Shown here: piece by piece, positions 1-64,000 of the stretch
Numbering within the stretch: the stretch's first letter is position 1
Layout of the letters: each line of letters opens with the position of its first letter
Assembly: GCA_053919585.1 (NCBI GenBank)
Contig: CM132792.1
Length of the DNA: 64,000 nt
Source: Euprymna scolopes
Taxonomy: Eukaryota
Strand: one strand, 5' to 3'
The notes under the pieces: model-generated
What the model saw: only the letters and a program-made list of their open reading frames with translations
Databases searched by the model: none
Told to the model about the DNA's origin: nothing
Program-made: the position numbers and the translations under genes

Positions 1-19
1 GCAAAAATTGATACATGCC

Positions 20-1900
20 ATCATCTCCTAGGCATACTCTCAGTATCGCTGGTGTTCGCTACATTCAGCATTTCTTCTGTTGGAGTCTTGCAAAAAGGAC
101 ATCTAGATGACTCCACTGATCCGGAATTGTGTTGCGTGAGATTGAGGTGTAATGCATTTTGTGCCAGATCAAGGAAAATGGAGTTGTTGAAATGACTCAA
201 ACCTAGCATCAAACTCCACTGGGTGCAGATCTATTCTTTCAATAATCCCAATCACTTGACAAGTGAGTCATCAGCAGCCCTCCTCTAATTCCCTATGAGT
301 TTCTTCCTAGAAGTCAGAAAGATCGCTGAATGTTAAGAGCTTCTTAAGTATGGTTCAGTACACTCTGAGGACTGCATGTTGCCCCTTGACTTACAACGAC
401 TCTCAACTGAATAATGGAGAATGAAGTCAGCAGTGGGTGGTATCAATGTATTTATCAGTCAGAGGAAGTACAGCTAATCAGTATGAGGATGAGAGGAAAG
501 ATATAAGATCTGCTTTACTCTTTAAGGAAAGTTTCATTTGAAGCTAAAAGTTGACTGATGCTTTAATCTTTGACTATACCTTTGACCAATTTTTTCTGAG
601 TTTGAAGTCCAGTCTGACCCATATGCCAAAGATTCAAACCAAGCCATTCTATCAGCTGAAAGGTGCTGGGAGGGTGGTGATACCATTCCAGGCGCTCAAC
701 CGCAGATGACCGACTGACTTGCTGCGGTTGATTTTGGCTATTGTAATCATTTCGTAATGAGTGGACACTTCTGTTACTCTCTTGATGTCTCGGAAGCACA
801 ACACAAAGATAGTGATGTCATTAGTGAACATAAAGACTTGTCTGCATTCCACCAGGCAGAGCCTGAACTTGATCCCCACCACACCACACCCTGCACCTTA
901 GCTTGCAAAGTAGCAGCTTAAATGCAAGGACATAAAGCATGGGTGACAGCAGACAGCTTTGACGCACCAACTGAGAGATAGTGAAAGACTTCCAGCACTT
1001 TCTGTTGACCTGCCAATGGCATGCTATCCATTTGTGGAAATCTTGTTCAAGACTGGCAGTCTGTAAAACAGATGCTAGGAAGTGATGGTTGACCTGGTAG
1101 AAAGCTTTGGACTGATCCAAGTTGATCAACACGACTTTCATGCCATCTTCTATCCTTTCCACTAGGATTGTACAAATCAGGCGCAAGTTGTTCTGAATCA
1201 ATCACTCATTCACAGTGTAGTTCTACTCAGGTTTGAAGTCTCTGATAATGATCTGCAACTGATTCAATAAGATTTATATCTGCGTTTAGCAGAGTTATGA
1301 GCCTGTAGTCATCTAGGTCTTCCTTACCATGCCTTTCTCTCTTTCTCAGCAATATGATCACTTCCTTGGTAACTTGACCCAGGATAGAACTCTTGTCAAC
1401 ACATCAGTCAAAATTATATAAGCATATGTGACAGTCTCAAATACAGCTTGTAGGGCAGATCCTTAAGTCTTGTCAATTTATTACAGCCAAACATGCTTCA
1501 ACACAGTCAAGATCTCCCACTCTGTCACCTTGCCTTTATAACCAGCTGCTCTAGCCGCATTGAGATGGGGAAAGTCGGCCAAATAGTCGTCAAAGCCTTG
1601 TACAAGGCGGCTAAACTGTTGCATAAATCACTCCTTGAAATGCTCCCAAAATCCCCCATAGATCTCCTGAATCAATTCCAAGGTACGCCAATCTGGGTGC
1701 TTGACACTTGCTAAACACATATCCAAATTATGCCTTGAAACCTACACTCATGTGAGTCATAATTCACTACTTTGTTTGAGACTTTTCTTAGTCTAATACT
1801 AACTATTTGATCTTCATAACACTCGCTAGCCTTGTGTCTTGATCTTGTCTAATGGTATCAAAACAACATGCCCTGGACTGTGTTCATCATGACATCAGTT
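20..1900 (-). mobile_element. Degenerate L1/Tx1-clade LINE ORF2 fragment (RT to C-terminal zinc finger)
   Basis: ORF 821-1201 has RT motifs LINLDQSKAFYQVNH and VRQSCLLSPMLYVL (LDxxKAFDRV / VRQGCPLSP-like); ORF 21-212 has a CPFC zf-RVT-like motif; many stops and frameshifts; ends approximate. Confidence 0.75.
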
Positions 1901-2330
1901 CTGTATCCACTAGGATCTTCTGATCACTTGGTTGTCTCAAAAAAAATAAAAGCACAGTATAACAAAAAAAAACAATCTCCATCAACAGTATACTGATATT
2001 TGACGATTGACTGTAAAGGTTTCCAAACATTTATATCTAAACTACCTCTATGCTTTATGTTTAAAAAGAATGCGTCTGATATAGCATCTGACTTAACTGA
2101 TTGCTAAACTATTTATTTATTTATTAGACAGTTACATACCCTCAAAAAAATCATAACGGAAATCTACCAGCCAGCCTTGGTACACTCCTGAATGTGCTGC
2201 TGCCTTGGCACACATATACTATGATAATTGCTTAAACTTAATTGATGTTTTAAAGCTAAAGTCACCTCTAGAATTGCCAGTAATTACTGCAAAAAGATTA
2301 TAGAAAACACAAGTGTCTTATGCTCAGTCC

Positions 2331-2930
2331 ATTGTGTACTTGTTTACGGTCTATTGCGATTGGGTTCTTGTTTACGGTCTATTACAATTGTGTACTTGTT
2401 TACGGTCTATTACAATTGTGTACTTGTTTACGGTCTATTACAATTGTGTACTTGTTTACGGTCTATTACAATTGTGTACTTGTTTACGGTCTATTACAAA
2501 TGTGTACTTGTTTACGGTCTATTACAATTGTGTACTTGTTTACGGTCTATTACGATTGGGTTCTTGTTTACGGTCTATTACAATTGTGTACTTGTTTACG
2601 GTCTATTACGATTGGGTTCTTGTTTGCGGTCTATTACGATTGGGTTCTTGTTTGCGGTCTATTACGATTGGGTTCTTGTTTGCGGTCTATTACGATTGGG
2701 TTCTTGTTTGCGGTCTATTACGATTGGGTTCTTGTTTGCGATCTATTATGATTGGGTTCTTGTTTGCGGTCTATTACGATTGGGTTCTTGTTTGCGGTCT
2801 ATTACGATTGGGTTCTTGTTTGCGGTCTATTACGATTGGGTTCTTGTTTGCGGTCTATTACGATTGGGTTCTTGTTTGCGGTCTATTACGATTGGGTTCT
2901 TGTTTGCGGTCTATTACGATTGGGTTCTTT
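2331..2930. repeat. 28-bp tandem array, ~21 copies (attgtgtacttgtttacggtctattaca grading into attgggttcttgtttgcggtctattacg)
   Basis: Direct 28-nt periodicity; same family as the main array. Confidence 0.95.
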
Positions 2931-3264
2931 TTACGTCTAACATTTACTTGTATGATAAATATACTCACATATAAACTCAACCAGCTTTATAGAATAAGTT
3001 TAGATAACGAAGGGATAAAAAGTTTATAATTAAATTTTATTATGCTATCAGTTCAAAATAGAACACAATATTTAGGGGGTAGGGAAACCTGTTTAGGCCA
3101 TGGCATTTCGAAGCCAAACGCTTATCAGAAGAAGGGGATAAAGACATTATACAGAGAATGATATTTTAAAAGATAATATTGCCTTTATGTAATGAGGATC
3201 AAAGGTAAAACAGGAAAAAGCCATAAAGGGCTATAGTAGCATAGATTGATTATTATTGAAATAT

Positions 3265-3350
3265 CATATACATATATAAATATATATATATACATATATA
3301 TGCATACATATATACACACACATATACATATATATATATATATATATATA
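3265..3350. repeat. (TA)n/(CA)n microsatellite
   Basis: Direct reading. Confidence 0.9.
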
Positions 3351-3639
3351 AAATACACAATGGTATTATTTATGCTCATGATCATTTACCAGCCTATCAG
3401 CATATTCAAATTTGTCATAGCAGAGTTGCACTTCAAGCTATATAATTTGCTTTTCCTTTGTACCCTCTCCTCTCCCGAAAAACTCATCTGTTATTGCATT
3501 TTTCCATTCTCATTAATCTTCTATCACAATATTAGGAGAAAAAAAATCAATCTATAAAAATGTCTTTTTTGTAAACATAAAAAATAGGCTTTATTTATAA
3601 TTATAGAATTGAAAGTTGCAAATAAGAATTTAATAATTT

Positions 3640-4160
3640 ACTCTCAAAAACAAGATGGCTTCAGTAAGATTCTCTTTCATTGCAGCCCTTTGGTCTGTCT
3701 TGATTAGCCTTAGCGCTGAAAACAAACGTTCAACACTCACTTGAAACGTTCAACACTCAACATTGCAGATTCTTTCACTATCGCAGGGTACTGCTTTATA
3801 GCTTCATGAACATTTAACTTGGACTTTCTATCTAGTTGTTCTACTTGCTGTAATGCAGCATGAAAGTCTAGCTTGAAACTTGCTAAGGCTTTAATTCACT
3901 GAAGATAGCGTTTTAGCTGTTTCCTGTAGCTTACGCCGCTTTGACCTTGTTTTATGATCTTCTGGATCCAAAAGCTTTTCAAAATCCTGTTCATCGCAGG
4001 TTCCCTCTGAGTCTGTGGTTGAAATAGTGTTTGGATCTTCAGTAGATGCGTTTGAATTTAAGCCCCAAATCCTCACAGCAAGATCACAAAGTGCCGATTT
4101 CGCTTTATCTTTCTGAGTGTCAGATAAGAACACTCTATCCATTGGGTCTACATATACTCC
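3640..4160 (-). mobile_element. hAT transposase C-terminal relic
   Basis: Minus strand ~3640-3745 reads QVSVERLFSALRLIKTDQRAAMKENLTEAILFLR (hAT dimerisation motif SVERLFS); ORF 3891-4142 lies upstream in the same orientation. Confidence 0.8.
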
Positions 4161-5220
4161 AGGATTTTCACTACATTAAAAACCGACCTTTGCCATCGTA
4201 GGAAATATTTTTTTTTCACAGGTGGAAAACTTTCTGTTAATGTTTGCTAAAAAATAAAGGCAATAAACTTTGCTGTAGTGTTAACATATGCTGCATTTTA
4301 AAAAAGGTGGTTCACGCTGACAATTGAATGGAATAATAAATGTTGAAAAAATTAATAAATTAAGTAAAATTATGAATGTTGGCTTTGGGTGCGGGGCAAG
4401 TAAGTACAACAGTCATTTGTTAAAGTGTAGAATAATTAAGTCGAAAAATTGTAACCAATAACAAAAATAAACAAATAACTGATACCAAATGCAGTAAAAT
4501 TCAAGTATCTTTTATACGTGCTGAAACTGTGTTTAATTTTTTTTATTTCATTTCTTTTAGTTGTCTTTACAACAATTAGCTGATTACCTGTCGTTTAACC
4601 ATTGGGGACGTGCAATCGTTTAGGTTTTATTTCAATTGTGTATTCGTTTAGGTTTTATTTCAATTGTGTATTCGTTTAGGTTTTATTTCAATTGTGTATT
4701 CGTTTAGGTTTTATTTCAATTGTGTATTCGTTTAGGTTTTATTTCAATTGTGTATTCGTTTAGGTTTTATTTCAATTGTGTATTCGTTTAGGTTTTATTT
4801 CAATTGTGTATTCGTTTAGGTTTTATTTCAATTGTGTATTCGTTTAGGTTTTATTTCAATTGTGTATTCGTTTAGGTTTTATTTCAATTGTGTATTCGTT
4901 TAGGTTTTATTTCAATTGTGTATTCGTTTAGGTTTTATTTCAATTGTGTATTCGTTTAGGTTTTATTTCAATTGTGTATTCGTTTAGGTTTTATTTCAAT
5001 TGTGAAGTGAATAGTATCAGTAAGTAAAGATTTGCCTTTTAGAAAGGTTTTATTAACTGTAAAATACACGTACGCTCTTGAAAGGATCGAGCGGGAAAAT
5101 GAAACAGAGGGCGCTTTTATTATGAATGTCAATCCCAAGGGGGATAACTCTTAACAACAAATTAAATCATAACATTTTCCCCGTCCTAAAGTATTCAAGT
5201 AAGGGGTAATTAATTATAGA

Positions 5221-5257
<37 letters not shown>

Positions 5258-5312
5258 TCACATAAGAATCATTTTATTTACAAATAACATATGAACCCAA
5301 ACTGCAGTTTTT

Positions 5313-8113
5313 TCAGTATTTAGTCACAAAATCCTTATATTTACTAGGGAATTGTCGAACTCGGGACGACCTCCGCACAGATTGGCAGGAATGCTGATTT
5401 TCAGTATTATTTTTTAGTGAAATCTGATTTTCTTCAAGATCAGACGATTGATTTTTGTCTTCCTCATGACCAATGTTTTCATTAGTAGAAGGTTCAAATA
5501 AAGTCTCTGAAGTAGTAGGATTATTATTAGAGTTTTCTTCATTTGATGAGTTTGGAGCTAAGTCTCGAACGTTGACAGTGGTTTCAGTACCAGAAGGTAG
5601 TTGAACATAAGCGTAGTGGGGGTTGACATCTATTAGGGTGGCAGGCGTTACAGGAGGGTCATGTTTACTTGTTTTAGTGTGGTTTCTAATATATATTGGG
5701 CCTGGTTTAACCCAAGAAGGAATTGAAATTCCGGAAGCAGATTTACGACTATATTTAAATAGTCTATCATGGGGAGTCATATTAGTGGCAGTACAAAGTA
5801 ATGATCTAATTGAATGAAGTGCGTCCGGTAGTATGTCTTCCCAATAAGGTAGTTTCATTTGATTAGAATGTAATGTTGTTTGAATGGCCTTCCATAAGGT
5901 ACCGTTGAGTTTTTCAATCTGTCCATTACCTTCAGGATGATATCTACTTGTTTTAGAAGTAGCAATTCCTTTTTTGTGTAAAAAATCCTTTATTTCTCTT
6001 GCTAAGAAATCAGAAGCACGGTCAGTATGTATCATGTCAGGCAAACCAAAAATTGAAAAGAGTTTGTTTAGACAGTGGATAATGGTTTTGCTTGTCATAT
6101 CTCTGCAAGGAAAAGCGAAAGGAAAACGGGAATACTCATCGATTAGAGTAAGTAGATATTTGTTGCCATGTATAGAAGTAGGTAGAGGGCCTTTAAAATC
6201 AAGATTTAATCGTTGAAAAGGTAATATGGCTTGAATGAGAGTCCCTCCATTGGTATTGGCGAATTTGGGTTTCAGTAATTGACAGGATGAGCAAGAGTCA
6301 GTAATATTCTTAATTTGATCCAAAGTAAAAGGGAGGTTCCTCGTTCTTATAAAATGGCTTAGTCTTGAAACACCAGGATGACATAATTGTTTATGTAAAT
6401 CACGAAGATCTTGTAGATTGTAAGTAAGAGCAGAGATGCGAGAGAATGTGTCAGCAGCAATATTTTCAGGTCCAGGTCGATAAACTATAGTGAAATTGTA
6501 TTGGGATAATTCTATACGCCAACGACATATTTTGTCATTCTTAATTTTTGATTTTCTTTTATTGTCGAATATGAAGCTGATGCTCTTCTGATCTGTGATG
6601 ACTTTAAAGTGCCTGCCGAGTAGAAAATGTCGCCACTTACGGAGAGCTTCTACAATAGCGGCTGCCTCTTTTTCTACTGCATGGTGCTTAATTTCGTTAG
6701 TATTGAGAGTTCTTGGAAAAAAATGCAATAGGACGACCTTCTTGATTTAGTGTTGCAGCAATGCAATAGTTACTAGCGTCCGTTTCTACTTCAAATTCTT
6801 TATTTGGATCTACCGTTATTAAAGTGGCGTCTTTTAGATCATTTTTCAATGTTTGAAAAGATTTTAATACAGATGGAGGTAGTGGAAATTCTTTGTTTTG
6901 ATTTAGTAATAAAATTTTATCAGAAAATTTTTTAATGAATTTGCAGTAATAGGAAAACATTCCAACTATTCTTTTTTGAGATTTAAGATTCAGCGGAGGT
7001 GGCATTTCGAGTAATGGTTTTAGTCTTTGATAATCGGGAGCTATTTGATTATTTTCTATGGTGTAGCCGAGTAGAGTAATAGAACTAGAAGAAATTATGC
7101 TTTTATTTTCATTTAAAGTGATGTTATATTGTTTAGCAATTTTGTAGAATTTTTGAAGATTGTAATCGTGTTCTTCTTGATTTTTTTCCGCATATAGTTA
7201 CGTTATCAACATACACAAAGGTATCGGTTAGATTTTCTTTTTCTATAATATAGTCTATGCTCCTCTGGAAAGCACTTACTCCATTGGTAACGCCAAAAGG
7301 AAGACGAGTAAATTGAAAAAGTTTGCCACTTACTTCAAACGCAGTGAATTTACGATCAGCATGATTTATAGGTATTTGGTGATAAGCAGATTTTAGGTCG
7401 AGAGTAGAGAAGATGTTATATTGAGCGATGTCGTCTACCATCTTATTGATATTAGGCATTGGGTAAGCGTCTAGTTCCATGAATCTATTAATGGTATCGC
7501 TGTAGTCGACTGCCATTCTTTTCTTATGATTCTCATTCGAAGTTACAAGAACTTGCGCTCGCCACGGAGATATCGAAGGTTCAATTATGCCTTCTTTCAA
7601 CATTCTAGCAGTCTCTTCTTTTATGAATTTGTTGGCGGCAAAAGTGTAACGTCGGGATTTTGTCGCAATAGGAGTAGTATGAGGAGAAAGATTAGAAAAG
7701 AGAGGAGGGGGTGGAACGTTTATGGTAGGAAAAAAATTATTCGTGTTTATAGCTCCAATTATAAGTTTGTCTCTAGGACCGTCGAATTTAAGTGTTACTT
7801 TTTTATATTTTTTTAAAATATCTTTTCCGATTATTAAATCAATGAAAAGGTTTTCAATGATTTCAATTGTTATTCCAGAATGGGTTTTATCTTTCAGTAT
7901 TAAATCCACGACAGCTTCGCCAGTTATTTTAGCATGTTGATCGGAAGCAGCCAGAGCTGTAGTTTTGTTTTTAGGTATTGTGAAGAGTTTAAGTTTTTTA
8001 GCAGTATTTTCATTAATGAATGTTTTTACACTGCCGGAGTCCACCATAGCGTTCACGAAGTGCCCGTTAATTTGGCATTGAGTGAATGTAACATCTTTGG
8101 AGTTAGTTCCTAG
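5313..8113 (-). pseudogene. pol: G1 Pol (PR-RT-RNaseH-IN) with two apparent 1-nt frameshifts (~7185, ~6716)
   Basis: PR VDSGS; RT SPWRAQV, LDLKSAYHQI, YVDNV; RH TDAS, EKEAAAI; IN H-x4-H..CxxC, DFKGP, HTDRAS, GNGQIEKLN. Confidence 0.92.
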
Positions 8114-8917
8114 TCAGGATAGAGAAGGTGAGGGGTAGTCAGAGTCGTCATAAAGAACAGCAGTATGAGTGTTAGAAATAGAAGATTTACACACTTTAGC
8201 CCAATGACCATTTTTTTTGCATTTTTTACATTCGGCGTTTCGTGCAGGACATAAATATCGAGGATGACGTGATTTTCCACAGAAAAAACAAACCCCTTTT
8301 GGATGCATATTTTCTTTAGTCACAGCTATACGATTGTAGCCCGAAGGATTATTTGTAGCTGCTACAGTAAAGTTATTTGCGTAGCTTATCGAATGCTTTT
8401 CTGCTTGTTCAAGAGATCTGGCCGTGGCATATGTGTCTTGTAAAGTCAGGATGGGTTTTTCTAACAGTCGTTGTCGGATGGACGAAGAAGAAATTCCGCC
8501 GATGAAAGCTTCCCGAATGTATTGATTTTTGTTTTCTTCAGCAGAAACCGCTTCGAAGTTACATGTTTTGGCAAGCATTTCCAATTGTAGTATGAAGGCA
8601 TCTATATTTTGTGTTGTTTGTTGCTTCGTCGTCATCAATCGATATCTATTATAAACAATATTTTCAGGTTTTAAATAAGCGGCGTCCAATGTTCTTAATG
8701 CACTATCGTAGTCGGTTTTATCGCTTATTAAATCGAAAACAGAGGCTGAAATACAATTGATCAAGGCAAAGAAATTATCTGAAGTGTTTTCGATTAATCC
8801 GTTATTATGTGAGCGGATATAATTCTGGAGGGTTAATTTCCAATGCCTATAGGATTTTTCGGAATTAGGGCATGTAGGTTCCACCTCGAATCTATTGGGA
8901 TGTAAGATTCGATCCAT
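8114..8917 (-). CDS. gag: G1 Gag with two CCHC knuckles
   Basis: 267 aa; CFFCGKSRHPRYLC and CKKCKKNGHWAKVC. Confidence 0.9.
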   Translation of the reverse strand: MDRILHPNRFEVEPTCPNSEKSYRHWKLTLQNYIRSHNNGLIENTSDNFFALINCISASVFDLISDKTDYDSALRTLDAAYLKPENIVYNRYRLMTTKQQTTQNIDAFILQLEMLAKTCNFEAVSAEENKNQYIREAFIGGISSSSIRQRLLEKPILTLQDTYATARSLEQAEKHSISYANNFTVAATNNPSGYNRIAVTKENMHPKGVCFFCGKSRHPRYLCPARNAECKKCKKNGHWAKVCKSSISNTHTAVLYDDSDYPSPSLS

Positions 8918-11900
8918 TATTTTTTTTTTTTTTTTTTTTACAGTTAATAAAATTGAAGTGAATAGTATCAGTAAGTAAAGATTTGCCTTTTAGAAAGGTT
9001 TTATTAACTGTAAAATACACGTACGCTCTTGAAAGGATCGAGCAGGAAAATGAAACAGAGGGCGCTTTTATTATGAATGTCAATCCCAAGGGGGATAACT
9101 CTTAACAACAAATTAAATCATAACAAATTGTGTATTCGTTTAGGTTTTATTTCAAATGTCTATTCGTTTAGGTTTTATTTCAATTGTGTATTCGTTTAGG
9201 TTTTATTTCAATTGTCTATTCGTTTAGGTTTTATTTCAATTGTCTATTCGTTTAGGTTTTATTTCAATTGTCTATTCGTTTAGGTTTTATTTCAATTGTC
9301 TATTCGTTTAGGTTTTATTTCAAATGTCTATTCGTTTAGGTTTTATTTCAATTGTCTATTCGTTTAGGTTTTATTTCAATTGTCTATTCGTTTAGGTTTT
9401 ATTTCAATTGTGTATTTGTTTAGGTTTTATTTCAATTGTGTATTTGTTTAGGTTTTATTTCAATTGTGTATTCGTTTAGGTTTTATTTCAATTGTGTATT
9501 CGTTTAGGTTTTATTTCAATTGTGTATTCGTTTAGGTTTTATTTCAATTGTGTATTCGTTTAGGTTTTATTTCAATTGTGTATTCGTTTAGGTTTTATTT
9601 CAATTGTGTATTCGTTTAGGTTTTATTTCAATTGTGTATTCGTTTAGGTTTTATTTCAATTGTGTATTCGTTTAGGTTTTATTTCAATTGTGTATTCGTT
9701 TAGGTTTTATTTCAATTGTGTATTCGTTTAGGTTTTATTTCAATTGTGTATTCGTTTAGGTTTTATTTCAATTGTGTATTTGTTTAGGTTTTATTTCAAT
9801 TGTGTATTTGTTTAGGTTTTATTTCAATTGTGTATTCGTTTAGGTTTTATTTCAATTGTGTATTCGTTTAGGTTTTATTTCAATTGTGTATTTGTTTAGG
9901 TTTTATTTCAATTGTGTATTCGTTTAGATTTTATTTCAATTGTGTATTCGTTTAGATTTTATTTCAATTGTGTATTCGTTTAAATTTTATTTCAATTGTG
10001 TATTTGTTTAGGTTTTATTTCAATTGTGTATTCGTTTAGGTTTTATTTCAATTGTGTATTCGTTTAGGTTTTATTTCAATTGTGTATTCGTTTAGGTTTT
10101 ATTTCAATTATGTATTCGTTTAGGTTTTATTTCAATTGTGTATTTGTTTAGGTTTTATTTCAATTGTGTATTTGTTTAGGTTTTATTTCAATTGTGTATT
10201 TGTTTAGGTTTTATTTCAATTGTGTATTTGTTTAAATTTTATTTCAATTGTGTATTTGTTTAGGTTTTATTTCAATTGTGTATTTGTTTAGGTTTTATAT
10301 CAATTGTGTATTTGTTTAGGTTTTATATCAATTGTGTATTTGTTTAGGTTTTATTTCAATTGTGTATTTGTTTAAATTTTATTTCAATTGTGTATTTGTT
10401 TAGGTTTTATTTCAATTGTGTATTCGTTTAGGTTTTATTTCAATTGTGTATTCGTTTAGGTTTTATTTCAATTATGTATTCGTTTAGGTTTTATTTCAAT
10501 TGTGTATTTGTTTAGGTTTTATTTCAATTGTGTATTTGTTTAGGTTTTATTTCAATTGTGTATTTGTTTAGGTTTTATTTCAATTGTGTATTTGTTTAAA
10601 TTTTATTTCAATTGTGTATTTGTTTAGGTTTTATTTCAATTGTGTATTTGTTTAGGTTTTATATCAATTGTGTATTTGTTTAGGTTTTATATCAATTGTG
10701 TATTTGTTTAGGTTTTATTTCAATTGTGTATTTGTTTAAATTTTATTTCAATTGTGTATTTGTTTAGGTTTTATTTCAATTGTGTATTCGTTTAGGTTTT
10801 ATTTCAATTGTGTATTCGTTTAGGTTTTATTTCAATTATGTATTCGTTTAGGTTTTATTTCAATTGTGTATTTGTTTAGGTTTTATTTCAATTGTGTATT
10901 TGTTTAGGTTTTATTTCAATTGTGTATTTGTTTAGGTTTTATTTCAATAGTTTAATTGTGTAGATTTTATTTAAAAGTTTAATTGTTTATGTTTTATTTC
11001 AATAGTTTAGATGTTTAGGTTTTATTTCAATAGTTTATTTGTTTAGGTTTTATTTCAATTCTTTATTTGTTTAGGTTTTATTTCAATAGCTTAGATGTTT
11101 AGGTTTTATTTCAATTGTGTATTCGTTTAGGTTTTATTTCAATTGTGTATTCGTTTAGGTTTTATTTCAATTGTGTATTCGTTTAGGTTTTATTTCAATT
11201 GTGTATTCGTTTAGGTTTGATTTCAATTGTGTATTCGTTTAGGTTTGATTTCAATTGTGTATTCGTTTAGGTTTTATTTCCACTGTGTATTCGATTAGGT
11301 TTTATTTCAATTGTGTATTCGTTTAGGTTTTATTTCAATAGTTTATTCGTTTAGGTTTTATTTCAATTGTGTATTCGTTTAGGTTTTATTTCAATTGTGT
11401 ATTCCTTTAGGTTTTATTTCAATTGTGTATTTGTTTTGCTTTTATTTGAATTGTGTATTCGTTTAGGTTTTATTTCAATTGTGTATTTGTTTAGGTTTTA
11501 TTTCAATTGTGTATTCGTTTAGGTTTTATTTCAATTGTGTATTTGTTTAGGTTTTATTTCAATTGTGTATTTGTTTAGGTTTTATTTCAATTGTGTATTC
11601 GTTTAGGGTTTATTTCAATTGTGTATTCGTTTAGGTTTTATTTCAATTGTGTATTCGTTTAGGTTTTATTTCAATTGTGTATTCGTTTAGGTTTTATTTC
11701 AATTGTGTATTCGTTTAGGTTTTATTTCAATTGTGTATTCGATTAGGTTTTATTTCAATTGTGTATTTGTTTAGGTTTTATTTCAATTGTCTATTCTTTT
11801 AGGTTTTTTTTCAATTGTGTATTCGTTTAGGTTTTATTTCAATTGTGTATTTTTTAGGTTTTATTTCAATTGTTTATTTTTTAGGTTTTATTTCAATTGT

Positions 11901-14900
11901 GTATTTGTTTAGGTTTTATTTCAATTGTGTATTTTTTAGGTTTTATTTCAATTGTGTATTTTTTAGGTTTTATTTCAATGGTGTATTTTTTAGGTTTTAT
12001 TTCAATTGTGTATTTTTTAGGTTTTATTTCAATTGTGTATTTTTTAGGTTTTTGTTCAATTGTGTATTCGTTTAAGTTTTATTTCAATAGTTTATTTGTT
12101 TAGGTTTTATTTCAATTGTGTATTCGTTTAGGTTTAATTTCAATTGTGTATTTGTTTAGGTTTTATTTCAATTGTGTATTCGTTTAGGTTTTATTTCAAT
12201 GGTTTATTTTTTTAGGTTTTATTTCAATAGTTTATTTTTTTGGGTTTTATTTCAATAGTTTATTTTTTTAGGTTTTATTTCAATAGTTTATTTGTTTAGG
12301 TTTTATTTCAATAGTTTATTTGTTTAGGTTTTATTTCAATAGTTTATTTGTTTAGGTGTTATTTCAATTGTTTATTTGTTTAGCTTTTATTTCAATTGTG
12401 TATTTGTTTAGCTTTTATTTCAATTGTGTATTCGTTTAGGTTTTATTTCAATTGTGTATTCGTTTAGGTTTTCTTTCAATTGTGTATTCGTTTAGGTTTT
12501 CTTTCAATTGTGTATTCGTTTAGGTTTTATTTCAATTTTGTATTCGTTTAGGTTTTATTTCAATTGTGTATTCGTTTAGGTGTTATTTCAATTGTGTATT
12601 CGTTTAGGTTTTATTTCAATCGTGTATTCGTTTAGGTTTTATTTCAATCGTGTATTCGTTTAGGTTTTATTTCAATCGTGTATTCGTTTAGGTTTTATTT
12701 CAATTGTGTATTCGTTTAGGTTTTATTTCAATAGTTTAATTGTGTAGATTTATTTTAAAAGTTTAATTGTTTATGTTTTATTTCAATAGTTTAGATGTTT
12801 AGGTTTTATTTCAATAGTTTATTTGTTTAGGTTTTGTTTCAATAGTTTATTTGTTTAGGTTTTATTTCAATAGTTTATTTGTTTAGGTTTTATTTCAATA
12901 GTTTATTTGTTTAGGTTTTATTTCAATAGTTTAGTTGTTTAGGTTTTATTTCAATAGTTTATTTGTTTAGGTTTTATTTCTATTGTTTATTTGTTAAGGT
13001 TTTATTTCAATAGTTTATTTGTTTAGGTTTTATTTCAATTGTGTATTTGTTTAGGTTTTATTTCAATAGTTTATTTGTTTAGGTTTTATTTCAATAGTTT
13101 ATTTGTTTAGGTTTTATTTCAATAGTTTAGTTGTTTAGGTTTTATTTCAATAGTTTATTTGTTTAGGTTTTATTTCTATTGTTTATTTGTTAAGGTTTTA
13201 TTTCAATAGTTTATTTGTTTAGGTTTTATTTCTATTGTTTATTTGTTAAGGTTTTATTTCAATTGTGTATTTGTTTAGGTTTTATTTCAATTGTGTATTT
13301 GTTTAGGTTTTATTTCAATTGTGTATTTGTTTAGGTTTTATTTCAATTGTGTATTTGTTTAGGTTTTATTTCAATTGTGTATTTGTTTAGGTTTTATTTC
13401 AATTGTGTATTTTTCAGGTTTTATTTCAATTGTGTATTCGTTTAGGTTTTATTTCAATTGTGTATTCGTTTAGGTTTTATTTCAATTGTGTATTCCTTTA
13501 GGTGTTATTTCAAATGTGTATTCGTTTAGGTGTTCTTTCAATTGTGTATTCGTTTAGGTGTTCTTTCAATTGTGTATTCGTTTAGGTTTTGTTTCAATTG
13601 TGTATTCGTTTAGGTTTTATTTCAGTTGTATATTCGTTTAGGTTTTATTTCAATTGTGTATTCGTTTAGGTTTTATTTCAATTGTGTATTCGTTTAGGTT
13701 TTATTTCAATAGTTTAGATGTTTAGGTTTTATTTCAATAGTTTAGATGTTTAGGTTTTATTTCAATTGTGTATTTGTTTAGGTTTTATTTCAATAGTTTA
13801 TTTGTTTAGGTTTTATTTCAATTGTGTATTCGTTTAGGTTTTATTTCAATTGTGTATTCGTTTAGATTTTATTTCAATAGTTTAGATGTTTAGGTTTTAT
13901 TTCAATAGTTTAGATGTTTAGGTTTTATTTCAATTGTTTATTTGTTTAGGTTTTATTTCAATTGTGTATTCGTTTAGGTTTTATTTCAATTGTGTATTCG
14001 TTTAGGTTTTATTTCAATTGTGTATTCGTTTAGGTTTTATTTCAATTGTGTATTCGTTTAGGTTTTATTTCAATTGTGTATTCGTTTAGGTTTTATTTCA
14101 ATTGTGTATTCGTTTAGGTTTTATTTCAATTGTTTATTCGTTTAGGTTTTATTTCAATTGTGTATTCGTTTAGGTTTTATTTCAATTGTGCATTCGTTTA
14201 GGTTTTATTTCAATTGTGTATTCGTTTAGGTTTTATTTCAATTGTGTATTCGTTTAGGTTTTATTTCAATTGTGTATTCGTTTAGGTTTTATTTCAATTG
14301 TGTATTCGTTTAGGTTTTATTTCAATTGTGTATTCGTTTAGGTATTATTTCAATTGTGTATTCGTTTAGGTATTATTTCAATTGCGTATTCGTTTTGCTT
14401 TTATTTCAATTGCGTATTCGTTTAGGTTTTATTTCAATTGTGTATTCGTTTAGGTTTTATTTCAAATGTGTATTCGTTTAGGTTTTATTTCAATTGTGTA
14501 TTCGTTTAGGTTTTATTTCAATTGTGTATTTGTTTAGGTTTTATTTCAATTGTGTATTTGTTTAGGTTTTATTTCAATTGTGTATTTGTTTAGGTTTTAT
14601 TTCAATTGTGTATTCGTTTAGATTTTATTTCAATTGTGTATTTGTTTAGGTTTTATTTCAATTGTGTATTCGGTTAGGTTTTATTTCAATAGTTTAATTG
14701 TGTAGATTTATTTTAAAATTTTAATTGTTTGTTTTATTTCAATAGTGTAATTGTGTAGGTTTTATTTCAATAGTTTAATTGTGTAGGTTTTATTTCAATA
14801 GTTTATTTGTTTAGGTTTTATTTCAATAGTTTATTTGTTCAGGTTTTATTTCAATAGTTTATTCCTGTAGGTTTTATTTCAATAGTTTATTTGTGTAGGT

Positions 14901-15546
14901 TTTATTTCAATTGTTTATTTGTTTAGGTTTTATTTCAATTGTGTATTCGTTTAGGTTTTATTTCAATTGTGTATTCGTTTAGGTTTTATTTCAATTGTGT
15001 ATTTGTTTAGGTTTATTTCAATTGTGTATTTATTTAGGTTTTATTTCAATTGTGTATTTGTTTAGTTTTTTTTTATGTATGAGTATCTTGTGTAGGAGAC
15101 GGGGAGTCTCGTCGTGGGCGACGAAGCGTTTCACTGAAGAACTACGGCAACACACAGCGAACCAACAAACAATGACAGCCACGGCGCGAAGGTAACTAAC
15201 AAAGCTCAGCTGACTGCATGAATAGAAACGGAACCCAACGCTCACTGTACTGATCGCCATGAACGTCAGAACCTGACTGCCTCGCACCTCCAATGGACCG
15301 ATTTTTATTCCTCAAGATGGCCTAGCTAATTTGCATCCCCGCGCGATCCTGCGAGATTCTGTCTCTTATAAGAGCAGGCAGGCGCCATCTTTAAACTCTT
15401 TCGTCCGCTGCCCCGACGACAGGATCAGCCACCACCCCACACGCCAGGCACACACGGACCCTCTTGCGCCGAGGGCTACGGTTATTCTCACACTCCCCCC
15501 TGGTCTCCAGATCACATACGTGACACGGCGGACGTGGCCGTTTGAT

Positions 15547-18433
15547 TCAAGCATTCCTGCGGAGGGGTATTGCCGGGACTTCCTCATTGGAGCTGTCAGA
15601 ATTGTCATCGGAAGCATCAGCATTAGAGCTTGCAGTTGAGTCATCAGGTTCGTGGGGCACGGGTTGGATCCATCGCTCATCGTCGGATGACTCGCTACTT
15701 CCACTGCTCGCCGATTGGTCAGCGCTTAGAGCGGGCCGGACATCCCTTACGTGGCGCGGAGTATCATCGACTAGTATGGCCTGTTCACTGATGACGCCGG
15801 TGACCCGCCCCCTCCAAAAGCTGCTGGTGCACCGGCCGCCGGGTGCCTTCACCCAGACGGTGTCTCCCATTTAGTACATCCCCTGGGGTTCTCGTTGGTC
15901 GGGTAGACACACTTCAACGTCCTTGACGCGCACATGGTAGTGATGAATCACATCAGCGGGCACAGTGCCGCCAGTCACGGCGTCCTTAGGCGTTGTGTTG
16001 TATCTGTAAACCGCCTCCGCGATCGTACACTTCTTCCTGGCCGCGATCCTCTTCACGGTTCGGTTGCACCGCTCCGCTATGCCGTTGCCGCTCGGCACAT
16101 ACGCGCATCGGTGTCGAAGGCGGATCCCCCAGTTGTCCCTAAAATGCCTAAATTCCCTGCTGCAGAACGCTGTGTCGTTATCCGTGAGGATCTCCTCAGG
16201 CGGCCCCCTTTCGTAGAATATGGATTCCAATTCGTGGATGACACTGGTGGAATCCTGCCTCGCTAATTGGCGCCAAATCGCGAACCTCGTTGGCCCGCAG
16301 TCTCAGCGTGAGGAAGTGTTGGCTGCCGTAGTGGGTTATATCCATACCCAACCGACTCCAAGTCGTGTCCACTCCCAGTTGTCCTTTCCGCCATCTGGCT
16401 GGGGCGGGGTCGATGGACTGGCACGTTTGGCACTCCCTGACCACTGCTCTTACTGCGCTGTTTGGTATTGATGGTCTAGCCAACTTCACAAAGTAGTAGG
16501 TCCGTTGTACTCCGGGGTGCGCACTGTCGTGATGTATCTTCCTGATTTCGTCCTCCTCGACGGAGGCAGCACACAGAGGCAATGGCTTAGCTTCTTTTTT
16601 CATAGCCTCATACCATCTCCGTGGTACCCGAGTGAGCTTGTCGGCGAGGTTGTAGTCCGAGGTGACGAGCACTACGTCTACGGACAGGTTGTACTCCGTC
16701 ACCAGTTTTTTTACAGTCTCCAGCCTCCATCTTATCAGCATTTCGCTGGCTGCCTTGGTGCGTTCCCTGGCCTTGCTCGTGAGTGTGTCCGACACCCAGT
16801 GGTGCACGCAAAGTGAGTCAGTGTGCACACGCAGTTTCTTCACTTCCCATTGAAGTGCCAGGTTAATGCCCTTTATTACAGCGTCGAGTTCTGCCAGGTT
16901 GATATGGGCAGCATCATTCGCCGGTCGCAGCCAGCAGGCATCCTCAACTACGGCCCCATCTTTCTCCAAAACTACACCGATCGCTAGAGAACTTGCGTCC
17001 ACCCACACGCTCAGTTCGTCTCCCTGCACGCACCAATCCCCTGTGGCGGGGTCATTCTTTTTCACACTAGCGACGGTCTCCTTTAACATTCGGACCAATA
17101 GTTCGTCGGTTATGTCATCGTCCCAGCCTTTGGTGACCGCATTTGCCCTCCTTTTTATGACGCCTGTCGCCGCACGAACCCATCCGCATACTGGAAGGTG
17201 CCCCACAAGTTTCCCGCACAGGGAGAACACGGCACGTCTTGTGTAAACGTCGGGAACTGCGGTTCCATGCCTCCACTTCAGGATCCCTCGCTCCTCTTGA
17301 ACGCTCAAGCCCAATACGCGGGCGCCATCCTCAAGCCGCTCAGAGTCCTTGCAGTTTAGACCAAACTCGGCAAGTTTGGATCTTACGCGCGAAGATGACA
17401 CGATATCTTCGTTCACGTATATATCGTCAATATACGCCGATGTTCCCTTTCTGATCCATTCTTCTTGTGACAACACGGCATTGACGATAGCCTTCATTAT
17501 CTGGGGTGCTACGTTTAGCCCAAATCCGAGTCGCGTAAGACAGTATCTCTTCCCGGAAAACATCACTGTCTGGAAAGGCCACATCGCCTCGCCAATCCGG
17601 ACCTGCAAGTATGCTTTTCTCAAGTCCAGTAGGGACACATTGGACCCCTGCCGGCGCCACTCTCGCAGCTTGCTGGCACAGACGTCGGCGTCCGCTGTGA
17701 ACGCATCAACATGCGCATTCAACTCGCGGTAGTCCATTACCGGCCTCACCTTTGACTTGTTAGGTTGGGCAACTGCCATCAGCGGTATCAGGCCCTTGGG
17801 GGGTCCAAGTTTGTCGTAGGGGTATGGAATCAGCCAACCGTTCTTAATCCATTCACGGAGCTCGCTTTCGTATGCAGGCCTTATCTGGTCGGGCATACAG
17901 TACTCTGCCACTTTGTTTTGTAGTTTGGCCGGTTCCTTGTCTTCTGACCACCTCCAAGTGGCGGTCCACGCCTTCTGTTGGTCGTCGAATTCCGCACTGA
18001 AGTCCGGCTGGTCGACTCTTAGTGCTGCGCACACCGGGGGCCTATCCTGAAACTCTACAACGCCAGCGCGCGTTATGCGCACGCCGCCCAGGGCTTTGAT
18101 GGCATCGTAGCCTAGCAACAGGTCGAAACTCAGCGGCTTTTCGCGTGTCACCAGCGCTTCGACGTTGGCCGAGTTCCCAGTTCTTGTGCGAATGTGTACC
18201 ACACCCACGCCGCAACACATTCGTATTTTTCCAGTAATGGTAGTTATCCTGACGTTCTTCTTTTTCCACGCCCGACAGAAGTCCGCACACACTATGATGC
18301 GGGAGCAACCGGAATCAAGGAGGGCTGAACATAACGTGTCATTAACTCGGACCTGAATGACAGGGAGCGCCTTGTTTATTTTCTGTTCGGGGAAGAGGTC
18401 GGCACTGGCACCTTGTCCCCGTCCCCGTTTCCC
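15547..18433 (-). pseudogene. pol: G2 Pol (PR-RT-RH-IN), frameshift ~16305 and stop at 15871-15873
   Basis: PR LLDSGC; RT LDLRKAYLQV, YIDDIYV; RH WVDAS, NLAELDA; IN HHDSAHPG..CQTC, MDITH, LTDND, GIAERC. Confidence 0.92.
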
Positions 18434-19119
18434 GCACAGTCTCGGGCCATGTGCCCAGTCTTGTTACAGCGGTAGCAGCGAACAGCCGTCGACCGCCTTC
18501 TACAATTTCTTGCCATGTGACCCCGCCCGTTGCATCTGTAGTAGATGACATCACCTTGCGGGCTGGGTCCCTGAGACGGTCTTTCGCCACTTGGTGGGGC
18601 CTGTGCGACGGCGACTATCGGTTCCTGCACCGTCGAGTCATCCTTCATTATTGTCCTGGCTCTGTCCACTAGGTCATTCAGCGGTAATGAGGATATGGTA
18701 GATGTTGCTCGCAGGAGCTGCTTTGCTCCAGCGGGGAGTCCTGACAGGAATTTGTAGGCTAGGGCCCTCTCGGGAAGACCGCCGAACAACACCGTCAGCT
18801 TCTTAAGTTCGGCGAGATACACGTCCACAGTTTCGCCCAAGCGTATAGACCTCGTCTCAAACTGCTCCCATGCAGTGGCGGGGTCAGTGGCGAACGCCCT
18901 GTACAACGCCGCCTTGATACTCAAGTAGTCACACTTCTCCTCAGCGCTGAGTTGCTGATATACAGCGAAGGCCCCGCCGGTCAGCCGCAGAGGAATCACG
19001 CGCTCGACATTTTTCACGCCGGACAACTGACAATGTAACTCGACCTTCTCAACCCAGCTGAGTACCGGGTCGGATCCGTCGAATTCCGGTATCAACTTTA
19101 GATCGAACCTATCCGCCAT
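18376..19119 (-). CDS. gag: G2 Gag (probable start MADRFDLKLIPEFDG)
   Basis: Zinc knuckles YYRCNGRGHMARNC (first Cys lost) and CYRCNKTGHMARDC; the ORF-track start at 19257 lies inside the LTR. Confidence 0.85.
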   Translation of the reverse strand: MADRFDLKLIPEFDGSDPVLSWVEKVELHCQLSGVKNVERVIPLRLTGGAFAVYQQLSAEEKCDYLSIKAALYRAFATDPATAWEQFETRSIRLGETVDVYLAELKKLTVLFGGLPERALAYKFLSGLPAGAKQLLRATSTISSLPLNDLVDRARTIMKDDSTVQEPIVAVAQAPPSGERPSQGPSPQGDVIYYRCNGRGHMARNCRRRSTAVRCYRCNKTGHMARDCAGNGDGDKVPVPTSSPNRK

Positions 19120-19581
19120 TGAAGAAAAGAAAACCAAGTTCGGAGTGGGGGCGCCGAAATAGCTTGTATGAGTATTTTGTGTAGGAGACGGGGAGTCTCG
19201 TCGTGGGCGAGGAAGCGTTTCACTGAAGAACCACGGCAACACACAGCGAACCAACAAACAATGACAGCCACGGCGCGAAGGTAACTAACAAAGCTCAGCT
19301 GACTGCACGAATAGAAACGGAACCCAACAGTCACTGTACTGATCGCCACGAACGTCAGAACCCGACTGCCTCGCACCTCCAATGGACCGATTTTTATTCC
19401 TCAAGATGGCCTAGCTAATTTGCATCCCCGCGCGATCCTGCGAGATTCTGTCTCTAATAAGAGCAGGCAGGCGCCATCTTTAAACTCTTTCGTCCGCTGC
19501 CCCGACGACAGGATCAGCCACCACCCCACACGCCAGGCACACACGGACCCTCTTGCGCCGAGGGCTACGGTTATTCTCACA

Positions 19582-20094
19582 CTCCCCCCTGGTCTCCAGA
19601 TCACATACGTGACACGGCGGACGTGGCCGTTTGATTCAAGCATTCCTGCGGAGGGGTATTGCCGGGACTTCCTCATTGGAGCTGTCAGAATTGTCATCGG
19701 AAGCATCAGCATTAGAGCTTGCAGTTGAGTCATCAGGTTCGTGGGGCACGGGTTGGATCCATCGCTCATCGTCGGATGACTCGATACTTCCACTGCTCGC
19801 CGATTGGTCAGCGCTTAGAGCGGGCCGGACATCCCTTACGTGGCGCGGAGTATCATCGACTAGTATGGCCTGTTCACTGATGACGCCGACTGATTTTTAT
19901 TCCTCAAGATGGCCTAGCTAATTTGCATCCCTGCGAGATCTCGCGCGATCCTGCGAGATTCCGTCTCTAATAAGAGCAGGCAGGCGCCATCTTGAAACTC
20001 TTTCGTCCGCTGCCCCGACCACAGGATCAGCCACCACCCCACACGCCAGGCACACACGGACCCTCTTGCGCCGAGGGCTACGGTTAGTCTCACA
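19582..20094 (-). mobile_element. Second, internally deleted G2 copy in tandem (PPT + integrase tail 19582-19888 joined to a partial variant LTR 19888-20094)
   Basis: 19582-19888 nearly identical to 15493-15799, then jumps into LTR sequence ending TCTCACA followed by satellite AATTG. Confidence 0.9.
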
Positions 20095-23000
20095 AATTGT
20101 GTATTTGTTTAGGTTTTATTTCAATTGTGTATTTGTTTAGGTTTTATTTCAATTGTGTATTCGTTTAGGTTTTATTTCAATTGTGTATTTGTTTAGGGTT
20201 TATTTCAATAGTTTATTTGTTTAGGTTTTATTTCAATAGTTTATTTGTTTAGGTTTTATTTCAATAGTTTATTTGTTTAGGTTTTATTTCAATAGTTTAT
20301 TTGTTTAGGTTTTATTTCAATAGTTTATTTGTTTAGGTTTTATTTCAATAGTTTATTTGTTTAGGTTTTATTTCAATAGTTTATTTGTTTAGGTTTTATT
20401 TCAATAGTTTATTTGTTTAGGTTTTATTTCAATTCTTTTTGTTTAGGTTTTATTTCAATAGTTTATTTGTTTAGGTTTTATTTCAATTGTTTATTTGTTA
20501 AGGTTTTATTTCAATTGTTTATTTGTTAAGGTTTTATTTCAATAGTTTATTTGTTGAGGTTTTATTTCAATTGTTTTTTTGTTTAGGTTTTATTTCAATT
20601 GTTTACTTGTTCAGATTTTGTTTCAATTGTTTATTCGTTTAAGGTCTATTTCAATTGTTTATTCGTTTAGGTTTTATTTCAATTGTTTATTCGTCTTGAG
20701 TCTGTTTCAATTGTTTATTCGTCTTGAGTCTGTTTCAATTGTTTATTCGTCTTGAGTCTGTTTCAATTGTTTATTCGTCTTGAGTCTGTTTCAATTGTTT
20801 ATTCGTCTTGAGTCTGTTTCAATTGTTTATTCGTCTTGAGTCTGTTTCAATTGTTTATTCGTCTTGAGTCTGTTTCAAATGTACATTAGTTCAGGGTCTG
20901 TTTCAAATGTACATTAGTTTAGGGTCTGTTTAAATGTACATTAGTTTAGGGTCTTTGATTTGTACATTCGTTTGGGGTCTGTTTCAATTGTGCATTCGTT
21001 TAGGGTCTTAATTGTGCATTCGTTTAGGGTCTTAATTGTGCATTCGTTTAGGGTCTTTTTGAATAGTACAATCGTTTAGGATCTGTTTGATTAGTGTCTT
21101 TCATTTGTACATTCGTTTGGGGTCTGTTTAAATAGTGCATTCGTTTAGGGTGTGTTTGAATAGTGCATTCGTTTAGGGTGTGTTTGAATAATGCATTCGT
21201 TTAGGGTGTGTTTGAATAGTGCATTCGTTTAGGGTGTGTTTGAATAGTGCATTCGTTTAGGGTGTGTTTGAATAGTGCATTCGTTTAGGGTGTGTTTCAA
21301 TAGTGCATTCGTTTAAGGTGTGTTTCAAATGTACATTAGTTTAGGGTCTGTCTCAAATGTACATTAGTTTAGGGTCTGTCTCAAATGTACATTAGTTTAG
21401 GGTCTGTCTCAAATGTACATTAGTTTAGGGTCTGTCTCAAATGTACATTAGTTTAGGGTCTGTCTCAAATGTACATTAGTTTAGGGTCGGTCTCAAATGT
21501 ACATTAGTTTAGGGTCGGTCTCAAATGTACATTAGTTTATGGTCTTTGATTTGTACATTAGTTTAGGGTCTTAATTGCGCAGTCGTTTAGGGTGTGTTTG
21601 AATAGTGCATTCGTTTAGGGTCTGTTTGAACAGTGCATTCGTTTAGGGTCTGTTTGAACAATGCATTCGTTTAGGGTCTGTTTGAACAGTGCATTCGTTT
21701 AGGGTCTGTTTGAACAGTGCATTCGTTTAGGGTCTGTTTGAACAGTGCATTCGTTTAGGGTCTGTTTGAACAGTGCATTCGTTTAGGGTCTGTTTGAACA
21801 GTGCATTCGTTTAGGGTCTGTTTGAACAGTGCATTCGTTTAGGGTCTGTTTGAACAGTGCATTCGTTTAGGGTCTGTTTGAACAGTGCATTCGTTTAGGG
21901 TCTGTTTGAACAGTGCATTCGTGTAGGGTCTGTTTGAACAGTGCATTCGTGTAGGGTCTGTTTGAACAGTGCATTCGTGTAGGGTCTGTTTGAACAGTGC
22001 ATTCGTTTAGGGTCTGTTTGAACAGTGCATTCGTTTAGGGTCTGTTTGAATAGTGCATTCGTTTAGGGTCTGTTTGAATAGTGCATTCGTTTAGGGTCTG
22101 TTTGAATAGTGCATTCGTTTAGGGTCTGTTTGAATAGTGCATTCGTTTAGGGTCTGTTTGAATAGTGCATTCGTTTAAGGTCTGTTTGAATAGTGCATTC
22201 ATTTAGGGTCTGTTTGAATAATGCATTCTTTTTGGGTCTGATTCAATTTTGCATGCGTTTAGTGTCTATTTTAATTGTGTGTTGCTTAGGTGTTCGTCAA
22301 TTGGTTGTATTTGAATTGTGTAATCGTTTAGGGTCTATTTGAATTGTGTAATCGTTTAGGGTCTATTTGAATTGTGTAATCGTTTAGGGTCTATTAAATT
22401 GTGTAATCGTTTAGGGTCTATTGTAATTTTCCATATGTTAGGGTCTATAATTGTGTACTTGTTTATGGTATATTTCGATTGTGTATTCAATTAGTCATTT
22501 TCAATTTTGTCATCTTTCAGGTTCTCTGTTCATTGTGTGCTCGTTTAGGGGCTATTAGAATTGAGTACTGGTTTGAGTTCAGTTTGATTTGTGTATTGTG
22601 TAGGGTCTATTTCAATTGTGTACTCGTTTATGGATTACTTCAATTGTGTATTCAGTAGAGTACATTTCAATTGTTTAATCGTAGAGGGTCTATTGCAAGT
22701 CTGTCGTTTCTTTAGGATGTATTTAAATTGTGTACTCGGTGAGGGTCCATTACAATTTAACATTCGTTTAGGGCCTATTAAAATTGTGCATTCGTTTAGA
22801 GTTTGTTAAAAGTGTGCATTCGTTTAGAGTTTGTTAAAAGTGTGCATTCGTTTAGAGTTTGTTAAAAGTGTGCATTCGTTTAGAGTTTGTTAAAAGTGTG
22901 GATTCGTTTAGAGTTTGTTAAAAGTGTGCATTCGTTTAGAGTTTGTTAAAAGTGTGCATTCGTTTAGAGTTTGTTAAAAGTGTGCATTCGTTTAGAGTTT

Positions 23001-26000
23001 GTTAAAAGTGTGCATTCGTTTAGAGTTTGTTAAAAGTGTGCATTCGTTTAGAGTTTGTTAAAAGTGTGCATTCGTTTAGAGTTTGTTAAAAGTGTGCATT
23101 CGTTTAGAGTTTGTTAAAAGTGTGCATTCGTTTAGAGTTTGTTAAAAGTGTGCATTCGTTTAGAGTTTGTTAAAAGTGTGCATTCGTTTAGAGTTTGTTA
23201 AAAGTGTGCATTCGTTTAGAGTTTGTTAAAAGTGTGCATTCGTTTAGAGTTTGTTAAAAGTGTGCATTCGTTTAGAGTTTGTTAAAAGTGTGCATTCGTT
23301 TAGAGTTTGTTAAAAGTGTGCATTCGTTTAGAGTTTGTTAAAAGTGTGCATTCGTTTAGAGTTTGTTAAAAGTGTGCATTCGTTTAGAGTTTGTTAAGTG
23401 TGCATTCGTTTAGAGTTTGTTAAAAGTGTGCATTCGTTTAGAGTTTGTTAAAAGTGTGCATTCGTTTAGAGTTTGTTAAAAGTGTGCATTCGTTTAGAGT
23501 TTGTTAAAAGTGTGCATTCGTTTAGAGTTTGTTAAAAGTGTGCATTCGTTTAGAGTTTGTTAAAAGTGTGCATTCGTTTAGAGTTTGTTAAAAGTGTGCA
23601 TTCGTTTAGAGTTTGTTAAAAGTGTGCATTCGTTTAGAGTTTGTTAAAAGTGTGCATTCGTTTAGAGTTTGTTAAAAGTGTGCATTCGTTTAGAGTTTGT
23701 TAAAAGTGTGCATTCGTTTAGAGTTTGTTAAAAGTGTGCATTCGTTTAGAGTTTGTTAAAAGTGTGCATTCGTTTAGAGTTTGTTAAAAGTGTGCATTCG
23801 TTTAGAGTTTGTTAAAAGTGTGCATTCGTTTAGAGTTTGTTAAAAGTGTGCATTCGTTTAGAGTTTGTTAAAAGTGTGCATTCGTTTAGAGTTTGTTAAA
23901 AGTGTGCATTCGTTTAGAGTTTGTTAAAAGTGTGCATTCGTTTAGAGTTTGTTAAAAGTGTGCATTCGTTTAGAGTTTGTTAAAAGTGTGCATTCGTTTA
24001 GAGTTTGTTAAAAGTGTGCATTCGTTTAGAGTTTGTTAAAAGTGTGCATTCGTTTAGAGTTTGTTAAAAGTGTGCATTCGTTTAGAGTTTGTTAAAAGTG
24101 TGCATTCGTTTAGAGTTTGTTAAAAGTGTGCATTCGTTTAGAGTTTGTTAAAAGTGTGCATTCGTTTAGAGTTTGTTAAAAGTGTGCATTCGTTTAGAGT
24201 TTGTTAAAAGTGTGCATTCGTTTAGAGTTTGTTAAAAGTGTGCATTCGTTTAGAGTTTGTTAAAAGTGTGCATTCGTTTAGAGTTTGTTAAAAGTGTGCA
24301 TTCGTTTAGAGTTTGTTAAAAGTGTGCATTCGTTTAGAGTTTGTTAAAAGTGTGCATTCGTTTAGGGTCTAATCAGTTGTGTATTTGTTTTGGGTCCATT
24401 ATATTTGTGCATTCGTTTAGGGTCTCTTTCCATTGTGTATACGTTTGGGGTCCCTTTCAATTGTGCATTTGTCTGTGGTCTGTTTGAATTGTGCATTTGT
24501 CTGGGGTCTGTTTGAATTGTGCATTTGTCTGGGGTCTGTTTGAATTATGCATTTGTCTGGGGTCTGTTTGAATTGTGCATTTGTCTGGGGTCTGTTTGAA
24601 TTGTGCATTTGTCTGGGGTCTGTTTGAATTGTGCATTTGTCTGGGGTCTGTTTGAATTGTGCATTTGTCTGGGGTCTGTTTGAATTGTGCATTTGTCTGG
24701 GGTCTGTTTGAATTGTGCATTTGTCTGGGGTCTGTTTGAATTGTGCATTTGTCTGGGGTCTGTTTGAATTGTGCATTTGTCTGGGGTCTGTTTGAATTGT
24801 GCATTTGTCTGGGGTCTGTTTGAATTGTGCATTTGTCTGGGGTCTGTTTGAATTGTGCATTTGTCTGGGGTCTGTTTGAATAGTGCATTCGTTTAGGGTC
24901 TGTTTGAATGGTGCATTTGTCTGGGGTCTGTTTGAATTGTGCATTTGTCTGGGGTCTGTTTGAATTGTGCATTTGTCTGGGGTCTGTTTGAATTGTGCAT
25001 TTGTCTGGGGTCTGTTTGAATTGTGCATTTGTCTGGGGTCTGTTTGAATTGTGCATTTGTCTGGGGTCTGTTTGAATTGTGCATTTGTCTGGGGTCTGTT
25101 TGAATTGTGCATTTGTCTGGGGTCTGTTTGAATTGTGCATTTGTCTGGGGTCTGTTTGAATTGTGCATTTGTCTGGGGTCTGTTTGAATTGTGCATTTGT
25201 CTGGGGTCTGTTTGAATTGTGCATTTGTCTGGGGTCTGTTTGAATTGTGCATTTGTCTGGGGTCTGTTTGAATTGTGCATTTGTCTGGGGTCTGTTTGAA
25301 TTGTGCATTTGTCTGGGGTCTGTTTGAATTGTGCATTTGTCTGGGGTCTGTTTGAATTGTGCATTTGTCTGGGGTCTGTTTGAATTGTGCATTTGTCTGG
25401 GGTCTGTTTGAATTGTGCATTTGTCTGGGGTCTGTTTGAATTGTGCATTTGTCTGGGGTCTGTTTGAATTGTGCATTTGTCTGGGGTCTGTTTGAATTGT
25501 GCATTTGTCTGGGGTCTGTTTGAATTGTGCATTTGTCTGGGGTCTTTTTGAATTGTGCATTTGTCTGGGGTCTGTTTGAATTGTGCATTTGTCTGGGGTC
25601 TGTTTGAATTGTGCATTTGTCTGGGGTCTGTTTGAATTGTGCATTTGTCTGGGGTCTGTTTGAATTGTGCATTTGTCTGGGGTCTGTTTGAATTGTGCAT
25701 TTGTCTGGGGTCTGTTTGAATTGTGCATTTGTCTAGGGTCTGTTTGAATTGTGCATTTGTCTGGGGTCTGTTTGAATTGTGCATTTGTCTGGGATCTGTT
25801 TGAATAGTGCATTCGTTTAGGATCTGTTTGAATGGTGCATTTGTCTGGGGTCTGTTTGAATTGTGCATTTGTCTGGGGTCTGTTTGAATTGTGCATTTGT
25901 CTGGGGTCTGTTTGAATTGTGCATTTGTCTGGGGTCTGTTTGAATTGTGCATTTGTCTGGGGTCTGTTTGAATTGTGCATTTGTCTGGGGTCTGTTTGAA

Positions 26001-28306
26001 TTGTGCATTTGTCTGGGGCCTGTTTGAATTGTGCATTTGTCTGGGGTCTGTTTTAATTGTGCATTTGTCTGGGATCTGTTTGAATAGTGCATTCGTTTAG
26101 GATCTGTTTTAATTGTGCATTTGTCTGGGATCTGTTTGAATAGTGCATTCGTTTAGGATCTGTTTGAATGGTGCATTTGTCTGGGGTCTGTTTGAATTGT
26201 GCATTTGTCTGGGGTCTGTTTGAATTGTGCATTTGTCTGGGGTCTGTTTGAATTGTGCATTTGTCTGGGGTCTGTTTGAATTGTGCATTTGTCTGGGGTC
26301 TGTTTGAATTGTGCATTTGTCTGGGGTCTGTTTGAATTGTGCATTTGTCTGGGGTCTGTTTGAATTGTGCATTTGTCTGGGGTCTGTTTGAATTGTGCAT
26401 TTGTCTGGGGTCTGTTTGAATTGTGCATTTGTATGGGGTCTGTTTGAATTGTGCATTTGTCTGGGGTCTGTTTGAATTGTGCATTTGTCTGGGGTCTGTT
26501 TGAATTGTGCATTTGTCTGGGGTCTGTTTGAATTGTGCATTTGTCTGGGGTCTGTTTGAATTGTGCATTTGTCTGGGGTCTGTTTGAATTGAGCATTTGT
26601 CTGGGGTCTGTTTGAATTGTGCATTTGTCTGGGGTCTGTTTGAATTGTGCATTTGTCTGGGGTCTGTTTGAATTGTGCATTTGTCTGGGGTCTGTTTGAA
26701 TTGTGCATTTGTCTGGGGTCTGTTTGAATTGTGCATTTGTCTGGGGTCTGTTTGAATTGTGCATTTGTCTGGGGTCTGTTTGAATTGTGCATTTGTCTGG
26801 GGTCTGTTTGAATTGTGCATTTGTCTGGGGTCTGTTTGAATTGTGCATTTGTCTGGGGTCTGTTTAAATTGTGCATTTGTCTGGGGTCTGTTTGAATTGT
26901 GCATTCGTTTCGGGTCTGTTTGAATAGTGCATTCGTTTCGGGTCTGTTTGAATGGTGCATTTGTCTGGGGTCTGTTTGAACAGTGCATTCGTTTAGGGTC
27001 TGTTTGAACAGTGCATTCGTTTAGGGTCTGTTTGAACAGTGCATTCGTTTAGGGTCTGTTTGAACAGTGCATTCGTTTAGGGTCTGTTTGAACAGTGCAT
27101 TCGTTTAGGGTCTGTTTGAATAGTGCATTCGTTTAGGGTCTGTTTGAATAGTGCATTCGTTTAGGGTCTATTTCAATTGTGCATTCGTTTAGGGTCTATT
27201 TCAATTGTGCATTCGTTTAGGGTCTATTTCAATTGTGCATTCGTTTAGGGTCTATTTCAATTGTGCATTCGTTTAGGGTCTATTTCAATTATGCATTCGT
27301 TTAGGGTCTATTTCAATTGTGCATTCGTTTAGGGTCTATTTCAATTGTGCATTCGTTTAGGGTCTATTTCAATTGTGCATTCATTTAGGGTCTATTTCAA
27401 TTGTGCATTCATTTAGGGTCTATTTCAATTGTGCATTCGTTTAGGGTCTTGAGCAATTGTGCATTCGTTTAGGGTCTTGAGCAATTGTGCATTCGTTTAG
27501 GGTCTATTTCAATTGTGCATTCGTTTAGGGTCTTGAGCAATTGTGCATTCGTTTAGGGTCTAGAGCAATTGTCCTTCGTTTTAGGATCCCTATTAATTGT
27601 GTATTCGTTTAGAGTCTATTTAAATTGTGTAATCGTTTAGGGTACATTTCAATTGTGTACGTGTTTGTAAGCGTATTAAATTATGTACTTGTTTAGGTTT
27701 TACAACAATTCTGTATTTGTTTAGGGTTTATAACAATTGTGTATTTGTTTAGGGTTTATAACAATTGTGTATTTGTTTAGGGTTTATAACAATTGTGTAC
27801 TTTTTTAGGGTTTATAACAATTGTGTACTTTTTTAGGGTTTATAACAATTGTGTACTTTTTTAGGGTTTATCACAATTGTGTACTTTTTTAGGGTTTATC
27901 ACAATTGTGTATTTGGGTAGGGTTTATCACAATTGTGTACTTCTTGAAGGAAATTACAATTGTGGAATTGTTTAGGGTCTGTTAAATTTGCTCAGTTAGT
28001 CTTTGTCTATCGTTTATTTGTTTACAGTCTTTTTCAATTAATTCGTCAAGGTTATATTTCAATTTTGTAATCTTTTAGGCACTACTTTGTAATCGCTTCG
28101 TGTGTTTTTCAATTGTGTAATCGTACAGAACCTATTACAATTGTGTAATCGTACAGAACCTATTACAATTGTGTAATCGTACAGAACCTATTACAATTGT
28201 GTAATCGTACAGAACCTATTACAATTGTGTAATCGTACAGAACCTATTACAATTGTTTAATCGTACGGAGTCTATTACAATTGTTTAATCGTACAGAGTC
28301 TATTAC

Positions 28307-28461
28307 AATTACCTTGGATTTATTTTATGTAATGTACATTCTGTTGCACTTTAAAAAAAATCATTGAAAATTTTATATCTATATCATTAATTGCTAAATG
28401 AAAGATAATGTTTTTAAATTTCAACAAAATGTACATTACATAAAATAAATCCAAGGTAATT
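28307..28461. mobile_element. MITE-like 155-bp foldback with 40-bp inverted arms
   Basis: 28307-28346 is the reverse complement of 28422-28461 (39/40); CCTTGG..CCAAGG core flanked by TA on both sides. Confidence 0.75.
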
Positions 28462-28597
28462 TTTTGATTCAGTTTAAATTAAATTTTTATACCTTACTTT
28501 GTAAAATTTAAAAAATAAATAAAATTTATAAAAGTGCACTTTGAAAATAAATACTTTTTAAGATTATATTTTAAAACTCTCCTTCTCTCTATTTCAA

Positions 28598-28746
28598 TTT
28601 GTATTTCTCTTCACACCACAACTCATTTTTGCAACCCCCTTTTTGTATTATTATAGGTCTGAATATTCTCTTTGTTTCAGTTTGTATTTCTTCTCACACC
28701 ACAACTCATTTTTTTGCAACCCGCTCTTTGTAATACAGGTCTGAAT
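28598..28746. repeat. ~83-bp imperfect tandem duplication
   Basis: tttgtatttc..cacaccacaactcattttt..gcaacc..ggtctgaat occurs twice. Confidence 0.8.
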
Positions 28747-29158
28747 GAGAAAATCTGAATTTTTTTTTTAACAAAAACTTTAAAATAACTTTTTTAGATT
28801 AAATTTTTTTAAACTTCTTTCGGAATAGAAAATCTTTAAAATTTAATAAGGAACATATTTCATATAGGTTTCATTAACAAATATTCAGTACATAACGAGA
28901 AAAATAGACGAAAATTTCAAAAGGACTGTATAACTGGTTACGGTCAATAGTAGTCCTCGCTAGCGAAAGTCTTTGTTATTATTATTTAAAACATTTTGTG
29001 TCCTGCTCTTTCGCGCGAGGACTAATATATATATATATATATATTATAATGAAATCTCTATTCAAACCAAATGAAATTAATAACTGTACATCTAATAAAT
29101 TGAATGTCTGTATTTTTTTGTTTAATCACAATGTCTTTATATTTTTCAATTCTTTCAG

Positions 29159-29204
29159 TGCTCCTATGCCATATATCATTGGTGTTCATTCATCGATTAT
29201 GGAG
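29159..29204 (+). CDS. DENND1: DENN domain-containing protein 1 (connecdenn-like), internal exon A
   Basis: tctttcag|T GCT CCT ATG..ATG GAG|gtaaat; APMPYIIGVHSSIME matches the core-DENN APMPYLIGIH motif; 46 nt, phase 2 to 0. Confidence 0.88.
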
Positions 29205-29880
29205 GTAAATATTTATTGTTTGTATATTAGTTTCTGATGTCTTAATGGTTTTAAGTCGGCACACAAATCGAATAAGCCTACAATGGTGCAGTCAGATTGT
29301 GGGTGAAATTCATATCCGACCATTGCCATACTCTTGATGAAACAAGTTTTTCATGTTATAATATTGGTACAGGATTAATAGTGTCAATCTTTGGGTGTAA
29401 AGATTTGGCCTCCCAGTGTCTAGCAAGATTCACTCCTTTTATAATAGGATTCAATTCCACTGGGTTGTTGTTCTGATTCTAGCCATACCCAGCGTGCATT
29501 TTCAATCATGGTGCCCAAGGAACTTGCATCAATCCACGTCAAGTTCCTTGTCATTAACACAACATTTAACTCGGTAGACCCAACTTCATTAATGGTTTTT
29601 CTTGAATCAAAAGCCATGTTTGATTTCTAGAAGAGTTTATGATTCTGTACAAATCCTGGAGATAGTTTTCCATGAGTAGCTGTTCTATATGTTTTGGACT
29701 TTTTAATTTTACAAGTCATTTTTTAATTTTGTTCAAATATCAAAAAAAAAAATATTTGTAAAAAAAATTTTTAAAGTAAAGTTAAAACAATGTAAATGGA
29801 GAAAATAGGAAAGACTTGTTTAATTTTCTTCAAATGTGAAAGTAAAAGAAGAATTTATGCACACCTTAAAAGATAAACAA

Positions 29881-30442
29881 AACAAGTGAAGCATGTATGG
29901 TTCCCTGTGAGTGCACACAGTGAACAAGGTATAAAAAAATGACTAAGTTCAGCATTTGCCACCCCCCTCCACTTAGCCCCAAAAGTCCTCCAGGCCTTAA
30001 CATATTTCAATTTGAGTTCAGCACCATGCAAAACTGCTAAATAGACATACACAGAAAATTTTGGACAAATATGATAAAATAGTCCCAAAAATGAAGTGTT
30101 TTTATTAGCCTTAAAAGAGCTCAAGAGTTATCACAAAATATAAACAAACAAAATTATATAGAAATCAGTTACAATTTTTCAGAAAGTTTTTTAAAAATCT
30201 AATGCATCAATTTTGTTTCAATAAGCACAAAAATGTCAAGTCTAGCTATTTTAACCCGAAAGGTACCCCTAGGGGGGACAACTGGAGTTTTCCGCAAAAA
30301 GTCTGTACTGTTACTTTTTTGCTGATATCATGTTTTCAAAATTTCACAAAAATTCCAAGGCGTAGTTATTGAGAAAAGTGCGGACGGACGATTGGACAAG
30401 GGTAAATTTACAGGTCCACCCTCCTCTTGTTGGGGACTAAAA
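29881..30442. mobile_element. Possible non-autonomous Helentron/DINE-like (HINE) element
   Basis: Starts aacaag; near the 3' end a cggacggacg micro-repeat, then a GC-rich stem ggtccaccc..ggggac and A/T tail; non-coding. Confidence 0.4.
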
Positions 30443-30649
30443 TGTATTTGTAAAAAAAAAGAAAAGAAAATATTTTTAGAAGGTGATTAAAAAAAAAAAA
30501 AATTTTTTTTATTAAGTTTAAACATTTGTTATGCATTTAGTATGTTAATTGTATTAATACAAACAAAATGTATGCAGTTTTCAGTCTTACTCAGGACAGG
30601 TTTTTTTTTCTTTTATCTGGGCTTGTGAAAAAGTTATTTAAAGTCAAAA

Positions 30650-33600
30650 TCCAACAAGTTTAGAGGCAAAGCGTTTGAATTTTATTTTCATCACCAGTTT
30701 TCTAAATATATCAACTCCTTTATGGTCTGATGCTATGTAATTTATAATAACAGATTTCTTTATTAACTTCATTTCTTTATAATTTGATATTTAATATTTA
30801 TATGCTTTTATCTTTGGTGAGTTTCTGTGGTTTGTGCTAAGATTATGCTGGCTTGGTTATAACAATTACTATGGGAGCTTCTGTTAATTCTGGTTGTAAA
30901 ACAGTCTTTAGAATGGCCTTTAAATATAGCGCTTCTTGTGCAGAATGTGAAAGCACTATAAATTCTGCCGCACAAGTAGAGAGCTTTTGGATTTTCATGA
31001 AATAATACACCCATTTTTGATAGTTGAAAACAATATACAGTTATACTTTTTCGATCTTCATTGTTTCACCAATCTGAAGCTGAAACTTTCTCTAATTTTA
31101 GGAAGCTTGTTGATTTTCTAAATACTAAATGTTGTTTCTTTAGTTCCTTTTAAATAATGAAAGATTTGTTTAGCTTTGTTTAAATTCTTCATTATTAGTC
31201 TTGATAATTTTTGTAATAGTTTTGTTACTGTGTAACATATGTCACGTCTTGTAGCAGTCATATAAGGTTTCCTATTATCTCATGATATAGTTTGTTGTCA
31301 ATTATTTCAGATTTTATGTCTGTATTTTTATTGATATCATTTTCAACTGGTGTAGTGCATTTTTTGCATTCTTGCATTCCAAACTTTAATAAGATTTTAT
31401 CAATGCACCTCGATTGATTTATTTTAATAATTTCTTTTTCATATCTAAATTGTATGCCCAGAAACAATGATATATGGCTAAGGTCGGTCATTTTGAATTT
31501 TTTTATTTAATCTGTTCTTAACAGCAGTTAACATTATGTCACAATTTGATGCAATTAAAATGTCATTGACCCATAAAAATAAAAGTAATTTATTGTGTTT
31601 ATTTTGGGTATACAAACAGCATCCACTGGACATAGTTTTTTTTTTTTTTTTTTTTTATTACATTTTCACCCCAAACAAGGCACATTGCCACTTTGGTGTA
31701 GGGGGCTACTATCAGGGGAAACATCTACTGGGGTACTATGTAGGGATTAGGGCAGCGAGATGTTGGTTCACGTTGCACTTGAACTTATGCATGTCAGTAC
31801 AGTTGGGGAAGCAGTGACCCGGAATGGAATTCCAAAGTCTAGCAGTTCTGGGGAAGAAACTACTGGAGTAGAAGGATCTTTTACATCTAAGGATCTCTAC
31901 AGTGTGGGGGTGGGATTTTGCAGCTTGTCGGGTCTGTCGAGGGTGTTCACGTCGTGGGGGCACAAGTGCTTGCAGTTCTTCAGAGCATTCACCATTATAA
32001 TACTTGTAGAACAGGCAGAGGGATGCAACGTTTCGACGATGGGACAGAGGCTGAAGTTTTGATGCCAGTTTAGGGCCTATCAGATTTGCGACTCTCTTTT
32101 GAACCCTGTCAAGGAGCGAGAGACAAGTAGCCGATGCACCGGCCCAAATATGACAGCAATACTCCATACATGGGCGAATAGTGGCCTTATAGAGGTACAG
32201 GATACTTTCGGGTGTTAAAAGTTTTCTAGCACGGTAGAGAGAGCCCACCTTCCTTGCAGCGGCCCTGGCAATGCCCTCGATGTAACTGTTCCAACTCATG
32301 TTTCCAGTGAACGTTAGGCCAAGGAGCTTGAGAGACGTACTCTCAGATAAAGAGTCGTTGGCCATTGCTATAGGTGGTAGAGAAGGTTTCTTGTAATTAT
32401 TGAATGAAATCAGTTTTGTCTTGGTGGCATTGAACGTTACCATCCATTTTTGTCCCCATTCCACTACTGATTGGAGGTCATCCTCTAGTGTTTCTGCCAT
32501 TACTTTAGATATATGTTCGTTTGTTTTCCTGTCGTGCCTGCTATAGAGTGTGGTGTCATCAGCATATATCCCCATCTCAGAGGCAATCTTGTCGGGGAGG
32601 TCATTTATGAATATCAGGAACAGCAGAGGTCCCAGGATAGATCCTTGGGGCACTCCCGCATTTATATCATATTGTTTAGATGTACGACCGTCGAGGACAA
32701 CCTGGATTTTTCTCTTATCTAAGAAGGATTTAATTACGTTAAGTATTCTACCAGTGATACTGTAAGATCTAATCTTCCTGAGGAGACCCTCATGCCATAC
32801 CCTGTCAAAAGCCTTAGATATATCTAGAGCTACCGCTCGTCCCTCTCCAGCTTTGTCCAGTGAATGGTATATGCGTTCAGAGATTACAGTGAGGATGTCT
32901 GCCGTGGAACGGGCTTGTCTAAATCCATATTGACGGTCGGTCAGAAGTTTAGCATCTATAAGGTGCTGGACTAGAGCATGGTTAATTAAGGTCTCAAATA
33001 TTTTGGCAAAAAGTGGGAGGAGGCTAATAGGGCGATAATTTAATGGGTCAGTTCTTTCGCCAGAATTCTTGAATACTGGTACTACAGAAGCAGTTTTCCA
33101 ACAGCTCGGAAAGCAAGATTCATTAAGGCATTTGTTGTAGAGTTTGGAGAGAACTGGAGCTACTTCGGCTGAGCACTTTTTTAATAGCACAGCTGGGATG
33201 AGGTCGGGTCCACATGCTTTGGAAGTGTCAAGGTTTTTTATGATAGCATGCACCTGAGCAGGGGTGATTTTCAGGTCGTCTAGTGTGGCGTCTGTCCGCA
33301 TAGGAAATTGAGGTAGGGGGTGGTTTAGAGGGTCCAGTGTGGAGTTTGAGGCAAACCGACTGGCAAGCATGTTAGCCTTCTCGGTTGCTGAGCAAAGAAC
33401 CTCGTGATTGTTGGTTAATGGGGGAATTGTTGATTGCCCATTATTTACTACACTGTTGTAGATTTTCCAGGAGTCACGAGTTCCTAGTTTTTGTGCTTCG
33501 ATGCGTTTTTTCGTGGTTTCCGTAAATTCCCTCTTAGCTGTCGCTATTTCTTTCTTAACGTTACTTCTAGCTTCTTTGTACTTCTGTCTGTTTGAACTGG

Positions 33601-34950
33601 ACTTATATCGATTAAACCTACGGAATGCATGCTGCCTTTGAGCAATGGCAGTTGCGCAAGTCGAAGTAAACCATTGGGGAGAGTGGGGCTTGCTATAAAA
33701 TTTCCGCATAGTTTGAATTGTTGTTTAATTGTATAATCATGAAATACTTAATTCCAAATTCTTCTGCGTTATCTCAAACCATACAGTGATTTGTTAAGCC
33801 TCCACACACAATTTTTATTTTTCATTATGAATCTCTCTGGAGAGTGTCACATCCTTGGTCCGAATTGGTGCAGAATTAATTTTGACTCTAACCCCCGTAT
33901 GATACTATCTCCCGGATGTTGCCGCTCTGTACCGGCTTAGAGAAGGGTAAAGGATGTTACCACCAAGGATGGCAACTCGACTGATCAAACCTCATCGTCT
34001 AACTCCAGTGAATTTAGTTTATTAGATTTTCCCAGATCTCTAATTAGAAAGGTTAAAAGCAAGGATATGCAAAAATTCAACATGGAATAATAATAGGCAG
34101 AAGGCAGAAATATAGTTTATATATATTTTTTGTGGGGTTTGACTTTTTTATAAACAAACAAAAAAATAACCAAGAAATGAAAACAGCAAAAAAAAAGTTC
34201 ATGGTTAGTCATGGTTAGTTCTAGAGAAGAGGCTGGGATTTACTTCTGAGAGAGAATTAAGTTTGTCGAAAGAGACATTTGCGATGATGAACACAGTCAA
34301 TCCAAATGCCTGTATGCAAACAATATAAATTTCTTTTTGGTGGGGAGAGATGAAGAAGAGAGGTCCCACAAACCTGCTTCTGAAGCAAATACAATTTTGT
34401 AATCCTCTAATGAATCATGCAGGAAAGAAATGTCCTTTTTCTGTTTTCATGTTACATCACTTGGGAAAGCACAACCGTTTGGCATTTTAATGTTTCATTC
34501 TCTTCAACGCCTTACATTTTACGAGCGAAAGGGCCAATTCAGAGTCCAGAAAAAATATGCCTATATTACTTCCAATATGCTCCTAAGTATACTACTTTGA
34601 ACTGACTAAAAGTCATGGGTTTTTCTTTGATTAATCACGGTTGTAAACGTCTTAAAATCACTTGGCAACCCTTTAAGGACCATGGAGATTAACAGACTGT
34701 CGCTAATAATTGCGCCAGACATTTTTAATGAATTTGCTGTTGTTTTGGCCCTTATAATTTGTTATCGCCTCAGCTTCCATACATTTTGTAGACCTCAGTT
34801 TAGTATATAAAGAAACAATTTTGGTTTTCCTTTTGATAAATAATGCTCTCTTAATATGTTCAATGCGGTGCAGCCATGGTCAAGGGTTTCTTGCATTACC
34901 GAATAGACTTCTATCATCTAAAAAAAAAAAAAGTTGTATTCTTTTTAATA
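30650..34950 (-). mobile_element. Degenerate Ty1/Copia relic (gag ~34540-34930; RT 33715-33770 + 31250-31635; RNaseH ~30690-31100)
   Basis: ALNILREHYLSKGKPK (copia gag); IWN*VFHDY..FKLCPVD..CLY and LWVNDILIAS; MTDLSHISLFLGIQF..QSRCIDKILLKFGMQEC (copia RT). Confidence 0.8.
31636..33709 (-). mobile_element. 5'-truncated young CR1-group LINE with poly(A) tail, nested in Copia RT
   Basis: Uninterrupted 657-aa ORF 31736-33709 (YRPISLL, LDISKAFDRVWH, GVPQGSILGP, YADD); T-run at 31636-31655; TSD catagttt at 31631-31638 and 33707-33714. Confidence 0.93.
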
Positions 34951-36499
34951 AACTCAGAGTTGTTTCGATTTTAAGGTTGTATCTGTATTACTTTGTGTAA
35001 CTTTTGAATTTGTAAACATCCTAAAAATTTCACTTGCTACAATTCGAATTTTGATTCCGATCCATCAAGCAAAGTATTCCTCTGGGTTCATAACCTCTTG
35101 AATTGAAAGCCATGTTTAATTTCAGAAGAATTTACGGTTGGTAACTATTCTGTACAAATTCTGAAGATGGAGAATTTTCGGTGGATAGCTGTTCTGTATA
35201 AGTCTTGAACATTATACTTTTAAAGGTAAAGAGTAAAAGATCTTTCTCGTGTTGACATGAAAAAATTATGTGCCAGAATACTAAAAGATTCAATATTTTT
35301 ATGGAGCAATTCTGGTTTTTGATTGATTGCTAGCGAAACGTGGCTCACCTTCCAACTTTCGGTGATCATACCCTATTTTTATATAAAAAGTTTTGGGTGT
35401 CTTCTTGATTTAAGTGTCTTGTCATATGAGTTTGCAAAGGACCTTATTATTTACAGAGCCACACTTTAGACTAAATCTCAACCTTGTTAAGATGTATATG
35501 TGGATAAGTGTCACATCTGCAACCAGTATAACCAAACATTTGTTGCTATTTGGACTAGCTGTCTAAACTCTGGAATGACAATGACCTAGATGCTTTACTT
35601 GACTTTGGGAACACAATAACAAGTTGCCAAATATCCCTATTACCAGAAGAAAAATGCTCTTTCTCTGAAGAAAGCTTATTGGACATTTCTCATTGTGCAG
35701 TTGGTTGCGACTATCAGCATCAAACAAAAGGCGGTGACAGAAGACGAGAGGATTGAATTAAAGTTGTTACAATATTTTTATGAGGTGCAGACAGCAAACA
35801 CCATTTTTCTAATATTTTCAATAGCTGCTTCAATTTCTCTGCTCTCAACTCTGTATCATCATTTTATGTTCTGTATTTCTTGAATCTTTCATTTTGTTAT
35901 TTATCGCATCTCCTATATAATATTTTGATTGCAGAAATTCCCCTCTGGATCCAAGTACCATATGTTTACAACAACAGATGTCACATACAAATTTATTATG
36001 TCTAGACTATTAGTCAGTATCTTATGTAACTTTAGAACACCATTTTAGACACATTTAGTCGTTATGATAACATCCTATATTACATCCTAGGAGCAACTTC
36101 ATCACAATCATAACCATCTTTAGAGGAAGTAGTTCCTTATTTTCCCTCTAAATTAGCAAGTCCTCCTACCGCCCCCACTCATCACCAGGAGTCACTTTCG
36201 ACAGATATGGGGTTGCACCCTTATTAACTGGATCCTACACTCATAGACATACCATGATCTTTCCATTTCCAAATTCAAAAATGATAAATTCTCCCTTCTC
36301 ACATTGGCTTACAGCTGACAATGCATTCATTCCAGAATCTAAATCTTATTGCAAAAACGAACGCGCCAGAAATTTATAAATCTGGCGTCGCTTATTAAAT
36401 ACTGTTTTCCAACATATCGACACATGCTGATAATTAATTATTTCATCCTTTTTTTTTTTTTATAAGCTACATAAATCTTTCTTTTTTTAAAGTTTGATT

Positions 36500-37330
36500 T
36501 AGTATTATTCTTTCTTTAGTTATGCTAAATAAAAAAAAAATAAACTGGATTAAGCGATTAATATAGCCAAGACCAGCATTTTGACGAACCAGAAACTGAC
36601 AGTTTATTTACTTCAAAAATCACCTTATGTATGCTTTGGAAGTCTATAATTTGACTAAAAAAATTTTTTTATGCTAAATAAAAAAAATTACAACAGATTA
36701 AGCGAATAATATAGCTGAGGCCCGGATTTTGCCGAAAACTTACACTGACCTACATTGCTTGACTCTAACATTTACTTTTTTTTTAAACTTCAATGTACTA
36801 AAATTCTTTCTTTAGTCACACCGAATAAAAAAAAAAAAAACTGGATTAAGCGATTAATATAGCCGAGACCCGGTATTTTGATGAACCAGAAACTAACAGT
36901 TTATTTACTGCAAAAATCTCCGTCTTTGAAAACCTTTCAAATGCCTATTTCTGAATATTGGACTAAAATTCTTTCTTTTTGCACTAAATAAAATAAAAAT
37001 TACAACAGATTAAATGAATAATGTAGCCGAGACCTGAATTTTGCTAAAAACTTAGACAGTGACTTATATTGCTTGACTCTAACATTAATTTTTTTTCAAT
37101 TTACTAACATTCTTTCTTTAGTTACGCTAAATTTAAAATTAAAAAAAAAAAACTGAATAAGCAATTAATATAGCCAACACCAGGATTTGGACAAACCAGA
37201 AATTGACAGTTTATTTACTTCAAAAATCTCCTTATGCATGCTTTGGAAGCTTTTACACTGTCTATTTTTGTCTATTTGACTGACATTCTTTCTTTTTATG
37301 CTAAATAAAATAAAACAGTTTAAGTGATTA
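36500..37330. repeat. ~300-bp tandem repeat (~2.7 copies), each unit made of two related ~150-bp halves
   Basis: ttctttctttagt..aaactggattaagcgattaatatagcc recurs at ~36508, ~36803, ~37110; second half attaagcgaataatatagc is related. Confidence 0.85.
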
Positions 37331-37498
37331 GTACAGTAACCTTTTTCCCTCTCCTATTGCAAAATTCATTCATGTTCGGCAGGGCAGGGAACAAAAATGA
37401 TAAAATCCACAACTAAACCAAAAACACTGCAAACTAGTAACTGAAGATGCAAAGAACTTGAAGAATAAAATCCTTCTACAAAATAACTGGATGCAACA

Positions 37499-38125
37499 TT
37501 TTTTTTTTTTTACAAAGGAATCGCCACTTATCAAGGCCCATAGACCACTCGAGGGTTAAAGAGTGTACAGTGATCAAAAGGACAATATCATAGTAATTGT
37601 TAGAAATGTAAATTAGGTAAATTGTATTACTTAAGGCGAACAGTTCATCAAGAACTTGTTTACATTGGGCTTGAAGATGGCCATATTGTAATCAGCTGGA
37701 AAGCAGATAAACAGAAGAGTTCCACAGGTGTGCAGTTCTAAAAAAGCTTTGTTCATGGAATCTACGTTTAGGTTTAGGCACAGATAAAGAATGGGGGAAA
37801 TTATTGATAGTGTTTACAGCCAAACGAGTGTTTCTCGCGAATGTTTGGCGAGGGAGGAACCATAGATTGGAAAACCATAGATTGGATGAGCACTTGCCAT
37901 GAAAATAATGATAAAACGGAGACAGGCTTGCTACATCTCTTCTTTGAGAAAGAGGCTGAAGGGAAGTGAAAAGGGCATCCCCTCACTAGGCTACAAAGTC
38001 TATTCTGAATTCTGTCAAGGCAGGATAAGATCTTCCTGGAAGCTCCTGCCCAGATTTGACAGTAATACTCCATGCTTCGACATACCTGCCTCTTATATAG
38101 GTAGAGATACTACTGGATCGATAGA
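37499..38125 (-). mobile_element. Older CR1-group LINE 3' fragment with poly(A)
   Basis: MEYYCQIWAGASRKILSCLDRIQNR homologous to MEYCCHIWAGASATCLSLLDRVQKR; T-run at the left end; related 3' end relic at ~39245-39490. Confidence 0.8.
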
Positions 38126-38129
38126 AAGA

Positions 38130-38345
38130 TCATGTTATGAATACTATTTCCAAAGTAACAGGATTTGTCATTAAATAACCAGAAAAAGTTTGATATGCCA
38201 TAAAACAACCAAACCAAATTCTACAAATGTAATTTTGGATATAAAGAACTTGAAGCATAAAAACTGTTTCCAAATTAACTGGATTCGGCATTAAGTAACC
38301 TGAAAAGTGTTGATATGCCATAAAACAAAACCACCAAACTAACAT
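38130..38345 (+). repeat. Two ~120-bp tandem copies of a retroposon-tail-like unit (..ttgatatgccataaaacaa(a)cca..)
   Basis: Direct repeat at 38140-38220 and 38260-38340 ending in aacc micro-repeats; SINE/LINE tail identity is inferred. Confidence 0.55.
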
Positions 38346-38800
38346 TCCTTTCCATTCATTACTCTTTGAACAGGAAATTTAAGATTTCAAGAGATAAATG
38401 TATTCCCCTTAAAAATAACAGCTTTGATAACAAATTGTTCAAGGGTAGATAATTTTTTCAATTCTATAGTCGACCAATAAATTGTACATTTTTTTTTTCT
38501 TCTCTTTATATCATCTGTCTTTTATTCTGTTGCTACACATTTTCCTCTTTCCACCAACTCTCTCATTGCCATCTGCCACCATCTAAAAATGGTTAATGTA
38601 CAAAAAAAGATTTATTGCTTTATAGAGATTACTTAGAGAGATATATTTAGATGATCTATCAAATTAAATATTTATGAGAATCTGATTTATATTCTTGTGT
38701 TTAGTATTAATGTTTTTAGTTAAAATAATTGAAACTTATTCATGTAAATCTGGATTGTTATATTTTTCTGTTTAACATTTTTAATGTTTTTCTCCTTCAG

Positions 38801-38902
38801 AAAGCCAAGAAGTTAGATTTAAGTGGTGTTGTCATAGTTGACACAGATAACAACACCCTCAACCAGGAATATGATGATGCCAGTGCTTTACCAGATGAAA
38901 TG
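38801..38902 (+). CDS. DENND1: DENND1-like internal exon B
   Basis: ccttcag|AAA..GAA ATG|gtaaat; 102 nt, phase 0 to 0; KAKKLDLSGVVIVDTDNNTLNQEYDDASALPDEM resembles DDVVILNVDTNTLETPFDDLQSLP of DENND1A (recalled, not searched). Confidence 0.88.
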
Positions 38903-39519
38903 GTAAATATTTTAATTATTTGCATCCTCTTAAGCATGACTTTATTTAAAAAAAATAAATTCCATTATATTCAAGAAATGACACTAAACATTTGCACTTT
39001 CAGTCACCGCTTATCAAGGCCTTATTTGATAAATCTAGAACATTTCATTAAAATTTTCAATAATTATTTTTGCACAGCTGAAAATCATCCAGCTTTATTT
39101 CTGTGAAAAAAGGGGAAAAAATTGAATGTTCTTAGTTTTACAGTGTACAATTAAATCATTAGGTGAATAATAATCAATGAATCTTACATTATTATGCTTA
39201 CTACTGAGATTAGCAGAAAAATTCAATATGTAATGTATTTTTGACTAATAACTTATCAAGGCTAAATACCACTCAAGGGTAAGAATAAGTGGAATAAATA
39301 TATTGTCAATTGAAAGATGAATAAAGCTATGTGGAGATTGAAAATAATGAAATTAAAATTTGGTTACTTATGATTGTAGTTTCTAAGTAGGCATCTGTTC
39401 ACATTGAATTAGAGAACAACCTTGTAACCTATGAGAAAAGTTTCCTTTGATAACGTGTTCTATGGATAAATTTTTGAAAAGAAACTTCACTCGTGAAAAC
39501 TCTGATGTTATACACACTG

Positions 39520-40400
39520 AGGTAAAAATGCTGTGCTTGTGGATCTTGGGCGTTTACTACTGTTTGATTGACACTCTAAATGGAAAGGTATGAGTTAAGA
39601 CTAAAGCCACAAGTGAAATGTTGGTAGCAATAATAAAGCATCTAATCAATGAATACAGCTTGGTTGATATTACACCGATTCTATTGGAGCAGAATGTGGC
39701 TGATAAGTTCACTCTAGCGCTCAAAGAGATTGATTACTATAAAAAGACGGGGATCTAATCTTTTGTTATTGACATGTGCATTCCTAACAAATCAATTGAC
39801 ACCTGATCAGATCCACATAATATATTGGAAAAGTGGACATTCTTGAATTTTTCACACTACATATATTGTCCAAAAAGTTCTTCCTGTAATTATGAAGGTA
39901 GTAATCAAGGCAGCCATATTTTCTGACATTGACAGCTTGTAGACCAATGTGTTCCACATTATGGTGTCTGCTGGCACAACAGGATACATCAAGCTATATA
40001 TCTCAATAAGGATTCGTTTTTTTTTTAACATATCCTTCCATTCAAAATATCAACAGATCATGCTTTGATATTGCAATGTCATTATTTTCACAAATGTACA
40101 AACAAATGAGTAATTAGAATTTGTTACTAATGCACTTATGTCCTGGAAGCTAACAATATAGCGCACCATCTAAAGAATTGCAGCCATGAAGCAATGCTTG
40201 ATTTAAGAAGCCATATACTGATATAATGTGACACCCAAGGATGATTTAACACCATTAACTGCACCAGGCAATGATATCCATGTACATATGAAGTCAAATG
40301 TCAAAAAATCAAACTGGTGCAGATCCAGGAGAAATGAATGTTCAAGGATGCCAAAATTAGCATCATAGGTAAATTGTATTACATTAAGCATTTTAAAGTA
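39520..40400 (+). mobile_element. Old AT-eroded relic of the G2 Gypsy family (RH-IN)
   Basis: DTLNGK..VKTKATSEMLV, LINEYSL, QNVADKFT, YNVTPKDD align to G2 DTLTSKARERTKAASEMLI, LVTEYNL, YNLADKLT, YNTTPKDA. Confidence 0.75.
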
Positions 40401-40849
40401 ATGTTACTGGTTTCATATTATTTATTGTATTTAAATTTTTTTCGGAATCTATTTTTGTGTTATTAGCTAAAAATTCTTGTAAATCAGGTGTGGCAGTTAT
40501 GTTTTGGTAAATTGAGATTGAGGCAAGATGCATGATGAGTCAGTAAGAGAGGGTAGTGGTAGTAAAACTAACTATTAGCTTTGTTGTTGCAACAGCAGTA
40601 TTATCCCAAAGAACACTTAAACTTATAACATCAGTACTTTCTAATGTTTTATGGATTAGTGGGAGTTGGGAGGGGGGGGGGGTAAGAACATTTTTTGCCT
40701 ATAATTTTTTCTCGTAAATGAGTCCAATTTTATTGTCGATTTGACTACAATATTTTTTATGGCTTTTTCTTTTAATCTAAAATTTGGATTCATTCAATTA
40801 CAATAGTAATCGATTAATATAGTTCAGATTATGATGTTGCATATTATTT

Positions 40850-41570
40850 GTAGTGGTATTCATTAAGTTTTGAATCATTAAACAATATAATTAGAAAAAT
40901 GTAAATAAGGGCTGTTTTATATTTTTTAAATCAATGAATAGTGTTTTCTGTTGAAGGAAATTTTGCAAAATTTAATAGATTTTTACAATGACTAGTTTGT
41001 AGGAATGAGGACTTTTGTTCTTGTAATTTAATAGACTAGAATTTAAGCTGTTTGTTTTTATATATAAGTAGAAATGTTAAATGGATTATAGAGATTGAGA
41101 ATATCAAGGAATGGGATTTTATTATTTACATTTAGTTCTATGGGTAATTTGAGAATAGTTTTTCTTAGAAAAGGTTGTAGTTTGTGTATTTGGTCGTTAT
41201 CAGTCAAAAATAAGAATAATATCAACATGTGTAAATAGAGCTTTATAATATTAAATATTTCTTTCAAGGTAAAATTTTCTAAAGTCATCCTAAAAACCAA
41301 GCGCTTTTAACTCTGTCAATTTGAGTTTAAATATTTTCCTTGATATTTTTTTATGAATTTTAAGTGAAGAGAGATAGACAAGTTATTTTTATATTATTGC
41401 TAATTATATCAGTTGTTTCTTTTAAATGAGTGTTTTACATCAAGAGAAGCAGTTATTTTATTTTCTGGTTGTTTAGTTTGTAGAATTTGTAAAAGTTCTT
41501 GTGTAGACTTTGCACTATATCTAAAGGGGTAAATACAGGCTATATTTATTTAGAATGTTAATAAATATAT
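40850..41570 (-). mobile_element. Penelope-like RT relic
   Basis: IELNVNNKIPFLDIL and STQELLQILQ..ITASLDV motifs typical of PLE RT; degenerate. Confidence 0.65.
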
Positions 41571-42223
41571 GGGAATAGTAATTTATAATAAAAAATATGA
41601 AATTTGCATGAATTATCATATTTAAGCATATTTTACGACCGGGCAATGTCGATGGCCTACTAGTAAATTTGATTGTCATGTCAAGTATCAGTCAGTTTAA
41701 AAGGGAAATAACTAAAACCTTTTAAAAATCGTAATTTGTTTATCTTTAATGGCTTACTGAACTAAACTATTATTTTACTTTTCTGCAATCCTTATCATTA
41801 TCAAAGGCAAGCTATCTTAGATGTTTCATTCCTTCAGACAGATTGAACTTGATTTTTCTTTTTTGAGAAGTTTTCTCCCAAAATATTAAAATCAACACAG
41901 ATTTTAACATTAACAGTAAATTTTATAGTTATAGATATTTGTAAAAGATTTTTTTTTTTTTTTTGAAAAATGGATAATTTTGAAGATCAATACTATAAAT
42001 ATTGTCTTCAATAATTTGCTTTTGTTGATCTACTTTCATGATTCCTGGTTTTCTGCATTTCTTTTTAATACTGATATTCTTTTTTATGAAAACACTTCTC
42101 ACAAACTGCTATACACTTATTATTCTATTTGTATTCTTTTCTCTGTTTGTATATTTTTATATTTGAAATTTACCAGCTAACACACAATTAAATATATTTT
42201 CTATATTTTCTATATTTTTTTAG

Positions 42224-42332
42224 CTTTCTATTTTGAAGAAAATGTTACGTAGTGATAAATTGAGGTCATCAATGCAATTAGAAGGAGATGCAATTTCTCG
42301 GGCATTTCTTATGAGTTTGGTTCGCACCATTG
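42224..42332 (+). CDS. DENND1: DENND1-like internal exon C
   Basis: ttttttag|CTT TCT..ACC ATT G|gtaagt; 109 nt, phase 0 to 1; LSILKKMLRSDKLRSSMQLEGDAISRAFLMSLVRTIG resembles SSLKNRLKK..GDGVARAFL..FFG; phases of exons A, B and C join in frame. Confidence 0.88.
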
Positions 42333-42394
42333 GTAAGTTTTCAAAATTATGCAATTATTATTTGTAATTTGTAGTTTTAATATCCACTACTACT

Positions 42395-42960
42395 AAATAT
42401 CAACTCTTGATATGTAAGTCATGTTGTTGATGTTCTTGACATATGACCAAACACAGATGTCCAGCGGGTTCAAGTCGGGGGAGTAGAGGGGGGGCAGTGA
42501 GAGAAGAGTACAAAGTCGTAGACCTCCTTCTGAAGCCAAGCCTGGGTCTCTTTGGACTTGTGAGCTGGTGCTGAGTCCTGCTGCCACACCCAGGGTCTGC
42601 CAGCGGCTACCTGATCACACTCTCCAGTACATCCAGATACACTTTGGTGTTGACTTTCATGCCGGTGGCATGATGTGGCCCTCACTTGAAACCAAATAAC
42701 ATAACCGTGGCTGGAAACGTGTTCATCACCCTGAGCATGTCCCTGTTATTTGTGGCAATCCAGCAATGCATTTTGACAATGGTCCTGTTGTTATAACTTG
42801 GATTAGTAGAGAGCATGAGTTGTCCAGCAGCCCATCTCCAATTTCAGACATGATAGAAAGCTCCTATCATTCTTGAGATTTGTACACTACTAGGCCAACT
42901 AGTAGATGGTCTACAGGAAATGGAATCATGTGGTCATTTCTAGGGCGACAATTTTATCAT
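42395..42960 (-). mobile_element. Tc1/mariner-superfamily (maT-like) transposase relic
   Basis: WVWQQDSAPAHKSKETQAWL and SPDLNPLDICVWSYV DDD-domain motifs; frameshifted. Confidence 0.85.
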
Positions 42961-43759
42961 TCCATCCTATATAAAAATTTGATCATCCATTAAAAAGTTA
43001 AAGAACTCAAAGTTGAATGGTAATGCATTTTATGTTCAAGAAACTGAAATCTAATATATTTTAAAATGTTTAAAAATGAATATAATGCAATATTTCTTGA
43101 TAAATTGCCCCTCTGCCACCTCAAAATATGTGATTCTACCTTTTTTTTAGGCAGTTATATAAGAATACTCTGAAAAACTTGGTAGAAAAGAAAATAACAA
43201 AAATATAAATTTAATATAAAAATTTAATGTAAAATAATCCCCAATGTCAGGGCCATTTTTGGGCAGTTTACCCATTTTCTTCTATAGGAAATAATCACAT
43301 ACATTTTTTTTTTTTTGTGAGGGGATTGGTTTTTATTTAGACTATCATGTGTGGTTTTAAGAGTCTGTGAGAGGAGGAGTTTTACCACTCAGACTTAGGG
43401 TTAGTGGTAGGACTAGGGCAATTAGCTATGAACATTAACAAAGTGAGGGTTAGTTTCACATAAACTTTATGAAAAATAATCCATCATTTCTGGGCTATTC
43501 TAGCGTTTTATGGCAGTTAATCAATTTATTTTTTTATGAGAGATAAATTCTGTGGGTTTTTTTTTTGGTTTTTTTTTAATTTTGCTTTGTTTCTGTTTTT
43601 TTTTTTTTCTTTGGACAATTGTATGGTATAAGAGGATTTGTACGATCAGGGTTAATCACTCAGGCTTAGGTTTAGTGGTAGAGTTAAGGTAGTTACGTAG
43701 CTACTATTCAAACTTGGGATTAGTTAAGGGAGGTTTTTTTTTGGGGGGGGGGGGGTCTT

Positions 43760-46700
43760 GAGAGTAAAAGTCCCTTAATGGGGCCACCTGTTTGCCGTGG
43801 GTGGTGACCTGTGACACCTTGGAACGTGATCCTGGTGGTTGAAGGTTGCGGAGGATAGAAATGATTTCTTCCCCTTCCCAACACGCCACTTTGGTCCTTA
43901 CCTTGGCTAGACGGGCAGCCAGAGAAGCCCGCTCCGATCAATCGGCTGGTCACGCCTAGCCCTAAATCAGACAAACATAACAAGAAAACATGCTTGTGCT
44001 CTCCACATTAGACAATAAACTGATTTAGTAAGTGGTGGCTGAAGGGTCAATCAACTTGCTGAGTACGGACGAAACATGGCTGGAAAACCAACATCCCTTC
44101 CAAAAATAAGGCTCTTGGAGGGAATGAAGGAAACACAGGTGCTGGAATCCAACAGTAAGAAGAGTATACTTCTGCTGTATCCCTGTCGTGTTGGGACAAA
44201 TGGGCCCTCCACCCAACACTTCCCACATAGGGCTCCGAGGCAGATGGGGAGCAGCAGAAGTGGAAAATAACCAAAAATAGAAATGGAAAAAAAGAAAAAG
44301 CCTCCCAAAAGATATAACATGGAAATATTGAATATTTCCAGCTCAGAGGAAGAACTACTACAAAATCAAAACTTTCCAAGATTGATTATCCTGGAAGCTG
44401 AAGATGACAACCCCCTGACAAGACTGTCCCCATTCTTGATAAAGAAAGAAATCGCTGCAAGAATATCACCCAAAGCAGTTAAGAATTTAAGAAATGGAAC
44501 AATTCTAGTAGAAGTGAATAAAAAAAAGATGCCAATATCCTTTTAAAAATGGAAAAATTCCATAATAAAAAGATCAAAGCATAACCGCACCGTAAAATGA
44601 ATTGATCAAAAGGTGTTATAAGAAGCAAAGAACTATCATACTGTTCAATTGATGAAATAAAAATCGAACTAAAATCCCAAGGACTAACAGACATAAAAAG
44701 AATATCCATTAAAAAAAAAATGGAAACTCAATTTTAACTAACACCTATATCATAACGTTTAACACACCAAAGGCCCCAACAGAAATAAAAATTGGTTATG
44801 CAATTGTAAAAGTTGAACTATTTATACCAAACCCCCTTAGATGTCAAAAATGTCAAAATTTCGGACATCACCTGTATGTGGCAAATGTAACCAAAGAAAC
44901 CCAGACCACAATTATAACGAGTGTATAAACAAATGCAAATGTGCAAACTGTGGAGAAGATCACCCAGCCTACGCAAGGAGCTGTGATATATGGAAAAAAG
45001 AAAAAGAAATTGTAACAGTAAAACAAAAACAAAATATATCATTCCCCAAAGAAAGTAAAATTGTAGACGGATATATGACTGAGAAAAGTTATGCACAAAT
45101 TATCAAAGAGGAAATTACAGAAAAAATAAATAAATACGATATACTCATTAAAAATTTCATAACTGAAATAAAACTAATAATTACAGATACCACAAAAACG
45201 AACACATACCCTGAAATAAACCAAAACAAAGAAAAGAAAAACCAACAAAAAAAGCAACACCAAATCAAACAGAAATAGAATTTGCACAAATCCCTAGCAT
45301 ATCCAGAATCAAAGAATTACCAATACAAGAAAGAATTAACAAAAAAGAGAATGAAACAAAGCAAGAACTAAAACCCTCCTACAGAACATCACGATCACGA
45401 ACAAAAACAAATAAAAGCCCTAGCTCACGATCCAAAGATAAAGACAAGCAAAAAAACACTATGCCTCCAGGACTTGAAAGTCATGGAGATCAAAGAATCC
45501 AACAACCCAAAACAAGAGAAAGAAAATATAAACCATGGCTAACAAAATCCTACAATGGAATATAAGAGGATTAAAAATTAATATCGAAGAAATACAAATA
45601 CTCATCAAATCCCTATGTCCTGCAATAATCTGCCTACAGTTCAATCAAAAAATAAGCTTAAACCAGGCCTAGGGACAAAGAAATCCAACTCACCTCCTCC
45701 CTTGAGGCTTGCATTCACTAACATCCGTGGGCTTAGAACTAATTTAGCTGATGTTGAAGCATTTCTCCTAACAAATACCCCGGATATCTTAGCACTAAGC
45801 GAGACTAACCTACACTTCTCCATCCCCTCTAACTACTTTAATATGCCTGGCTATCTCCCACACTGCCGTAAGGACTCTGACAGACATATGCACGGACTTG
45901 AAGTCTACATTCGTAACACCCTCCCCCGACTAGAGAAACAAACCTAGAAACAGACGATCAAGCCTTTATGTGCTTTAGACTAAACATACAACACAACATT
46001 AGCTACTTTTATTTTCTCTACCGCTCTCCCTCGACCATAATAAACAAAGTCTCTGACAGCATAGACACAGCACTCTACCTCGACACTAGCGCACAAGTAC
46101 ATGTATTTGGTGACTTTAATGTTCACCACAAAAACTGGCTTGGATTCTCTACTCACACAGATGCAGCAGGCAGCACAACACAGTTTTGCTATATCTCACT
46201 CCCTATCACAAATGGTTACGTTTCCAACCCGTTTCCCTGACCAGCAAGAACAACAAGCATCACTTCTAGATCTGTTTCTGACTACAGTTCCCGAGGATTG
46301 TACAACAAATGCTGACAGCCCACTCGGGAACGCTGACCATGCAGTGATAATGGTAGAAATCGCCCTAAATTCTAGACCCAAAACTGAAGAGCCAGTGCTC
46401 AAAACAACGAGATATTATAAAAAGGCTGACTGGGAAGCCATCAGAGATCTTATCAGGGATGCCCCATGGGGAAATATTTTTTCTCTTCCTGCTGAACAGT
46501 GCACAAATGAGACCACTGACTGGTTCAAAACAGCAATGGAAGCACATGTTCCCATGCGGAAATTTTATAGCAAGCCCCACTCTCCCCAATGGTTTACTTC
46601 GACTTGCGCAACTGCCATTGCTCAAAGGCAGCATACATACCGCAGATTTAACTGACATAAGTTCAGTTCAAACAAACAGAAGTATATAGAAGCTAGAAGT

Positions 46701-49700
46701 AACGTTAAGAAAGAAATAGCGACAGCTAAGAGAGAATTTACTGAAACCACTAAAAAACGCATCGAAGCACAAAAATTAGGAAATCGTGACTCCTGGAAAA
46801 TCTACAACAGTGTAGTAAATAATGGGCAATCAACAATTCCCCCGCTAACCAACAATCACGAGGTTGTTTGCTCAGCAACCGACAAGGCTAATATGCTTGC
46901 CAGCCAGTTTGCCTCGAACTCCACACTGGACCCTACCAACCACCCCCTGCTTGACTTTCCTTTGCAGACAGACGCCACACTAGACGATCTAAAAATCACT
47001 CCTGCTCAGGTACACGCTATCATAAAAGACCTTGACACTTAAAAAGCATGTGGACCTGATCTCATCCCAGCTGTGCTATTAAAAAAGTGCTCAGCCGAAG
47101 TAGCTCCAGTTCTCTCCAAACTCTACAACAAATGCCTTAATGAATCATGATTTCCGGGCTGTTGGAAAACTGCTTCTGTGGTACCAATATTCAAGAATTC
47201 TGGCGAAAGAACTGACCCATCAAATTATCGCCCCATTAGCCTCCTCCCACTTTTCGCCAAAATATTTGAGACCATAATTAACCATGCCCTAGTCCGGCAC
47301 CTTACAGATGCTAAACTTCTGACTGACAAACAATATGGATTTAGACAATCCCGTTCCACAGCAGACATCCTCACTGTAATCTCTGAACGTATATACCATT
47401 CACTGGACAAAGCGGGAGAGGGTAGAGTGGTAGCTCTAAATATATCTAAGGCTTTTGACAGGGTATGGCACAAGGGTCTCCTCAGGAAAATTAAATCATA
47501 CGGTATCACTGGTTGAATACTTAACGTAATTAAATCCTTCTTAGATAAGGGAAAAATCCAGATTGTCCTCGACGGTCGTACATCTAAACAGTGTGATATA
47601 GATGCGGGAGTGCCTCAGGGATCTATCCTTGGACCTCTATTATTCCTAATATTTATTATTGACCCCCTGACAAAACTGCCTCTGAGATGGGTATATATGC
47701 TGATGACACTACACTCTATAACAGGCATGACAGGAAAGCAAATGAACACATATCTACAAAAATGGCAAAAACACTAGAGGATGACCTCCAATCTGTAGTG
47801 GAATGGGGACATAAATGGATGGTCACATTCAATGCTGGTTTCCTTCAATAATTACAAGAAACCTTCTCTGCCACCAATAGCAATGGCCAGTGACTCCCTG
47901 TCTGAGAGTACATCTTTCAAACTGCTTGGCCTAACGTTCACAGGAAACATGAGTTGGAACATTTATATTGAAAACATTGCCAGGGCCGCTGTGAAAAAGG
48001 TAAGCTCTCTCTACCTGACACCTGAAAGTATCCTGTACCTCTATAAGGCCACCATTCGCCCATGTATGGAGTATTGTTGTCACATTTGGGCTGGTGCATC
48101 TGCTACTAGTCTCTCGCTCCTAGACATGGTTCAAAAAAGAGTCACCAATCTGATAGGCTTTGAACTGTCATCTAAGCTTCAGCCTCTATCCCATCGACGA
48201 AACGTTGCATCTCTCTGCCTGATCTTTCTACTCCAGTAGTTTCTTCCCCAGAACCGCTAGACTCTGGAATTCCATTCCAGGTTCCTGCTTCCCTAACTGT
48301 ACTGACATGCAGAAGTTCAAGTGCAACGTGAACCGACATCTTGCTGCCCAAATCCCAACATAGTGCCCCAGTAGTTGCTGCCCCTGATAGTAGCCCCCTA
48401 CACTCTATCTGCAATAGATATAACCCTATATGACCCAACTATATATATGGATTATAGCTGGAGAACACATAAGGATACATGTGGAAGTGACCACTTCCCA
48501 ATTATATTAGAAAACGAAAACCCTAAATTAGAAGACAAAACACCTCGCTGGAATGTATCAAAAGCAAATTGGGAAAAATTCCAAAATGCATGTCAACACA
48601 GATTAATACCCGAAGTGAACCCTAACTTAGAACACATCACATATTTCAGCAATACCTTATTTCAGCAATAGCTCCACTTCTACAAAATATAACAAACCCT
48701 GGTTCAATAAAGGATGCAAACAAGCCATAAGAACCAGACGTGAAAACCTAAAAAAATTCAAAAACAGTCCAACAAAAGAAAATTTGGACATATATAAAAA
48801 CAGCACGAAATATATCAAAGAATCAAAATGGAACACGTGGAAAGACTATGTAACAAAAGTTAATCAAAATATAAAACCCAAAAAGTATGGGAGATGGTCA
48901 GAAAAATAGCAGGAAAAATACAAAGAATCCTACTAAACACCTTATATGCGACAACATGAAGATTACCGACAAACAAAATATCGCAAATAAATTAGCAGAA
49001 CAATTCTCAATGAAGTCATCATCAAAAAACTAAAATAAAAAATTCCAAGCTATAAAAAAAAATGAAGAAAAAATAAAAATATACTCCAAATCAAAAAAAT
49101 GAAGAAAATTACAACTAACTACTCAATAGCGCAGAACTAGTGGAGGCAATAAACAAATCTCACGATACAGCAGTCGGCCCTGACGAGATCATTACCAATT
49201 TCTCCAAAAACTACCAAAACCATCACTGGACTACTTAATACAAATTTACAATGAAATATGGACAAATAGCAGTATCCCAAAAAACTGGAAGCAGGCAACG
49301 GTAATCCCAATACCTAAACCAAAAAAAGATCATACAAACCCAACAAACTACCGACCCATTGCACTCACTAGTTGTTTGTGCAAAACTTTTGAGAGAATGA
49401 TTAATGAAAGGTTAAATTGGTACTTGGAAAGCAAAAATCTGATTACAGAAAGTCAGTCGGGTTTCAGGAAAAATAGAAGCCCCACTGACCACTTAATAAA
49501 ACTGGAAATACGCATAAGAGAAGCATTTGCAAAAAAGGAACATCTAATAGCAATTTTTTTTGACATGCAAAAGGCGTATGACACCGCTTGGAAATACGGA
49601 ATCCAAAAAGACCTGTATGAACTAGGACTTAGGGGCAGAATGCCAGAAATTATCAGAAATTTCTTAACAAATAGAACCTTCCAAGTACGGATGGACAACA

Positions 49701-49960
49701 CTTTTTCAGTCTAAAAAGTTCGAAATGGGTGTCCCCCAAGACAGTATCCTATCTGTCACCCTATTCAACATTAAAGTAAACAATATCATAAAAAACATAG
49801 ACCCAGGAATTGAAAATACTCTATATGTGGACGACCTACTTATATACTACCAATCTAAATATATACAAACAGCCAAACGCAAACTACAACTCTGCTTGAA
49901 TAAAATAAACAAATGGGCTATAGAAAACAAATGGGCTATAGAAAACGGATTTACATTCTC
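43760..49960 (+). mobile_element. I-group LINE (5'UTR, ORF1 ~44283-45530, ORF2 from ATG 45535), degenerate, 3'-truncated, interrupted at 45640-48403
   Basis: ORF1 RLSPFLIKK, LRNGTILVE, PNPLRC, CANCGEDHPAYARSC; ORF2 MANKILQWNIRG..CLQ / SAIDITL..GSDHFPI (APE), NYRPIALTSCLCK, FFDMQKAYD, GVPQDSILS, YVDD. Confidence 0.88.
45640..48403 (+). mobile_element. Near full-length degenerate CR1-group LINE (APE+RT), same family as 31636-33709, nested in the I-group LINE
   Basis: TNIRGL, LALSET, GDFNVHH, LLDLFLT, ADHAVI; MRKFYSKPHSPQWFTS shared with the other copy; 3' tail missing. Confidence 0.92.
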
Positions 49961-52900
49961 AGTTCTCTACAACAACTGGCTGATCAGGATGATTCAAGAA
50001 CTTCTCGGGTCAATCTACAATAATTGCTAACAACAACGGAATGACGAACATTCGGGCAATGAATTCACTCTAAAAATAAAACAGCCATTGGCAGACAGCA
50101 TTTGATGACCAAAAGGATTCAAGAAAAAAGAACACACGTGGATATTCGAAATAATTTTTTCCTACATTCGGAGGAAATTCGAAGATTCAAAAATATTTAT
50201 TTTTCAAAAGTTCGGTGAAAAACGGGAAAAACTACTTGTCTATGTTGGGAAAAAAAACCAACATTCGAGCGTAAAAATCTACAAATACGGGATAAAGAAC
50301 ACTTCGAAAAAAGGAAACAATTCTTGCTGAAAAAAAGGATTTTACAAAGACATCATCAAAAAGCCTTTAAAAAAGCTAATAAACCGTAAACTACAAGCCG
50401 AAACAGAATTCATAAGACGAATTGCGTAGAGAATTATTATCACTGAATTAACGAGACCAGGTTTTCAGTAAGTACAAAAAAAAACTTTGTCGTTCTAAAA
50501 AGCACATTTTGCTAATACGTCTTATGGTTAAAAGGCATTAGCATTGGAAAAAGAAAAAAAATTCCTACAAAAGTAAATGATATTTTATTTTATTGCCGAG
50601 TATTTGCACAAATTAAAAAGACGTCGGATTTTAATCCGATTAAAATAAATTTTCACTGGTCAACAGGACTGCACGTCAAAGAAAAAAAAGATTTCACTAA
50701 GCATGACAAATAAAGTGTTAATGAAAAAAGGACATTCTTTTTCGGACACAAATCAAAAAGAGTAACCAATATTAAATAAATGCTATAGACTCTCTTCCAC
50801 AGATCAGTAAATAATTCTCTTTAAGGAAAAAAGAGGAAAAATGTGTAGAGTCAACAAGAAATTGAACCCAGTACCTACACGTTACGAAAATTGAAAAATG
50901 ACAAACAAAATCTACTGCTTTCTGTATGAATGCAAACGCTGAATTATTTTCTCCCAAAAATTGCCAGACGAGGAAATAAATATATGAAAGAAATATTCAT
51001 TAAATAACCAGGTACGAATTTTGTAAAGGTTTTTCTTTCTATAGAGTTGGTGCTATAGGAAAAGTAAATAAATGAATTCGGTTGTTTTGTCATATTAAGT
51101 AATTCCATACTGTCCCCCGCCAAAAAAAATCAAAATGGACGAGTTTGCAAAACAAATTTTGGAAATGGTGAAATTCCAACAAAGTCAACAATTAGAACTT
51201 GAAAAAAGGTTCAGAGAAGAGCAATTGGCAATACAGAAACAAAACGAAGAGAAAAAATTTGCAATACAGAAACAAAACGAAGATAAACAGTTAAATTTAA
51301 TAGAATATCTCAAAGAAAACGAGAAAGAAGAAAGAAATGAATGAACAAATATTGAAAAAGCAGTTAGAATTAATGAAATTCTTCAAGGAAAAACGGGAAA
51401 GAGATAGAAAAGAAATGAATGAACAAATATTGGAATTGAAAAAATTACATTTAGAGCAACAAAACCAGTCAGATAAAAAAATGGATTTGATAACGCAAGT
51501 TTTACTGAATAAGGACAGCGGAGAAGGAAGCAGCATGGTTTTTTCCCAAAATGCGATCTGGTCAGCTATTGATACATTTCACTATGCTCCTGAGGAAGAC
51601 CTAACATTTGAGGCATATTTTAGAAGATTTGAAGACCTTTTTGATTGCAATGCATGAATGGATCAAAAGAAGTTTCGTTTATTGATACGGAAGTTAGGTA
51701 CATCCGTACATAACAAATTCGTGGACTATATTTTACCAAGGAAAAACCAACGAATTGTCGTTTGATGAGACGGTCAAACTATTAATGGAGTTATACTGTC
51801 CAAAAAGAAGCCTTTTTCGTAAAAGATGGAAATGCATAAATCTTACACGTAAAGAGTCAGGACTATAGGACATTTGCATCTATAGTTAATAAGCATTGAC
51901 GATTTCAAATTGTCGTTATTAACGGCGGACAATTTCAAATGCTTAATATTCACACAGTGTTTGATAGCCACAAAAGACACTGATATAAGACATTGTGGTC
52001 TAAATAAATGGGAATTAGAACCTGATTTGATGCTTCAAAAACTGGCTGAAAATTGTCAGCGGTTTGTGGCAATGAAGCAAGATTCCCGAAACATAGAGAA
52101 AGCAGCTGTCGTGCACATTAAAAAAAATACACTTCAAAAATGACACCCGCCCGCCAGCAATTACCAATGAAGAGTCAAAAAGAACCCTTCACAAAATTTT
52201 CAGGATAGACAAAATCCTAGGACCCCTTGTAGAAAATGTGGAGGACCTCATGGGTACAATGCATGTCAGTACCAAAAGAAAATAACATGTGACCTATGCA
52301 AGCGAGCAGGGCACAAGGCCTCATATTGCAGAGCAAAAGTAGCAAAACAGAGCTACGTAAAACTGCAAAAATGGACCCTTCACCAACAGAACATAAGGAA
52401 ATATGTTACGGTGAGAATCAGAAATAAAGAAGTAAAACTGCAGCTCGATTCAGGGTCGGATTTATCAATTATAAATTTTCACACGTGGAAGAGAATAGGA
52501 AATCTCACAATGACAAAGACAAAAGTGCAAGATCGGTAACTGGTGAAAAAATAAATTTTGAGGGTGAGCTAAATGTGTCACTAAAAAGAACGACAAAAAA
52601 GCTAAAAGTTTTCATTCTAAGGAATGCAACAAACTTATTCGGGACCGATTGGATTCAGGAATTTGAATTATGGGACTCGCCAATGAGTGATTTTTGTCAC
52701 AAAGTCGAAAACCTAACAGCCGAAGCCGACAAACTCAAAAAGCATCTCAAAAAATCTTTCCCAAGTGTTTTCTCCAAAAAGCTTGGTTGCTGCACAAAAA
52801 TAAAGGCGAGATTCGAATTGCTGGACAAAACAAAACCAATATTCAAAAAGCCACGGAGTGTACCGTTCGCTTTGAGGGAAAAAATTGAAAAAGAATTGGA

Positions 52901-53245
52901 AAGACTAGTTAATACTGGGATTTTAACTCCTATTAACTATAGTGAGTGGGCAGCCCTCACCGTATACACGAAAAAAAAAACATCTAAAGAGATTAGGGTA
53001 TGCGCTGACTTTCGACCAGATTGAATGCGGTGCTCAAGGATCATCATTACGCGCTACCAAACCCAGAGGAAATATTCGCAAAGTTAAATGGTGGAATATA
53101 TTTTTCCAAAATAGACTTAAGCGAGGCATACCTACAAATATCAGTAGAGGAAGATAGCTGTAAACTTTTGTGTATCTCAACACACAAAGGACTTTATAAA
53201 TTCAATAGATTAGCATTTGATATAAAAGTAGTACCTGCAATTTTT
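49961..53245 (+). mobile_element. Degenerate Mag-like Gypsy internal region (LTR stub, PBS-like tggctgatcaggat, long leader, gag from 51135, PR, RT start), truncated
   Basis: FEAYFRRFEDLF gag; LQLDSGSD protease; KPRSVPFAL, IRVCADF, FSKIDLSEAYLQI, THKGLYKFNRL RT; many frameshifts. Confidence 0.85.
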
Positions 53246-53559
53246 ATATATTTTATCCACTTTACACTACTTGTGGTTTCTTTCATTTGTAACCCCTAGC
53301 ACGGGTCTACAACAGTAATGAAAGGTGTGTGTGTGTGTGTGAGAGAGAGAGTGTGTATGTGTATATTTAACAGAGGATGGTTTGGAAAAACACCGAAAAG
53401 GTGAATGTCCTGTTTAAACAAACACATAACCTCATATAAATAAAGGTACAACAAATAAAGGTAATAAATAAGTAAATATACAATAAAAACACTATAAGTG
53501 TATAGTATAAATATATAGTAAATTAAAATAAAAAAGTAAAGATAAAATTGAAATAAAAA

Positions 53560-53945
53560 TTTGGCTTGGTAAACAATAGATTTAATTGTGCAGCCTCCTC
53601 CTAGAGGGTAAGCATCTCCTCTCCTGCACGAGCAGCCGGGGTTAGGGGGGTTTATTGGAGTTGGGGGTTTACAGGTCAGGATAGAGCCGACTGAGGGACA
53701 GCAGGAGCAGCTAGTTTTGATTGTGTTTCTGTTAAAGATCTTATGGAGTTTGTTGGTGGGTGGAAAATGTTTATCCATTAGAAGGAAAAATTGCCTACCT
53801 ATATCGTACTTGACATTGATGTAAAAGGTGGGGGTGAACCAAATAATGATCCTAGATCTGTTGGATCTATGCTGTCTGGTGGGTGGATTGGATATATATG
53901 AGATATCTTCCTGGTATCTACTTTCTTGGAGGGCACTGTTGTAAT
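53560..53945 (-). mobile_element. Penelope-like element fragment (RT/GIY-YIG linker)
   Basis: RIIIWFTP..DKHFPPTNKLHKIFNRNTIKTSCSC..CSCR..PLGGGC..SIVYQA, the Cys-rich linker of Neptune-type PLEs. Confidence 0.85.
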
Positions 53946-54486
53946 ATGGTACAACACAAAGTAAACAGAGAAAAACACGGGGAGGGAGGGGGGGGGGGCT
54001 TGTGCATGCATGTGACATAGATGACAAATATATATATATAGACAGACAGATGTGGGATATTGGTTATGTTTTTCAATTACTTGTGATAATCCTTATGGTA
54101 AGTAACCGATACTTGCTAGATATCGGTTATTACCATAGTGAGGTTGTAGGATGGACAGAGATTGACGAGAGAGAGAAAACGAACGAGGAAGATCGTGCTC
54201 GGTGGATATCAGACTGACCACCACCCCGGATGTCGCCAGGGGCCGTAACTCCTGTGACACCTGCGGTGGTCTCCCTTTATTTGGTAAAGACATTACAATG
54301 CTCTCTTTTTTTTATTTTTTTATTTTAGTTTATTTTATTATTATTTTTTTTATATTCATCAAGGAGTTTGTTCATGCGTGGTGTGACTGGAGTGTTTGCG
54401 TTGCTGGGTCGGAGGGAAGCGTCTGTCAACCTAGGGGAAAGAAAATGATAATTATGCATTATTATGTACAGGGGTATTTGTAGCAT

Positions 54487-57400
54487 TTAGCAATCAAATC
54501 TTTTGGGTGACCGTCTTGTGCGGCCTGAGCGTCTGAGGTTTGAAGAGTGTTGTCCCTGGTTTTCTTTAGATTTTGGTGATGCTGTCACATGCATGTGTCC
54601 CTCATCTTCAGATGAAGAGTATTCAGGTGGGTCATGTGTGAGGTTTCTTAGTGGCTTAGGGATTTTTTTGAAGAAGCTGGCATTTCTTGTAATTTGGTTG
54701 TCCTTGTGTGTGGCAGTAATCATGGATCCCTTTTTTTTTATGGTTAATGGGTTAGGTTGATAGGGGGTGTGTGCCTTTGAAGTGTGGTCGCTTTTTACAA
54801 CGACGGTGTCACCCACACTCAGATTATTGGGCTTTACGTATACTTTTCTGTCAGCATATTTCTTTATTGTTTTCTTGGCTTGAGTGTCACGTACCCTAAT
54901 GCTATGGTCTCCAGCTATAGGTGCAACTAGGTGTGGCAGGCGGTTTTTTATGGTCCGGCCAAATAGAATTGAGGCTGGGGAAACACCGGTGGTGCAGTGC
55001 GGTGTCGTTCGGTAATCTAACAGGAATTTGAATAGCTCCTGCTTCCAGCTTTGGCCTTTGATTAAGGCGGCTTTGATGGATTTTTTTACAGTGCGCATGA
55101 AGCGTTCTGTTTCAGCATTGGCCTGGGGCCATAGAGGTGTTATCTTCCTGTGTCTGAAACCGGTGACGGAGGTGTAGGTTTTGAAATCATGGCTGTTGAA
55201 TGGTGGGCCATTGTCTGTTTTGAGGGATACTGGTACCCCGAATTCGGCAAATATCTTGTCTAAACGGGGTATGACCGAGTTTGTTGAGATAGAGTCCAGG
55301 ATATCGACAACAACGTAGCGTGAGTACTCGTCTGTGACAACAAGAAGATATTTCCCATTCTGGAGATGTCCAAAGTCAGCACTAACCTCTGTCCATGGGG
55401 CTGCTGGTAGTGGGGACATTTTCTGCGGCTCCCTTGCCGTTTTGTGAGTGCTGATCTGACAGGTGTGACAGTTCCTGATGTTTTCTTCTACTAAAGGCTG
55501 CATGTTTTTAAACCAGACTTTTTCCCGGAGGAGAGCCGTGGATTTCACGACGCCTTGATGGCCGGCATGGGCTATTTTGGCAGCTCTGTTTTGTAGGGTC
55601 TCAGGTAACACTATCCGGCGCCCTTTCAGAATGATACTGTCCTCATGTGCTAGTGATAGTTCATCACGGTTGGCATGTAGGTTGAGAAACGTGGCTTTGT
55701 TTATGCCGTCATTGGCACCTTGCCATTTGTTGGTGAGGATGGCTTGAATGACTGCAGTGAGCGTCTTGTCTTTCGCAGTTTCCATTGCAACTTCATCAAT
55801 TGTCATTGCTTTGGGGGTCGACGTTGAGAGAATATAGTTTATATACTCCTCCGCTATTTTCTGCTCCCTGTTGCTTGGTGGTAGATGTACTGGATGGCGG
55901 CTGAGATAGTCGGCTGGGTTGTCATGACCTGGTCGGTATGTGACAGTCATATTGTATGGCTGTGTTCTCAAAACCCAACGTTCAATGCGCGCAGATAGTT
56001 GGGAGCGGTTGTTATTAAAGATCGATGTTAAGGGCTTATGATCTGTATGAACAGTGAATGGGGCCCCAAAGATATATATGTGAAAGTGTTCACATGCCCA
56101 CGTGATGGCGAGGGCCTCCCGCTCTGTTTGAGAGTATCTTTGTTCAACTGTGGATAGTGCTCGGCTTGCAAATTGTACTACCCACCCGTCTTGTGATAGT
56201 ACAGCAGATATGCCTACAATACTGGCATTGGTATATATCTCAGTATGTTTGTTAGGGTCGAAGTAGGCAAGTGAGCATGCTTTGCTCAAAGCCTCCTTGA
56301 GGTTTTTTAAACATTCAGTGTGGTGCTCAGTCCAGGACCACTGAGTGTTTTTTTTTGTTAACTGACGCAGTTCATGAGTCAGGGTTGCGTAGTCTGGAAT
56401 GAATTGTGCACCGCAAAAGTTGGTCATCCCCAATAAACTTCTGACTTCTGATGCGTTTTGGGGGTCTGGTAATTCGAGGATTGTTTTTATTTTAAGGTTA
56501 CTTGGGCTGATGCCTTCATTACCGAATGTGTGTCCGAGGAATTCCAATGACCTCTTGTTGTATTCACATTTGCTGCTATTCAGTGTTAGGCCTTTTTCGC
56601 GTAGTCGTTGAAATACTTTCTGGAGATTTCCGTCGTGGTCTTGCTGGTCCAATCCAAAGCAAAGAATGTCATCACTGATGTTGATGGCTCCCTCAATCCC
56701 TGCGAGTGCCTGGCTAATCTCTTCCTGAAATATTTCGCTGGCGGAGTTGACACCGAAAAATAGTCTTTTGTATCTATATAGGTGTGTTGCGAATGTGGTA
56801 ATGTATTGGGATTCTTCAGCTAGTTCCAACTGGTTGTAGCCCTGATTGAGGTCTAACTTGCTAAAGACACTGGCTCCCGATAGAATGGCCTTCAGCTCAT
56901 CAAGTGTGGGGGTAGGGTGACGTTCCCTTTTGATAGCTTTGTTTGCCGCTCTCATATCAATGCAAACTCTGATTTTACTTTGGTCTTTCTTAGGTACCAC
57001 CACAATAGGGGATACCCACAGGGTTGGTCCTTCCGCTTTTTCAATCACCCCCAGTTTCTCGTCTTTCTGTATTAGCTCTTCTATGTCCTTCCTTACATGA
57101 AAGGGGACTCTGCGGTATCTCTGAGCGATGGGTGGTATATTTTCATCTATGTGCAGATGGACTTTTTTCTCTTTAAGTTTACCTAAGCCATTGAATAGGT
57201 CTGCATAGTCCTCCAAAAGCTTAAGAGTTGTCTGCGGGATTTGTGTGTCAGAGTTGCTGATGTGGTTAACTGGGAGCTTTTTTGCTGATAAAAGTTTAAG
57301 CTTTTCACATGTTTCCCAGCTAATGATAGGTTTTTCTGGGCTTTTTATTACATGTATGTTAGCTTGGCAGGAGATGCCCCCAAACTCTAGGAGGGTCCTA

Positions 57401-58497
57401 AATTGGCCTAGAACTGGAGTAGTTTGCTTGACCCCAAATCCAGATATCACAGTTTTTGTCGGTCGGAGACATGGTGTCGGTTTTAAACACTTGAAATCTG
57501 CTTCAGACAAAATGTTGATAGTGGCTCCTAAGTCGGCTAACACATTGAACGTTTGGTCGCTATTGCCAAAAGATATATCAAAACAGGGAAGGTTTTTCAT
57601 CTTACCTGTATGAAACACATATTCTGTGTCACTGCTGCTGGTTGAGTCCTGCTGGTTGTCCTCGATGCAGTTCACCGGTCGGCGGCTGGTTTGGACTTGT
57701 GGACGTGGAGGACGATTTGTTCTACGTTGTCTGTCCTCGTCGTTCATTTTTCTAAAACAGACAGAGGCGAAGTGCCCCCATCTCCGGCAATAAGTGCATT
57801 GGCTCTGGAATGCTGGGCAAGACGTTGGTCCTCGTTCATGTGGATATTTTCCGTTGCAATTCCTGCACTGAATTTGCCGGGGACAGTCACGTGTCTGTCG
57901 CTGTCCGTACGTGACTTTGTTTACTACTGCAGTAGTAGTTTGTATTGTCGTGTCCTCTAAGCGCATTTGTTGTAGGTGCGCTGTTATTGTTTCCGTCGTC
58001 CTGGCATAATTTATCAAGTCGTGTAGTGACATGTTAGAATTTATTAAACCCTTTTGCCGGACTTTTTCTGATGAACAGTCTGTTATCAGTTGAGACTTTA
58101 TCTCAGCGTTTGCGTCTGCAAAGTGACATGTAGCTGCTGCTTCTTTCAATTTCCGGTAGAAGTCCTCTACATTCGGCGTGGTTTGTTTGATGTTACAGAA
58201 TACAAATCGGTTGTATTCCGTGTTATTTTGGGGGTTGAAATGAGCCTGTACAGCCGAGACGAGTTTGTCGAAGTGGGTTTCGTTTTCTCCTGGTGTGGTC
58301 TGTTCGGCTGGTAATTCGTCAATGAGGTCGTTCATCGCCTCACCAACAAACGTTAGCAAAATTGCTTTTTGTCTTTTATCACTCTCTATGTCATGGGCGA
58401 TAAAATAGTTCCTCAATCTGCTAATGTATTTCGTCCATCTTGCTGCTTTGGCTTCTGACTCGCAGTCGAATTCTGGGTAGTGAGGTAGGGCAGCCAT
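54487..58497 (-). CDS. gag-pol: G3 single-frame Gag-Pol polyprotein (1336 aa)
   Basis: Two CCHC knuckles; PR ADLGAT; RT LDLNQGYNQL, ISDDIL; RH YSQTEREALA; IN HAGH..CHTC, ADFG, TDNGPPF, ETERFM. Confidence 0.93.
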   Translation of the reverse strand: MAALPHYPEFDCESEAKAARWTKYISRLRNYFIAHDIESDKRQKAILLTFVGEAMNDLIDELPAEQTTPGENETHFDKLVSAVQAHFNPQNNTEYNRFVFCNIKQTTPNVEDFYRKLKEAAATCHFADANAEIKSQLITDCSSEKVRQKGLINSNMSLHDLINYARTTETITAHLQQMRLEDTTIQTTTAVVNKVTYGQRQTRDCPRQIQCRNCNGKYPHERGPTSCPAFQSQCTYCRRWGHFASVCFRKMNDEDRQRRTNRPPRPQVQTSRRPVNCIEDNQQDSTSSSDTEYVFHTGKMKNLPCFDISFGNSDQTFNVLADLGATINILSEADFKCLKPTPCLRPTKTVISGFGVKQTTPVLGQFRTLLEFGGISCQANIHVIKSPEKPIISWETCEKLKLLSAKKLPVNHISNSDTQIPQTTLKLLEDYADLFNGLGKLKEKKVHLHIDENIPPIAQRYRRVPFHVRKDIEELIQKDEKLGVIEKAEGPTLWVSPIVVVPKKDQSKIRVCIDMRAANKAIKRERHPTPTLDELKAILSGASVFSKLDLNQGYNQLELAEESQYITTFATHLYRYKRLFFGVNSASEIFQEEISQALAGIEGAINISDDILCFGLDQQDHDGNLQKVFQRLREKGLTLNSSKCEYNKRSLEFLGHTFGNEGISPSNLKIKTILELPDPQNASEVRSLLGMTNFCGAQFIPDYATLTHELRQLTKKNTQWSWTEHHTECLKNLKEALSKACSLAYFDPNKHTEIYTNASIVGISAVLSQDGWVVQFASRALSTVEQRYSQTEREALAITWACEHFHIYIFGAPFTVHTDHKPLTSIFNNNRSQLSARIERWVLRTQPYNMTVTYRPGHDNPADYLSRHPVHLPPSNREQKIAEEYINYILSTSTPKAMTIDEVAMETAKDKTLTAVIQAILTNKWQGANDGINKATFLNLHANRDELSLAHEDSIILKGRRIVLPETLQNRAAKIAHAGHQGVVKSTALLREKVWFKNMQPLVEENIRNCHTCQISTHKTAREPQKMSPLPAAPWTEVSADFGHLQNGKYLLVVTDEYSRYVVVDILDSISTNSVIPRLDKIFAEFGVPVSLKTDNGPPFNSHDFKTYTSVTGFRHRKITPLWPQANAETERFMRTVKKSIKAALIKGQSWKQELFKFLLDYRTTPHCTTGVSPASILFGRTIKNRLPHLVAPIAGDHSIRVRDTQAKKTIKKYADRKVYVKPNNLSVGDTVVVKSDHTSKAHTPYQPNPLTIKKKGSMITATHKDNQITRNASFFKKIPKPLRNLTHDPPEYSSSEDEGHMHVTASPKSKENQGQHSSNLRRSGRTRRSPKRFDC

Positions 58498-58579
58498 GTT
58501 TGTTTTGCAACACGTGTGACTGTTTGTTGTTGTTTTTTTTTTTTCGTGTTTTCTTATGTCTATTTTTGTAAATTACTCT

Positions 58580-58592
58580 ATCCTCGTCGCCA
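58580..58592 (-). promoter_or_regulatory. G3 primer-binding site, tRNA-Ser(GCU)
   Basis: TGGCGACGAGGAT is complementary to the tRNA-Ser(GCU) 3' end ATCCTCGTCGCCA; adjacent to the 5' LTR. Confidence 0.85.
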
Positions 58593-60479
58593 ATGTGATA
58601 ATCCTTATGGTAAGTAACCGATACTTGCTAGATATCGGTTATTACCATAGTGAGGTTGTAGGATGGACGGAGATTGACGAGAGAGAGAAAACGAACGAGG
58701 AAGATCGTGCTCTGTGGATATCAGACTGACCACCACCCCGGATGTCGCCAGGGGCCATAACTCCTGTGACACCTGCGGTGGTCTCCCTTTATTTGGTAAA
58801 GACATTACACTTGTGATCTTCTATTGTCATGAAATTAAATTCAATTAAAAGCATTTTGGATATTTTAAGCAAAATAGTTCATAGTAAATGTGGCATTGTG
58901 GTGATTTCTAAAGTGAAAATGGATAAATTGTGAAAGAATTGAAAAGAAATGAGTCAAAATGTGTAAAGTTGAAAATAGGATAGACAGGATGACTACAAAA
59001 GTAATGGCTAGAAATCCTTCACAGCTGTGGCAATTCCAAGCATATTAAGGAAACCCACAAATCAAAATGTATCCCATTCCCAGATGTAGCATTGACTCTC
59101 CAAGCCTAATTTAATTCGTTTTTATTAGTTTTATAAATACTCTAGAGTTCATTTGCCTATTCAATATCACAGATTTTAAAAAGCTTTTTGCACCTATTTG
59201 ATAAATGGCCATAAGGTGCCTATTAGAGACTTCACACTTTAATATCAAAAGATTTGAAATACTTGGGCATTTTTTTCTGTTGCTACTTTGCCCTTGTGTT
59301 TTCTGATCATGACATCCTCTGAAATATTTGATGTTTCCTTATATTTTGTTTGCTTTTGGCACAAGTGAAAAATATGAATGAAAATCTTACAAGTTTATCA
59401 AAACTTTGGATAGAATATGTAAAGAGCAAACATTTAGAAGCATTTTAACTTAAAAAAAACTTTTATTTACATTTAAAATACCCTCAAACATATAAGATTC
59501 TACTTTATTAAGCATTTATATGTGAATACACTGAAACGTTATTTTAGAATTTAGAATGGGGGTTCAGTTGTGCATATAAATATAATGTAAACTGATCTTA
59601 TTTCGGTACATTATAACTTTTTAAGCAGTTAAGTAATTTTTACCACTAATTCTAAGTCTGATTAGCAAAATCATAAAATCACTTGTAATTGCTTTATTTT
59701 TTATATTACCACCCAGACTTAGGGTTAGTAGGAAAGGAATGTGGCTTTTATGATTTTAACAATCACATATTATATACTAAAGTTAGATTTGGAACATTAA
59801 CATTTCCAAGATTTAAAACAAATAAAGTTGGTTACATATCCTTAAAACATTGTCTGATCAACAAGGTGTGATCATTTTTCATTAAAGTTAAAAATTTGTC
59901 ATCATTATTATTTGCATTTCGTTTTTGTTTGTGTTTACAGCAAAGCAAATCAATTTGATAACCCACTAAATTTTTATGATTAAAATAAAATTTTAACTTC
60001 ATTCATAGAATGTACAGAATAGTTAACAAAGCCCTCCCCATGTTAAAAATAGTTCTCTAAATTGTAACATTATTTAGAAATTCATGTGTAACAATGAGAG
60101 GGGGTGTTGTTAAATATTTAGTTTTTACATTGTTTTCTCATTTTGCCTACCAATCGTCAATAATTTTCAACTGTTTATGAAAACTTTCAAGTAACATGTT
60201 GTACACTAATGACGAACTGATACAATCTGGCTTTGCTTTAAAATCAAAATAAATATTTTGTTGTCTTACAATTTTTAATCAATTACAAGGAAAACATTTG
60301 AGAAAAAAAATATATGCATCCCAGAAATTTTAAAATTTACAAAAAAACACAACAAATCTCTAACTAAATATTTATTAACTTTAAAAGAATCAGAATTGCA
60401 AATTTAGAATAAAATCAGTAATTGTATCAGAATCAGGAAAAATTTTGGAATCGTCCCATCACTAATATGTATTTCTATA

Positions 60480-63400
60480 GGTCTAGCTTGATAGGTGGTC
60501 TTGATTGATGTCCAGATCTGGTTGTTGTATAATCTTGAAAAGTGAGGGTTGGGCATGCTGTTCTCACAGTTTCTTCATTTGGTGAATGAGTCTCCGATTT
60601 GTGAGCCTCAACTATTTTGGGTGGTTTAGGTACAATGTGTTGTTGATTATGTCAGATTATTGTCCCTTCATCTTTGGTCTGTAGAATATAGGAACATGGT
60701 GTGGATGCTGTTCCAACAAAGATGCCTTCTTGATTTGGAAGATTGGAGCTTCTGACTTATACTGGTGTACTATTTTTGAGTGATTGTAGCTCTTTAGCTT
60801 TATGTGATAGGCAGTGCGTGAGTCATTGGGCCTTTTGATTCTTTTCGTTCTGCCTGAAGTTCGCAAGATCAGGCCATCTGAGGTTTAGTAGAACGCTTGA
60901 GAACATTTGTCCTCAGATGTTGGCCAATTAACAGTTCACTGGGGCTAAACCTACACTTCATTGACGTTGCTCTGTGTGCAAGCAAAGAAAGATATGGGTC
61001 TTTTGCCTTTTTAGCAATCTTTTCATTGTTTTTACACAAGCATCTGCAGCTCCATTGCTTTAAGAGCAGTAAGGGCTGTTTGTAACATGCTGAAATCCCC
61101 AGTCGTTCACGAATTTGGTAAAATCTTTTGAAGTGTATTGGCTTCCTGGGTCTTTTCTTAAGATGATAGATAATCTGTGTCTGGCAAAAATAACTTTGAA
61201 GCTCTTTATTATTACACTGGAAGTCATTGACATAAGCATGGCAATCTATGCATATCAAGAGAAGTAGTCAACAACCATGACATAGCTGCTACCTTTCAAA
61301 TCAAATAGATCAGAGACTAGAATGTGGCATGGTCTTGTCGGAAACTCAGTAGTCATGAGGACTTCAGGCAGTTGGCGTCTTAGCTCAGCTAATTTTGGGC
61401 AGTTTTTTACAGTCCTTTTGATTTGGTCAGAATGTCCTGGCCACCATATGGATTGGTGAGCTCTTGGTAATTTCCTGATGATCAGAGTGGATTTTGACAA
61501 TGATGGTCGATTTCAGCAATGATGGGATTATGATCTGTGTGTCATATATCAGTAGTCTGTTCTTGAATGTTATGCTGCCGTGGTAAGCCCAATAGGGTTT
61601 TATCAATGTTGGAACATGGTGTAAGTCTCCCGCCTTAGGTCAGTAGATGTGGCCTTTGACCCTGTGGAAATTGCAATGACCAATGATCTTCTTCTTCCGG
61701 GAATACTTAACAGGATTCTTCAGCGTCGCAGGCTTCTTGTCGATCTCCGCTGAAAATCAATTAGCTTCTCATGCAAATCAAAGTCTACTATAAGTTAATT
61801 CACAAAAATTACAGGTGTTTCACATATGTACAATTGTTCAGTTTGATTACACCAGAATCTTATTCTTCATTCTCCATGATGGTGACCGTGATGAAGAGGG
61901 GGATGAGTGGCGTTTCTGGGGTGTGTGTGTTTCTCTCGAGATTCGACTTCGATCTTATCTAATTTTGGCCCGGGCATTTGCTTATATTGAAAGGTGATGG
62001 GGTGTGGTAAGCTGTTCCACAGACCAATCAGAACTCAACACATTATTCGGGAAAGTCCCGAATCCTTTGCGTGTGTGCACCTCTGCAAGGCTTGCGAATC
62101 TGGGATCAGAACTCAAATTTATTCACATGCTCAGAAGGTTAACACTTTGACCTCTCGCACTCAGAAAGCCAGACATTTTGAGCACGGGTTTGTCAGGCCA
62201 AGAACGAATGTATGATTTCATTCTAACTTTAATCTGACATCTCTTGTCACTTTTCTTAAACTATAAAATATGTTTGTTTTACAAAAACACAACACAATGA
62301 ATTCATCCCTTTTGATAGGTTACCCGCCGCTGTCCGAGATCCAATTAACACTTAACAGAAATGTCAGCATAATTACCCGGCCTTACTCAGAGGGTCTTAA
62401 TCTTCCCAATGGAGAGCAATATCACTCCACTAGGCGGTCATGTCACACATTGTACTTTGATAGCCAGCCATTTCTTACATATGTAGTTGCTGGTTTCATC
62501 AGTTTTAGTGGTTTCTTACAACTCTTTTAAACATTTTTCTGTAGCAGGTAAAGATTCAATCATGGTGTAGACAAATGCTGTTGCTAACTCTTCTAGGCCC
62601 CTGTCTTGTTTGGTAGGGCCATTGCTGGATACCGCTCTTGACAGAGCATCAGCTATATATAATTCCTTACCAGGGACATAGCAAATTGCGTATCCATACC
62701 TCATTAATCATATCCAATCCGTATCCTTGCTGGAAGTTTGCTGAGGTCCTTGCTATCTAGTAGTGGCACCAGTGGTTTGTGATCTGTCTCCACTGTGAAG
62801 TGTAGTTAAACAAGATAGCCAGAAAAGCATTCACGAGCTCATGTTATTGCTAAGGCCTCCTTTTCTATTTGAGTTTAACAGGTTTCAGTCTCTGACATGG
62901 CTTGTGAAGCATAGGCGATGGGGTATAATTTTGTGTCATCCTGTCATTGTAATACTGATTCCAGCCATTAGATGAAATGTCACTAGAAATCAGTCTCATT
63001 TGATGGGTTGTACAGACATAGCACAGGTGCTGAACACATTGCTTTCTTGATGAAGCTGAATGCATCCTGTTCTGCATTTCTCCAAACGAATGCGTATTTC
63101 TGACTTAATAAGTCCCTTAATGGCTTAGTCATGTCTACCTGGCTTGGGATGAATTTTCCCAATTGATTTACCATCCCTAGGAACTGGCGGGTTTCCGTAA
63201 TGTTCATTGGTGTTGGGAACTTGAAGACTCAAGTGAGCCTTTCCAGATCTGGTCGTAGACCGTCAGCACTAAGTATATTTCCTAGAAATTTCACTGATGA
63301 TTTGGATATTTCACATTTTTCTGAGTTGAGTGTAATGCCAGCAGCCTGAATTTTTTTTTTTTTTTTTTACTATGCTTTTTAGCTGGATATGATGTTCTTG

Positions 63401-63710
63401 TTGATTTCTACCATACACTAACATGTCATCTTGCATGCATATCGTTCCGATTTCATTTTCTAGTACTTGTGATATGCGCCTCTGGTAGATCTCACTGGCT
63501 GATGGAATGCCAAATTGGGTGGTGATTGAATTGGTACTGTCCGAATTGAGTTATGAAGATCGTCAGTGCACTGGATTCTGATGAGTGGAATCTGCCAATA
63601 TCCGCTGTTGGCGTCCAATTTGCTCATGATTTTCACTTCCTCTAACTGGGCTAAAAGGTGCTCAACCATGGGGAACATGTGGATTCGTTTTACGCACTTA
63701 TTGTAAACTA
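60480..63710 (-). mobile_element. Old Gypsy pol relic (RT-RH-IN)
   Basis: SKLDANSGYWQIPL, MQDDMLVYG, RQFLGMVNQLGKF, YVPGKELYIADALSR, SDLFDLKGSSYVMVVDYFS; fragmented. Confidence 0.88.
61620..62447. mobile_element. Solo LTR (828 bp) nested in the Gypsy relic
   Basis: TGT...ACA ends with subterminal ccgcct/aggcgg; flanks catgg (61615-61619) and cattg (62448-62452), 4/5 TSD; removal restores host frame WLSKYNVPTLIKPYW. Confidence 0.8.
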
Positions 63711-64000
63711 GCTTTCCTATTCTTTGTTTCATTGTGCCCATTTCACAAAACATTGTTATTCTTGTAAAATTTGAATAACGCCTTTTCACTGCAGCAGTAA
63801 CCTTTTTTTAGGAAAGGGTTACTGTCTTTTTAAATCTTGTTTGCCTCTGAATGAGTTTGTTGAACATCAGTTATTAGGTCTTTTACATTTCAGAATTTAT
63901 TGTGGCTGTCGACAACAATAAGTTAGTACTGGTCATTCAAAGGACCTGTGAAGTCAATGAGAATCCTGTATCATGGTTGATCTGTTTCTGCAAACTACTC

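What the first reader, a model, noticed from the sequence alone, without database searches (positions are those of the whole stretch)
8056..8120. G1 gag and pol are in frame, separated by a single UGA in the CUAG readthrough context
Seen: ..TCC TGA CTA GGA ACT AAC.. with TGA at 8116-8114. The frame stays open for 19 codons into NGHFVNAMVDSGS (protease), with no AUG before the protease core. Established: UGA-CUA(G) is a leaky-stop motif (alphaviruses, mammalian AQP4/OPRL1), and readthrough is an uncommon gag-pol strategy in LTR retrotransposons. Inference: programmed readthrough rather than a nonsense mutation.
Basis: partly seen in the sequence, partly recalled or inferred. Interest (0 to 1): 0.7.

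Follow-up and report, generated by a model that had tools for sequence, protein, structure and literature searches.

The report
Leaky stop between gag and pol
A young, abundant jumping gene in this mollusc genome separates its coat gene (gag) from its enzyme gene (pol) with one UGA stop followed by CUAG, a known leaky-stop signal; a whole clade of related elements keeps the same seven letters, so ribosomes very probably read through the stop on purpose to make a little enzyme for a lot of coat.

Summary

- **The element.** G1 (window 5003-9125, minus strand) is a complete 4.1-kb Ty3/gypsy LTR retrotransposon. It has 172-bp LTRs and a CAATT target duplication, and it sits inside a 28-bp satellite.
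- **The junction.** gag (267 codons) ends at TGA 8116-8114, followed by CTAGG. pol continues in the same frame.
- **Within the genome.** 608 of 611 copies with exact flanks keep TGA. About half of 131 scored copies have a fully open 932-codon pol.
- **Across families.** All 10 DNA-checked families of a well-supported clade carry TGA-CTAG at the same junction. Their pol identity is 52-77% and their synonymous sites are saturated. The clade is nested among single-ORF relatives.
- **Coding spacer.** The 22 codons between the stop and the first AUG are conserved and form the start of the protease fold.
- **Sister family.** One nested family in this genome has TGT (Cys) in place of TGA.
- **Negative results.** I found no SECIS, no conserved 3' structure and no splice.
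- **Novelty.** This is a new animal example of a known strategy: fission-yeast Tj1/Tosmo elements, MLV, and the vertebrate and alphavirus UGA-CUAG motif.
- **Limits.** No protein evidence exists. The scan noted the same motif on another piece of this genome (s1-275180).

The parts
9126..9130 (-). target-site duplication CAATT, 5' side
   Evidence: the same 5 bases flank both LTRs, and removing the element restores the 28-bp satellite unit
8954..9125 (-). 5' LTR (172 bp, TG..CA)
   Evidence: direct repeat with 5003-5174, 99% identity (1 mismatch)
8117..8917 (-). gag ORF, 267 codons, two CCHC zinc knuckles
   Evidence: weak PNMA/capsid match; Gag-like clusters
8114..8116 (-). in-frame UGA stop at the gag/pol junction
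   Evidence: TGA in 608 of 611 copies and in 10 of 10 related families
8109..8113 (-). CUAGG directly 3' of the stop (CUAG invariant, second G in 9 of 10 families)
   Evidence: CTA makes up only 18.6% of Leu codons in these elements
8048..8113 (-). 22 sense codons between the stop and the first in-frame AUG; they encode the N-terminal strands of the protease
   Evidence: they align with DDI1 and Ty3 retropepsin structures from residue 6-14; Pfam protease models start at residue 9-12
7799..8089 (-). aspartic protease domain (D-S-G)
   Evidence: PF09668, PF13975, PF13650
7172..7522 (-). reverse transcriptase (motif C reads Y-V-D-N); the frame breaks near 7181-7187 in this copy
5313..7005 (-). 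RNase H and integrase parts of pol, in two further frames in this copy (second break near 6715-6716)
5175..5187 (-). polypurine tract directly 5' of the 3' LTR
   Evidence: read from the sequence
5003..5174 (-). 3' LTR
4998..5002 (-). target-site duplication CAATT, 3' side

Best explanation
G1 belongs to a clade of compact Ty3/gypsy LTR retrotransposons in which gag and pol form one reading frame interrupted by a single programmed UGA. Most ribosomes terminate there and make Gag. A minority decode UGA with a near-cognate tRNA, because the 3' context CUAG(G) weakens termination. These ribosomes continue into protease, RT, RNase H and integrase and give a Gag-Pol fusion that the protease then cuts. 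The stop thus sets a high Gag:Pol ratio. It arose once, from single-ORF ancestors that had an Ala or Ser codon at that place. Shown: the anatomy, the nucleotide-level conservation, the coding status of the spacer, the open pol frames, and presence in RNA libraries. Inferred: the readthrough itself, its efficiency and the amino acid inserted.
For: 1. Anatomy. G1 is a complete element with LTRs, TSD and PPT, and with gag-TGA-pol in one frame.
2. Family. At least 611 copies exist and 608 have TGA. 28 of 28 inspected copies have TGA at the junction. About 64 of 131 scored copies have an open frame of exactly 932 codons, bounded upstream by the stop. 3 of 11 fetched full-length copies read gag267-TGA-pol932.
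3. Clade. All 10 DNA-checked families (pol 52-77% identical) have TGA-CTAG at the same place, and 9 of 10 have TGA-CTA-GG. 4-fold site identity between families is 0.24-0.40, which is saturated, and CTA is 18.6% of Leu codons, so 10 of 10 CTA is about 5e-8 by chance. pol's own terminators vary (TGA x4, TAG x2, TAA x2) and are never followed by C.
4. Tree. The stop-bearing families form one clade with support 99-100, nested among single-ORF relatives that read P.LA[A/S] at that place.
5. Spacer. The 18-22 codons between the stop and the first AUG are conserved as protein and form the start of the retropepsin fold.
6. Sister family. A nested family with at least 40 copies has TGT (Cys) followed by the same CTAGGA. 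The junction is therefore read as one polyprotein.
7. RNA. Contigs of RNA libraries from four studies span the junction with TGA unchanged and no joints.
8. Literature. UGA-CUAG is a tested readthrough motif; 12 nt 3' of the stop suffice, and efficiency is 1.5% to about 31% (PMC4132726; bioRxiv 10.64898/2026.07.14.738498).
Against: - There is no protein, ribosome-profiling or reporter evidence, and UGA-CUAG has not been tested in molluscs.
- No conserved 3' stem-loop or pseudoknot was found. The CUAG class does not need one, but its absence removes a possible second line of support.
- In Candida Tca2 an in-frame gag UGA was not read through by its flanking sequence alone in a reporter (PMC2194720), so anatomy does not prove mechanism.
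- The TGT sister family shows the stop is dispensable for at least some amplification.
- The RNA evidence consists of contigs, which cannot show rare edited or spliced forms, and DNA carry-over in those libraries is not formally excluded.
Confidence: 0.85

Rival explanations
1. pol is made without passing the stop, from an internal promoter or subgenomic RNA, or by internal initiation or reinitiation after gag terminates. An internal junction promoter of this kind was seen in the Tca2 reporter work.
For: Tca2 precedent (PMC2194720). A conserved Met lies two residues before D-S-G in all families.
Against: That Met lies inside the protease fold, and 17 or more fold residues precede it. The same Met is present in single-ORF relatives, where it cannot be a start. 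The codons between stop and Met are conserved as protein. This rival does not explain why TGA and CTA are fixed at the nucleotide level. No joints or internal contig starts were seen at the junction.
Confidence: 0.06
2. The UGA is removed at the RNA level by A-to-I editing to UGG (Trp), as at the hepatitis delta amber/W site. Some mollusc hosts edit RNA heavily.
For: The host is a mollusc according to run labels. Contigs cannot exclude a minor edited fraction.
Against: RNA-library contigs of four runs show no change at 8114-8116. The A of UGA has a 5' G, which from established knowledge of ADAR preferences is a disfavoured neighbour. No conserved duplex surrounds the stop. This rival does not explain the conserved CUAG.
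Confidence: 0.03
3. The stop only terminates Gag, and these elements borrow Pol in trans from single-ORF or TGT-type relatives.
For: A TGT-type family coexists in the genome.
Against: Every stop-bearing family keeps its own full pol of 932-991 codons with protein-level conservation over saturated synonymous divergence. The TGT family is rarer and older, with at least 40 copies that are about 97% alike, against at least 611 G1 copies that are about 99% alike.
Confidence: 0.03
4. UGA encodes selenocysteine.
For: UGA is the Sec codon.
Against: No SECIS or any other Rfam family was found in the element at E up to 1. The sister family has Cys at the site but nothing else points to Sec. The site is a linker, not a redox centre.
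Confidence: 0.01
5. It is a chance nonsense mutation in a dead copy.
For: The window copy is itself defective further downstream.
Against: The stop is shared by 608 of 611 copies and by ten diverged families. A real random nonsense mutation in a relative looks different: L065 has TAA-CAA inside a zinc knuckle.
Confidence: 0.01

Closest known systems
Fission-yeast Ty3/gypsy elements Tj1, Tosmo1-3 and Tcry1 (bioRxiv 10.1101/2022.12.06.519325 = PMC10085805)
   Same: They have an in-frame TGA between gag and pol followed by CT(A/G), conserved at the nucleotide level across families. The authors suggest a single-ORF ancestor. The stop is reported essential for Tj1 transposition.
   Different: They are fungal elements of the Tf1/sushi group. 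Their conserved block is GAA-TGA-CT, whereas here it is TGA-CTAG(G) with Ala, Ser, Cys or Phe codons before the stop. The origin is independent: the G1 clade is nested among animal single-ORF relatives, and no chromodomain was seen.
Vertebrate UGA-CUAG readthrough genes AQP4, OPRL1, OPRK1, MAPK10 and MDH1 (PMC4132726; bioRxiv 10.64898/2026.07.14.738498)
   Same: They share the identical 7-nt core. Four families here even read TGA-CTAGGC as OPRL1 does, and two have GCA as the last sense codon, as OPRL1 mostly does. No 3' structure is needed.
   Different: Those genes add short C-terminal extensions to cellular proteins. Here the extension is a 930-990-residue polyprotein that the element needs in order to replicate.
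Alphavirus nsP3/nsP4 opal codon (UGA-CUA or UGA-CUAG, as listed in PMC4132726)
   Same: A UGA-CUA(G) gates synthesis of the polymerase and so sets a structural/replicase ratio.
   Different: These are RNA viruses, and many add an extended 3' stem-loop. None was detected here.
Gammaretrovirus (MLV) gag-pol readthrough (reviewed in PMC5009743)
   Same: gag and pol are in frame, and a small share of ribosomes read through to make Gag-Pol.
   Different: MLV uses UAG with a 3' pseudoknot. Here the signal is UGA with a short linear motif.
Candida albicans Tca2 (PMC2194720)
   Same: An LTR retrotransposon with gag-UGA-pol in frame.
   Different: It is Ty1/copia type. Its flanking sequence alone gave no readthrough in yeast reporters, and the mechanism is still unclear. 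It is a caution against reading mechanism from anatomy.

Membership tests
UGA-CUAG context-driven programmed readthrough | The stop codon is UGA | tested here: met
   608 of 611 copies; 10 of 10 families
UGA-CUAG context-driven programmed readthrough | CUAG lies immediately 3' of the stop | tested here: met
   invariant in 10 families, and kept in the TGT sister family
UGA-CUAG context-driven programmed readthrough | The downstream frame is open, protein-coding and conserved, with no start codon of its own | tested here: met
   pol open for 932-991 codons; the spacer is the protease N-terminus
UGA-CUAG context-driven programmed readthrough | The motif is conserved at the nucleotide level beyond what the protein requires | tested here: met
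   4-fold sites are saturated and CTA is 18.6% of Leu codons; pol terminators vary
UGA-CUAG context-driven programmed readthrough | A measured readthrough product (fusion protein, reporter signal or footprints) | not testable with these tools
   only RNA-library contigs were available
Ty3/gypsy (Metaviridae) LTR retrotransposon | LTRs with TG..CA ends, target-site duplication and polypurine tract | tested here: met
Ty3/gypsy (Metaviridae) LTR retrotransposon | Domain order gag(CCHC)-PR-RT-RNase H-IN | tested here: met
   Pfam; relatives; Ty3 Gag-Pol structure match
Mag lineage of Ty3/gypsy (Mag, SURL, Steamer-like) | Groups with reference Mag-lineage RT/IN sequences in a tree | not testable with these tools
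   No named reference sequences were at hand. The suggestion rests on memory only: short LTRs, single-ORF relatives, and an insect/mollusc range (PMC6238403 describes the lineage in molluscs).
Gammaretrovirus-type readthrough | UAG stop with a pseudoknot about 8 nt downstream | tested here: not met
   The stop is UGA. There is no consensus structure, and single-sequence folds have z-scores from -1.4 to +0.8.
Selenocysteine recoding | A SECIS element in the transcript | tested here: not met
   no Rfam match at E up to 1 in 4900-9200

The most novel reading that the evidence does not exclude
The stop may be a conditional gate rather than a fixed ratio-setter. In that case the share of ribosomes, or of transcripts in an RNA-editing mollusc host, that pass the UGA would vary with cell type or state, through near-cognate tRNA supply, release-factor level or A-to-I editing. 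Pol, and therefore transposition, would then be licensed only in certain cells such as the germline. The natural TGA-to-TGT family would be a 'gate-open' escape variant. Together with the self-priming proposed for this clade, this would be a second convergence with fission-yeast Tf1-group elements.
Probability: 0.1. Interest if true: 0.75.

Novelty: new member of a known kind. Interest (0 to 1): 0.5.

Why it matters
The finding suggests that the 7-nt UGA-CUAG leaky-stop cassette, studied in vertebrate genes and alphaviruses, was also recruited by a successful clade of invertebrate retrotransposons. It has been held there through deep divergence, which argues that the motif works across animals without any RNA structure.

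It also gives a natural series for study: single-ORF ancestors, then UGA-CUAG descendants, then a UGU revertant. That series bears on how mobile elements tune the Gag:Pol ratio and on which amino acid is inserted at UGA.

For annotation, pol ORFs of this clade should be joined to gag through the stop rather than started at the internal Met, as gene callers now do (P0001 begins at that Met).

Tried and rejected
- **3' structure.** RNAalifold on eight families gave only a 4-bp mini-hairpin around the stop with broken pairs. Single folds of 117 nt after the stop were not better than shuffles. I rejected this as support.
- **Rfam scan.** The scan of the element, including SECIS and viral recoding elements, found nothing.
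- **Within-family conservation.** This has little power on its own, because copies are about 99% alike. The 3 of 611 non-TGA copies fit neutral decay, so I rely on the between-family comparison instead.
- **Scattered pol-only proteins outside the clade.** These (P0041, P0053, P0031) are truncated or degenerate copies of single-ORF types, not further origins of a junction stop.
- **Gao et al. 2003 (PMC1370496).** The paper could not be read because it is not held. What I say of it comes from PMC5009743 and the S. osmophilus paper.
- **Mag-lineage membership.** This could not be tested.

Full report
**1. The observation**

On the minus strand the window reads ..TCC TGA CTA GGA ACT AAC.. with TGA at 8116-8114. 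Upstream, an ORF of 267 codons starts at ATG 8917 and carries two CCHC zinc knuckles. Its nearest protein clusters are arthropod Gag proteins. Downstream the same frame stays open into an aspartic protease (D-S-G) and a reverse transcriptase.

The first in-frame ATG is 22 codons after the stop, at 8047-8045. The statement that no AUG precedes the protease core is right.

**2. What the element is**

- G1 spans 5003-9125.
- Its LTRs are 172 bp (5003-5174 and 8954-9125) and differ at one position.
- A polypurine tract abuts the 3' LTR, and a 5-bp duplication CAATT flanks the element.
- It is inserted in a 28-bp satellite (4616-5004 and 9126-15074).
- The domain order is gag-PR-RT-RNase H-IN, so it is a compact Ty3/gypsy element.
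- In the window copy, pol is broken at two places by one-base length differences from other copies and from RNA contigs, near 7181-7187 and 6715-6716.

**3. The family in this genome**

The genome is 5.9 Gb, and run labels call it a mollusc.

- A 32-nt pattern around the junction, with the stop codon left free, matches 611 places. 608 of them read TGA. Of the other three, the one listed reads GGA.
- All 28 inspected copies have TGA at the junction. In four of them gag carries an earlier TAA as well.
- Of 11 full-length copies fetched, three read gag267-TGA-pol932 without further interruption, and three more have 917-929 codons.
- About 64 of 131 scored matches have an open frame of exactly 932 codons, that is, from the junction stop to the pol terminator.
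- Copies are about 99% alike, so this is a very young family. For the same reason, within-family conservation of TGA says little about selection.

**4. Relatives elsewhere**

A word-based protein search with an open pol gave two kinds of relatives:

- pol-only proteins of about 910-970 residues at 57-77% identity;
- more distant gag-pol fusions of about 1150-1270 residues.

I fetched the DNA behind nine pol-only proteins of the clade. [quoted passage not shown] With G1 that makes ten families. Nine of the ten read TGA CTA GG, and L064 reads TGA CTA GAC.

Between eight of these families (G1 and L042-L048):

- pol is 52-77% identical;
- identity at 4-fold sites in conserved codons is 0.24-0.40, which is saturated;
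- CTA makes up 18.6% of Leu codons in the pol ORFs, so ten out of ten CTA has a chance of about 5e-8;
- the Leu two codons before the stop uses CTA, CTC, CTT and CTG freely;
- the pol terminators are TGA (4), TAG (2) and TAA (2), followed by A, T or G and never by C.

In a 148-column alignment the only fully conserved run of eight letters is TGACTAGG.

**5. Phylogeny**

In trees of the pol region the stop-bearing proteins form one clade with support 99-100. The DNA-verified members span its deepest split. The clade is nested among single-ORF relatives. Those relatives read P-x-L-A-[A/S]-.. where the clade reads P-x-L-[A/S/C]-stop-L-G. The stop therefore arose once, from a single-ORF ancestor, and has been kept since.

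Pol-only proteins scattered outside the clade are degenerate copies of fused types:

- L049 is truncated;
- L050 is frameshifted in gag;
- L065 carries a TAA inside a zinc knuckle, which shows what an accidental nonsense mutation looks like.

**6. The spacer is coding**

The 18-22 codons between the stop and the first AUG are conserved as protein, for example D-[IV]-[ST]-[FY]-T-x-C with differing codons. Pfam protease models begin at residue 9-12 after the stop. Residues 6-22 align with the N-terminal strands of solved DDI1 retropepsin domains, and residues from 14 onward align with Ty3 protease. A protein started at the first AUG would lack part of the fold. The same Met is present in single-ORF relatives, so it is not evidence of a start.

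**7. A natural stop-to-sense variant**

A second family in this genome is about 70% identical in DNA to G1, and its copies are about 97% alike. At the stop position it reads GCA TGT CTA GGA. Of 40 exact-flank copies, 39 have TGT and one has TAT. It groups with G1 and its nearest relative inside the stop clade (support 99), so TGA became TGT secondarily.

This shows three things:

- the junction is read as one polyprotein;
- Cys is tolerated there (from established knowledge, Cys is one of the residues that near-cognate tRNAs insert at UGA);
- the stop tunes expression rather than enabling it.

**8. RNA**

Contigs from RNA libraries of four runs in four studies cover nearly the whole element. 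They span the junction with no change at 8114-8116 and no joints.

In one poly(A) library of 330 million letters the word depth is about 480-570. Pure DNA of a 5.9-Gb genome with roughly a thousand copies would give around 60. Transcription is therefore likely, but this is an inference. Contigs cannot exclude rare edited forms.

**9. What was not found**

- There is no consensus 3' structure.
- Folding energies do not differ from shuffles.
- There is no Rfam family, SECIS included.

The CUAG class is reported to need only about 12 nt 3' of the stop (PMC4132726).

**10. Comparison with what is known**

- UGA-CUAG drives 1.5% to about 31% readthrough in mammalian cells, and alphaviruses share it (PMC4132726). 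A deep mutational scan confirms CUAG and the -1 codon as the portable core (bioRxiv 10.64898/2026.07.14.738498).
- In-frame stops between gag and pol are known in MLV (PMC5009743) and Tca2 (PMC2194720). In Tca2 the flanking sequence alone failed in reporters.
- The closest match is fission-yeast Tj1, Tosmo1-3 and Tcry1. They have a conserved GAA-TGA-CT, and the Tj1 stop is reported to be essential (bioRxiv 10.1101/2022.12.06.519325).
- A 2003 survey, as summarised in PMC5009743, found that most animal elements use -1 frameshifting.
- I found no paper in the held library that describes this clade or UGA-CUAG in an animal LTR retrotransposon. Absence from that library is weak evidence.

**11. 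Verdict**

It is a new, independently evolved animal member of a known strategy. It is of moderate interest to people who work on recoding and transposable elements, and useful for annotation. An earlier first-stage note (s1-275180) recorded the same motif on another piece of this genome. Another (s1-275108) proposes self-priming for the same clade, which I did not test.

Noticed in passing
window 7172-7200 (RT motif C); P0001-P0120: The reverse-transcriptase active-site motif reads Y/F-x-D-N instead of the canonical Y-x-D-D. This holds in G1, in the checked members of the stop clade and in at least 75 of 120 relatives. More distant insect and nematode relatives have D-D. It appears to be a lineage-wide change of a catalytic residue in evidently active elements.
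   Followed up: partly
G000, family represented by L051 and L053: The TGT sister family has 14 of its 40 exact-flank copies on one contig (C46, 26-56 Mb). The rest are spread over about 20 contigs.
   Followed up: no
window 4616-5004, 9126-15074, 2331-2939, 20095-22000: There are large arrays of 28-bp satellites. G1 sits inside one of them, and removing it together with one copy of the duplication restores the repeat unit. Related but diverged 28-bp units form neighbouring arrays.
   Followed up: partly
window 15076-15799 and 19165-19888: A second pair of direct repeats of 724 bp (98.6% identical) lies 4.1 kb apart and starts exactly where the satellite ends. It is probably the LTRs of another element.
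   Followed up: no
window 8920-8942 and 5226-5256: Long A-tracts lie directly before the gag ATG and shortly after the pol stop.
   Followed up: no
window 8936-8953: There is no TGG-type tRNA primer-binding site after the 5' LTR. Tf1, a single-ORF relative of the fission-yeast elements that carry an in-frame TGA-CT, is known to self-prime.
   Followed up: no
P0001 and other pol-only proteins: Gene callers start pol of this clade at the internal Met two residues before D-S-G (P0001 has 910 rather than 932 residues). Public protein sets therefore hold N-terminally clipped proteases for the whole clade.
   Followed up: partly
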